This document shows, in pieces, positions 1 through 64,000 of a stretch of 64,000 bases of DNA. The stretch covers positions 38,504,001-38,568,000 of the forward strand of contig NC_087251.1 in the NCBI RefSeq assembly GCF_037042905.1. Direction: 5' to 3'. The notes below the pieces were generated by a model. It was not told the origin of the DNA, searched no databases, and saw only the letters and a program-made list of their open reading frames with translations. Source of the stretch: Lytechinus pictus (lineage: Eukaryota). The first letter of the stretch is position 1; each line of letters begins with the position of its first letter. The translations under genes and the position numbers were made by a program.

Positions 1-3000
1 AGATGGGTTAAGATGTGAGGTTTTCGTTTGAAGGCGACAGTAAGGCAGCTTATACACAAAACAAACTTCTATTTTTGCTTTATGTATGTTGCTATGAAAT
101 GTCTATGTGGTATGTATAATGAAGGCCATGCTGAGTTTTGGGTCTTGGGGGTTATTGCAAGAAACTTATGTTCAAATCCCAATCATATAAACATTTAACA
201 TCAATTGCAACACAACAACCGTATTGATTTCAGGATTTCATTGGTCTACTGTGAAACCAGGACCATGCTTTACGAGACTTGTTATAAATGGCAGCTAGTT
301 TATGAGCTTCTATCATTAACCACTTAAATTGGTGCAATTTGATTGGTTGATATAAAAAAAAATTCATATAGTCCTAACATTTGTTATTGATTTTATAACA
401 GGTTTGTAAAATGGGGCATGGAGTCCTGTTTCACAAAACTTTCTGTCAATCACAGATGCCAGGTAATGTGTGATAAATATGCTCTTGGCCAATCAAGTAT
501 CAGGATTTTAGTAGCTTATTACATGGCAGATGCTTGTAAACTACCTGGAGAACTTGCTTTGTGAAACATGGTACAGAAGATCGTGAAAGCAATTTTTTTG
601 CATTCACACCTGGGCAATTCCATAAAATTATCAACCTTTACGTCCGACCCCCAATTTTCTCAAGTCTTAATTCACTTTTTAAACTGACAGTCATGGTCCT
701 TTGAGAACATTACAGACTGTCAAAAGAAATCAGAGACAGAAAATTTTGTGTGAAGATCCCACGTATAGGGGGGTCGGACGTACATATTTTATGGAATTGC
801 AGCGAAAGCGACTCCACACTGACCAAAGCTATTACGTTATTCCCATTGGCATGCCATTAGTCAGGTCAGAGTCAGTTTTGTATGTGCCTGACACCCTATG
901 GAGTGTTGCAAGAAACTAGCAATTGATCGCAAGTCAATTTTAGGTCGCAAAGTCAGTTTTAAATCATGCATTTAATTGCAAAATTACAACTGATTGATCT
1001 GCTTCTTGCATCAACAAGTATAAATTTATTTGCTTTATTCAAAGTTGATCTATCAATTGTAAATTTTCATCTGAAATTTGCAATCGATTGCAAATATTTT
1101 CTTGCAACAACCCCCCTTAGACAGGTTAGATATACAGTGGAGGGAACAACAGGAATGAGTGAAATTCCACAAAATACAAATTTCTGTATAAATTCAGCCA
1201 TTGAATTCAACATTCATATGGAACAAAGAGTATATATGTGTCATAAGGTGCAACAAAAATACGTTCAGTAAAAGGTAAGTCCCAATACTAAGCGTAATTG
1301 GGCATTGCAAGAAATTTGCTTTTATTCAAAGTAAACCTGCTTGACTTTTGGCCTTACTCTTGATTTGGAATTGAGTGTAAGTTTGTTGCAACTTCACAAT
1401 AGAAAGTGAGTTGATGTTTGTAGATTGGGTTTCTGGAAGTATATGTATTTTTGTGTAGTGAAATAGAAACGTGCACAATTATGGATCATATAGTATAGTC
1501 TTCTTTACATAGGATTAGACTTATATAAGTAGTGTGCTCATGCATGCTACAAAACACGATGCGAACCAAGTCGTTCTCTCTCACTGTTTCTGTACAGCTG
1601 AATGTAGTATAAAATACTAGTAGTTCCCTATTTTTATGTAAATTCTAGAATCATGTATTTGTGTGATCTATTTACAAATCTGCTATCAACCGTTTTCATT
1701 GTTGTTGTTTTTTTCTTTTTATAAAGGTGTGTGAACTCTCATTGACGATGAGAAATAATATTGAGATATTTTTGGCCATCTTACTGCACTCTCAAAACAA
1801 TTCTACTGTACAACATATATATCTTTCATGTATTGTTTGAAAATCATGTGAAATAATATGAAAATGTTCTAAAATCATGTACATATTACAATGTTATATG
1901 AATGGTTTGTACAGATTGTCTGTAGTACTCTGTACTATAGACAGTATAGTGCACATATTTTTATGCTTTTCTAATCTTGTGCAGAGATTAGATACCATCT
2001 CAAGTTCTCAACATGATGTATTAATAGAAAAGGCCCTGTTTCACAAATCTGAGTCATTGATTGTAGTGCCAATCTATCACATTGAAATCGAACATACATG
2101 TACAAATCACCTGTATAATCAGTTGCTAATATTTGTGTTACCTGGTCCAGTTTCACAAATCATGAATGTAGCTAGAATAATATATTCAGTAACAAAGTAA
2201 CTAAGGGAGGACATTAAGAACATTCACTGTTAGCAACTGTAGAATAATGAGTGAACGTCATATTGTTATATATGTACTGTTAATGATTGTATTCAGTGTT
2301 TCTATGGAAACTCGTCAGATAAAATGTGAAAAAAATATATAGTTTATATTTTGATAATGGATCATGAAGTACAGTAAAATATTTTGACTGTATCTTAACC
2401 AATATTTGTTCATTCACATGAAATGAACATATTTTTTGTTCTTGTTTGCTAAAGATTTTAACTGAAATAGGTATTTGGTATTAATGAATTCAATCATTGT
2501 CCTTTAATTGTGTTTTTCTGTCAATGTGGTTATTTTTAATAAACATATATATTTAGACACACTTGACCACTAAAATATCTGAGGTTATTCTAAGATTGAA
2601 CACCAATAATCGATCAACATTATACAATATATAAAAATCACTTCTCAATTTCGTGTCAAAAGAGTAATGCAAAGTAAAACAAATGGTAATGATGCATCAC
2701 AAATTGATAACTATAATTTGGTCATCACTTAATGTTTACATAAAATAAAGACAACATTCTTTGTAATTTATTTTGTAAATTGTGTCAATTCCTATTACAT
2801 ATCCATGTCCTGACGACAACAAAAAATATATATCTTAAATGGGGCTCACAATAATATCTTGTTGAAATACCCTTCTAATATGATGATAGGTTAAACATAC
2901 AATATCTTTCAAATTGATCAAAATTCAGCATATACAATTTTAAGTTAAATGGGAACCATCATTTTTTAACAATTCCTTACCATATTATTCAATACTCAAA

Positions 3001-4734
3001 ATTGACCGATGTTGAGACACTTAAGTTTAAGTATCTAAAGTTGAGTCTTGACTTTTGAATTCTACCTTCACTTTTAATCTTCATTTTATTTCTTATTTGT
3101 ATTTGAAGGAATATAAGATCACATATGTTTTTTTAATGATATATTTTTGTTGTCTTCTCCTCCCAGTTCACTTGTACTAGATTATTTTGTGTGATTTCAT
3201 GAATATATACCATATTTCATTTCCCTGAAAGATGTAGTAGATTACAAACTTTCAATTGATGTACCAAATGTACTCTTTGTCTCTTTTAATATATTATTTT
3301 TTTAAATTCTCTTTGCCTCATATGTGATTCCATTTGCTAGTTCTAAAACATTACATGATTGTGTACCAAGTAATTTTCAATGACGGAAAAAAATATCATG
3401 GTACACAACTTGTATTACATTTTGTACTGTGAAAGAAAACGAACCAACCTTCCGACTGTTGTGTACAATTTTGTGAAGTTGAACTCTCAAGCCATGATCC
3501 ATCTCACTGAATCTTTTGTCGAGTGTAGATGTGTTCAATTCGGATTTTAAGATGGACTATTCTGTATTTCAATGTGGTCAAATTTGTGTTCATACTTGTA
3601 AAATAAAAGCATATACCATATGTTAATATACATGTAAACAAGGGCAAAAGGTGATGCTATATACGTGTATGTGAAAAAATATGGATTACATATTTTTAAA
3701 AATCACATGAAAAAATGTTGAATTTTTAAAGTAAATTATCTTGCTTTCTGTCATGTCGTGTGAATTCATAAGATTGACATTGTTTTATCTCTGTGCTTTG
3801 CGGGCAAAAGTACTATTTTTTCTTTTGTAGAATTCATGTTTATGTTACATTTTTAACTTTAGAATAAAATGTATAGTGAATGTTACCTCAATTTTAACTA
3901 GAATAAGAATGAAAATGAAAAAAAAAATAAGGATTGCACAAAACAGAATTTGATTGCTGTTTGTATGAATGTTATATTTTCATTTGTTCTAATGTCAGTT
4001 CATTCTTTCAGAATGGACTAGCTATTTGTGTCAATTCAAACAATATTTATATCATGGTCATTATTACTTATTCATAGCCACGTAAAAAGTACCATTATTT
4101 CAGAGAATGCTATCAATTTTTCATTCTATTCCTGTCCAACGCGATTGAGCGTGATAAAATACATTGATGATAAAAACTTGAGGAATAAACTTGTTCGTAT
4201 AGTCCGAGATAGATGTGAATAGATTTTACATTTGGATCCCACACAGGTACTGATTTAGAAATTACATACTAGGAATATTAATAATTATTGGTTAAATATG
4301 TGAGCAGTCCCACCTCATGTATTGCAAAATGAAAGCAGATTTCTGGATGCTTTACATTGTATACATTTAAATTCAAAATGCTTGTAGATTCTATAATCTC
4401 TTTGTTCAATATATTTTGATTATGTACAGAGCGTGCTGCATGAATATTCTCCCCTCCTCCCTTATAATGTGTAATTATTGTACAGTGCTTGGAAGTGGTT
4501 CTATAGTTCAGGTATTTTTACTTCAGCTTTTTTCTGTTGCATGATTGATAAAAAAAGGTGTTGTTACTTTTCATTTTTGTTGTCGTCTATCCTTCTTGTT
4601 CTTGCTTAAAGTATATATCCTTGTAAATAATGAGTTTGTATACATGCACATGAAATGGTTGAAATAAACATGTGAGTATGAAATGAAGGCTATACTCTGT
4701 GGTACTCATTCATTTTCAAATGTACGTTGATAAG

Positions 4735-5617
4735 AAAGAGTGAAGATATCGAGAGAAGGAAGGAGGTAGAGGAAACAGAAAAGGAAAGAGATCAAGAGAG
4801 AAAGAGGGAGCAAAAAGAGGGAGAAACAAGAATATAGAGAGATAATGAAAGAGAGAGAGAAGAAGTAGAAAGTAACGTGAATGAATTACAGAGAGAATCG
4901 GAGAAAGAAAAGAATGAAGAGAAAGGAGGAAAGATAAATGAGAGTGAAGAGAGAGAGGGAGGATCAAGACAGAAAGGGAGGAAAAAAGGAGAAAGAAACG
5001 ATCAAATGAAGCAAATGAAAGGAAGAGAATGGGAAACAAAAATTATGAAGAAAACAAAGTTAAGGTATGTAGAATTCTAGAGAGAGGGAAAGAAGAGAAA
5101 GAAGCAGGAGGGAGAAGAAAATGTTGGAATAAGAGGGAAATAAGCAAATAAAGAGTAAGAGAGAAAAGTGAGGGAAAAGAAAATTAAAAGAAGCAAGATA
5201 CTGGAGAGGAAAAAAAATGGGGAAAAGAGACGAAAAAAATACCAAAATGAAGAAAAAGAAAGAAGAGCGCCGAAAACAAGAAAAAAAAAATAATAGAGCA
5301 GATGGTGATAGAAGGGGCCGGAAAGATAAGAAAATGAGAAACAAATAGAAGGAATGTGAGGGAAAATTGAAAAGATTGAAGAGAGTGAGAGATGGAAGAA
5401 GGAGAAACAATAGAAAGAGAGAGAGAGATACATGAAGATAGAGGAGAGAGGGGGAATGAGAGTGAAGACAAATTAGAGAAGATGGGAGAACAAGAAAAAG
5501 AAGATAATCGAGAAAAAGAAAGAGAGAAATACAAGAATTAAAAAGAAAAGTGAGAGTGGGAGAGACAAAAAATAATAATCGAAAGAGAAAAAGAAAGATA
5601 GAAAAGGGAAGAACCAT
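4735..5617. repeat. Polypurine (GA-rich) low-complexity tract
   Basis: About 880 bp of almost only A/G on the + strand; explains the Phe/Leu/Ser-rich spurious ORFs. Confidence 0.9.
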
Positions 5618-5938
5618 GAACCTGCAATGACATAGTTGGGTGAGCTTGGACTGACATATCAGACTGTTAGTGGAAATCCGAAACTAAAAGAAAGAGTCAG
5701 ATGTAGCAAATAATTAACAAAGATAAAGATCGCACGGATTGGTGCACAAGAGAAACAAAGAATGATGTAGAGAGACGGGGTGGGGGCAAAGTAACGGAAT
5801 TGGTTTAGAATGTGCCAAGTTCCATTAATAATTATTTTTCGTAGATAAAAATTAGCTGTCATATTGATGTTATCATTATTTTGATTATTTTTTAATGATA
5901 TTTGTTATCATCATTAACATCGTCATCATCATCATCAT

Positions 5939-8109
5939 CAGTGGCGGAGGCTTATTATAATCACTCGGGTCGCGTTCGCGTTCGAAATCACTCGGGTCGC
6001 GTTCGAAATCACTCGGGTTTGGGATTTTTGGCGATTTTTTTTTATTTCGATGCGATTTTTTTTATAACGGTGTCTTCAATGGGACAAACACGCTGGGAAA
6101 ATGAAATGAAATTGAAATTCTAGTTTCGTGTTAAGCTGACAAGTGCCTCAAATAAAATGCACCCGCCTACTGCTTAATATAACAAACAAGCAAATCAGAC
6201 ATGTGGCTCAACTATCCTAGAATACATCCAGACTTCTACTGTTTTTATACGAGGACTCCGAGTCGGAACTTGCCATATCTGCCACATCGATATGACATCG
6301 TCATTCCCATGTGCGGACATGCATGCCTGCATGCAATGGCCCCAAGGCGGAACCCGGCCACGGTCGGACACGGCGTGCATCGGTAGCATGGAGCAAGGTA
6401 ACGTGAGTCGAGCCGAGTTAGATCCCACGTTACAGTGCCAGTCAGTCCGCAGCTCGTCCAAAAGTATTTAATTCAGCGGTATGCATAGCCAGCCATCCGT
6501 GGTTTAATGCATATATACGTAATTAGACCAAGAGCTTCGGTCTCTGCAATGTTCGTTGTTCCGCTGAACTCCGATAGCTCCACTCACCAATACAGAGACG
6601 GAAGTTCTAGCTCGATCTGTACAGGGACTCAATGGCCATATGTTTATGCATTAAGTTCCAATAAAACGGGGAAGTGAAGTTGCGCGACAGCCGAAGCAAT
6701 TAGTTACTGTTGTTTCCCCTTTTAAGTTTATTTTCCCTTTTTTGGTGCATTTTAGGACAAAACGGAATGATAATCTTTATTTGATACAGTTCTTTTCATA
6801 TATTTTTATGAAATAAAGACAAAAATCGATGAGCGCCGTCTGGGGGATTTTGCATTGTTAACCCCGTAATGATGGTTGCACCATAGCGAGCCGTCTGTGT
6901 ACGAGGAGAAATAAAAATGTTAAAAAACTCGAAACAGACGGCTACCAGCTGTCTAATACGTAATGAGCTTTGAGGACGATCTTTCCGATAGGCGTTTTAA
7001 AATTCTGCTCTTAATCACTGTCCATTTCTCATAAAATTTGTCTTATTTTATAGATTAAATGGCCATATCATGTTTTAAGTAACTGGAGACTTAAAAATTT
7101 CCCTACCTAAATTCTCGAAACATTGCATTAGGTGATGTGCTTAATTGATCTTCTTTGTGCTCGCGTGCCAAACGTATACGTTGAGCTGAACGGGGATCAG
7201 TCTTTCTCTCTCTCTGTCTCTCCTACCTTTCCGAAATTAAAACGGTCCCTCGATCGGACATAGTTATTCAGACGCAGGCCAAATAATGCTCTGACAACCA
7301 AACTAACTTTTCGTCAGCATCAGTAAAAATGTGAATGGGCTTTTAAAAACTAATACTAAAACTGATCTAAAATTGATCTTAGATCGATCTTAAAATTGAT
7401 TTTGGAAATCGATTTTAAATTAATTTTAAAATCGTAATTGTACCTGTTCTAATTAACCGATTTTAAAATCGGCTCCCGATTTTACCACAATCGGCGATCA
7501 CCTGCCAATCTTCGATCATGCCCCTTGAAGGGAAAATCGGATATAAAATATCGGCGTAGATCACGTTACCTTGCTCCATGCTACCGATGCACGCCGTGTC
7601 CGACCGTGGCCGGGTCCCGCCTTGGGGCCATTGCATGCAGGCATGCATGTCCGCACATGGGAATGACGATGTAATATCGATGTGGCAGATATGGCAAGTT
7701 CCGACTCGGAGTCCTCGTATAAAAACAGTAGAAGTCTGGATGTATTCTAGGATAGTTAAGCCACATGGCTGATTTGCTTGTTTGTTATGTTAAGCAGTAG
7801 GCGAGTGCATTTTATTCAAGGCACTTGCCGGCTTAACACGAAACTAGAATTTCAATTTCATTTCATTTTCCAAGCGTGTTTGTCCCATTGAAGACATCAA
7901 ATCGCATCGAAATAAAAAAAATCCCAAACCCGAGTGATTACGAACGCGACCCGAGTGATTTCGAACGCGAACGCGACCCGAGTGATTATAATAAGCCGTG
8001 GCGGACCGTGACCCGGAGGAGACAAAGCATTGGAGGGGCACTGTATTCTTTGTGAACAATGCTGTGCCCCTCCAATGCTTTGTCTCCTCTGGGTCACGGT
8101 CCGCCACTG
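5939..8109. mobile_element. Small palindromic CAGTGGCGGA MITE, split by the 2-kb element
   Basis: Removing 5949-8005 restores CAGTGGCGGACCGTGACCC...GGGTCACGGTCCGCCACTG, a ~115-bp hairpin. Confidence 0.85.
5949..7997. mobile_element. Non-autonomous DNA transposon with ~450-bp TIRs and 8-bp TSD (superfamily uncertain; GG termini plus 8-bp TSD fit Merlin-like)
   Basis: GGCTTATTATAATCACTCGGG...CCCGAGTGATTATAATAAGCC; arms about 5949-6406 and 7561-7997; GTGGCGGA duplicated at 5941-5948 and 7998-8005. Confidence 0.9.
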
Positions 8110-8553
8110 ATCACAATATCCGTAGCACAGTATTTCAATCATTATCGTCGTCGTCATTGGTAATCTTTTCATTATCATTACAGAGATAGTAGAGAAAAAG
8201 AATGAAAGGAAAAGGGACTAGGAGTAGAAAGGGCAACGAGAGGGAGAATTAAAGAGAGAGATAGAGAGGGAGGGGTTTCGCGTTCAGGCCGGGTCAAGGA
8301 AGAATAAAATTAAAGACAATGAATGGAAGAGAGGACGGGGGAGACAATGGAGACATGACTTTAAAGAGAAAAGATGAAGCAAATGAAATCATAGCCTACA
8401 TGTATATACAGGGGCCGATCAAAATACAGTAACGAAGAAATGGATCGATTCCTGATATTGTCCTTCTTGATTTTATTTTATTTATTTATTTCTGCATTCA
8501 CATCAGTATCAGAATTACAAAAATACATGTACATATATACAATATATACAAAG

Positions 8554-8871
8554 CACCAGCGTACCTACGGGGGGGGGGGCAGAGGGGGCAGACTGCCTCC
8601 CCTGACGAGTCACAACCCATGCAAGAGACATATCCCTGCCCCCCTGACGAGTCTTGAAGACCCTTTTTTTTTTTTGCTTGTCAAATTTTTTTCTGGTACG
8701 AAATCTTTTATTTGTGGTTGAAGACCTTTTTTTTTTTGTGTCAAATATTTTGGCGGACGAGATCCTTATTTGTGGTTGAAGACCTTTTTTTTTTTTTTTG
8801 CTTGTCAAATTTTTGGGCGGACGAATTTGCCCCCCCCCCCCCCCCTGTGGAAAATCCTAGGTACGCCACTG
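8554..8871. mobile_element. hAT-like MITE with 8-bp TSD
   Basis: CACCAGCGTACCTACG...CCTAGGTACGCCACTG; ATACAAAG on both flanks; internal short tandem repeats. Confidence 0.85.
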
Positions 8872-9397
8872 ATACAAAGGTAATATATATGACAAAATAA
8901 TAATAGTCGTATAGTATAAATAGTGTAAATAAATATCAACAAGATGTATTATACATTTTTCAAAACAAGATTATCTAAAGGAATGTAGGAGACCGCCACC
9001 GTGAGCGATTAGGCTTGATGATGATGGAGGCCTCGTAAAGGTTCATATGTAGTTCTTCATTGATCAAGTGGGTGCGGTGCAGGTGTAGGTGCAGGTGCGG
9101 TAGAGAGCAGTTGAGATATTAACTTGAAGAGGGGGCTGCATAAGATGTAATAATGTTACGTTTAATAGTAGCTTTCAAGGAGTAAATTGTTGAACATGAT
9201 TTAATTTTGTCTGGAAGATTGTTCCAAATATCGGGAACAATATCATCATCTTCTTTTTTTTTTAGTAGAAAACAACCCAAACTAGAATAAGGCCAAAACT
9301 ATTCAATCCAAAGAAGGACTTGATTTTTAAAGTTAATTTAATTACGAAAAAAATACAAGCAAAATAAATGAGAGAGGGAGATAAACAGGGATGGCAG

Positions 9398-9593
9398 CAG
9401 TAGCGTATACGCATGATTTTTGAAAGGGGGTTCAAGCTGAATCAATAGCTGACAAGAAAAAAAAGGTCTTCATCAAAAATTTGAGGTCATTTGGTACCAA
9501 TTGATTTATTGGGGGGGGGGGGGGTTGAACCCCTGTGACCACCTCTCTGCGTAAAAATGGGTTTTAATACCCCCCCCCCTGCGTATGCCACTG
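9398..9593. mobile_element. CAGTGGCG-type MITE
   Basis: CAGTAGCGTATACGCA...TGCGTATGCCACTG inverted ends; no clean TSD. Confidence 0.65.
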
Positions 9594-9763
9594 GGCCATG
9601 GCAGGACCAGTGTTGATTGGTTCAGCGAATTCAAAGCCAAAGACAATTCAACATAGAAAATAAAATGATGAACAATAATAGGTAAATTATCCAGGATTTT
9701 ACAACAATAATAAAGCTTAAAAGGATATAGATTAGTCATTTGGAAGATGGAACTATATATTAA

Positions 9764-10346
9764 AGGAGAATGAAACCCTTGAAACTAGCTGAATCCATAT
9801 CAAAGAGAAAAATCAAAGAAACATATTGTTGAAAGTTTGAGGAAGATTGAATGAATAATAAGAAAGTTATGAGCATTTGAATATTGAGATCACTAGTGCC
9901 ATGTAGATCCTCCTATCGGCAATGCGACCAAGATCTGTGATATCACACACGTACAACTCCCTCATTACTTTAGTACTTATTTCACTTATATTCTCACTTT
10001 TATAGAGTCTATCACAAGGTTAGGTGTTTTCTTCATGAGATGACAAGTACAGAGGTTTCACAACATTATATCATTGATGAATCGTTTGTCATATGATTAA
10101 AATGAGCAAAAAGAGATGTTTTGGGGTATATTTTCAGGGTCCGAATGGGAGAGTTGTACGTGTGTGACATCACAGATCTTGGTCGCATTGCCAATGGGAG
10201 GATCTCCATAGCATTAGTGATCTCGACATTCAAATGCTCATAACTCTTTTATTGCTAGTCCTATTTTACTCAAAGTTTTGTTGATCTTATTCTTTGATTT
10301 TTCTGCTTTCACAAAAGCTAACTTGCTCCAAGAGTTTCATTCTCCT
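9764..10346. mobile_element. TTAA-flanked palindromic MITE (Kolobok-like)
   Basis: TTAA|AGGAGAATGAAAC...GTTTCATTCTCCT|TTAA with long internal inverted arms. Confidence 0.85.
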
Positions 10347-10529
10347 TTAAGGACAGCGTGTAAATTTTGTCATAAGTACCGGTGTAATTTATTCTTTTCA
10401 TTGTTTGTACGGTAATCAAAGCTACCGTAGCTTAAAATGAAAATAGAGATGGTCGATGCGAGCATGCACTGCACTGGGGCATTTAGCAAAAGTTGATAAA
10501 AAGTGAAATGTTTGGCTATTCCTTCTAAT

Positions 10530-10717
10530 ATGGCGAGATTTTTATCTGCAGAAGCATCATTTGAAGATATTGATGACTGGTTCAAGATTGGCAAGGCCAA
10601 GCCATCATTCCCAGCTGCAATTTCCGCCAGTGCAACGGGAGGATCTGGAAAGTTGCGAACGGAGCGCTACGAGGAGTCACTGCGGAAGACACGGGCGAGG
10701 CAAGGCTTACAATCCCG
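10530..10717 (+). CDS. TDRD9: TDRD9 exon 1 (coding part)
   Basis: MARFLSAEASFEDIDDWFKIGK..., resembling the TDRD9 N-terminus; donor CG|GTAAAA, phase 2 fits exon 2. Confidence 0.8.
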
Positions 10718-13700
10718 GTAAAAACAAAACGTGTTCTCAGCTCTGCAGCTGCATATGGTGCAGACTGCAGGGGCCGATTGCACCAAAGGGTCTTTCCAAG
10801 GACCGTCTTTCGTGTCGCCCATCTTTTATGATGCGCTATAAGCGGGGTGTTTCTGAAATTTATGATAAACAAATACAATTCGTAAGCTTGCTTTTAAATC
10901 AAATTTTATACAATTTTGTGAGATATCATTATCAGTTATCACATCATTTTATAAACAAATATTTTGTTTATTTTAACGGACGAATTAAATATGTTTGCAG
11001 ATAATTTATTTGAAATGCGTTTCACATGGCGCATCATAAAAAATGGGCGACACGAAAGACGGTCCTTGCAAAGACCCTTTTGGCAATCGGCCCCAGGACT
11101 TACTGCGAGGGGGCGGAAAGAGTTCCTCTTGCGACAGCCACCCAAAATAACAAAATATTGTCTTGACTTCCGGTTCATTCAATTCCTGTTTCTCTAGATT
11201 TTGTCTCGCCTGCATAGCAGAGCGAGCCTGCGCTGCTTTTCCGACGGCGGTGGCGACGGCAGTGTCGTCAACATTTAAATCTTAACCAGGTCCAGGGACA
11301 GGGCACTCATTCAATGAACAAGGTTTTTGTTTTTGAAATGTCATAACTTAGAAAGTATATAGACCTAGTTCATGAAACTTGGACATAAGGGTAATCGAGT
11401 ATTACTGAACATCCTGCCTGAGCTGAGGTTCAGGTCACATGACTAAGGTCAAAGGTCATTTAGGTTCAATGAACTTGCATGTAGACCATGTTGGGGAATC
11501 AAAGACAATATCTAAAATCTTAACCAAGGTTAAGTTTTTGAAATGTTGTCATAACTTGGAAAGTATATGGACCTAGTTCATGAAACTTGGAGATAAGGAT
11601 AATAGTGTATCCCTGAACATCCTGCGCAAGTTTCAGGTCACATGATCAAGGTCAAAGGTCATTTAGGGTCAACAAACTGATAATGTTGGGAGTATTTGTG
11701 GAATTGTCATAACTTTAAAAGTTTATGGATCTACACACGTAGTTCATGAAACAGACATAAGGGTAATCAAGTATGTTTTGCACAAATTTAGGTCACATGA
11801 TCATGGTCAAAGTCATATTGGGTCATTGGACATAGTATTTTATTGAGTGTTTTCTTTTGTGAATAATTATTCAGTAGCTGTTTTCAAAGTCAGCACTGCT
11901 GCTATATCGAATCGCGAAATGCAGGCGAGACTGCCAGATGCGTTCCACTCGTTTGCGACAGCCACCCAAAATTGAAAATAAAGATGTGGAGAAGGTTCAA
12001 AATAATAAATCTAGGCCTAGCCCTAATATAGAACTTTATATGATGGGAGAGTTGCTTTATCCCGTCAAATTTTTTAGCAGGATCGAATGCGTGTAATTGT
12101 CCATAGACATCGGTTTATTTAGTCGGTGAAGGTAGGCAGGACAAAAAAACAAAAACAGCATTTGTACTAAAAAGCATTGCCTTAATATATTCTTTGTTTA
12201 ATAGCATTATTATCACAGACATTGCTAAAAACTAACCTTAAAATTTCCTAAATAGTGAAAAATGAGGTTTAAATACTCCATAAAATCATGTATGCATAGT
12301 GGTCCATCCCTATATGCTATACTGTGTGGGCTAGTGGCTAAAAATAGGCATTTAAAAGTCTTTATGCTGACCTAGGACTGTGTGAGCCTCTGAAAGGAGT
12401 CATGGAAACATGTCACATCAATAGATAATCAACTTGGCTGCCAGAAAATGTGAAGATGTTGCTAAGTTTAAGTACATTGTTCACTCAAAATATAGAAAGA
12501 AAATTTGAGGCGAACTCACCTACTTTTTGGACACATGTCTACAGCACAAATCTAGTGCTAGTAAAGGGTCTGAAAGCCTAGACTAGTTGAAGTATCGGCT
12601 TATAATCGCTAGAAAACCCCTTTTAGTATCAGCGTTTCTCGCTAGCATAGCAAGAAGAATCTTGACTGCAGTTACAACAATGTGAGTTTGAGTCCCAGCT
12701 AAGGTAAGAAACACTATAAAAAAAAACGGAAAGAGTTCCTCTTGCGACAGCCACCCAAAATAACAAAATATTGTTGAGACTTCTGGTTCATTCACTTCCT
12801 GTTTCTCTATCGTTTTTTTTGGTGTTTCTTATCTTAGCTGGGACTCTAACTCATGTCATTGTGATTGCAGTCAAGATTCTTCCCACTATGCTAGCGAGAA
12901 GCACTGATACCGGAAGGGGTTTTCCCGGGGGGGGGGGGGGGTTACTCAGTATAAATGTATATGATGTGCCACGGTTGAGACCCCCATTTTCAGCCTAAAT
13001 TTCCGTTCTAGAGCATCACCAATTCAGAAAGCCATAGAAATTCCCATTTTTATCCCGTTCCGGAGACCCTCAAATCTGTGATTTCTCGCTCCAAAGAGCG
13101 CCCATGATCTACCTGGCCAGTCAGAGCGGCGAGCTCGATCGGCGCGGAGCACTTAGGCCAGCCTACCGTAGCTCCCCGCGCCCGCAGCTAGCTTGCGCTG
13201 GCCCGATATGAATCTAGCAAGACGCGTGCGCATTTTCTTACATAGCCTAATGAGTTCTGGAGACCCCCGTTTTTTATGTGGTCCTTTCCAGAGCATTGCA
13301 TTTTAAGCAATCATTGATCCAAGAGCCGTTCCGGAGAACCCCGTTTTAAGACCAAGATTTAGTTCCAGAGCCCCCTGTTTTCTAGTTGGCGCGGCACGTA
13401 GGTATGTTAAAATTTGAGTACCCCCCCTAGCAATCATAAGCCGATACCCCGACTTATCTAGGCTTTCAGACCCTTTACTGACTAAATAAACCAATGTCTA
13501 TGGACAATTACTCACACTCGATTCTGTTAAAAAAATTGACGGAATAAGGCCAAGAGATAGTGATGAGAGCCCTAGCAAAGCAATCTTCTGAACCGGTTTC
13601 CTAATAAACCGGTTTACAGGAAACCAGTTAAAAAAAGTGGATGAGAACGGTGTCCTAGTACACCTTCAAGACCTAATTCCCTCTTAAGTATGGAGTGCTA

Positions 13701-16700
13701 ATTACTTTTACCATTTGTATTTGTTTTTTTAAAAAGCCCAAAGCCTCAGCCAGTCCGCTCTCAGTCCTATGCAGAAAGATATCGGAAGGAATGGGAGGAG
13801 CAACAGCTGGAAGATGACGTATCAAACCTACACATTGAGGAGGACAAGCCCCTCCCTAGCAGTGCTATGTCAGGTAAGGTTTGATAATCTATTTTGGTTA
13901 ATTTGCTATATTGAGATATTTAAATTATAGAGTGATAACTGTAGGAATTTTTTTTATTTGTGATTTTGATCTTAAAATTGTATTTCAATGTTTTTTTTTC
14001 CTGTAAATAAATAATACTTGCATTGGAATAATGAGGTTTGTGGATTTTCTTATGAATCAAGTGTTTGAAAATATAAACCAATAGACAGTTATGTATGTAT
14101 ATGAGAACTAGTGCTGTTGTCGGGAACAAAAATCCATGTCGACATGTCGCTTAAAAATTAATCCCGACATCGACAATGTCGACATGAAAAAGGGACCGTA
14201 ATTTAGCCTAGGCTCCCTAACAAAAAAAATCATTCGATCGTGAAACATAACACTCTCAATCAAATGTATTCACCTTGACACGAGTGATATCCCCACACTA
14301 GATCTATATAATACAGGCTCAGTTCGGGAAACATTTTCACTAAGCTAGAGCGAATTCACTTCCAAAATCATTGATTAATCCACATTTTTTTCTGGAGAAT
14401 CAAGTTTTTGTACCACGATCCGGTCTCGAAAGCATTGCGCAATAACGCTCGGAGCCAATTTTAGAATCACCAATTACAACAGTGATCATTGCGTATTATA
14501 CGCTGGTACACATGTGCTGCAAACGCAAGCTCCTCAAATTGACAAAAAAAAATAATGAAAATCGACCGATAATTTCAGTATCACTTCCGTGGCGATCCGT
14601 GCAACGATCTCCAAACGAAGGAAGGGAAGTTTTCTGTGACTTTGAGATATGAAGTAAGCACTCAATTGCCGCGGTCACAACTTTGACAAAACACATGTTC
14701 GCTGCTGGCTCACGTTTATGTGAAAAGTAATGCATTGAGGAGCAACGTATTATCAAGCGATGGGTACATATTTCCGTGGATGGGTACGGTGAATGCTACT
14801 ACGCTACGCTCGCTATAGCGCTAGATATAGATCTAGAGAGATCGTCGGGATCGAGGGTGGCTCGATCGGGCAGGCCGGCCCCGCACTGAGCTGACTTATT
14901 TCTGCTGCCGCGCAACTCGCAGGTATTCTTTTTTCATTTAATGCGCTGCTAAGCTGAATAAACCTTATAATCGCGCCAATTACTGTGGATAAATGCTTCC
15001 AACTTTTCAGCTAAGCTTTACACTCGTGACTTTAGGCTAGACCCTTTTTTATTTTATGTTTACATGTCGATGTGGGTGCGTGCATGTCGACATGTTGGAA
15101 ACATTGAAAATCCTTTGTATGTCGACATCAATGTCGATATGAGGCCTATCGACAACAGCACTAATGAGAATGCACCTATTTCAAACATATTTTGATGAAT
15201 GTCAATGTCTCATACTTTGATATACATTAATCTAACATATTTTGAAGCATGTTAACATCAAATATTTTGATGTATGTTAATGTCATATATTTTGATGTAC
15301 AATAACATCACAGATTTGGAGAGTATGAGTGTTATGTCAGGAGCGAGACCAGTCTTGCCTGATGAGAAATCTGCTGAGGAAATGGTCAAGGCATATGACA
15401 ATTACAACTTTGATCATACCTACAACGAAGAACTGCCCATTACCAAACACAAAGATCAGGTAAATTAGAATATTACAATATAAGTTCAATTTTTTTGTCC
15501 GTGTATTGTTTGTCTTAATTCAATTTGTGACATTCAAATGTCATGTTATGCATGGCCAATCATCTTAAAGATACTATAGTGATTCATGGAACTAAAGAAA
15601 TAAATGGCATTTATCTGATCAAAATAAGCCTCATATCACCGGGGGCGTCATGGTCTAGTGGTTACGAATCTCGTCTTTCAATGAGAGGGACGTGGGTTCG
15701 AATCTCAGCCGCGGCATGTTTTCCTTCAGCAAGAAATGTATCCACATTGTGCTGCACTCAACCCAGGTGAGGTGAATGGGTACCCGGCAGGATTAATTCC
15801 TTGAATGCACCAAGCACCTTTAGCAGCTGGAGCTGCAGCAGGGGTAATACAGAGATGCCAACCCTCCCGATTTCATCGGGAGGCTCCCGAAAATTTATCC
15901 CAACTCCCGCCCTTACGATTGCCATCCTTATCCTCCCGAAATTACAATTTTTTTGCATTGATCAAATTGGATTGGAAGTACATATGTATCGTCTGCTAAC
16001 TTTAGCATGTAGTAACTCCATTACGTTCACTGCTACTAAATTCTGTGTGAAAGGCAGACAAATAAGGAGCAGCGAAAAGCTGGTGCATGTGATATGCCCA
16101 ACGGGAATCCACTGTGCACCAGGCCGGTAGGCCTGGCTAGCTTCGCGAGGCGTGTGCGCTCGGCCGCTCGCGGCAGCTGGATTTGTTGAGTCGTGCAGTG
16201 GAATATCGGTGTGTGATTTCGGTGTATTGATGGGTTGATATTGACACGAAAGGGCGGAAAATCAACAAAAGAAGACCAAGAAATGGTCTCAGAAGTATAA
16301 GACTGAATACAGTCTCCAGTACCCGTGTATTCGAAAAGAGGAATTTACCATGCATTTTGCACAATTTGCAGCGTGGATATTTCAGTTGAGCACGGAGGTC
16401 GTGATGATATTCGGAAGCACGTAGGGAGCAAACGGCATACGGACATTGCGAAGACGAGATCTTCGAGCTCCACTACTCACTAGTACCCTGTTGACTTAAT
16501 AAAGAGGATAATTCCTCCTTATTATTATCTTTGAACAGGTAATTTTCTTTTATTGTCCCCTAATTTTTTTTTACATGTAAAAATGCATAGGCCCTATTTT
16601 ATATTTTTTAAATTTGTATGTTAAAAAAGTGGGAACAATGATTTTTTAAAAACATGTGAAATGCTCCAAAATAAGGGTCAGATTGCACCAGAGAGCATCT

Positions 16701-19700
16701 AGAAACCCAGAGCTGGACCCCGGCCGCAAGGGTCGAGCGCTCCGCGCTCGAGGTGTGCGCTACGCGCACATAATTTAGTGTCAGTTGCAAATCCTCCCTA
16801 ATTCTGATTTTCAAAAGTTGGCATCTCTGGTAATATATAGTGCGCCATTGAATAGGAAACTAGATTAATCGACGCCTCATAAATGCCAAATATCTATTTA
16901 AAGACAAATCTATGTGAGAGCTCATCTGGTATTCTACTTATAATTTCTGATGAGTTTCACTTTTTAATTTTAACTCTAACTGTATTACACATTATTTGCT
17001 CTCCTAGTATTACCCTCATATTCAATCCAACTTATGATATTCCCCCCCCCCTTTGATCTTTGATTTGCAGGGCCAAAACACTATGAAAGCAACTATTAAA
17101 ACTTTAAAAGATTGTCACCAACCTCATTTAATCCCCTCTCTTATGCAGGTTCTAAACACCATGAAATCAACCGATATCACTTTAAAAAACGGTTGCCAAC
17201 CTCATTTATGGGCTCTCTTTTCCGATCAAACTTGTACTATATTTTCCTTTTTACCTTGCAGGTTCTGAACACCATAGAAAGCAACCAGGTGACCATAATC
17301 CAGGGTTCTACTGGCTGTGGCAAGACAACCCAAGTACCGCAGTATATTCTTGATGATTACGTGTGTAAGAGGAAAAACTGTAACATTGTGGTGACACAGC
17401 CAAGAAAGATTGCAGCTATTAGTATTGCTCGCCGAGTGTGTGAGGAAAGAAGATGGCAACTTGGTAGTCTTGTTGGATACAAGGTAATGGAGATCTTTTC
17501 CAGGATTTGATTGTATTTATCGTAGAACAACCAAAGTATTTTGTTATACAGTCTTTATACGGAACCTTGAGTACACCCTATGAAATGTGAAGAAAAAAAA
17601 CAGTGGATAGTATTCTAATAATTAAACCTAGGTTTATCCCTAGTCTAAACTAGAATTTTAAACCACACTTCTATGTAATGCTGGGCTTCATAATATTTCT
17701 TCAATATTGATGACTTTTATAATGTATCAATTAATTCATTGCATATTTTTGTATGTTCCTATTCTTCCCATTTCACAACTCAATTAATTTTTTACTACTT
17801 TTTGTCTCAGGATAAGAATAATTATTAATTGGTGAATGAGTTGACAACTGGCATTCCATAAAGGTGTGGTCTAAGTTAAACCAGGGCCCCATCTTACAAA
17901 GAGTTACGATTGATTGAATCAATGGAAATCCATCAGTGTCATAATTTTTTTCTACAGGAAATTTGCACAATATGCTTTGTGAACATAGAGAAACACACTG
18001 AATTGTCAAGAAAACAATGAATGTCATTTGAAATATATCATAGCTAGAAAATATTTAAAAAAAACGTCCATCATAGATGTTGACATTGATGGCTTTCCAT
18101 AGTTGTGGTTGATTGGATCAAATGTAACTCTTTGTAAGACGGGGGCCCAGGTTTAACTGAAGTGTGGCTATCAGAATACCACCCAGTATAGTCAAACCTG
18201 CTTTAGCACCACGTGTTTATAAAGAAGTTTGTGGTAATATTCTCCCTTGAAACTTGTATTACATTTATCCTATTCATAAAGACCATATGGTCATTAAAAT
18301 GGCAACTGGTACTTACAATAATGATAAAGTTTATTTTAATTATAAGTCTTGGGGGTGTTGCAAGAAAATATTTGCAATTAATCGCAAATATTCTGTTGCA
18401 ATTTTACAATTGATAGATCACTTTTAACTATAGCAAATCAGATTACATTCCTTGTTTCATGGAGCAGATTAGCAATCAATCACAAATTTGCAATTAATTG
18501 CCCAGCATATGCTTGATTTCGGGAATGAAAATAGACTTGCAATTGATTGCAAGTTTCTTGCAACGCCCCATTAATGCGATGGGCCATGGAAGGCGTGTAG
18601 TCCGAAAAGTTATCTGATCCAACATCCTTCCTAGATTCTAATGGTTGGGTCTGATTTTAAACCATGGTATTAAACTGTCAAATAAAAAAGACTTGGGGGG
18701 TGTTTCACAAAGATTAAAGTATGACTGAAGTCGCACTTAAATGCCGACGCGTACATGATATACAAAGCTCGATCTAATCGATAGATAAGCAGTAGTGTGC
18801 GTCCTCATGACACGATCTGACCAATGCGGTCAAGCCTTTCATACCATACGCAACTCGGTATTTAAGTGCGACTTTAAGTCATGCTTAAATCTTTGTGAAA
18901 CACCCCCCTTGTCGCACTAAACAAGTCCTTTCGTGAAACCCTCCCCTGATGTTGACTTCTGTGATCATTTGATTTCTCTTTCTCATGATATTTTTTGTAT
19001 AGGTTGGTATGGACCGAACAACGTCTCCAGACACTAGGTTGACTTACGTGACTACAGGCGTTCTCCTTCAGAAACTCATCAACACAAAGAATATGAATGA
19101 GTACAGTCATATCATTTTAGATGAGGTATATATAACCCCTTTGCTATACCTTAAATAGTTATCGAAAGTTATATTATCTTTTTTAAGGTGTATGGGTGGG
19201 CTTGTATCCACTTGTTCTACAACCAGATGGTCTACTTTCCACTCTGTTTGAGGTAATTTTTTTGTGATAGACAATATCTCTTTTGTGTAGTAGATAAAGA
19301 AGAATCTGACCATAGGTCCATTTCATAAAAAATATAAATAATAACAACTTTACAATAACAGTTATAAGCTACTGAAATCGTTCAATCTGATTGGCTTATA
19401 TACTAAATTTGTTATAGAAATTGTGCATTCGTTATTATAACAAGTCTTTGTGAAAAAGGACCCAGTAGATTTTACTCGTTTTGACAACGATTGCAGTGAA
19501 AAATGCGGTCGTAGTCAATCTAATGCAAGGATTTCAGTAGCTTTTGATAGTTGTCTGAGAAAAATCATTGATTATTTGTTTCATGAAATGCCTCCCTTGT
19601 GCTTACCAGGTTCATGAAAGAGATCTAGATACAGACTTTGCTATGCTGGTTGTAAGGAAACTACAGCGTACTTGCTCCAGGCATGTTAAGGTTAGTACAG

Positions 19701-22700
19701 TGTAAGTGGTCAATTGAGTATCAGTATTGTATTGTTTTATGCCTCTTTCCACAGGAAACATTATTTAAAAAAATATATTTTTTGAATTATTGCATTTTTT
19801 CATTATGAGAATTACACCATATACGAATAAAAATCATTAAAAAAAAATCACTATTATGTACAAACATACATACAAAATGATAATGAAATAAAAAAAAATG
19901 TTACAAACATTTTGTTTTGCAGTCATCCCTCCTGTTTTTGTTTTGTTCTGTTTTTCTTAATATTCTTAAATTGTTTGTAGCAGATTTTAGGATGATTCAA
20001 TAAAAGATATGCATTCCATTTGGGAAATTTACAGGCGATTGGGGCTGTGATGTGAGAGTGACATTGCCACCCCCCCCTGTATTTTCTACGCTGGTTTTTA
20101 TTTTCTGTTCTGATTCTTTTACCATCATTGCTATGACAGGTGATTCTGATGTCGGCTACCATTGATGTGTCTCTGTTTGGAGAATACTTTGCCCTCCCAG
20201 TGAGAGGATCACTAGAGATGCCACCTGTTGTCAGTGTAGAAGGGAAGGTCTTTGACGTAGAGGAAGCGTACCTTGATAACCTCACCAGGTTTGGACTGGT
20301 AAGAACCCAGGGAATAGAACGATAAAAATACAATTTCCTGTGCAGAATAAAGTGCCATTCCTATATAAAACCTCTTAAATCTACGCTAATCATTATACCC
20401 ACTCTAAATTGGCAATGTGATGAAAACAACAAAAATCACTGTTTTAAATTGCAAATTGGCAACTCTCCCAGTGAGATAATCACTAGATATGCCTCCTGTT
20501 GTCAGTGTAGAAGGGAAGGTCTTTGACATAGAGGAAGCGTACCTTGATAACCTCACCAGCTTTGGACTGGTAAGAACCCAGGGAATAGAATGATGAAAAT
20601 ACCATTTACAGTGCAGAATAAAGTGCCATTCCTAGATAAAACCTCTTAAATCTACGCTAATCATTATACCCACTCTAAATTGGCAATGTGATGAAAACAA
20701 CAAAAATCAATGTGTTAAATTGCAAATTGGCAACTCTCCCAGTGAGATAATCACTAGATATGCCTCCTGTTGTCAGTGTAGAAGGGAAGGTCTTTGACGT
20801 AGAGGAAGCGTACCTTGATAACCTCACCAGGTTTGGATTGGTAAGAACACGTTAAAGCCAGTCTATAGCTTTGATGAATTCTTATGCCTCTGCCCTCCGT
20901 AGGTGGTGCTGGAGGTATTATGTTTTCTGGTAGTCAATCCGTCCGTCTTGCTTTTGTTTTCATGATTACTCAAGAACAAAAATAAGTAAATAGTTCATCT
21001 TAAATCCTAATACAGTATCCTACCAAAATCAATATCTAATTCATTTTTCACTTCAGCTTGTCTGAACATGTTACGACTGTTCATTTAGGTAGCCTACCTC
21101 TCAAGAAATAAGTACACAGTAAGCTACAGACTGCCACATTGGCTACCTGTTTCTGATAGAATACATTATCGAATACTTGTTCAAACCTATAAATCTCTGT
21201 CAACCACACTACCTTCTTACATTTCTTCATTATTTCAGCAACAAAGATCTACCTACTCTCTTCGTTCTGCAGCTGCTCCTTCCTATGTCATTCCAAAATC
21301 CAGAAAACAGGCCGGTTTCAACTCCTTTCAATCTCTTGCCCCCCGTCTTTGGAACAAACTCCCTCCATCTCTTCGAAACCTCTCTTGACCTCTTCAAAAA
21401 ACATCTCAAAACACACTTATATAACCATAAACCTTAACTTGTCTTATGCAATCAATAGTGCTTTGTATCCTCTGGAAAAAGCGCTATATAAATCCAATTA
21501 TTATATCACAAATACCATTCCATTCCATTGAAGTTTATGATTATTTTTGTTGTTGTGTATAGGTCCCACGTCATAGACCTGAAATGATGCCAACAATCTA
21601 CAAGGAGACCTATGATTTAGCCAAGAACTTGGTCTGTAACTTTGACAACATGGAGAGACAGGAACAAGGGTGAGGAATTTCTTACCAGGGGCTGATATCA
21701 CAAATCTGAGTGATTAATCGTATGCTTGATTTCTATGATTGATTGTACATTGTAGCCCATGGAATCAATTGTAGAAAAATGTGATACGATCATTGCTAAG
21801 CTTTGTGTTACGGACCCCTAGGGTTGATATCACAAAGTTGAGTGATTGATCATAGGCCTGATCCCTTTAATTGATTACATCGATTTATTGTGTTTGATCA
21901 ATCATAAAGTTAACCCCCATGATCATTCACTAAACTTTATGCCACTGGCCCGTATTCTGAAGTCGGGTTTAACTTAAACCCAGGTTTGAAGTTGTGGTTT
22001 AAGTATGGAGAGCCAATTGGAGCATAAATCCCTAACAGTAAACATTCAGTTTTTGTCTCGCCTGCATAGCAGAGCGAGACTATAGGCGCCGCTTTTCCGA
22101 CGGCAGCGGCGGCGGCAGCGGCGTCAACATCAAATCTTAACCTAAGGTTAAGTTTTTGAAATGACATCATAACTTAGAAAGTATATGGACCTAGTTCATG
22201 AAACTTGGACATAAGGTTAATCAAGTATTACTGAACATCCTGCCTGAGTTTCAGGTCACATGACCAAGGTCAAAGGTCATTTAGGGTCAATGAACTTAGA
22301 CCATGTTGGGAAAATTATTTTCAAAATCTTAACCGAAGGTTAAGTTTTTGAAATGACATCATAACTTAGAAAGTATATGGGGACCTAGTTCATGAAACTT
22401 AGGCATAAGGTTAATCAAGTATAAGTGAACATCCTGCTCGAATTTCAGGTCACGTGACCAAGGTCAAAGGTCATTTAGGGTCAATGAACTTTGGTCAAGT
22501 TGGGGGTATTTGTTGAATTACTATCATAACTTTGAATATTTATGGATCTAGTCCATGAAACTTGGACATAAGGTTAATCAAGTATTAGTGAACATCCTGC
22601 CTGAGTTTCAGGTCACATGACCAAGGTCAAAGGTCATTTAGGGTCAATGAACTTTGGCCAAGTTGGGGGTATTTGTTGAATTACCATCATAACTTTGAAA

Positions 22701-25700
22701 ATTTATGGATTTAGTTCATAAAACTTGGACATTAGGTTAATCAAGTACCACTGAATATCCTGTGCGAGTTTCTGGTCACATGACCATGGTCAATGGTCAT
22801 TTAAGGTCAATGAACTTTGGCCGTGTTGGGGGTATTTGTTGAATTACCATCCTAACTCTGAAAGTTTATGGATCTAGTTCATAAAACTTCGGATATAAGA
22901 GTAATCAAGCATCACTGAACATCCCCTGTGAGTTTCAGGTCACAAAACCAAGTCAAAGGTCAGTTAAGGTCAATAAACTTAGGCCATGTTGGGGTAATTG
23001 TTGAAGTGCCATCATAACTTTGAAAGTTTATAGATAGAGTGAATGAAATGTGGACATGGGTGTAGTTGACAGTCTTAAGTCTCCGTTCAAATGTCATTTA
23101 TGGTCAATGAACGTGGTATTATGTCATTATATGAATTATGTTTTTGTGAATAATTATTTTATAGTAGTTTTCAAAGTTAGCACTGCTGCTATATTAAATT
23201 GCGTAATGCAGGCGAGACTGCCAGAGGCGTTCCACTTGTTTAACTCATATGACACCCAAATTGTTCATAATTGTCTAGGAAGTATAAGTAAATGATTTTC
23301 TTCACCATCGATGAATCAGGAAAGAGCACAGTAAACATAAGAAACATGCGAATTAATGAAAAGAATTGACACTTTTGGCTTCCCATAATTATAGCACAGA
23401 GTTAGACCATGGTCTAAGTTTTTTTATTTTTTTTTAAACATTTGTTTGGTAAAAGGAATCTACGTAAATAGCAAGTTCTGCTAGTGAGATGTAGACCCTT
23501 TGTTAGACTATTTACAATATAAACACACTTGAATTATTTAGCATGATATAGCATGAAATAATACAACTAGAAATATCTTATTATCTTACGGTTTGGTGCT
23601 TTTGAATAAAACTGAATACATGTAAGTAACTTAAGCGCAAGTTAAACCTGACTTCAGAATACGGGCCACTGGGTCTAAGTTAAGAGGCCTAGTTTTGTTA
23701 GCCCATTTTTGTCCTGTTGTACTCTTGGTTGAATGATCCTTAAGGAGTGGAGATTGGGCTTACATTGTGTGCGAGCAAGTCGGGGGGAGGGGGGGATGAT
23801 ATATCTTTTAAGTGCTCAGAGATGTCGTTCCAATGTATTAGACACTAAATTATAGCAGAATGTTATCATCAGCAATGATTCAAAGACTTATTCAACATGG
23901 CATCATCTTGGTAATGAAATCATTTTGAGATTGAGTAGAGATACCAGTAATTGCAATTTCACTATATCATCTGCCATCAAGTTTATTTTGACCGTTATGA
24001 TGTTTGTTTTGAGCAGGTGGGGCCTTGTTACAACTGATAATCTCGCACCAACGCATAATGTCGCAGATTGCGACATGCCAAGAGCGTCCAACGCATAATA
24101 TCGCAGTCAACGCATAATGTAGTTTTTCTAACGCATAACGTCACATGTCGCAACGCATAATGTCGCAGCAAATTGTCAACGCATAATGTCACATGTCGCA
24201 ACGCATAATGTCACAGCGGTATTTTCTTCAGGACTCGAGCTACAGATAAGATATAAAATATGCTTTCACTAAGTATTTTGAGACACGAGAAAGAGAATTA
24301 AGTGATTTGGAAATCAGTATTACTCTTTGTATGGATATTTATCGGTTTGTTGCCATTTTGTCTACTGCCTTTTTCCCCACTATCGCATGGTCTGATACCA
24401 TTTCGTCTACCATTAGTTAGTCAACTATCAACATAGTCCAATAACCATTTCGTCTAATTACCATCTTGTCTAATAGCCAGTTGATCTCATTTTCAATTGG
24501 TCCAATATCCACTTTGTCCAATATCATTACGTCTATTACCTTTTGGCCTAATAGCCAATTGGTCTGATAACCACTTGGACTACTCGCATTTCGTCCATGT
24601 TCCATTTGGTCTAACTTCAGTTAGTTCGCTATCACTTTGTCTAAACCCATTTTGGCTAACAATCATTTGGTATCGTTGCCATGGGTCCAATCACCAATAG
24701 GTCCAATCACCGGTATTTTCTTCAGGACTCGAGTTACAAAACTAAACAATTGACGGCAGCACGAGCCGAAAAATAGATTTTGGATCTAAGAACAGGACAC
24801 TCTTTTAATGTTTTGTAAATTGTAAAATGGATGGGTAACTAGGTGTCTTCCTACATGAATGTTTATAATGCGAGCAGAAGTTTTTTTTAATTCTGATCTG
24901 AAACTGGATAATTCAAGCACGCTATAAATATATAGAACAAGCTGCGTATCTCAATAAACTTGAGTGCGCGTTTTTTTTTAGATCTAGAATTTAGGCATTT
25001 TGAATACATGTTTTAATCATTTCATTTTATTTACTGTTTTCGTTTCCCAATGTTGTATACAATAAACATATCATAAAAATAAAGAATATAACAAAACATA
25101 GCGGTAGCTCAGTCGCTAGAGCGGGGGTTTCGGATTCCGGTGACCCGGGTTCGATTCCCAAATGGTGCGCTAGTGCCCTTTGTTAAGGCATTTATCCTCA
25201 TTACCAGGTCCCTCGGATAGGACCTTAAGCCGTTGGTCCCCTGGTTGCTTGCTCACAGGTATTTGTGCTTTTTTAGCAGTCAGGTAGAACCTCGGTATAA
25301 CATAACATAACATCTTATAAAACATAATAACGCCTATAGATTTGATAAACACAATTAATGACATTAAGCTGCCTTAAATGATTTTTTTTTTGTATATTAG
25401 AGTGAAACGGAGGGGCTGCCGAAAATGAGCAATGCTTGTATGTGAGGCCAGCCCCAAAACTTAGTTTCATTACCTAATTTTACACACATGCATAAATATA
25501 ACTTCGTAATAGTTAAAACAATAATAGTAATAATTATCGATGTACACTTTGCAAAGCAAATCAGAATTGAAAAAGCATAAAAATATAAAGCGAGAGCGAA
25601 GCGCGAGCTAAAAATACTTCATATTCCAGTCCAAAATGGGGTAAATTTATGCACTTTTTCAAGCACTATGCATGAAAATTCTGAAGTAGATGTGGATGCG

Positions 25701-28700
25701 AACGCGAAGCGCAAAATTTTAGCCTATATAGTACATGATAATTTTTTTTACCTGGTTGCTAAGAAAGCATGAATGCTTGTAAGCAAGCAACCAGAGGACC
25801 GACCGCTTAAGGTCCTCTCCAAGGGACCTGGTAGGCATAATGACTATTATGCCTTACCAAGGGGCACTAACGCACCAATTAGGAATCGAATCCGGGTCAT
25901 CGGAATCAGAAACCCCCGCTTTACCGACTGAGCTATCGCGCCTCTTTTGAGACATGAAAGATTTTTTTTTTAATTTTCAAAGTTTTCACCTCACCCTATT
26001 TTATTCACTCTTCTGTCTCCTCTTATTTTTCCTCATTTTCCCTCCTCTCTTTCCCCTTCTTTTCCCTTTTCTTCGTTCCCCTTCCTTTTTTATGCGGGGG
26101 GGGGGGGGGGGGGGGGGGGAACCGGGCCTTTCCCTGCCTATGCCCTGTCGGCGGATGGTAAAGGGTTTTTTTGCGCTCGCGAGCTGATCTGAACCACAAA
26201 GCAGGAGTAGTACTGCAACAAGTCGGCAATGATACATATAGTCACCGTAGAGGTCTAGTGCCAGTAGACCATTATGGTTATAAGATAAAATGAATATGCC
26301 TATTGGACGAAATGATGATTAGACGAGATGGTGATTGGACCTATTGGTGATTGGACCCATGGCAAATCTACCAAATGATTGTTAGCCGAAAAGGGTTTAG
26401 ACAAATTGATAGTGAACCAACTGAAGTTAGACCAAATGGAACGTGGACGAAATGAGAGTAGACCAAAAGGTTATTAGACCAATTGGCTATTAGACCAAAA
26501 GGTAATAGAAGTAATGATATCAGACAAAGTGGATATTGGACCAATTGAAAAAATACAATTAGACTAAATGATAATAAACAAAACGGCTATTAGACCAACT
26601 GGCTATTAGACGAGATGGTAATTAGACGAAATGGTTATTATGTTGATAGTTGACTAACTAATGGTAGACGAAATGATATCAGACCATGCGATAGTGGGGA
26701 AAAAGGCAGTAGACGAAATGGCAATAAACCGATAAATATCCATACAAAGAGTAATCCTGATTTCCAAATCACTTAATTCTCTTTCTCGTGTCTCAAAATA
26801 CTTAGTGAAAGCATATTTTATATCTTATCTGTAGCTCGAGTCCTGAAGAAAATACCGCTGTGACATTATGCGTTGACAATTTGCTGCGACATTATGCGTT
26901 GCGACATGTGACGTTATGCGTTAGAAAAACTACGACATTATGCGTTGACTGCGACATTATGCGTTGGACGCTCTTGGCATAATGTCGCAATCTGCAACAT
27001 TATGCGTTAGAAAAACTACGACATTATGCGTTGACTGCGACATTATGCGTCGGACGCTCTTGGCATAATGTCGCAATCTGCGATATTATGCGTTGGTGCG
27101 ACATTATCGGTTGTAACAAGCCTGGGCTTATTATCATGATTGTTCCCTTTATTTATTTTCAATAAAAGCTGATTAATTTCATTTTCAAAATGTATTATTT
27201 TTTAGCTTGGAAAGGAGACTCTTGATAAATAGATATAGTCCATCACTATTAACGATGGACAAGCTTTGCTTTCCATTTACAAGAGGAAAATCCTGTTTTC
27301 TTTAAATATCTGTTAGGATACCAGCCAACAATATGGTTAAGAACAGGGGCACAGTACTGGTTTTTCTTCCTGGTGAGTATAGATCATATAACATACTTTG
27401 TCTAGTGGTTCTGACTTTTCAGTCAGAGGGTCATGGGTTCAATATACCATGGCATGTATTTCTTCAGCAAGAAATTTATCCACATTGTGCTGCACCCAAC
27501 CATGGTGTAATGGGTACCCAGAAGGATTTATTTCTTGAATGCACTGAGCACTGGAAGGCAGCTCGAGCTAAACCCAGGGTAGTTTTTGAATAGTAATAAT
27601 AATAGTGCACCTTGGAACAGATGGTATCAAGATCTAGACAACATTATATTAACACCTATTTTCATATAAATACTCCCATTCCAAGTTAAGTAAGAGTGTA
27701 ACTTGTTTTATCGTTATCACCATGCCTGAGGTATGATGTAATGCATTTTGTTCAAGGATTGGTTCAATGTTTGATATGTATCAGACAGGCAACGGCAAAC
27801 ATATTGGCCCGAATTCACAAAGGTGGTTTTGAAAACCCACGGTTGGGTCCATTGATTATGCAAATTTCCCGTATAAATTACGCTTAATTTACCGCGTATA
27901 TTAAAAATGTCCAATGCTCATGCGCTTTTTTGTCACAGTGCGCCAAATTGACGCCTGTTGCCATGGTTATCCACGCTATTTTATTCATGAGTCCACTGTT
28001 TTTAATAAAAAAGTGTATCTTACTATTTTAACAGGTGTCAATTTGGTGCACTGTGACAAAAGCGCGCATCAGCATTGGAATTTTTTATACACGCGCCCGA
28101 TACGTGGTAAATTAAGCGTAATTTATACAGGAAATCTGTTTAAACCATGGATTAAACCGTGGGTTTTCAAAACCACCTTTGTGAATTCGGGCCATTAATT
28201 TCAAAATGAAGATAGTCACATGGTCATATAATTTTTTAGGTTGGAATCCTTAAGTGGATGACATCTACAGTATCAGTCCTTGTAAACAATGTAAGACAAG
28301 TTTTTAATTTTTAGGAAACAAGCATTGATTTAAAAGAGAAATTGTGATTCTAATGAGATTATGCCATCTCTAATGTTTCCCTTGTTTAAAAAATACAAAT
28401 CGGGTAAATCAAATGGTTTTATTGTACATGAATGAAATTGGAATTCAACTTTTGATTAAACAATGGTAATTATTGGTGTTAATATTTGCTTCATACAGTA
28501 TTTTGCATGAAAAAAAGAAATGGCCACAGGCTGGAACATTCACTTTAAAAGTTGATATGCATAACATGAAAAAGAAGAAACATTACATGTAAAAAGCTAA
28601 TGCACAAGTAACCTAGGCAATGGAAATACAGTTCCTGATCAAAAGAAGGAAAGTTGGATCCAAGCATTATTGCAATCTCTTTGATATTTTGTTTTGTTTT

Positions 28701-31700
28701 TCCATGTAGGAATCAGAGAAATTCAAGAGTTTGAGAAGTTGCTCCCCGGACAAGGATCTAAGGAGAGGTGGGAATGAAAATGCTGTTGCATAATTATTTT
28801 TTATCGTTCTTTTTTTTAATATTAAAGTTAACAATGATTTCATGAGAAAGTCTCTAAAACTAAAGTTAACTGTCACTCTATCATTAAAAAAAGACCTGAC
28901 TTTGTGCTTGATTTCATGATTGATTTGCTAATTTCTCAGTAATTACACAATTTCTTCCTTTAGTTCCGGATTCCTTTGGCACATATTTTATATTTATACA
29001 TACAGATACTTAATTGATCATTTTATTAGATTCTGTACAAAGTAATTTTGAAGTTGTTACCACAACTTGCATTTATGTGTAAGTTCATTTTTGTCTCACC
29101 TGCATAGCAGAGTGAGACTATAGGCGACGCTTTTCCGGCGGCGGCGTCAACATCAAATCTTAACCAAAGGTTAAGTTTTTGAAATGACAGCATAACTTAG
29201 AAATTATATGGACCTAGTTCATGAAACTTGGCCATAAGGGTTATCAAGTATCACTGAAGTATCACTGAACATCCTGGCTGAGTTTCAGTTCACATTACCA
29301 AGGTCAAAGGTCATTTAGGGTCATTGAACTTAGACCATGTTGGGGGAATCAATATTGAAATCTTAACCAAGGTTAAGTTTTTGAAACATCGTCATAACTT
29401 AAAAAGTATTTGGACTTAGTTCGTGAAACTTGGACATCAGGGTGATTGTGTATCCCTGAAGATCCTGCCTGAGTTTAAAGTCACATGACCAAGGTCAAAG
29501 GCCACTAAAGGTCAACAAACTTTGACCGTGGTTGGGGTATTTGTGGAATTGTCATCATAACTTTAAAAGTTTATAGCATAGTTCATGAAACTTGGACATA
29601 AGAATATACTGTGTGTGTTCCAGGTCATGTGACCAAGATCAAAGGTCATTTAAGGTCAATGAACTTTGGCTGTGTTGGTGGTATTTGTTTAATTGGCATC
29701 AGAACTTAGAAAGTTTATGGATCTACACATGTAGTTCATGAAACATAGATATAAGGGTAATCAAGTATAAATTATTGTTTTGCACACGTCTTAGGTCACA
29801 TGATCATAGTCAAAGTTCATGTTGGGTCAATGGACATAGTATTTTATTATCATACACCTGTATGAGTGTTTTCTTTTGTAAATAATTATTCAATAGCTGT
29901 TTTCAAAGTCAGCACTGCTGCTATATTGAATCACGTAATGCAGGCGAGACAGCCAGAGGCGTTCCACTTGTTTCAGAAAAAAAATTAGTGCAAATATGTG
30001 TATTATACTACGTCACAGGGGAAAAACATACACAAGCATTCAGTGCTTCAAAGAGCCCTTGAAAAAAAAAAAAAAAAGAGCTCGGAAAATCTTCATTCAT
30101 TACCATGTTAAAGTTTATCCAATATAGCAGATTCAGGCAGTAGGTTATGAAAAGTAGCCCCTGAAAATAAAAAATGATTTTTTTTTTACCTGCTACATCA
30201 CGATGCAAGGTGGGCACAGGGCACTGTGACATGGTATGCAATTCATGCATAAGATTGTTCTGCGCTGCTTCTCAAACCAGTTCAAACTGGTTCACATAAA
30301 TGTTGCCCACTGCTGCATTTACACACAGAGTCAACGGGAAATCTCAAAAGAGATAGATTACGGTATCATAATTGCTCACTGTGGAATCAGAGATTGCAAA
30401 ATATAGAAAATCGCAGATTGAAGAAAACACCTTCCTTAGATAATGATTGGTTATATTTGAATGTGAATCCATAAAATATTGACCTAACTTTGTGTGCATT
30501 CATTTCATGAGATTATTGGAGCTTCTTACATGGGATTATTTTTAATTGTGGAAGAAGCCTTAGAAAATTAACTTACATGTAAGTAAAAGAATATAAAGCT
30601 GTTTTTTAATGAACCAATTTAGTAATGATTCTTGAAGGAGCTTTTATTTTGATTACACAGAGACTATTGTTCTCTTCTTAACTAGTCTGCTTTACTTCTG
30701 TTTGTATTTGTGGAATAAGTTCAGTTAAAAAGTTTATACTGACAGTTATGTTGAAATGAATATTTGGTTGTTGAAGACTTGCGACATTAGCTTAGGTTGA
30801 CTATCTTAATAGGTATAAACATACAAAAGATAAAATGGTAGACCAGATTATTTAATTTAACTGTGGACTTTGGTATTCAATTCAATTTAAATGAACATTT
30901 ATTTTCTTCCATTTCAAACCATTTTTCATAAACATTGATTCATACAAAAATCAAATTGTTATGAGGAATATAAATATGTACATCTTTGGTTCAAAGAAGA
31001 AGGCGTATACCCTAAAAGCCGAGGCTTGTGGCGGGATACGCCTATAGACAAAAATACAATACAAAAAACAATACAAAGGAAAGGCAGAGAAAAGAAGAGA
31101 AGGAAAGGGAACGAGAGAGGGAGACGTGAGCGGGGAGGCGGACATGAATTACTTTATAAAATAGAATGCTCAACAAATGTATCAGTGGGGGCAAAATATA
31201 AATGTCGCAACAACAATTGTCCATGGTTCATGTTAACTTAAAGTCAAAAGGAAATGTAAGGTGGAAAATATTCATATATAAAATGACAGAAGCAGTTTTT
31301 TCATTTTATACTTAAAGCTAGTTGACGATAGAGATTGTTTTATGTAATCCGGAATTTCGTTCCATATTTTGGGGCCAGTATAACAAATGTTGTGTTGGAA
31401 GATTATTTTTTTATGTTTGGGAATGAATTGATTATTTGAGCGGGTATCAAAATAATGTATGTTGGAAACATGCGTAAACAAATCACAAAATTTATGGGGA
31501 ATTTGATGATTGAAACACCTGTAGAGAAAATGACATTGTTGAAGTTTATTGATGTCGTCTAATTTCAACAATGTTAGGGAATGAAACAAATTTTAGTATT
31601 TGCTAGTGGTATATTGTCGTCTGGAGAAATAATATGCACAATTTTATTTTGAAGGGAACATAATTTCTTAAGATGGGTTTGGTATGTGTTCGCCCAGACC

Positions 31701-34700
31701 AAATTACAGTAATAAAAATATGGCAAGATTAAAGAGCAATATAATGTACGCAATACAGTTTTAGACAAGTAAAAACTTAGGCGATGTATTCCGATATTTT
31801 TTGCAACTTTGTTCTCAATTTCATTCATGTGATGTATCCATGTTAAATTACTATCAATGATAACGCCAAGAAACCTAGTATTTTCAACTCCGGGAATAAT
31901 TTGGTTGTTAAGTTTTACCACTACATGATTAAGATCAATACGCCTTGTGGAGTTACGGAATATAGTGTAATTGCATTTTTTATAGTTAATGGTAAGCTTG
32001 TTTGCACAAAACCATTTACAAACATTTGTTATTTCAGTATTTACAGTTTCACACAAGTGATAAAGATTTCTATCAGAATAAACAATATTGGTATCGTCGG
32101 CGTACATGATAAAGGAAAGGAGATTTGACGAACGATAAATGTCATTAATAAATAAAATAAACAAAAGTGGGCCAAGTAATGACCCTTGTGGTACTCCACA
32201 TTCAATTGTCCTAAATTCAGACTGAACGGAGTTATAAACGGTGCATTGTTTACGATTTGAGAGGTAACTAGAAAAAAGGTCGAGGGCAGTTCCACGAATA
32301 CCATAGTTAGTTTTGATAAAAGTATATTATGATTAATTGTGTCAAACGCCTTTGACAAGTCAATAAATATCCCTATTGCGAATGAGTCGTGCTCAAAGGA
32401 GTCAATTATAGTATTTGTTGATTCTAAAAGAGCTAGTTCTGTTGAGTGGTCACTACGAAATCCGTATTGAGATTCAAAAAGACACTTGTTATTTTCAAGA
32501 AAATTATAGGCCCTTTTATAAATAATCTTTTCCAATATTTTAGAAAATATAGAAAGCACTGATATGGGTCTATAATTACCGATCTGCTCTGTGTCACCAG
32601 TTTTAAAAATTGGAGAAACTCGCGCAATTTTCATTTTATCAGGAAATGCCCCAGAGGTTAACGATAGATTGAATGTATGACATAAAGGTTCGCTGATTAA
32701 TTCGATTACAAGTTTAACAATCTTAGGTGAGCATTCATCAAGACCCGGGGCTTTATTGTTATCGAAACGCATGACAATGTTACATATTTCACGTTGGCTT
32801 ACCGGATTTAAAAACAAAGATTTTGAATTTGGTTCAGATAGATAAGTTCTGAAATCTGTATTATTTTGAGGAGTGATATTAGCTAACTATTGTCAAACCA
32901 ATCCTTTTTTTTTCAAGATATTACTTGTTATTCAGAGATCAAAGTGTGATACAGGTATCTTCCATCATTGATAATGATAATGTTAGGTCCATTTACGTTG
33001 GTGCTCAAACGTTAATGAAGCCCACCAAAAAATGAATATATTTAAAGTATTCAAGTTTTGTCATGTTTTAGATATTTAATTGTGAAATTAGGTAGTAAAA
33101 TATTACATTCAATAAAGTTTGTTTCTCTGGGCTTGCTGAACATCGTAGTATTGTCTATATTCAACACTCTGTGTATGAAGGATGAGCACAACTTTATATA
33201 GTGCAGCTATTATATTCCTAACTCTACTATTAAAGCTGAAAACATTGTATCATATTATTGACGAGGATATTTTCCTAATTCTACATATAAAGTGAGGTAT
33301 TTTGTGCTGCATGCTGAGTAAATGAAAACCATAATGATAGTGCTGCAAGTCAGGCGCCATGTTCGGGTTCGGTTCGGTTCGGCAAGGTTCGGCAGAAAAT
33401 TGCCGAACATTGGTTCGGTTCGGGGTTCGGTAATGATAGACTGATAAAGTTATAGTTCATTCAGGTATACGTAGCGTACCGGTAGACAAGTTGTACTTGA
33501 TTGACTGCATGTGCTCGCGTGTCCTCTGTCACATCAAACCATTTTATCTCTATCTTGTTGACATGAAACTATGAAAGTTATAGCGCTCAACGAATCAACT
33601 GTTATCTCGAATTTGATTATCTGATGACAGATTTATTGGGTAACTCACAGTTCTAAAATGGCGACTCTTCCTCGTCGTCCATACCTGGACCACACTTTGG
33701 ATACTTGCCAAATTAACTACGCTCGCACTCGTACCAGTACCGGCTAGGCCAGCGCATGCAGTCCCCTTGTAGCGGGACTCTGAGCTCATGAATATTTATA
33801 TTTACAGTCCGGCCAAACGTGATTGGCCATTGAATCACATACGAGGCGGCCAGCGCCAGTGCACTGAACTGCAGGCATAGTAGGGCCAGGGGCGTGTCGA
33901 AGAAAGCGTGCTTATGTAATGCGCCTTTCGCTAATTGGCTCGATGGGTGAACTAAACCACCAATCGCATGTCGCTGATTGTCGCATTGGTACATACAGCC
34001 ACGTGCTTTGTCTGCCCGCGAAACTCAGCTCACCGATTGAAGAGCAATTGCCGAGATTTCTATGATTTTATTGGTCAGATTTCATTCGACCATGAACATA
34101 CAGACCAAGTGGGATGCAAAGTTTTACGACTGTAATGGGACAGGGGGAGTAGAGTGATCATCGAATTGTTTATGGTTAATTTGAGAAGTTGATAAGAAAG
34201 GGAAAAAAGTAAAGATTGGGGGTCATTTTCCCCCAAGAGATGACTGTTTCCGCTTTATCTTCATTCAACTTTTCAACGAGGGGAAGGGGATCTTGCTATA
34301 TGCTATACCGTAATCATTCATGAGTGTTTGATTTTTATTTTCATCTGATTGTTAATAATAAAAAAGATAACTTCACCTCATCTCATTTCTATATTATTTG
34401 TTTTGCGTCTCTCCTTTCCATCTCTAACAGTCACTCACTTTATTTCCCACTTTCACTGGATCTCTCGTTTTCAAAACTCTTTACTTCTCTCTAAAATCAT
34501 GAAAACTAGACAGTAGCGAGCCGACACCTCAATAATAATGTTAATCACCTCAATCAGATCTTTATTCTTCGCCGCAACAATAAACGAGTTATGATCTTAA
34601 TCACGTATCGTAATTCGTAATATTAATGGTACTTCATCTTTCACTTTCAGTTTATTGAGCTCGTTCATTCAAAATACTTTGAAGATTTTCAAACAAGAAT

Positions 34701-37700
34701 CTTGTTCGCCACCAAAAAACAACAATATTTAAATAATTAGATTTAACCAATGAACACTCATACAGTTTTGGTTTTCTTTACCATGCTTCGGCGATTCGGC
34801 CACAGAGCGAGAGATGATGAAAGCCAGTAAAATGATTATAGCGCAAGCTCGCGCAACATCATTCATCGGATCTCCTTTCTTAATCAGGGCCGTAAAAACC
34901 ACAATGTCAACATGAAAATGAAAACAAAATCTAGTAACCGCAAAATAAGCGCATACTTCCAACATACAATTGCAAAGAAGATTAGAGAATGCGCAAATAT
35001 TATGATTAGAAAGGGTGTAAACTTATAAATTTATTAGCTGAAAGCCCTTTTTTTTTTTTTTGCCGAACTTCCGAACCAAGTCTTAGTGTTCGGTTCGGTT
35101 CTGTTCGGTTCGGAAGTGCCATGTTCGGCGAACTACCGTTCGGTTCGGCGGTTCGGCTACAGCACTACATAATGATATTCCATCTTTTTTTTTGGGGTGA
35201 GAAGTTTATATGTAATGTGGTAGTCATGTCTTGTTTTTTAATATAACCATATAACATTTATGTATTTTGAAGGGCAAATCTTTAATATGCTGATTAAGGT
35301 TTTCATAAAATTGTAATTGGATCATTTAAGTAATTGTTAATTAAAAACATCAATATACTACTTTTCCAATATGATAAGAACCTGATAGTAGTTAACTTTT
35401 TTAATTTGTCCGATTAAATCCTTCTTACAGACTTGTCGTCATTCCTCTGCATTCGTCCATCACAACTCAAGAACAAGCGAGGGCGTTTATCAGGCCAGAG
35501 GAAGGATTTCGTAAGGTCATCCTCTCGACAAACATTGCAGAGAGTTCTATAACTGTTCCTGATATCAAATATGGTATGTTGCACTCTGCTTTCATGGCTG
35601 AATGGATTATTAATCATTTCAATTTTTCTAATATAATACAAAAAACCTGAAATTCAAACAATAGAATTGAAAGCATCCCAGTAATTTTGTTAGCATGAGT
35701 TTATAAATGGGAAAGTATAGGAAGAGAAATATGGGGAAACAAAAAGCTGCAGTGAGCTTGAATAGAGGTTAGCCCAGTACGTTGTGATGACGATGGCAGA
35801 AAAATAAAAATGGTTCACAAAGTTATATTGCTCATGTAGGCAAGTAATGATCAAGTATGTGTACAAGAAAAAAACAATTTATCCCAAACAAATTTTTTTA
35901 ATGTAATATGATAATTTTTATGAATATTTAATTTTCATATGTCCACATTTCTGTATTTCCATATTTCTTTATTTCCTAATAGACACCTTGTGGTTTTTCA
36001 TTAAAATTTCGGTTTACTTTTCAAATGACAGGGATGTGGCAATCATTTTTCTTACTATGTAGACCACATCAGCTAAATACTAAATTATCTATTTTGATGA
36101 TGTAAATTACTAACAAACAGTCAGGATGTAGAGTATATTTTTGGTCCAAATTTAATGGACATAATTGGAATTACAGACACTCATATAACTCATGTGGCAC
36201 ATCCATTTGTTTGTAAAAGCATACTCACGTGTCAGTAGGGGATGATGATAATGATAAAAATATTCTGCCCTTGTGTCGTTCATGTCACTTCATGTAACAT
36301 CTCTAGACACTTCCAAAGTACTTTTTAAGGAGAATAATTATTGACTTTTTGTTGATATTTCCTTTCATGCTAGTGATTGATTTCATGTTGCTGAAGTGTT
36401 TGGTATGTGATGTAGAGACAAACTATCAGAGTCTACAACTCAACTGGGCTTCTAAGGCAAACGCTCAACAGAGGAAAGGTAATCCTGTTTCATAATAATT
36501 TCATTTTTTTCTTGTATTTAACATCCAAAAAGGAAGCATTGCAATGACTTTGCATATGGTATATTATAATCATACAAACAATGTAAATTGAGATTGACAT
36601 AATATTTTTTTCCATGAGTGCACATAACACAATATAAGAGCAAAGTATCAATATCTGTGAAATTGGAGGGATCTACTAAAAAGCAAATGCTGCTTGTAAT
36701 TGCCAAGCTCCAAGTTTTATTTATTTAATGAATGAAATGAGTTCTTGGTTTGATTTAAAGAATTGAGGGTTCTTCACCCGTCTTTCGCCATTTCTTGTTT
36801 AGATACTTATTTTGGTATAATAATCCAAACAGTAATTTTGTGAACAGGCAAATTACTTTAACAGCAAACAATATGTCTTTAGAAAAAAGTATTATGATAA
36901 AAAAAAAAGGCGTAACTTATTTAGAACATGAGAATATAATTGCCATGATAAACACTACACCAAGACTTTACTCTAAAATATATTAGAATTTAATCCTGAT
37001 GTGAAATGCAGTAAATAGTTTAAAAAAAACACTACCTGCCTTTTCAGCATCTCCATTAGGGTACTTTCTTAATTTTGTCCAATTTTGCTGTGAATTCTAA
37101 GATCCCTTCTGAAAACGATCCTTTATATTTTAGGTCGTGCTGGTCGTGTGTCTTCAGGACGAGTCTATAGACTGGTACACAAGGCCTTCTACGAAGAATA
37201 CATTGATGAGTTCGCAATCCCGGAGATATTGGTGAGAAGTGATCATTTGACAATTCAATCCAATATTGAATATAAACGAAATACAATACAGTTGGCTGAA
37301 TACCTATAATGCATTCTTTACATTGAAATATGATTAACATCTGAAAATCAATTGACATTTTACAAATTACTACGTGCAAACGTAACTCAAAACAGATGGA
37401 TTTATTTTACCCTACTATCATCTTATTAGAATTCAAGAAATGAGCAATATTTGCTTTAAATTTGCCGATAGATATGATATAAAGTCAAAAGGAACACAAA
37501 TGGAATTAAGAAATTCATTCATTTTTTGTTGCTGACCTGCGTCTCGTTGCAGAAAGAGCTGCAATCAAACGCAACTCAAAAAAATTGTACGCAACTTGAT
37601 TTTCAACCAATCAAAAGCGCGCATTTGGGACTTGCGCTTGATATTTTGACTTGCGTTTAAACACAACTCTTTCTGCAACGGGCCCCTGGACCTGTAACAC

Positions 37701-40700
37701 AAAGCTAAGTGTATGATTGTATAGTTGGTTTGTGTGCTTGATTGCATATAATAATCATTACAATCAATCACAAAAATCAGGCCTTTAATCAATCACTGAC
37801 CACGCTCTGAATGTGTATGTATCGCTAATTATGAATTAGCTTCTTTTGGCAAATGACAAAACCTTGAAAGGAAGGTCCTTATGGATTATATTTTTAGATG
37901 TCATTTGCCTGAAGGAGCCGATCGATAATTGGCAAACGTTGCAAAAATGGGTTGTTATTCCCAGTTTTTCAATTGAAAGGTTTTCATTTTGAACACAACT
38001 GGATGAATGAAATGAATTTGAATAAGTTTATCCTGTTAACTTCTTTCTGCAGCGTTGTCCATTGGAGCAGCTGATTCTGCAGGTGAAGGTCTTGGACCTT
38101 GGAGAACCCAAGGCTATCCTGGCCTTGGCCTTGGAACCACCTAACCTGGACAACATTGAGAAGACTATTCTACTCCTCAAAGAGGTAAGATCATATTACT
38201 ACAGTCTGCAATAGCAGTGTTTTGTTTTGTGTGTTTTTAGAAAGAAATCCAAGGTAACAATGGTCATTTTAAACCTTAAGGTATATCTGTCTTGTAATAG
38301 ATATAATACTGTTTGAGGGATCAACTTAAAACTTGGCTCATGTATAAGTTGTAAATGTCCTTTGTCTGGCAGTGGCGGAGGCATGAATTTTCAACTGCAT
38401 GCAGTCAAGAATCTCACCAGCTAAAAGAATTGTTGCAATCTATCAAGAATTGTACACTTACCCTTCGCTGTCAGTAACTGTTCTATCTCTGTGACTTACA
38501 GGTTGGAGGTCTCACCACAGTACGGTCCAATGTTGCAAATCCTCATGATGGTGATCTGACATTTGTGGGGAGCATCCTTGCATCCCTTCCTGTAGACATA
38601 CGCATTGGCAAACTCCTGGTTCTGGGTCATGTCTTTGGTTGTCTCAAAGAATGTCTGGTTATAGGTAAGTAGAGTCAAGGCTTAAGGTACTGTACAGTAT
38701 GTAGTAAATGCGTGGAACCCAAAATTAAAGCAGAGCTTGGAGAAAAATTAGGTTTCCAATGGGAGAAACAAACGTGGTTACAGTAAGCGATATAACGTAA
38801 TACAGAATAGATATAATTTGATTGCATTTTTATTTTTTGTGGTTATTTGTTGATTCCTTACAGGGGCTGGTCTGTCTCTTAAAAGCTTCTTCTCACAGCC
38901 ATACAAGAGGGCTCTTGAAGCATACAAGTGAGTATGAAAGATGTGTGAAACCTGGGTCTTGAGCCTGTTTCATTATAACTCTGCCGTTATAGTATTTACC
39001 ATCAAAACCTTGAGTGTGATTGGCTGCTGAGCTGTGTTATGATGGTAAAGTTACAATAGTTTATGAAATGGTCCTTATGCCTCATAGAGCTTTTAAGCAA
39101 GGCAAATTCCTGTCTGCTGTTAAGAGCTACTAAAATCCTGTAATCCAATTGGTCAGGAGCAAATATAATATTTATTATTGATATCATTTTTTTTAAACAA
39201 CGAACTAGCTCTTAGAAAATTCTACATTCATTAAAAAAAGAGAAATAAGTGTTGCAGCTCTTCTATCTGATTTAAAGTGACAATTAAGAATTAATGATTT
39301 CGTTTGGAATGATTTTTGTCTGGAGTTGCATTAAAAATTTCCACGAATTAACCAACATAATATTAACAATAACGTCTCATGGAGACACAATTATAATCAA
39401 ATATAAATGTCATGTAATAAAAAGTTCTAACCATACATTATGTGAAAGCTTTCATGAATACCATTATGTCATGCTACCACATATCTTACATGTATCTTAT
39501 GGATCAGTGAATAAATATCCAGACTTAGGCAAGGTGTTAATCTATATTTGCCACTGTCCACCCTGGTATAGTAAATGGGTACCCTTTAGGAAGGAACTCC
39601 TAGAATGCTAGAGCGCCTCCAGCTTGCCATGCTTAAGCTTGGGTAATGTTGTATTTGGGCTATATTAATCTTGCCTATTGTTATTATTATTGTTAATTAA
39701 AACCTGTAAACAAGTTTAATCTAACCACTGTATTGCCTGCTTAGCTTTCCAACTTATTGCTTTAACTAAATGCATGTGACAAGCTTAGATCAGGGCCCCT
39801 TCTCACAAAGAGTTGTTATTGATCGATTCCATCCCATCTTTGGTAACCCATCAATGTCATAATTCATCAGATAGCAAATGAACATTATGTCTCTTTAGAA
39901 AATAATGCATAGTTGTGATTCATCTGATCAATCCCAACTCTTTGTAAGACAGACCCTGGATATCATTTCTTGTCTCTGTTTCAGGTCCAAGTTGAAGTGG
40001 GATTCAGGAAGTTTCAGTGATCCCATTGCTATCCTAAATGCATACAGAGAGTGGGAAAGATGTAAAGACAATGGATTCTTTGCTCGTAGTAGAAGGGTAA
40101 GGAATATTATTTATATTGTGAATTGAATCGTTTAATATATAAATAATTATTATCTTTGTCTTCGCTTGATACATTATTAGATAACCTTGTCACGTGGGAA
40201 GTGACTTTTTTTTAATTATTTACTTACTGCTGCTTGACACCAAATAAAGAATACGTAGAACTGATGAATACAGTTATTAAAAAGATTTAATCATATCTCT
40301 TCAATCTTTCTGATGTTCTCTTTTGATGGTTTTACAATAATTTGTACATGAAAATATACACAGATATAACAAAATACAACTTAACTTAACGGTAATCGTT
40401 GACTCTAGCCCCTATCATCTCATCTGGCCTGACATGCCCCACTCGGCCCTGGTGGTCGGTCCAGTTCCTGGCCTCCGCAGCTAGCGATGTCTCTTCCACT
40501 CGGCCTCGGCCTCCGCAGACTGTTGCCCCTCGATGAGTAGCCCTCAGATCAAAGATGTGGCTTCAACGAATTAGTGGACGAGATCGAGCCCCCAATGATG
40601 ACATGAGTTTTGACGAAACATGTCGGTGGAGAACCGGTGGCAGCTGGGGTCGTTATCTCGTCACCGACGTAGTCCCTTCAGTTATAACTTAGACTGCCTA

Positions 40701-43700
40701 TACGAACGTCTGTAGTCTATTCTAGCTTAGGTGGTTCTCCCTGAATTACTTAAATTAACCTCCTAATATACCCTACCGTTACTAGGACTAACTGTAAAAC
40801 TTCTATAACGTAATTCAAAGAATTTCAATAGCAGATGAGTGCATAAAACACATTCTTAATAACAAAAGACTTCCTGTGCATCTATACATCTAAATTCTTC
40901 AATGCTAAAGCACAGTATTAACTATTTATGACACATGTATGAAGATGCTTAGCTAGTACGAACTATTTCTAACACTTTGAACAAAAATATGGCATCCACC
41001 TGATCTTGTACTCTAGGGGGGGGGGGGGGTATCAAACGTTTCCAACGCTTGCTTTTGAAACATTCAGAACATATGTACATATACAATTGTCTATAGGCCT
41101 ACCATAAGCTGGACCAAGTAAATATTTTAAACACATGTCTGAACTCAACTGAAATACTCTATAATTAAATTTCTTTCCTGACAATATCCCCCACCTTAAG
41201 ATGAAATTAAGGGAACCTGAATTACATCCGTTAAAGAAATTTACTTTCAAAGCATTGACTAAGCTTTCATAACACTATTTCCAAAAACACAAGTAATATC
41301 GATTTCTATACCAGCATAACATATATGCCAAAACTAAAAGCTTTTTAGTTTTGTAAAAGATCTTCACTTTTCAGTTTAAAATATCAATTTAAATTCTGCA
41401 AAGCGCATTAAAATTTACAATCCTTTCTTACTTTGCTTTGTCAAATAACTGTTTAAATTCAGTAATCTTTCCGAACACAACTTCTTTTAAAACAAAGTGC
41501 AGTGTTTGTTACCACTTTCATAGCATTGTATATTTCAATAAATGAAAGTACTTCATAATCCTTAAAACATTGCTTTATGTATGTAAAATCAGTATTCTTC
41601 TCAAAATCAGCATGTTTTTTTTTAAACAATTAAGTAAATTAAAATTATTGCAATGCCATTCAATTTTCAAAAATTCATATTTTTGTGTACATAAATTGCT
41701 TCAAAAATGGTTACAAAGTTTCAACCGTTTCATGTTTAACATATTTAAATTCAATGTTATGTTCTTGCTTGATTTTTTTTTTTTTTAATAATCGATTAAA
41801 GAAACAAATTTTATATTTCAAACACAGTTACTGATTTGCAATATTTTCATTAAACGAATTTGAATAGCACTTGCACGAATACAGCATATTCTAACACATA
41901 AATATGTATTTTGTATAATGAAAGTGCATGTTATAAACTACTATAAGTCTAAGACCATTTTTTTTTCAAAAACTTCTTACGAACAAGATAATTCTGTGTG
42001 TTTTTTTTTAATGTCATTGCATACAAATTTCATATAAAGAGAAAAGAAATGTTTTACAATCTTATTTCCTAAACTAAAGGACCTATAACTTTTCCCTATT
42101 CTAACTAAATTTACAGGTAAGCCCTACTAACTTAAATCCCTATTCTAATTTCTAATCGCGAATTGTAAGACTTGCGATCATGATTGGCTTCGAAGATCCA
42201 AGGATATCTGGAATAAATGAAAAAAGATCATGAATAATCTGCGAAATACATATGCATAAAACATAGAATTGCGAAAAAAATGGCCCTATGGCTTCTTTTT
42301 TTTTTATATGACATGAATATAGAAAATATTATGATTAATGAGCGCACAGATATTTCATAAAACGTTTATTTTATGAAAGCGTGTAGTGTATAATATTGTG
42401 TATGAGTGTAAAATGTTTAAATATATATATTCTGAACCATTTAGCAATATTCAACATCCTAGTGAACTAAAGCTCTCTCACACCAGCTCATTTGATATAG
42501 ACCCGGGATCAAACACGGTTATCTTGTTAAGGTGCCGGACATCTATCCAAAACCAGTCTGAACTATCCGGTTTCCTAACCAATACAATCGGATGCGCATA
42601 AGACGGATCCGAAGGCTCGACAACCCTTGACTTCAGCATTGACTCAACCTCGACAACTTGGGGTACTCTAGTGAAAGGGGGAGAACGAACAGGTCCATCA
42701 CTTGTCAAATTAATTTTACACTTAGCCACTGAAGTTCGCTTAGGAACGATCGTGAATACATCCTGGTATTCGCATGACAATTCTCGAACCTCATCCTTAG
42801 AATCATGAACATGATTCACAAAGCCCCTCTGAAATGAGCCTGGCATATCATGAGTATCTTTGATACACTCATCCGTCATATCTTTCTCATCTCCAACCTC
42901 ATTGCAAGTATCAGCATCAACACTTGGATTTCTCTCATCCCTTTCTTGACAATGACTCATCTTACTCCACAAAGCCTGAAGTGACAAATCGTCCTTTTGC
43001 TTTCGCAAAAAGTCTTCCGATTTAACTTTCACTCCCGAGCCTTTCACTCTCGAATCCTGTTTAGGTTTATATTTATTTTCCTGTTGTGCCCTAGATTCAA
43101 CAGCCATAGCCTCATCCACGCATGAAGATACATCATCCAAAATCTCAACTTTCGGAATCAACTCACTCACTTCGGAAACCCGAACATTATCTTCCGAACT
43201 AGACACAACTTCCGAACTTTGCACATCAGATTCGGATACCCGATCATCGTTCGATCCAGACACAACTTCCGAACTTTGCACATGAACAACTTCGGAAACT
43301 CGAATATCTTCCGAACTATCAACATCAACTTTGGACATGCGATCATGTATATTCTCTTTACGATCTATACTAGGCACCCATTGCAAGTCAGGATCCTTGG
43401 GCTCACGTGCCCCCTTCACATCATTACCAATAATGACGTCACACAAACAATTAGGCACACACAATGCATTGACCTCTCCAATGAAATAGGGACTATCAAG
43501 CATGACCTTTGCCCTAGGAAAACGCCTAAGAGTGCCATCTATCAGCTTAACCAACTGAATCACTCCCGTGAACTGATTGTCTAATACTAAACTCGTTCTC
43601 ACTATACTCGTGCTACTCCCAGAATCCTTCAGCACGGAAACGGGCTTGTTCATGGGTAACAACCTACCCGAAACAACCGGCATATCAGTCATCGCACCAA

Positions 43701-46700
43701 CTTTTTCATACGCCATACCAAGCGTTTCAACACTTGCATCACTCTCTGATGGAACTTCACCTATGAGTATACAACCGGCTAAACTTTCTACGAATCTAGT
43801 GGATTTCAACTGACTACTTGCCACATCGTCTGAACGCAAAGTTCCTATCGGTATAAAATTTTCATTCGAATGTAAACTTGACTTGTTTGACCTAACGCTA
43901 TTAATCGGAGTGTCCTCCACACTCATAGCCTGAGCTGAATGAACTATGGGCTTCATTGGACAATTCCGTTTCAAATGATTCGGACTACCACACATGTAAC
44001 ACCCATACATCGTACCGCCACTATCATAATTAGGTTTTGTGTTATATTCCGTTGAATTAGCATACTTAGGTTTCCTATCTGCCTGTGGACCTAATACTGA
44101 TTTAGGGTTTTGGATTTGACTTAATCTCTGTTTCTGATTTTGATTCTGTCTTTGGTTTTGATTCTTAGGATTAAATTTATCATTCCTATGACCAATGAAA
44201 GTATGCAATCCATGCGCATGCACATATATCTCAGCACATTCAACCATCTCATGCAACTTCCCACAATTCCTCTCCTTCAAGAATCCAACTACCTCTCTGG
44301 GACAACAATCCAAAAATTGCTCCCTAACAACCAAATCGACCAGGGAATCGTAATCACTAACACCAGACAAATCCAACCACTTATCAAAGTACCCTTTCAT
44401 CCTAACAGCAAACTGTTTTGGGCGCTCTTCCCTATTTGGTCTTACTGACCTGAATTTCTTCCTATAACCATCATCAGTAAGATGGAAGTATTCCATTAGC
44501 TCACGCTTTACCCTATCATAATCGGTGCGATCAGTGCTATTCATTCTATTCACTACATCCAGTGATTTTCCAGTCAGATTCGAAATTAAATGCAAGCATC
44601 TAACTTGTTTTGGTATGTTCTGACTATCCATTAACAGTTCAAACTTTGTTATGTAAGAATCAAAACTGTCAGTTGATTCATCAAACTTTCCTACCTTCAA
44701 CTTAATCCCACTGAACTCAAGAGGGCGTTCCTCTAATTTTGCCTGTTCAATTTTAATTTGGGCCAAGCGCAATTCGTGAGCTTCCTTTTCTCGTTCTCGC
44801 TCACGTTCGTGAGCTTCCTTTTCTCGTTCTCGCTCACGTTCGTAAGCTTCTTTTTCACGTTCCATAGACTCTGTGACAAAACTACTTAATTCGCCACCAC
44901 TAAGTCCTATCTCTCTACCTAGAGTAGAAAACTCCTTCATTTTCTCTATACTACTAGCCATATTGACTAAATTCCAAAACCTAACCAGACTTGAATTGTG
45001 AAAGGCGTCCGCAAAAACAAAGCAACAATAGCTTTAACCTGGCAACCAAATGCCAAACCCTAGTACAAGCACCGCACTAGAAATCGTATCTCCACGAGCA
45101 TACAATTATTCAACCATGCGAACAACAAAGCCCACTTCACACATACAAATTCACAGTCTGTAACATTCAATACTTGCTACCATGCCAACGAGTTACCCGT
45201 AAGAATAGACAGTAATTATGTGAATTAAGAACAAACAGTTCTTCCCGACATATCCTTTATCCTAACGACCAACAGCCCACTATATACCATAGCATTAAAA
45301 CAGGGTCTGCCTTCCCTAAATGCTGTTTACCCGGCCGAAAAAAGGTATGAAGTATATTTTCCTACAGAAAATTTCCCACAATAATTCACCGTACTATCAA
45401 AATGTAAATTCAAGCATAGCAAGTATGATTAGTACCAAGGCTTCAATGCACACCTTGGGGAGAAATATTTTAAGAGCTATTACCAATAGACCATCAATAA
45501 AGTATCCATTTGGAAAGATGACTACAGATTAATTTCTTTCCTAAATAATTTTGAATTATTTCAAGCAGCAGTGGTCTCGGTGGGACCTCCAAATTGTCAC
45601 GTGGGAAGTGACTTTTTTTTAATTATTTACTTACTGCTGCTTGACACCAAATAAAGAATACGTAGAACTGATGAATACAGTTATTAAAAAGATTTAATCA
45701 TATCTCTTCAATCTTTCTGATGTTCTCTTTTGATGGTTTTACAATAATTTGTACATGAAAATATACACAGATATAACAAAATACAACTTAACTTAACGGT
45801 AATCGTTGACTCTAGCCCCTATCATCTCATCTGGCCTGACATGCCCCACTCGGCCCTGGTGGTCGGTCCAGTTCCTGGCCTCCGCAGCTAGCGATGTCTC
45901 TTCCACTCGGCCTCGGCCTCCGCAGACTGTTGCCCCTCGATGAGTAGCCCTCAGATCAAAGATGTGGCTTCAACGAATTAGTGGACGAGATCGAGCCCCC
46001 AATGATGACATGAGTTTTGACGAAACATGTCGGTGGAGAACCGGTGGCAGCTGGGGTCGTTATCTCGTCACCGACGTAGTCCCTTCAGTTATAACTTAGA
46101 CTGCCTATACGAACGTCTGTAGTCTATTCTAGCTTAGGTGGTTCTCCCTGAATTACTTAAATTAACCTCCTAATATACCCTACCGTTACTAGGACTAACT
46201 GTAAAACTTCTATAACGTAATTCAAAGAATTTCAATAGCAGATGAGTGCATAAAACACATTCTTAATAACAAAAGACTTCCTGTGCATCTATACATCTAA
46301 ATTCTTCAATGCTAAAGCACAGTATTAACTATTTATGACACATGTATGAAGATGCTTAGCTAGTACGAACTATTTCTAACACTTTGAACAAAAATATGGC
46401 ATCCACCTGATCTTGTACTCTAGGGGGGGGGGGGGTATCAAACGTTTCCAACGCTTGCTTTTGAAACATTCAGAACATATGTACATATACAATTGTCTAT
46501 AGGCCTACCATAAGCTGGACCAAGTAAATATTTTAAACACATGTCTGAACTCAACTGAAATACTCTATAATTAAATTTCTTTCCTGACAAACCTATTCAT
46601 CAGGATTTCATATTATCATCTATATAGAGTGTTTTAGCAATGCATTAAAAATGCATGTTTTGGTCTGCATTAATTGCCTGTGCAGTATCAGAGCGTATCC

Positions 46701-49700
46701 CTAAAAAGGACCGAAATCCGAAGAATATCCCATAGGCTCCTGTACTAAATTTGCTATTGAATATGAGAGCATATTCAGCAGTAGGCTTATAGTGTGAATG
46801 TGTGAAATATACAATGCGTACAACGATGAAAGCAATGCGATACGTAGCAATAGTACAACGACGCTCAATGACGTCATAATGGACTACATGCAAGTCGCAT
46901 ATCAACGACCAAATTTGACCTTATGAAGTGATGATGCCATTATGTGATAAGTGAAATGACTTCAGTCAAATTTCTTCCTCCATTAATTGGTAGGGGTGGG
47001 GTAGATGGTAATCATGATATTGGATGGCTTTATTTAATGGAATACCAGAAATATTCCACTCGTTAAAGCCAATATTCCACAAATCGCAGCCATCCAATAT
47101 AACATAAGTATTCATGTCTTGAGCAGTTGAATGTTAATCAGATCTTTTGAATCCTCCATATAAATGTACTGATCTTCCATATTCTTGAGAACTCCCAGAG
47201 AGTGAAATATGAACTTATATTTGGTCGCCAAAAACAACAGCCATTATATGAATACTGAAGTTCTGGGCCCCATCTTACAAAGAGTTGCGATCGATCTGAT
47301 CAATCTCAAGTATATGGAAATCCATACATACCATAATTATTTTTACAAAAAATATGCATGATGTCCTTTGTAAACAGAGAGCATCACACTGAATGTTCAA
47401 GAAAACAATGAATGTATGATTATACGTCACATCTAGAAAATATTTTGAACAAACATGCATTTTAGATGTTGACGTTGCTGGCTCTCCATTGTTGCGATTG
47501 ATCAGATTAATCGCAACTCTTTGTGAGACGGGGCCCCTATGATGTATATATAAAATTATTATTACTACAGATATAACTGCTTTCGGACACAGAGTGGTTA
47601 TGTTGTCTTTGATGCTATTATATCTGTATTTTATGTTTTTTGTTTTAGGCTGAAAGAGAATGGGCAGATGAAAGAATGATACAACTCAACCCATTGAGAG
47701 AGGTAAGGAAAGGAACCATTTCTTACCAGTTGACTGGATAAAAAACCCAGGGACTTGTTGTGTGAAGCAAAGCTTAAAGATAAATGCCAGTTGTGGTAAC
47801 AATCTCAAAATTACTTTTTACAGAATCCAATATAATGACCACCCAAGTGCCTGTTTGTATGAATAAAAAATATGTGCCAAAGGATTCTGGAAGAAATTGT
47901 GTAATTGCTGAGAAATAAGCGGGGATTTTGGCACTTGACTACTTGAACACATATTGAGACCGTTGTATTTGTCTTACGTTACAAATTATTTATTTATATA
48001 ATTTGAACATTTGTTGGTATCTTTCCTACTCTGGTATTGTGATTTTATAATTGATGTAACACATCATTTGATTTATCAGGTGGCCAAGCTTGTAGCTGAG
48101 CTTGAAGATCGGTTGTCCAATGCCAACATCCGTCTCCCGAAGGGTAACCCACGCAATCAACAGAGACAAGATCCCACACATAATCTACTCATCCTCAAGG
48201 TCAGTGTCTTTCATGACCTTTGACATTTCTTGACATTTGATATCTCTAATGACCTTTGACATCTCTTGACATTTGATATCTCTAATGACCTTGGACATTT
48301 CTTGACATTTGATATCTCTAATGACCTTTGACATTTGATATCTCTAATGACCTTTGACATCTCTTGACATTTGATATCTCTAATGACCTTTGACATTTCT
48401 TGACATTTGATATCTCTAATGACCTTTGACATTTGATATCTCTAATGACCTTTGACATCTCTTGACATTTGATATCTCTAATGACCTTTGACATTTCTTG
48501 ACATTTGATATCTCTAAATGACCTTTGACATCTCTTGACATTTGATATCTCTAATGACCTTTGACATTTCTTGACTTTTGATATCTCTAATGACCTTTGA
48601 CATCTCTTGACATTTGATATCTCTAATGACCTTTGACATTTCTTGACCTTTGACATCTCTTAACATTTGATATCTCTAATGACCTTTGATATTTCTTGAC
48701 TTTTGATATCTCTAATGACCTTTGACATTTCTTGACACTTGATATCTCTAATGACCTTTGACATCTCTTGGGGTATAACATGGAGAGATGGAGGTAGACT
48801 TGCAAAAGTTGACCTGCCATAAGTATAACATGAACCCAAGTGGAAGCAATTTTTTTAGACCAGGGTAGCGTTTCATGAAAAGACTTTACCCGACATGTCC
48901 CATTTTATCTGACAGTTACCATGGTAACTGTGCTTCTCAGCCAATCAAAATCAAGGAAAGAAGAAAAATGTTGATGAAACGCTCCCCTGATTATTCAAAA
49001 CATTTGTCATGTACTTCAGTCAGATATCTCCCAAGTCAAACAGGCATCTGTGTACTTTGTGATATAACATTTAGCTTAAACAGGTCACCAGTTGTTCGTA
49101 AACTCATTGTGACTTACGAACGGCTTTATGAAACTCCCACTGTGTTTCATGAAATACTAATGAGTCATACTTTCAAATGATACAGTTGTGCTCAAAAGTT
49201 AATGAACCCCACCACAAAATGCACTTTGCCATGCTGAGTGTTGAATGTAGAAAACAACACTACAATGTTTGACGAGCCCAGAGAGACAAACTAAATTGTA
49301 TGTAATATTTTGTCACCCAACCTCACAATTGAATATCTAAAACATGGCAGAACACTTTGAATACGTTCATTTTCTAGTGGGGTTCACTAACTTTTGAGGA
49401 CCACTGTATATGTTTCCTAATAATTAATTGATAATTAATTTTCTCACAAATGATCACGAAATTTTGATTTCCCTTTCAAGGTCAGCCTCAAGGTCACATT
49501 TTGCCAGCCTTAGGCACTGACCTTGGGCTATATCATGTGTACAACGTGTATGGGAGAAGGTTTTCTCCAGTGGCCCCAAGACTTGGAAGTACCTGCCTCG
49601 ACGACTTCCCTGATTGATACACCCCTTATATGATAGTTATATATTGATTGCTGCTTTGGTTTTCTTTGAATGACAGGTTGTGCTAGCTGGGGCATTCTAT

Positions 49701-52700
49701 CCCAACTTCTTCACCTGGGTTCCGTCTGATGAAGCAGAGTCCTTGAAGATACTGTCGGGCAAAGATCCATGCACTACGGTCATGGTGAGTAGGATATACT
49801 TGTTCATATTATTATGTTTATGATTACAAAAAAGTGCCAAGAATTTCCCTTTTTGAGGACCGAGTATCATGAACAAGATTACATTTCCTATTTGTATTGC
49901 AGACGTTCTTGCCACGACGCAACTCATTGAAATTGTTATTATGTAGAGGCTATGATGATATCCCGCTTATGGTGTTTCCAAGCACTTAGCAGATGTATTA
50001 TTATCCTAGTCATTGGAATCTGGCATTTCTGCATATGACGTATGCACAATCTCCACTCCATGAGGAGTATTCCTGTTATGAGCAGTTGTTCTTTTTATTT
50101 CATTAACTGTATATTATTTTATTGTTGTATTTATTCTAATACAGCAATAAAAAACAGGCTGTCAGCTACATACGAAAAGCTGTTTCAGCATGTCCACAGT
50201 CAAGACGCTCTTATAACTAAGCCAACAACATTACCATTTGCTTCTTAATTGGGCCCCTATTGAAAACCCAGGCATTTAACACTGCAGTCTTTTTATTTAT
50301 TCATGCTGATTAGGTGAAGAACGTACCTCCTCACGGTGAACTGTATGCATCGTCCATTGGTAAACTCTTCCAGTGCTGCGGCAAGGGAAAGAAACTATTC
50401 TTTGAAGACACCAAGTAAGTGAACTTATTTTTTCACCAAATCACACTGTCAAATACACTGTGAAAAAGTACATCACATATGAAAAGCATAGGGTAATTGG
50501 AACTAAACATAGTAGAATGCCAATCGAAGTTAGCCCCTAATGAATTATGACTTTACCATATATTAAACAATGATTTAGATTAAATCACAATATTTGTACA
50601 TAAATTAATTCTACTTAACAATCACTCACTGTACTCTTTTACATGTAACTTGTCCGTATATATTACCACTATTCTCTGCAAATTTTAAAAGTTAAAAAAT
50701 GGAAGGGAAGAAAAAGAATAGTTTAATATAATTTGTATAATGAAATTCATTCCCAGTCCATATTTGATAAATTTTGAAATTGTTTGAGTGCTTAGTATGA
50801 GAAATAAAAACTTCATATACATGTATTTGAAACTTGTCTGTTGGATTTTATTGTTTTAATAAATCAATTGTTCATTATCTTCAGGTTGTTTGTCCAGTTT
50901 GAAAGACAGAGTGATTACAGTGCCATCCTACCAGCTGTCTACCATGCTGTCAAAATGAGGTATATATATATGGTATTCATATTTATTCATAGTTCTTTAT
51001 TATCATGTATATTCTCTTTGCTATATATGACATTCTAATAACAATAGTTCATATTTCTATGAAGAAAAAACATGACTTGGACAAGATTATTTCAATGTTT
51101 TACTGACCTATCAAATTTGAATTCTGTGTTTTCTTGCAGACATCTGAAGATGCCATTGGAGTTGGGTGTCTTTGAGATAGATCAGGAGACCAAAGTGGAA
51201 TCAAACGTTGGAAGGGGACACTTCAAATCACACAGGTAATACTTTACCACAGGATGGTTTAGAGCTAAATGATTGTAGTTGTGGCAAAGAATGATTTCAC
51301 AAAGGTGTATATGAAATTAAGGTTAATTGTCACAATGGGTGATTTCAAGTTCAGTGTTGACCTTTGGGTGTTGGTGTTAGGTCAATTTTACACGATTATA
51401 ATGCCAAACATAAAATGAAGATGGTCCCGAAAAGTCACTCACTAGTTGTTGAGATGTCAGTAATGTGATTTGGATCAGTTTTACAAACTATGAATAAGTT
51501 TTGGAGCTAGGGGAAGCAATCCAAATTTCAACACCAACACTGGAGTAGAAATCACCCCATATCATCATAGATCTAGTTCTGGAGAGCATTTCATCAGCAA
51601 ATTGTCCGATTAGATGTCAGATCTGACAATGTGCTTTATTCTAATTGGCTGAGAAGCACTTATGCTATGGTAGCTGTTATATAAAACACACTTAGTCGGA
51701 TAATTCGCCAAACAAGTCCTTTCATGAAATGCTCTCCTGGTCCATTTGAATAAACCCAACTCTTTAAAATCATGAAAACGGAGCTGTATTACAAATGATC
51801 ACATTAAAGATCATAGAAATAGATGAGCACATGTTTGGAAATAGACCCTGCAACTGGCTTGAATGTCATGCATTTCCACCTGAATCTTTGTGTATATTTT
51901 GTTTTGTTTACTCATAACAAACACTTTGTGATATATGAAAGTATTTAATTGTTTTGGTCCGATTTGTTTGGTTTCCTGGTTGACAGATACCAAGTCTTCC
52001 TGATTGACAGAAAGACTTCCTTTAAATTGAATGATTTTACTAGCTGAAAATGACAAAAAAAAATTTGTGTGAAGAGCTGCAGATTTTCAACATCTCCCTG
52101 ATTCATTCATTGATTTCTTTCATTGGATTTAGTGTAATCAACAAAGACCTTTCCCTTCCTCACTAAACTCTCCCTTAAAGGTGAATATTAAAGTTGGCAG
52201 TTCTGTCGTAGTTATATGTGACAGGTTAGTTCAGTGTGTGTACGATTGATACCTCTTGTCTCTCATATAGGACGGCTGTCAGCATGTCTTCTGGGGGCCC
52301 GCAGCAAGTACCCCTCCCAGATGCTTCTACTGATTGGTGTCTTATCATGCCTACTGCTGTAAGTCATCTATACTTCTTAACCTCTCCCAGTTTTCCTTAA
52401 AAAGGAAATGAAAATTCAGGAAAAACAAAGAATTCACAGAATTTTAAGGAAAACAGAATTTTTCACCCCCAAAAATTTGAAATTTGAATTTATGAAAAAT
52501 GAAGTGAAGAAATCAAGAAAATATCAAAGCAAAATTTGATTAAACAAAATTGCGTAGAATTGAAAAGATTGGCCCATAAGATCTTTTCACAGAGTTTAGC
52601 ATGCGTTTGTTCAGATTTATCTGGGTGGAAAATAATGATTTTACTTAGATTTTCACTATTTACAATTGATGTATCATATGCTTTGTACATGTTTTTTTTA

Positions 52701-55700
52701 AACATTTTGATGGTATTATGAAATAAATGAATTGAATTGAGTAGAAGCAGTAAAGAAGCCTTTCATTTCATCATTGCAGGTTGTAGATGGGAATAGATTC
52801 TGGGCTCATTACATGAATGAAGAAACCCTACAGATCATGTTGACTCTCCTTGAGAAAGCTAATGATGCTGGATATAGAGAGTTAGAGGTAAGAAAACATC
52901 TATTTTTATGTTATTAACTCTATACCTGCTCCCCACGCAACACACCTACTGCCAGTGCACTCAACCCTTAAGTGCCAGCAACTAATCCCCCCTTTGCCAA
53001 GTTTATTTTGGGTAATGCTCAAGAGAGTGATTTTCTAATATTGATCATATTTGAGACACTATAACTTTTCATTCGTAGGTTATATGAAAAAAAGTTGTAC
53101 ATAAAAGTTGTGGGGAATTTCATAATCTCTCCATTGATGCCCATATTTTCTGATGATTTTCTAGCTTTATTTCTGTAAATTAGCAATATTCATGTATAGT
53201 CCCTCACTTGTTTGCGTGCACCGTTTTAGTGTGTTGTGTCTATGTGCAATCCTAGCATATACATTCCTGTACTGTACACTACATGCATGTAGTAATGAAA
53301 TAGTGGTTTTATTGTCTCACCTGCATAGCAGAGTGAGACTATAGGCGCCGCTTTTCCGACGGCGGCGGCGTCAACACCAAATCTTAACCTGAGGTTAAGT
53401 TTTTGAAATGACAGCATAACTTAGAAAGTATATGGACCTAGTTCATGAAACTTATACATAAGGTTAATCAAGTATTACTGAACATCCTGCCTGAGTTTCA
53501 TGTCACATGACCAAGGTCAAAGGTCATTTAGGGTCAATGAACTTAGACCATGTTGGGGGAATCAACATCAAAATCTTAACCTAAGGTTAAGTTTTTGAAA
53601 TGTCATCATAACTTAGAAAATATATGGACCTAGTTCATGAAACTTATACATAAGGTTAATCAAGTATCACTGAACATTCTGCATGAGTTTCACGTCTCAT
53701 GACCAAGGTCAAAGGTCATTTAGGGTCAATGAACTTTGGCCGAATTGGGGGTATCTGTTGAATTACCATCATAACTTTGAAAGTTTATGGATCTGATTCA
53801 TGAAACTTGGACATAATAGTAATCAAGTATTACTGAACATCCTGTGCAAGTTTCAGGTCACATGATCAAGGTCAAAGGTCATTTAGGGTCAATGAACTTT
53901 GGCCAAATTGGGGTATTTGTTGAATTACAGCCATAAATTTGAAAGTGTGTTGGTCTAGTTCATAAAACTTGGACATAATAGTAATCAAGTATCACTGAAC
54001 ATCCTGTGCGAGTTTCAGGTCACATGATCAAGGTCAAAGGTCATGTAAGGTCAAAGAACTTTGGCCACGTTGGGGGTATTTGTTGAATTGCCATCATATC
54101 TCTATAAGTGTATTGGTCTAGTTCATAAAACGTGGAAACGTGGAAGTAACCAAGTATCACTGAACATCTTGTGCGAGTTATAGTAGTTTTCAAAATCGGC
54201 ACTGCTGCTATATTGAATCGCGTGATGCAGGTGAGACGGCCAGAGGCATTCCACTTGTTGATTTTTTCTCAGCTTTTTTTAAATTTTTTTTTTATACCTG
54301 ACCATAAATGTTTGATAGGAAAGAAAGTAATCTCCTCTAATCCCCTGACTCTTCTATCACTTCCTTGGTTTTGTTCCATTGACCCCCCCCCCCCCAAAAA
54401 AAATGAGTGGATTATGTCCTAATTCCACTCACAACAAAGTATCGATTTTTCTGTGTTATATGTAGAGCCTAATTACTCTTGTACGTTCACAAGTAGCTCT
54501 CGTTCTTTGTAATTCCTGCATTACCTATTTACAATACCTGTATAACAATTATCACATCTGTATACTACATGCTTTACTTGATTGTTTAGAAGGGAAAGAA
54601 TTCGAAAGTAGACTTGTAGACACTTTTGAAATACGTTTTATATCTATGAAAAAAAAATCATCCCATCTTATTTATGTAACCATGCAGCCTAATAATACTT
54701 ATTGTTTTAGTTTCTTTTAGTGTTTTATATGATTCCTTCCTAAATACATTAGTATTTGATGTGTACATATAATTATGATAGGTATACGATTCATAGTTTC
54801 AGTCAAGGATGTAATGCATAACCAGCTCTTCCCCCCCCCCCCTCTTCTCCAAGCGTGTATAGTATTAAACTCAATACGTGGTTATGGTATTTTTTTTCTC
54901 TCTTTCTCACTCTCCCTCTCTCCTTCCTACCCCCTCATCCATCACATGCACTCTTTTGCTATAGTTTTTTTTAATCTAGTCTTATATCCAATTCATATTG
55001 ATAAATGTTTTTTTTTTGCTGAATTTGAGTGAATCTATTTTTTCTTTTGGATGAAATCAGTTTGTCTCTATTTCATTTATATCACTTTGAAGTATGAGTA
55101 TAGAAGTAAGAATGAATATCTCCAAATTGTTTATAAACTCTCACTCTCTCTTTCAATCAAGTGCAGTCATAATTTTGCCCTTACACTTACACTTTCATCT
55201 CGCTTGCTCATTTTACATCCCCCTTCATCTCTCTTTCATTTGTATCCTGAAATCTCCCATTCACTGGTTTAGCTATGACTCCTTTCCAATATCACTTTTT
55301 TCATATGGCACAGCATACTCTTAACATGCGAACCTAACTGCATAAACATGTTCTGTATATCTATTTGGTTTACAGCTATTTATTGAAAGAATTCAAAATG
55401 CAAACAAGAATTTTAGTAAATATTGCAATATTAAAATTTACATATTGACCTGACAATGTTGTATGTACCACAATGAAATGAAAATGAAGAAACAAATAGT
55501 GAAAGGGCTCTATGCAGTGCAATGATATGAAATAATCAAGGATATAAATATGATAGTACAATCAGAACAACCCTGGTAACATGCTGACATCTGATTTTTG
55601 TCTCACCTGCATAGCAGAGTGAGACTATAGGCGCCGCTTTTCCGACGGCGGCGGCGGCGTCAACACCAAATCTTAACCTGAGGTTAAGTTTTTGAAATGA

Positions 55701-58700
55701 CAGCATAACTTAGAAAGTATATGGACCTAGTTCATGAAACTTGGCCATAAGGTTAATCAAGTATTACTAAACATCCTGTCTGAGTTTCATGTCACATGAC
55801 CAAGGTCAAAGGTCATTTAGGGTCAATGAACTTAGACCATGTTGGGGGAATCAACATCAAAATCTTAACCTAAGGTTAAGTTTTTGAAATGTCATCATAA
55901 CTTAGAAAATATATGGACCTAGTTCATGAAACTTATACATAAGGTTAATCAAGTATCACTGAACATCCTGCCTGAGTTTTAGGTCACATGACCAAGGTCA
56001 AAGGTCATTTAGGGTCAATGATTTTTGACCATGTTGGGAGAATTATTTTCAAAATCTTAACCGAAGGTTAAGTTTTTGAAATGACATCATAACTTAGAAA
56101 GTATATGGACCTAGTTCATGAAACTTGGGCATAAGGTTAATCAAGTATTAGTGAACATCCTGCTTGAGTTTCACATCACATGACCAAGGTCAAAGGTCAT
56201 TTAGGGTCAATGAACTTTGGCCGAATTGGGGGTATCTGTTGAATTACCATCATAACTTTGAAAGTTTATGGATCTGATTCATGAAACTTGGACATAATAG
56301 TAATCAAGTATTACTGAACATCCTGTGCAAGTTTCAGGTCACATGATCAAGGTCAAAGGTCATTTAGGGTCAATGAACTTTGGCCAAATTGGGGTATTTG
56401 TTGAATTACAGCCATAAATTTGAAAGTGTGTTGGTCTAGTACATAAAACTTGGACATAATAGTAATCAAGTATCACTGAACATCCTGTGCGAGTTTCAGG
56501 TCACATGATCAAGGTCAAAGGTCATGTAAGGTCAAAGAACTTTGGCCACGTTGGGGGTATTTGTTGAATTGCCATCATATCTCTATAAGTGTATTGGTCT
56601 AGTTCATAAAACGTGGAAATAAGAGTAACCAAGTATCACTGAACATCTTGTGCGAGTTATAGTAGTTTTCAAAATCAGCACTGCTGCTATATTGAATCGC
56701 GTGATGCAGGTGAGACGGCCAGAGGCATTCCACTTGTTTTTTTTACACGGTATTTGCATTAGTCAATACAAATTTGCAAGTTATGGCATTAAAAAATAAG
56801 ATGGGTAACATGACACAGTAAGATTGCAATGAAATCGCACGATCAAGAAAATAAAGATATAGCATAATGTTAGGTAGATAGTACTCTGAAATCTCTATAT
56901 TGCAATAAAGTCACATCATAACGTAATGCGTATTGTAATGTAAAACCTTGGCGCTGGCATCAGATAAGATAGTACAAAATTTTACTAGGTCTTATAGCTT
57001 TTCATATGGGATTCTTTTTCATGTCCAAAATTTATTGCACTGTATAATCTGGCAGAGGGAGTTTAACTTTCAGAGTCGTTTTGATAGTTATCAGTTCCGT
57101 CTTCTTCTTGACACGAATCTCTATGCGTGGGACCGTAGTCATCGTCTGAGCTCTTGGACTCGCTCTCCGCCAGAGATTCCTCGGAGTCCGAATCTGCCCG
57201 GGGCTGTGCATCCCTCAGTACCATCGCTCTGTCTGACTTCATCTGGGTCATAAAGTCTCTGCCCCTTCCTCCATTGAGCCATAATGCTCATAAAATCCCG
57301 CAAAAAACTTGAAAAAGTCAAATGTAAGTCGTAGTTATTAGAGCAGTATTCTGATAGCTCGATTCGTACACCGTACAATAAAAACTATTTCAGCGTGGGT
57401 GCGATACACAATTCAATGCAATCGGCGTACACAATTCAATGCAATCGGCGTAAACAATTAGCATTATGCCGTATGTGCGCAGTCATGCACGAAGCAGGGG
57501 AAGGAAGTGCGATCAGTCATGTACAAAGCAGTCGATCGATAGTGCGCTTGCATGTATGAAGCAGTGAAGGGTCGGCGTGCATGCAAGGCCGTGGCAGGTT
57601 ATGAGTTAAGAAATGCATCATCTAATCTGTTATAAGGGATTTTTTTTCTCTTCAATGTACGACAGATTCGAGAACACAGTAAAATGTATTGATAATGCCA
57701 GTCAAATTACAATGAACAGCTGGGAGGTCTTTGTAGAAAATTGGTGAACGGGAACAGCAGTTTAGTCCCAAGTTTTGGAGCTGACGAAAAATTGCAACGA
57801 AACTAAAGTTTTGATTCACCAAATTTCGACAGACTTCTTGGTTGTTCATTTTCATGGAGGGCATTTGAAAATATATTTTCTATGTTCTTGAATCCGTCAT
57901 GGGTCGTGGAGCGAAAGCTCCCTCTTGGTTAGATATATGAATACATTCATAATCTTGAAGAGGATTTTTTTCAATGACATTAAAAGTTTGTACTCATCAA
58001 GTGATTTTTCTGAAAATAGAAAATGTTACTGAGCTATTTTGAAAAGCTTTATGAGCTGAACTTTAACACAAATGTGGTAGAAAATTCTTTGAATTTCTTC
58101 AAGCGATATTTGCATTGCAAACAAAAGCAGATTTCTGGGACCATGTTTCACCAAAATTTTAAATTGTAAATGTTACAAGTTGGTATTTTACCCCTTTCCT
58201 GTGGATTATGATTTTTATATATTTTTTTTTTACTTATTTTTTCCCCCATAATTCCTCCATCCCTCTAGATAGATGGCGCATAATAAATGCTGTGTTTATT
58301 ATTATTATTATTATTATCATTATATGTATACCAATTTTGATTATAATGTCAAGGCTTTAGATATGAATGAGATAAGAGAAGGAGATTTGGTGCTTGCCCC
58401 GTACACTGATGATAACCAAACCAGATACTTCAGGGCTAAGATCCTACACATCAGACGTCCTTCAAGGGACAGCATGCAGGTTAGTCTCTCAATTTGTGTG
58501 TTTCATAATACATGCATGTGAAGTGCACCCTCACTGTGTCGTCACTCTTGAGGTATTGTTCGACCGTAATGTACTCAACAGCATGCTTTAATGACAATGT
58601 TTCTCTTTTAAAGTTAAAAGACAGAAGTTGCAGCAAACAATTATTTCATGAGAAAGTCTTTAAAATCAAGGTTAATGGCCACAATATTATCACAGATCGA

Positions 58701-61700
58701 GATCTGGTACATTGAAATAAACTTATGTTTGTGAATTCTTGATATTTTAGCTGAAAACCGATAATTCTGATGATCACTAACACAGGAAAGCATATGTGGG
58801 ACAGTGTATTGATATTGCTCGGAAAAATACCCGACGTTTGATGGAACTCCGTGCCTATTTTGCTCATTTCTCAGCAATTAGGCATTTTCTTTTAGAGTCA
58901 CTTGGCACATATTTTTTATTCATACATACAAACACTTTAGTGGTAATTTTATTGGATTCTGTTCGAACTCATTTTGAGCTCGTTACCAAAACTGGTATTT
59001 ATCTTTAAAGTATTAAAAAACACTACAGTTTACCTGTTATCTCACTTTTAGTTGTACTGATTAATCCTGTTGGTCCCTTCTATTTTAAATCTTTGTTTAT
59101 ACAAATATTTCTTTACTTTTTCAATTCTCACTCGAGATTTGTGTTATCTTGTATGTGGTCAACCAGCAAGCCTCTCGTGAACATTGGCGATGCAAGTATT
59201 ATGAAATCCTGATTTGAAATAGCAAATGATTTATAAAGGAGAAAGGGATGGGTGGTGATACAGCTCAGAAAATTATGCTAATTTATGCGTAAATCAGACC
59301 TTTTACTATAGAGCATGTATTGAAGGTAGATGTAGATGCTCTTTCTTGTGTTATCAAGTATACCTGAACAAAGATTGGAATCAAATTTAATTGCTTCATT
59401 TCTTTAATTTGATATTTTTTTAATACTGTATATCTTATGTATTCCTTTGTTGTTTGTATCCTTTTGTTTTGGGGTTTTGCAAAAATTAAATTAATTGGCG
59501 ACACTATTTGGATCATTACCAGTATCAGACTAAAACTAATTGACTTTAATCATTAATCGTTAGGTGATCATACATTTATGAGTATATTCTTAAAACACAG
59601 TATGTATTGTATTTGTACATGAACTCAATTTTTTTGGGCAATTTTCAAATCCCATGTGCAATTACAAAAAAATTGCATAATTTGAGAATGGCATACTCGT
59701 TCATCACACATTTGGTGTGCAAAGATGTGAAAATTTCTACAATAAAAAGGCATGCAGTGTTGCACTACCATCTTTGTGTGTATTTTGCAAAACATTTAGG
59801 AGATGGCTTCCAACCACAGCCCTCGGCGATTAATGCTCAAATATGATTGTTTTGTTTCCAGGGAAACCAAGTGGAGGTGTTCTTTGTAGACTACGGCAAC
59901 AGGGAAGTGATTCCTGAGAAGTACCTGCGCTACTTACCCAAGTCACTGCTGAACATTCCATTCCAGGTGAAAAACCCTCTTCAGATCCAACTTCAAAATG
60001 CCTTTCTTGGTCTAATCGTCATTCAGCCCATTTACTATTTTGTCTGATTTGTAGTGAGGTTATCACTTGGTATAACACCAGTTATGGGGCGTTGCAAGAA
60101 ACTTGCGATCAATTGCAAGTCAATTTTCGTTCACGAAATCAAGCATATGCCGTGTAATTAATTGTAAATTTTGCGATTGATTGCTAATCTGCTCCATGAA
60201 ACAAGGAGTGTAATATTATTTGCTGTAGTTGAAAGTGATCAATCAATTGTAAAATTGCAACAGAATATTTGTGATTGATTGCAAATATTTTCTTGCAACA
60301 CCCCCTTAGTCTATATGATTAGATGCCTGTTTCAGGGCCCGTGGGGGGCTGTACAAAAATGTAAAAATTACCATACAATTTTTTGCATGGTCAGCCCCCC
60401 CCCCCCTTTGAAAACCGTTCCGTGGCCCCTGTGTTTATGAATCAAATTTTCATTTGACAAAGTGCAAAATAATAAGTAAATAAAGCGGAAATTAGACCAT
60501 CTTGCTGATAGACTAAATGACAGTCAGACAAAGTGAGTAATAGACCAAGTGACGTTGTTAGACCAAATAATGTTTAGACCAAATTGATAATAGACCAAGT
60601 GACGGTTAGTGTGTCAGACCAATTAATGTTTAGACCAAATTGATAATAGACCAAGTGACGGTTAGTGTGTTAGACCAAATTGATAATAGACCAAGTGATG
60701 GTTAGTGTGTTAGACCAATCAATGTTTAGACCAAATTGATAATAGACCAAGTGACGGTTAGTGTGTTAGACCAATCAGTGTTTGGACCAAATTGATAATA
60801 GACCAAGTGATGGTTAGTGTGTTAGACCAATACATGTTTAGTCCAAATTGATAATAGACCAAGTGACGGTTAGTGTGTTAGACCAATCAATGTTTAGTCC
60901 AAATTGATAATAGACCAAGTGACGGTTAGTGTGTTAGACCAATCAATGTTTAGACCAAATCAGTAATAGACCAAGTGGATATAGACCATGAAGTATGCGT
61001 TGATTAAATGGATTCTTTGCCTTTGCCTCATATTTTCTGTTTATGTACTTGACCATTACTAGCTGACATGAGCTACATGTATACAACTTGTGAACTATTT
61101 TTTCTTTTATCATCACAATGTACTTGGATAACCCCCAATCAAGCTCTCTGTAGCTTTCTGTTTTTATTGTATTTCGCTAAATAAATTTTACATTCATATA
61201 CCCATGTTAAGAGGTTCAATGACATTTGCTCTGGCGACAATTGCCCTGATGGAAAATCTGCATGTTAAGCCAAGCATGAAACTTAACCTCCAAAACTAAA
61301 TAAAGCCTAATCCTTATCTTTACATTTTTCTGAAACAAAAACTCTCATACAGTCCTAGCTCAAACCCTGGCTACGCCCTGTGAGATTTTAAGACCGGAAC
61401 AAATGTTGCAGGAGCAAGTGTCTTGTCACTATGTAACAATGTGTTATGCTTTTTTTTCAATTGGTTTTAAGTATATAGTTTGAATGTATTTATTTTGTGT
61501 TGCTTGTGATTTTTCATTGGAAATAAAATATCAGTCAATCAATCTTTTGTGCTATTCTACGTAGGCCTTTGAGTGTGTTCTAGCCGGCATCAAGCCTCTC
61601 TACAAGCTGCCTCATAACCAGTGGCTTCCGAAGGCCAGAACAGTCCTCGAAGAGAACATCATCCAGAACATATCTTTCCAAGCCAAGGTGAGATTTGAGT

Positions 61701-62357
61701 TTGTCTTGTTGCAATGCTCCCCTGGGAGTGGAGAAAGGGTATGCATTGTGTGTGGGCGAACCAGGGGAGCGTTTCATGAAGGGACTTGTCAGACGTTTTA
61801 TCCAAAAGTTTCCATATTAACAATGCCTCTCAGCCAATCAAAATCAAGGAAAGTTGTCAGATCTGACAACTTGTCGGATGAAAATGTTGATGAAACACTC
61901 CCAAGGATATGATGAGAGGGGAGTAACATATATCGTAAAGCCCGGCGCAGACTATGCGATTCATTGCGATCCCAATTTCAAAGAAGTTTGTAATAACATT
62001 TGATTTGAACATTCCTACCAATTAAATCTTAGCGATCAGGGTTCAGATAGTGGAAGGACTACTGAAATAAAAATTCAGGCTAGTTCGAGCTTCCCTGTAG
62101 GAATAAAAGCAAATTCAAATCCAAATCATAATGACGTCATCATCGGCTTTGACTTCAAGCCGATTTGGACTTTACTCAGACCACGAGGCCTGCCACAAAG
62201 CAAAATGCGATTTATCGAAAAATTGCGTCGCATCGTATCGCATAGTGTGCACTGGGCTTAAGATGGAAAAAAAGGTGGGAGTGTCTTCATGGCGCAATGT
62301 CAGTGTAAAGCTTTGTAAAAGGGAAAATGCTGATTTTAATAGATGATATTGATGATG

Positions 62358-62388
<31 letters not shown>

Positions 62389-64000
62389 GGATGATGATGG
62401 TCATGTTGATGATGATGAAGATGATGATGATGATGATGATGATTGATTAATAATGATGGAACCTAATACATATATAAATCAAAGCCTTCCAATTCCATTG
62501 CATTTCTACAGATCTTCTCGGTTGTTGATGGGGTAGTGAGACTCGACCTGTACAACACCCACGTGGAGCCCGAGCTCCACATCCAGGAGCTCCTGATCCA
62601 GATGGAGATTGCTGAGCAAGCGGAGGAGCCTCATCTCTCTAAGGTGAATCGCTTACAGAGAGAGATGGCACGGGAAGAGACGCGAAGACAGCACATCGTA
62701 CATCCCGATCAAGTACCACGGTCGTTCGAGGAAGACTCTTGGAGACAGATGAACGTTGGACAGGGTGATCAGGGGAGGCACAAGAGGAGAGGCAAGGTGA
62801 GGTGGTATCCAAATCAAAACCTTTGATTTTTTAAATCTTCTGTTTAACATAGAAGGTGGACGGTGGAAGAAGTGTTAGGTCGGATGAGCCACCTTTGTTG
62901 ATTTGGATAAGAAAATTAAAAGTTTGGACTTGCTACTAGTCTTACTACCTTTTGTGGAGCGTTGGGGCCTTGTTGATTAGTATACCGACTTTGAAGCAAG
63001 AGAATCATGGGTTCTAATCCCAGCCCCAGCATAATTTCCCTCCACAAGAAATTAATCCATGAACTGCACCAAGCAAGGTTCATGGGTACCAGCAGGAATT
63101 AATTCCTCACAAAGCTGTCAGCACCAGAATCGGTAGACTAAGCTTAGCAGGGGTAACGTAGGAGCGCCTTGAACAGCTGACAAAGTGGATATGTGCGCTA
63201 TATAAATAACCTATTTTTTGTTATGGTGGTGGTGGGTTTTTTTACTGCGTATAGTCCCTCTTTGTTATTACCTTTTGTTTATGTGGGTATTAAATGTTTT
63301 CACCCAAAAAAAAGAAGTAAAGTAGACAATGGCCCATATTCTGACGTCCAGTTTAACTATGGCATATTCCAACTCTGCTCTAATCATTGAAATATATTAT
63401 GAAATAACAATGTTTGATTTTATTTTCTTTACTGCACACTTTCCGCATGCTGTTATGGTGAAGAAAAAAAATTCTGATGTTAATTAAGTTTACTTTTTCT
63501 TCCAAGGTATATCTTCATGGTCCACACAGCCCATATGAGATCAATTTTGCCAGCATGACAAGAGTGGGTAGACTCAAGTAAGTTCTATTAATTTTATCAA
63601 ATCTTATGCTCCTTGTGATAGAGTATCATTTTGATTGAAGAAAAGTAATAAATACTTTATAAAGTATAAGACCTTTAAATACCATTTTGAATTTAATTGC
63701 AGACATAAATGAATCATCAAATAAATTTTGTGTATTTACAGATATTTTGTTCTGCAAAGCCTACATTTATTGTATTATATTTCCTTTCCTCTTTTGCCGT
63801 GATATTTCAGCCATTTCACCCATTTACATTGTTACGTCATAACAATATGTACATTGACTATTACTACTACTAGGACATGCCGAGTTGACCGCAACAGCGT
63901 GAACTCTGTAGCTCTCAGCACAGAACCAGAAGACAAACACGAGAAAATGATGGTATCATCTCATGTAGGTCTGAATCCAACAGCTACCGTCCTCCAAGCC
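10530..64000 (+). CDS. TDRD9: Tudor domain-containing ATP-dependent DExH RNA helicase (TDRD9/Spindle-E ortholog); spliced gene span, 31 exons in window, 3' end outside the window
   Basis: Spliced translation gives an N-terminal 'IDDWFKIGK', Walker A [47 protein letters not shown], an HA2 region and Tudor 'FVDYGN'. All 30 introns are GT-AG with consistent phase; 3681 coding nt in window. Confidence 0.95.
10771..11093. mobile_element. Harbinger-like MITE in intron 1
   Basis: GGGCCGATTGC...GCAATCGGCCC, ~60-bp inverted arms, CAG on both flanks. Confidence 0.8.
11199..11953 (+). mobile_element. Helentron-type non-autonomous element (HINE/DINE-like), copy 1
   Basis: T-rich target, 5' subTIR GTCTCGCCTGCA, GGC microsatellite, ~150-bp tandem core repeats, 3' subTIR TGCAGGCGAGAC, conserved 3' end. 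Confidence 0.8.
12056..13527. repeat. Interrupted inverted repeat (fold-back) in intron 1
   Basis: 12056-12132 plus 12560-12715 are the reverse complement of 12820-12923 plus 13428-13527; each arm carries a later insertion. Confidence 0.75.
12924..13428. mobile_element. Non-autonomous element with CCCGGGG...TACTCA / TGAGTACCCCC ends
   Basis: Inverted G-run/C-run ends; cleanly interrupts the right arm of the fold-back. Confidence 0.65.
13737..13873 (+). CDS. TDRD9: TDRD9 exon 2
   Basis: aag|C CCA AAG...; PKPQPVRSQSYAERYRKEWEEQQ; donor G|GTAAGG; phases 2 to 1 bridge exons 1 and 3. Confidence 0.75.
14109..15163. mobile_element. Non-autonomous hAT element
   Basis: TAGTGCTGTTGTCG...CGACAACAGCACTA; TSD ATGAGAAC/ATGAGAAT (7 of 8); subterminal TGTCGACA repeats. 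Confidence 0.85.
15314..15459 (+). CDS. TDRD9: TDRD9 exon 3
   Basis: cag|AT TTG...YNFDHTYNEELPITKHKDQ|GTAAAT; contains the LPI motif that precedes DEAH helicase cores. Confidence 0.88.
15641..16900 (+). mobile_element. tRNA-derived SINE interrupted by a hAT element
   Basis: A box TGGTCTAGTGG, B box GGTTCGAATC; core shared with the copies at 27.4 and 63.0 kb; tail resumes after 16829. Confidence 0.8.
15850..16829 (+). mobile_element. Deleted hAT-like element with a transposase zinc-finger relic
   Basis: TIR CAGAGATGCCAAC...GTTGGCATCTCTG; GTAATA on both flanks; 16349-16455 reads HAFCTICSVDISVEHGGRDDIRKHVGSKRH. Confidence 0.85.
17262..17483 (+). CDS. TDRD9: TDRD9 exon 4 (Walker A)
   Basis: [30 protein letters not shown]...[15 protein letters not shown]...VGYK|GTAATG. 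Confidence 0.95.
17884..18148. mobile_element. GGGCCC-ended palindromic MITE
   Basis: GGGCCCCATCTTACAAAGAGTT...AACTCTTTGTAAGACGGGGGCCC; same family at 47265-47537. Confidence 0.8.
18351..18569. mobile_element. GGGGTGTTGCAAGAAA MITE
   Basis: Inverted ends; same family at about 900-1116 and 60086-60305. Confidence 0.8.
18695..18908. mobile_element. Palindromic MITE
   Basis: GGGGGGTGTTTCACAAAGATT...AATCTTTGTGAAACACCCCCC. Confidence 0.8.
19003..19125 (+). CDS. TDRD9: TDRD9 exon 5
   Basis: VGMDRTTSPDTRLTYVTTGVLLQKL...HIILDE|GTATAT. Confidence 0.95.
19610..19690 (+). CDS. TDRD9: TDRD9 exon 6
   Basis: VHERDLDTDFAMLVVRKL...; completes the DEVH box across the intron. Confidence 0.95.
20140..20298 (+). 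CDS. TDRD9: TDRD9 exon 7 (SAT motif)
   Basis: VILMSATIDVSLFGEYF...YLDNLTRFGL|GTAAGA. Confidence 0.95.
20194..20849 (+). repeat. 271-bp tandem duplication containing the 3' half of exon 7 and its donor
   Basis: Units start at 20194, 20465 and 20736; the third copy is partial. Confidence 0.95.
21135..21505 (+). mobile_element. L2-type LINE 3' fragment
   Basis: Reads HWLPVSDRIHYRILVQTYKSL...FKKHLKTHL, then a GCGCTATATAAAT...TATTAT tail. Confidence 0.75.
21563..21669 (+). CDS. TDRD9: TDRD9 exon 8
   Basis: tag|VPRHRPEMMPTIYKETYDLAKNLVCNFDNMERQEQ|GTGAGG; phases fit. Confidence 0.85.
21946..23668. mobile_element. MITE split by HINE copy 2
   Basis: TGGCCCGTATTCTGAAGTC...GACTTCAGAATACGGGCCA. Confidence 0.8.
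22050..23240 (+). mobile_element. HINE/DINE-like element, copy 2 (nested in a MITE)
   Basis: Same termini and core repeats as copy 1. Confidence 0.85.
25100..25270 (+). mobile_element. tRNA-derived SINE
   Basis: A box TAGCTCAGTCG, B box GGTTCGATTCC, followed by a non-tRNA body. Confidence 0.75.
25770..25942 (-). mobile_element. tRNA-derived SINE (same family as 25100, inverted)
   Basis: Reverse-complement similarity to 25100-25270. Confidence 0.75.
27317..27372 (+). CDS. TDRD9: TDRD9 exon 9
   Basis: IPANNMVKNRGTVLVFLPG (motif IV); donor GTGAGT. Confidence 0.9.
27400..27660 (+). mobile_element. Degenerate tRNA-derived SINE
   Basis: Similar to the 15641 family (CAGCAAGAAATTTATCCACATTGTGCTGCAC core). 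Confidence 0.65.
27805..28194. mobile_element. Palindromic MITE
   Basis: TGGCCCGAATTCACAAAGGTGGTTTTGAAAACCCACGG and its reverse complement; arms about 150 bp. Confidence 0.85.
28710..28767 (+). CDS. TDRD9: TDRD9 exon 10
   Basis: GIREIQEFEKLLPGQGSKE; continues the PGxxEI motif; phases 1 to 2 fit. Confidence 0.85.
29088..29972 (+). mobile_element. HINE/DINE-like element, copy 3
   Basis: Same termini and core repeats. Confidence 0.85.
30876..32885 (-). mobile_element. 5'-truncated CR1/L2-group (Crack-like) LINE, frameshifted reverse transcriptase
   Basis: ORF pieces 32041-32817, 31574-32164 and 31272-31589 carry NYRPIS, QYGFR, DLSKAFD, YADD and FLG; AATAAA plus (TTGAA)n tail near 30880. Confidence 0.92.
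33338..35167. mobile_element. Non-autonomous hAT element with perfect 8-bp TSD
   Basis: TAGTGCTG...CAGCACTA; CATAATGA at 33330-33337 and 35168-35175; subterminal GTTCG arrays. Confidence 0.92.
35431..35573 (+). CDS. TDRD9: TDRD9 exon 11
   Basis: LVVIPLHSSITTQEQ...[21 protein letters not shown] (motif V). Confidence 0.96.
36374..36478 (+). CDS. TDRD9: TDRD9 exon 12
   Basis: VIDFMLLKCLVCDVETNYQSLQLNWASKANAQQRK|GTAATC. Confidence 0.95.
37134..37231 (+). CDS. TDRD9: TDRD9 exon 13
   Basis: GRAGRVSSGRVYRL...PEIL (motif VI). Confidence 0.95.
38053..38184 (+). CDS. TDRD9: TDRD9 exon 14
   Basis: RCPLEQLILQVKVLDLGEPKAILALALEPP...LLLKE|GTAAGA. Confidence 0.95.
38502..38664 (+). CDS. TDRD9: TDRD9 exon 15 (HA2 region)
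   Basis: VGGL...NPHDGDLTFVGSILASLPVDIRIGKLLVLGHVFGCLKECLVI. Confidence 0.95.
38864..38927 (+). CDS. TDRD9: TDRD9 exon 16
   Basis: GAGLSLKSFFSQPYKRALEAYK|GTGAGT. Confidence 0.92.
39985..40096 (+). CDS. TDRD9: TDRD9 exon 17
   Basis: SKLKWDSGSFSDPIAILNAYREW...|GTAAGG. Confidence 0.92.
40188..41183 (-). repeat. 3' LTR (996 bp)
   Basis: Direct repeat of 45595-46589; preceded on the minus strand by PPT AAGGTGGGGGATAT. Confidence 0.96.
42478..44961 (-). CDS. Gag (SCAN-like capsid, CCHC knuckle)-aspartic protease polyprotein with RT N-terminal stub, 827 aa
   Basis: REQFL..CP (SCAN-like), CYMCGSPNHLKRNC, LKDSGSSTS, DVIIG, then PIVLVRKPD..W..IDVRHLNKIT and a stop; no YxDD, RNase H or integrase. Confidence 0.93.
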   Translation of the reverse strand: MASSIEKMKEFSTLGREIGLSGGELSSFVTESMEREKEAYEREREREKEAHEREREREKEAHELRLAQIKIEQAKLEERPLEFSGIKLKVGKFDESTDSFDSYITKFELLMDSQNIPKQVRCLHLISNLTGKSLDVVNRMNSTDRTDYDRVKRELMEYFHLTDDGYRKKFRSVRPNREERPKQFAVRMKGYFDKWLDLSGVSDYDSLVDLVVREQFLDCCPREVVGFLKERNCGKLHEMVECAEIYVHAHGLHTFIGHRNDKFNPKNQNQRQNQNQKQRLSQIQNPKSVLGPQADRKPKYANSTEYNTKPNYDSGGTMYGCYMCGSPNHLKRNCPMKPIVHSAQAMSVEDTPINSVRSNKSSLHSNENFIPIGTLRSDDVASSQLKSTRFVESLAGCILIGEVPSESDASVETLGMAYEKVGAMTDMPVVSGRLLPMNKPVSVLKDSGSSTSIVRTSLVLDNQFTGVIQLVKLIDGTLRRFPRAKVMLDSPYFIGEVNALCVPNCLCDVIIGNDVKGAREPKDPDLQWVPSIDRKENIHDRMSKVDVDSSEDIRVSEVVHVQSSEVVSGSNDDRVSESDVQSSEVVSSSEDNVRVSEVSELIPKVEILDDVSSCVDEAMAVESRAQQENKYKPKQDSRVKGSGVKVKSEDFLRKQKDDLSLQALWSKMSHCQERDERNPSVDADTCNEVGDEKDMTDECIKDTHDMPGSFQRGFVNHVHDSKDEVRELSCEYQDVFTIVPKRTSVAKCKINLTSDGPVRSPPFTRVPQVVEVESMLKSRVVEPSDPSYAHPIVLVRKPDSSDWFWIDVRHLNKITVFDPGSISNELV
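45575..45591 (-). promoter_or_regulatory. Primer-binding site complementary to the tRNA-Gln 3' end
   Basis: Minus strand TGGAGGTCCCACCGAGA, 3 nt from the LTR; complement of TCTCGGTGGGACCT-CCA. Confidence 0.85.
45595..46589 (-). repeat. 5' LTR (995 bp)
   Basis: The only difference I could see from the other LTR is a poly-G run (13 vs 14). Confidence 0.96.
47265..47537. mobile_element. GGGCCC-ended MITE
   Basis: Same family as 17884-18148. Confidence 0.8.
47649..47702 (+). CDS. TDRD9: TDRD9 exon 18
   Basis: AEREWADERMIQLNPLRE|GTAAGG. Confidence 0.88.
48080..48199 (+). CDS. TDRD9: TDRD9 exon 19
   Basis: VAKLVAELEDRLSNANI...LLILK|GTCAGT. Confidence 0.9.
48214..48770. repeat. Minisatellite, 36-bp unit with 25-bp variants
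   Basis: TGACCTTTGACATYTCTTGACATTTGATATCTCTAA, about 16 copies, starting 15 bp after the exon 19 donor. Confidence 0.95.
49183..49406. mobile_element. Tc1/mariner-type MITE
   Basis: TA|CAGTTGTGCTCAAAAGTTAATGAACCCC...GGGGTTCACTAACTTTTGAGGACCACTG|TA. Confidence 0.85.
49677..49784 (+). CDS. TDRD9: TDRD9 exon 20
   Basis: VVLAGAFYPNFF...GKDPCTTVM|GTGAGT. Confidence 0.94.
50314..50414 (+). CDS. TDRD9: TDRD9 exon 21
   Basis: VKNVPPHGELYASSIGKLFQCCGKGKKLFFEDT|GTAAGT. Confidence 0.9.
50885..50959 (+). CDS. TDRD9: TDRD9 exon 22
   Basis: LFVQFERQSDYSAILPAVYHAVKMR. Confidence 0.9.
51140..51235 (+). CDS. TDRD9: TDRD9 exon 23
   Basis: HLKMPLELGVFEID...; cag/GTAATA, phase 2-2. Confidence 0.82.
52271..52358 (+). 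CDS. TDRD9: TDRD9 exon 24
   Basis: TAVSMSSGGPQQVPLPD...PTA|GTAAGT; phase 2 to 0 required by the neighbouring exons. Confidence 0.8.
52780..52887 (+). CDS. TDRD9: TDRD9 exon 25
   Basis: VVDGNRFWAHY... (start of the extended Tudor fold); donor GTAAGA. Confidence 0.9.
53307..54259 (+). mobile_element. HINE/DINE-like element, copy 4
   Basis: GTCTCACCTGCA...TGCAGGTGAGAC, core repeats. Confidence 0.85.
55595..56737 (+). mobile_element. HINE/DINE-like element, copy 5
   Basis: Very similar to copy 4 but with additional core-repeat sequence. Confidence 0.85.
58354..58479 (+). CDS. TDRD9: TDRD9 exon 26 (Tudor)
   Basis: EGDLVLAPY...YFRAKILHI; donor GTTAGT; AAG acceptor chosen by phase. Confidence 0.88.
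58612..59008. mobile_element. TTAA-flanked MITE; fragments of the same family at about 28800-29080 and 47776-47920
   Basis: End GTTACCAAAACTGGTATTTATCTTTAA and its interior match the reverse complement of the 47776 copy. Confidence 0.65.
59862..59966 (+). CDS. TDRD9: TDRD9 exon 27 (Tudor)
   Basis: VEVFFVDYGNREVI...LLNIPFQ. Confidence 0.95.
60086..60305. mobile_element. GGGGTGTTGCAAGAAA MITE
   Basis: Reverse-orientation copy of 18351-18569. Confidence 0.8.
60535..60990. repeat. Minisatellite, ~56-bp unit built from TAGACCAA subrepeats
   Basis: TAGACCAAGTGACGGTTAGTGTGT-TAGACCAATCAATGTT-TAGACCAAATTGATAA, about 8 copies. Confidence 0.9.
61565..61687 (+). CDS. TDRD9: TDRD9 exon 28
   Basis: AFECVLAGIKP...QW...FQAK|GTGAGA. 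Confidence 0.92.
61939..62258. mobile_element. PIF/Harbinger-type MITE
   Basis: TAA|AGCCCGGCGCAGACTATGCGAT...ATCGCATAGTGTGCACTGGGCT|TAA. Confidence 0.85.
62342..62458. repeat. (GAT)n microsatellite
   Basis: Imperfect GAT run upstream of exon 29. Confidence 0.9.
62512..62796 (+). CDS. TDRD9: TDRD9 exon 29
   Basis: IFSVVDGVVRLDLY...AEEPHLSKVN...RRGK|GTGAGG. Confidence 0.9.
62955..63215 (+). mobile_element. tRNA-derived SINE
   Basis: GGTTCTAATCC B-box-like site, core like the 15641 family, GCGCTATATAAAT tail. Confidence 0.7.
63507..63577 (+). CDS. TDRD9: TDRD9 exon 30
   Basis: VYLHGPHSPYEINFASMTRVGRL|GTAAGT. Confidence 0.9.
63874..64000 (+). CDS. TDRD9: TDRD9 exon 31 (runs off window)
   Basis: TCRVDRNSVNSVALSTEPEDKHEKMMVSSHVGLN...; open to the window end. 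Confidence 0.88.

Follow-up and report, generated by a model that had tools for sequence, protein, structure and literature searches.

The window, a 64,000-nucleotide stretch of the Lytechinus pictus genome, contains a 6402-nt LTR retrotransposon on the minus strand. The element lies antisense in a GT...AG intron (40097..47648, plus strand) of a Spindle-E/TDRD9-like gene, and its location inside a gene resembling the piRNA helicase Spindle-E is probably chance. All hallmarks of an LTR retrotransposon are in place. The 5' LTR (45595..46589, 995 nt) and the 3' LTR (40188..41183, 996 nt), both on the minus strand, have TG...CA ends and are flanked by the target-site duplication (TSD) AACCT (40183..40187 and 46590..46594). 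A 17-nt primer-binding site (PBS; 45575..45591, minus strand) is complementary to the 3' end of the host tRNA-Gln plus CCA, a match obtained with a looser tRNA pattern after a stricter first pattern gave none. The polypurine tract (41187..41197, minus strand) sits 3 nt off the 3' LTR and has an identical end across all size classes. Aligned, the two LTRs show 0 substitutions and one extra G in a poly-G run. An earlier note, written from the letters alone, had described LTRs of about 1 kb differing by a single G, a perfect AACCT duplication, a PBS and a polypurine tract, and each was recovered here.

The element encodes a single uninterrupted ORF of 827 amino acids (42478..44961, minus strand, read from 44961 to 42478) comprising Gag, protease and remnants. 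Pfam places a SCAN-like capsid C-terminal domain at residues 166–249 (44215..44466; E 5e-10, above the cut-off) and a CCHC zinc knuckle at residues 320–335 (43957..44004; E 0.002, below the cut-off). A retroviral-type aspartic protease follows (43375..43686), with its DSG motif at 43618–43626; its only Pfam match is a weak one to RVP_2 (E 0.025), and among Atlas clusters it lies closest to retroviral aspartyl proteases (0.95). This bears out the Gag-protease ORF that the earlier note had proposed from its capsid, CCHC and DSG segments. Its claim that integrase and a functional reverse transcriptase (RT) are missing likewise stands, as Pfam finds no RVT_1, rve or RNase H in the 827-aa ORF.

The missing enzymes were lost through discrete deletions. 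The region after the protease had been described as joined in frame to an RT stub. The frame is indeed kept, but the join after QKDDLSLQALW consists of two in-frame deletions of 51 and 1116 nt (junctions near 42957 and 42921), which removed the integrase and left its flanks as remnants (42772..42999). We also reject RNA splicing as the source of this integrase loss, since a short TTG microhomology marks the junction and its inspected flanks contain no AG acceptor. Next comes a degenerate N-terminal RT stub (42481..42771) that has no Pfam match and stops short of the catalytic aspartates. At 42455..42485 (minus strand) lie the RT/RNase H deletion junctions, where a stop codon and an RT remnant of about 30 nt are followed by the deletion of everything else in RT and RNase H (about 160 + 870 nt). 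The note's AT-rich, non-coding stretch of about 1.3 kb is present (41184..42477, 1294 nt). We reject its origin as decayed pol, however: it is the family's ordinary 3' region, homologous to a 1365-nt region in full-length copies and partly helper-type in the window copy through recombination.

These deletions define a multi-copy family rather than a decayed single copy. At least 11 loci match the entire 4.4-kb interior (40 of 110 candidates scored), and all 11 share identical integrase and RT deletions while being 90.9–99.7% alike, which excludes decay of one insertion. A lineage marker, a 22-mer just upstream of the RT junction rather than the junction itself, occurs at 20 loci. Nine of the 11 copies have 5-bp TSDs, every one different, and LTR pairs with 0–4 substitutions. 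The deletions are thus common to separate insertions, as the earlier note had anticipated.

Could the copies have spread, or exchanged sequence, as DNA by segmental duplication or gene conversion, or could the missing pol be an assembly collapse? Mosaics can also arise through gene conversion among chromosomal copies, and two of the 11 copies lack a TSD and have mismatched LTRs. Against this, the other TSDs are distinct, and LTRs of deleted copies are only 90–98% identical to the window's LTR yet nearly identical within each pair. The window contains no N, and the deletion junctions are bridged by contigs from independent sequencing runs, which hold the spliced host exon as well; these runs were taken as RNA by guess, no listed run being on record as RNA, and the contigs may derive from intronic pre-mRNA or from DNA. 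We reject both a spread as DNA and the assembly collapse that the earlier note had listed as a possible refutation, and consider a DNA-level origin of the mosaics very improbable. The organism-C run gave no contig across any junction. Two raw RNA runs of 2026 (tissue not stated; about 6/100 of each sampled) yielded almost no reads on the interior.

A full-length partner of the family resides in the same genome. At least six loci carry the integrase-RT region at 97–100% identity, the next best match being 68% (40 of 55 candidates scored). Three of the six hold an uninterrupted 1528-aa ORF with the domain order SCAN-INT-RT-RH (Gag-PR-INT-RT-RH overall), comprising Integrase_H2C2 (665–721), rve (741–836), RVT_1 (1155–1313) and RNase H (1378–1505). 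The best PDB match of its RT/RNase H is Ty3-G Gag-Pol (E 2e-112), and Pfam detects RVT_1 and no copia-type RVT_2, identifying the Ty3/gypsy type. All six copies have the window element's LTR ends, tRNA-Gln primer site, polypurine tract and 3' region, and their LTR pairs (0–4 substitutions) mark them as very young. The autonomous partner that had been predicted therefore exists. Since the partner's integrase precedes its RT and a SCAN-like capsid domain is present, domain order and domain types would place the family among Gmr1-like Ty3/gypsy elements, the group that the earlier note had invoked.

The two lineages exchange sequence. The partner is about 77–100% identical to the deleted element by 200-nt window, and several copies are mosaics. 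Copies L036–L038 begin as helper-type, change to deleted-type at about nt 3820 or 3930 and return to helper-type after 5400; L008 switches type at 2034–2052, and L003 has a gag start of helper type. Matched LTRs and a separate TSD mark each of these copies. An older full-length copy, L040, falls among the deleted copies in the capsid tree.

Selection acts on part of the retained ORF. Among deleted copies, omega is 0.24 for the capsid (p 8e-11) and 0.22 for the protease (p 0.004), against 0.73 for the RT stub (p 0.23) and a neutral 1.06 for the nucleocapsid-linker region; these values come from seven of the 11 copies, leaving out two broken ones and two recent mosaics, the protease value depends on a small number of changes (a tree length of 0.16 per codon), and recombination violates the underlying tree model. 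The dN/dS check suggested in the earlier note thus finds capsid and protease not neutral. What the note did not foresee is that part of the capsid's conservation is due to its helper: because recombination imports helper gag, as L040 and the sister family described below indicate, the low capsid omega partly reflects helper history. The ORF is still maintained, as had been claimed. The frame runs open throughout in nine of 11 copies; the two breaks are each confined to a single copy and lie downstream of the protease. Indels preserve the frame in 25 of 27 cases in the ORF and 14 of 16 after the protease, versus 29 of 119 in the UTRs. TRIMs and LARDs are defined by having no coding capacity, a definition that does not fit an 827-aa ORF under constraint.

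An open frame could also be kept for reasons unrelated to its product. The element might be a pure parasite mobilised in trans, with an irrelevant protein, a frame held open only because reading through to the normal stop shields the RNA (for instance from nonsense-mediated decay), and a gag that looks conserved because recombination repeatedly replaces it with helper gag. Retention of the frame through a tail whose amino acids drift fits this account, as do the nonsense changes after the protease (about six expected on the seven-copy tree, one seen in 11 copies) and the helper-type gag of L003, L008 and the sister family. It sits poorly with the window copy, whose protease and most of whose capsid are of deleted-lineage rather than current-helper type. 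On that copy's branch the protease has 10 synonymous and five replacement changes, giving an omega of 0.13 versus 0.41 for the stub (synonymous divergence 0.16 versus 0.30). Moreover, none of the 11 copies has a break upstream of the protease end. We regard the parasite account as unlikely.

Shared deletions, a partner and constraint instead support the original proposal of a recently mobile, non-autonomous family that borrows RT and integrase. We put the probability at roughly 0.7 that the window holds a very recent insertion of a deletion family with constrained capsid-protease, one whose likely route of movement is through particles shared with full-length partners, which supply integrase, RT and RNase H. 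Judged from sequence, the element is best read as semi-autonomous: it would produce its own capsid and protease and likely depend on co-packaging to obtain RT and integrase. Its RNA would be made from the same LTR promoter as the helper's and translated to yield Gag-protease with a sequence-free tail, then enter particles along with helper RNA and helper polyprotein. RT would then switch between the two RNAs to produce mosaic copies, and helper integrase would insert the deleted-element cDNA. More speculatively, the element's Gag may act on its own RNA during translation, and may provide extra capsid where the helper encodes Gag and Pol in a single frame.

The element could also be an interfering one. 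Ty1 p22 is an example of copy-number control, and a truncated Gag-protease that co-assembles with helper Gag might cut helper success, to its own or the host's gain. Deleted loci do outnumber full-length ones (20 versus 6, and 7 versus 1 in the sister family). Yet the element has retained its entire capsid and its protease motif, not just a fragment of dominant-negative type, and the helper copies are very young. Such interference is quite improbable as the main explanation and is in part compatible with the semi-autonomous reading.

Elements of this kind have already been described in wheat (Sabrina_SA; PMC9744471) and mouse (IAP 1-delta-1; PMC6466679). RLG_Sabrina_SA of wheat and barley, a 'semi-autonomous' Gypsy element partnered by RLG_Wilma (Wicker et al., PMC9744471), likewise has one intact GAG-protease ORF, lacks RT and integrase, and has been suggested to contribute Gag while a full-length family cross-mobilises it. 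The window family matches it in its intact Gag-protease ORF, absent RT and integrase, many separate insertions, and an autonomous partner whose PBS and LTR termini are the same as its own. It differs in that Sabrina_SA belongs to a plant lineage and has minimal homology to its partner, whereas here the partner is about 77–100% identical and recombines, and the deletions are mappable. Wheat Fatima famc1.4/1.5 (PMC6097303) and RLG_Quinta with RLG_Cereba (PMC11302176) similarly pair Gag(-protease) subfamilies with an RT/INT-providing partner of the same PBS and LTR ends. These plant families have hundreds of copies, against about 20 here, and RLG_Quinta lacks the protease that the window family keeps and is centromere-targeted. 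Plant TR-GAGs (PMC4350172) share LTRs, PBS, polypurine tract, a 5-bp TSD and a single Gag ORF that lacks the polyprotein enzymes. They are under 4 kb and Gag-only, and no partner was found for TR-GAG1, so a 6402-nt element with protease, remnants and a partner falls outside their definition.

Among animal LTR elements, mouse IAP 1-delta-1 also gained a Gag-Pol fusion ORF by in-frame internal deletion and needs helper proteins; it outruns full-length copies in new insertions, and cis action has been reported for its protein (PMC6466679). Unlike the window element, which spares Gag and protease, it is an endogenous retrovirus whose deletion takes part of gag as well as pol. The Gmr1 clade of Ty3/gypsy resembles the partner in its integrase before RT, Ty3-like RT and SCAN-like Gag (PMC8220671, PMC3424704, PMC4131045), a likeness drawn from domains; the window element itself has lost integrase and RT. 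Open-access full text, with Repbase outside its scope, yielded no paper on a Gag-protease-only Gmr1-like family. Discussion of why some helper-dependent LTR elements keep Gag has drawn mainly on the structure of plant copies and on a single mouse case. Because partner, deletion steps, crossovers and a sister-family repeat are found together here in a single genome whose copies are few and very young, a need for the protein and a need for its translation become separable.

A sister family independently gave rise to its own Gag-protease-only class. It comprises seven deleted-lineage loci and one full-length locus; its capsid region is 95–100% identical to its helper's in five of five copies examined, and its protease omega is 0.5–0.6, not significant. 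We tentatively raise the possibility that single-frame Gmr1-like elements, in which Gag and Pol are encoded in equal proportion, spawn Gag-protease partners again and again, here twice independently. These partners would provide spare capsid, and recombination would keep them compatible. Selection on translating the RNA to its end, not on tail sequence, might then amount to natural translation-coupled packaging in an invertebrate element. The class is so far documented in these two sister families alone, since none of 10 loci with short Gag frames from more distant families is Gag-protease-only: five are full-length with a break, one has an internal integrase deletion, one is interrupted, one is a gag fragment and two share an RT-truncated form.

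The LTR element at 40188-46589 (minus strand) is bounded by an LTR pair of 995 and 996 nt that differ by a single extra G and no substitutions, with AACCT at both flanks. The primer site, 17 nt long, corresponds to the 3' terminus of host tRNA-Gln. A pattern search returned 26 occurrences of this tRNA pattern, and ARAGORN called tRNA-Gln(CTG) for those in the two loci checked (L047 and L048), a tandem tRNA-Gln(CTG) gene array whose gene 3' ends match the primer site. In the single 827-aa ORF, profile searches identified a SCAN domain and a CCHC knuckle and found no match to RT, RNase H or integrase profiles; the DSG domain is similar to retroviral aspartyl proteases.

This window copy belongs to a multi-copy family defined by common deletions. 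Full-length matches to its interior occur at 11 or more loci (40 of 110 candidates scored). All 11 lack integrase through two in-frame deletions, one of 51 nt (read as 42 nt in some pairwise alignments) and one of 1116/1119 nt, and all 11 have lost RT and RNase H beyond the first RT motifs. Identical deletions at 11 loci rule out that the window copy is a lone decayed ruin. Because copies with common deletions share 90.9-99.7% identity with the window copy, the deletions predate the insertions. At nine loci the 5-bp TSDs all differ and the paired LTRs are 0-4 substitutions apart; the other two have no TSD and LTR pairs with 22-31 substitutions. A lineage marker adjoining the RT junction is present at 20 loci. 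Contigs of independent sequencing runs bridge both deletion junctions (962 nt in X1, 1029 nt in X2, 866 nt in X6), and we consider it very improbable that the family reflects DNA-level copying or an artefact. Shorter contigs of run X9 (organism B, a different organism label), 93-94% alike, also bridge both junctions; the deleted lineage is therefore present in a differently labelled organism too.

The integrase-RT stretch missing from the window copy is found at six loci at 97-100% identity, with the next best at 68% (40 of 55 scored). An uninterrupted 1528-aa ORF is present in three of these partner loci; in the others the frame is disrupted within RT or RNase H. The partner has the domain order SCAN, integrase, RT, RNase H, its best solved relative is Ty3 Gag-Pol, and its layout is the Gmr1 layout described in PMC8220671. 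Partner and deleted class have identical LTR ends, PBS and PPT, and a 1.3-kb tail in common.

Painting 343 diagnostic columns revealed sharp mosaics of helper-type (partner) and deleted-type sequence, each copy with its own TSD and matched LTRs. Three insertions (L036-L038) begin with a helper-type stretch that runs to nt 3819 or 3926, continue as deleted-type to 5400 and are helper-type again beyond, forming a recombinant class with two different crossovers that keeps Gag, protease and the whole integrase and lacks RT. A further copy, L008, has the same 3' crossover but switches at 2034-2052; the gag start of L003 is helper-type, and the window copy carries helper-type tracts within its 3' region. 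The simplest cause is template switching between co-packaged RNAs, a process reviewed in PMC6894440, although gene conversion among chromosomal copies that later transposed may also have produced such mosaics.

We estimated omega (dN/dS) from seven of the 11 deleted-class copies, omitting two broken copies and two recent mosaics, on trees that presuppose the absence of recombination. Omega was 0.24 for the capsid (p = 8e-11 against 1), 0.22 for the protease (p = 0.004, a test that rests on few changes) and 1.06 for the nucleocapsid linker, while the spacer (0.67) and RT stub (0.73) were indistinguishable from 1. For the branch leading to the window copy, values were 0.23 for capsid, 0.13 for protease and 0.41 for the stub. 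Of 27 ORF gaps, 25 have a length divisible by three (14 of 16 downstream of the protease), compared to 29 of 119 in the UTRs, and each of the two exceptions is private to one copy. After the protease, about six nonsense changes are expected on the seven-copy tree versus one seen among 11 copies. Capsid and protease are thus conserved in sequence, and the reading frame persists even where sequence drifts. Against selection, recombination imports helper gag, and some in-frame gaps may be older than the deletions. An open frame could also serve a pure parasite by protecting its RNA, which we consider unlikely; an interfering element is a good deal less probable.

Shared deletions, a partner, shared cis signals, mosaics, constraint and an open frame form the established base of a model in which deleted class and helper would be co-expressed and co-packaged, with RT and integrase probably borrowed from the helper. 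More tentatively, the element's own Gag might favour its own RNA, and might add capsid to a helper in which gag is not a frame of its own. The element is real and well resolved, and its kind is already known from other systems. In coding capacity, wheat RLG_Sabrina_SA equals the window element, and it is termed semi-autonomous (PMC9744471); Fatima subfamilies (PMC6097303), Quinta (PMC11302176) and TR-GAG (PMC4350172) are related cases; and mouse IAP 1-delta-1 has an in-frame fusion protein with reported cis action (PMC6466679). Among Gmr1-like elements, the papers listed by searches of open-access text showed no Gag-protease-only class.

A search with the LTR ends (113 matches) led to a sister family with one 1500-aa full-length copy (L060), ~62-73% identical to the window family in coding sequence and with the same LTR ends and PBS. 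It has its own Gag-protease class (L051-L055, L075, L076), with different deletions, an integrase remnant at the end and no RT, giving seven Gag-protease frames versus one open full-length frame. In the five deleted copies examined, each TSD is different and the paired LTRs are 0-5 substitutions apart. ORF indels preserve the frame in 9 of 9 cases, versus 7 of 40 otherwise; protease omega is 0.5-0.6 (not significant), the capsid is nearly identical to that of the helper, and what remains of the integrase zinc finger still gives a Pfam hit. Of 10 short-frame loci in more distant families, none belongs to a Gag-protease class. A single young sister-family copy (L058) has the opposite deletion, with 1780 nt of gag-protease gone and integrase core to RNase H retained. 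Three loci (L056, L057, L059) share the PBS and have LTRs that are related (85-94%), without a long ORF. In a more distant family, copies L067 and L068 stop at the same late-RT point, without RNase H, and a third locus has equal frame length.

The window copy lies antisense in a Spindle-E/TDRD9-like piRNA helicase gene (~17250-62800, plus strand), for which Spindle-E is the best PDB match of three exon frames (E = 3e-25, 0.006 and 0.08). It sits 91 nt inside the intron at 40097-47648, whose flanking exons are joined in contigs of three runs. Short inverted-repeat elements occur in each flanking intron (39793-39950 and 47265-47536), and the piece at 39908-39950 attracts many reads from elsewhere. 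A minisatellite of 17/19/36-nt units (48178-48804) directly follows an exon-like frame, and broken frames judged by eye to be non-LTR reverse-transcriptase-like lie at 31574-32886 (minus strand).
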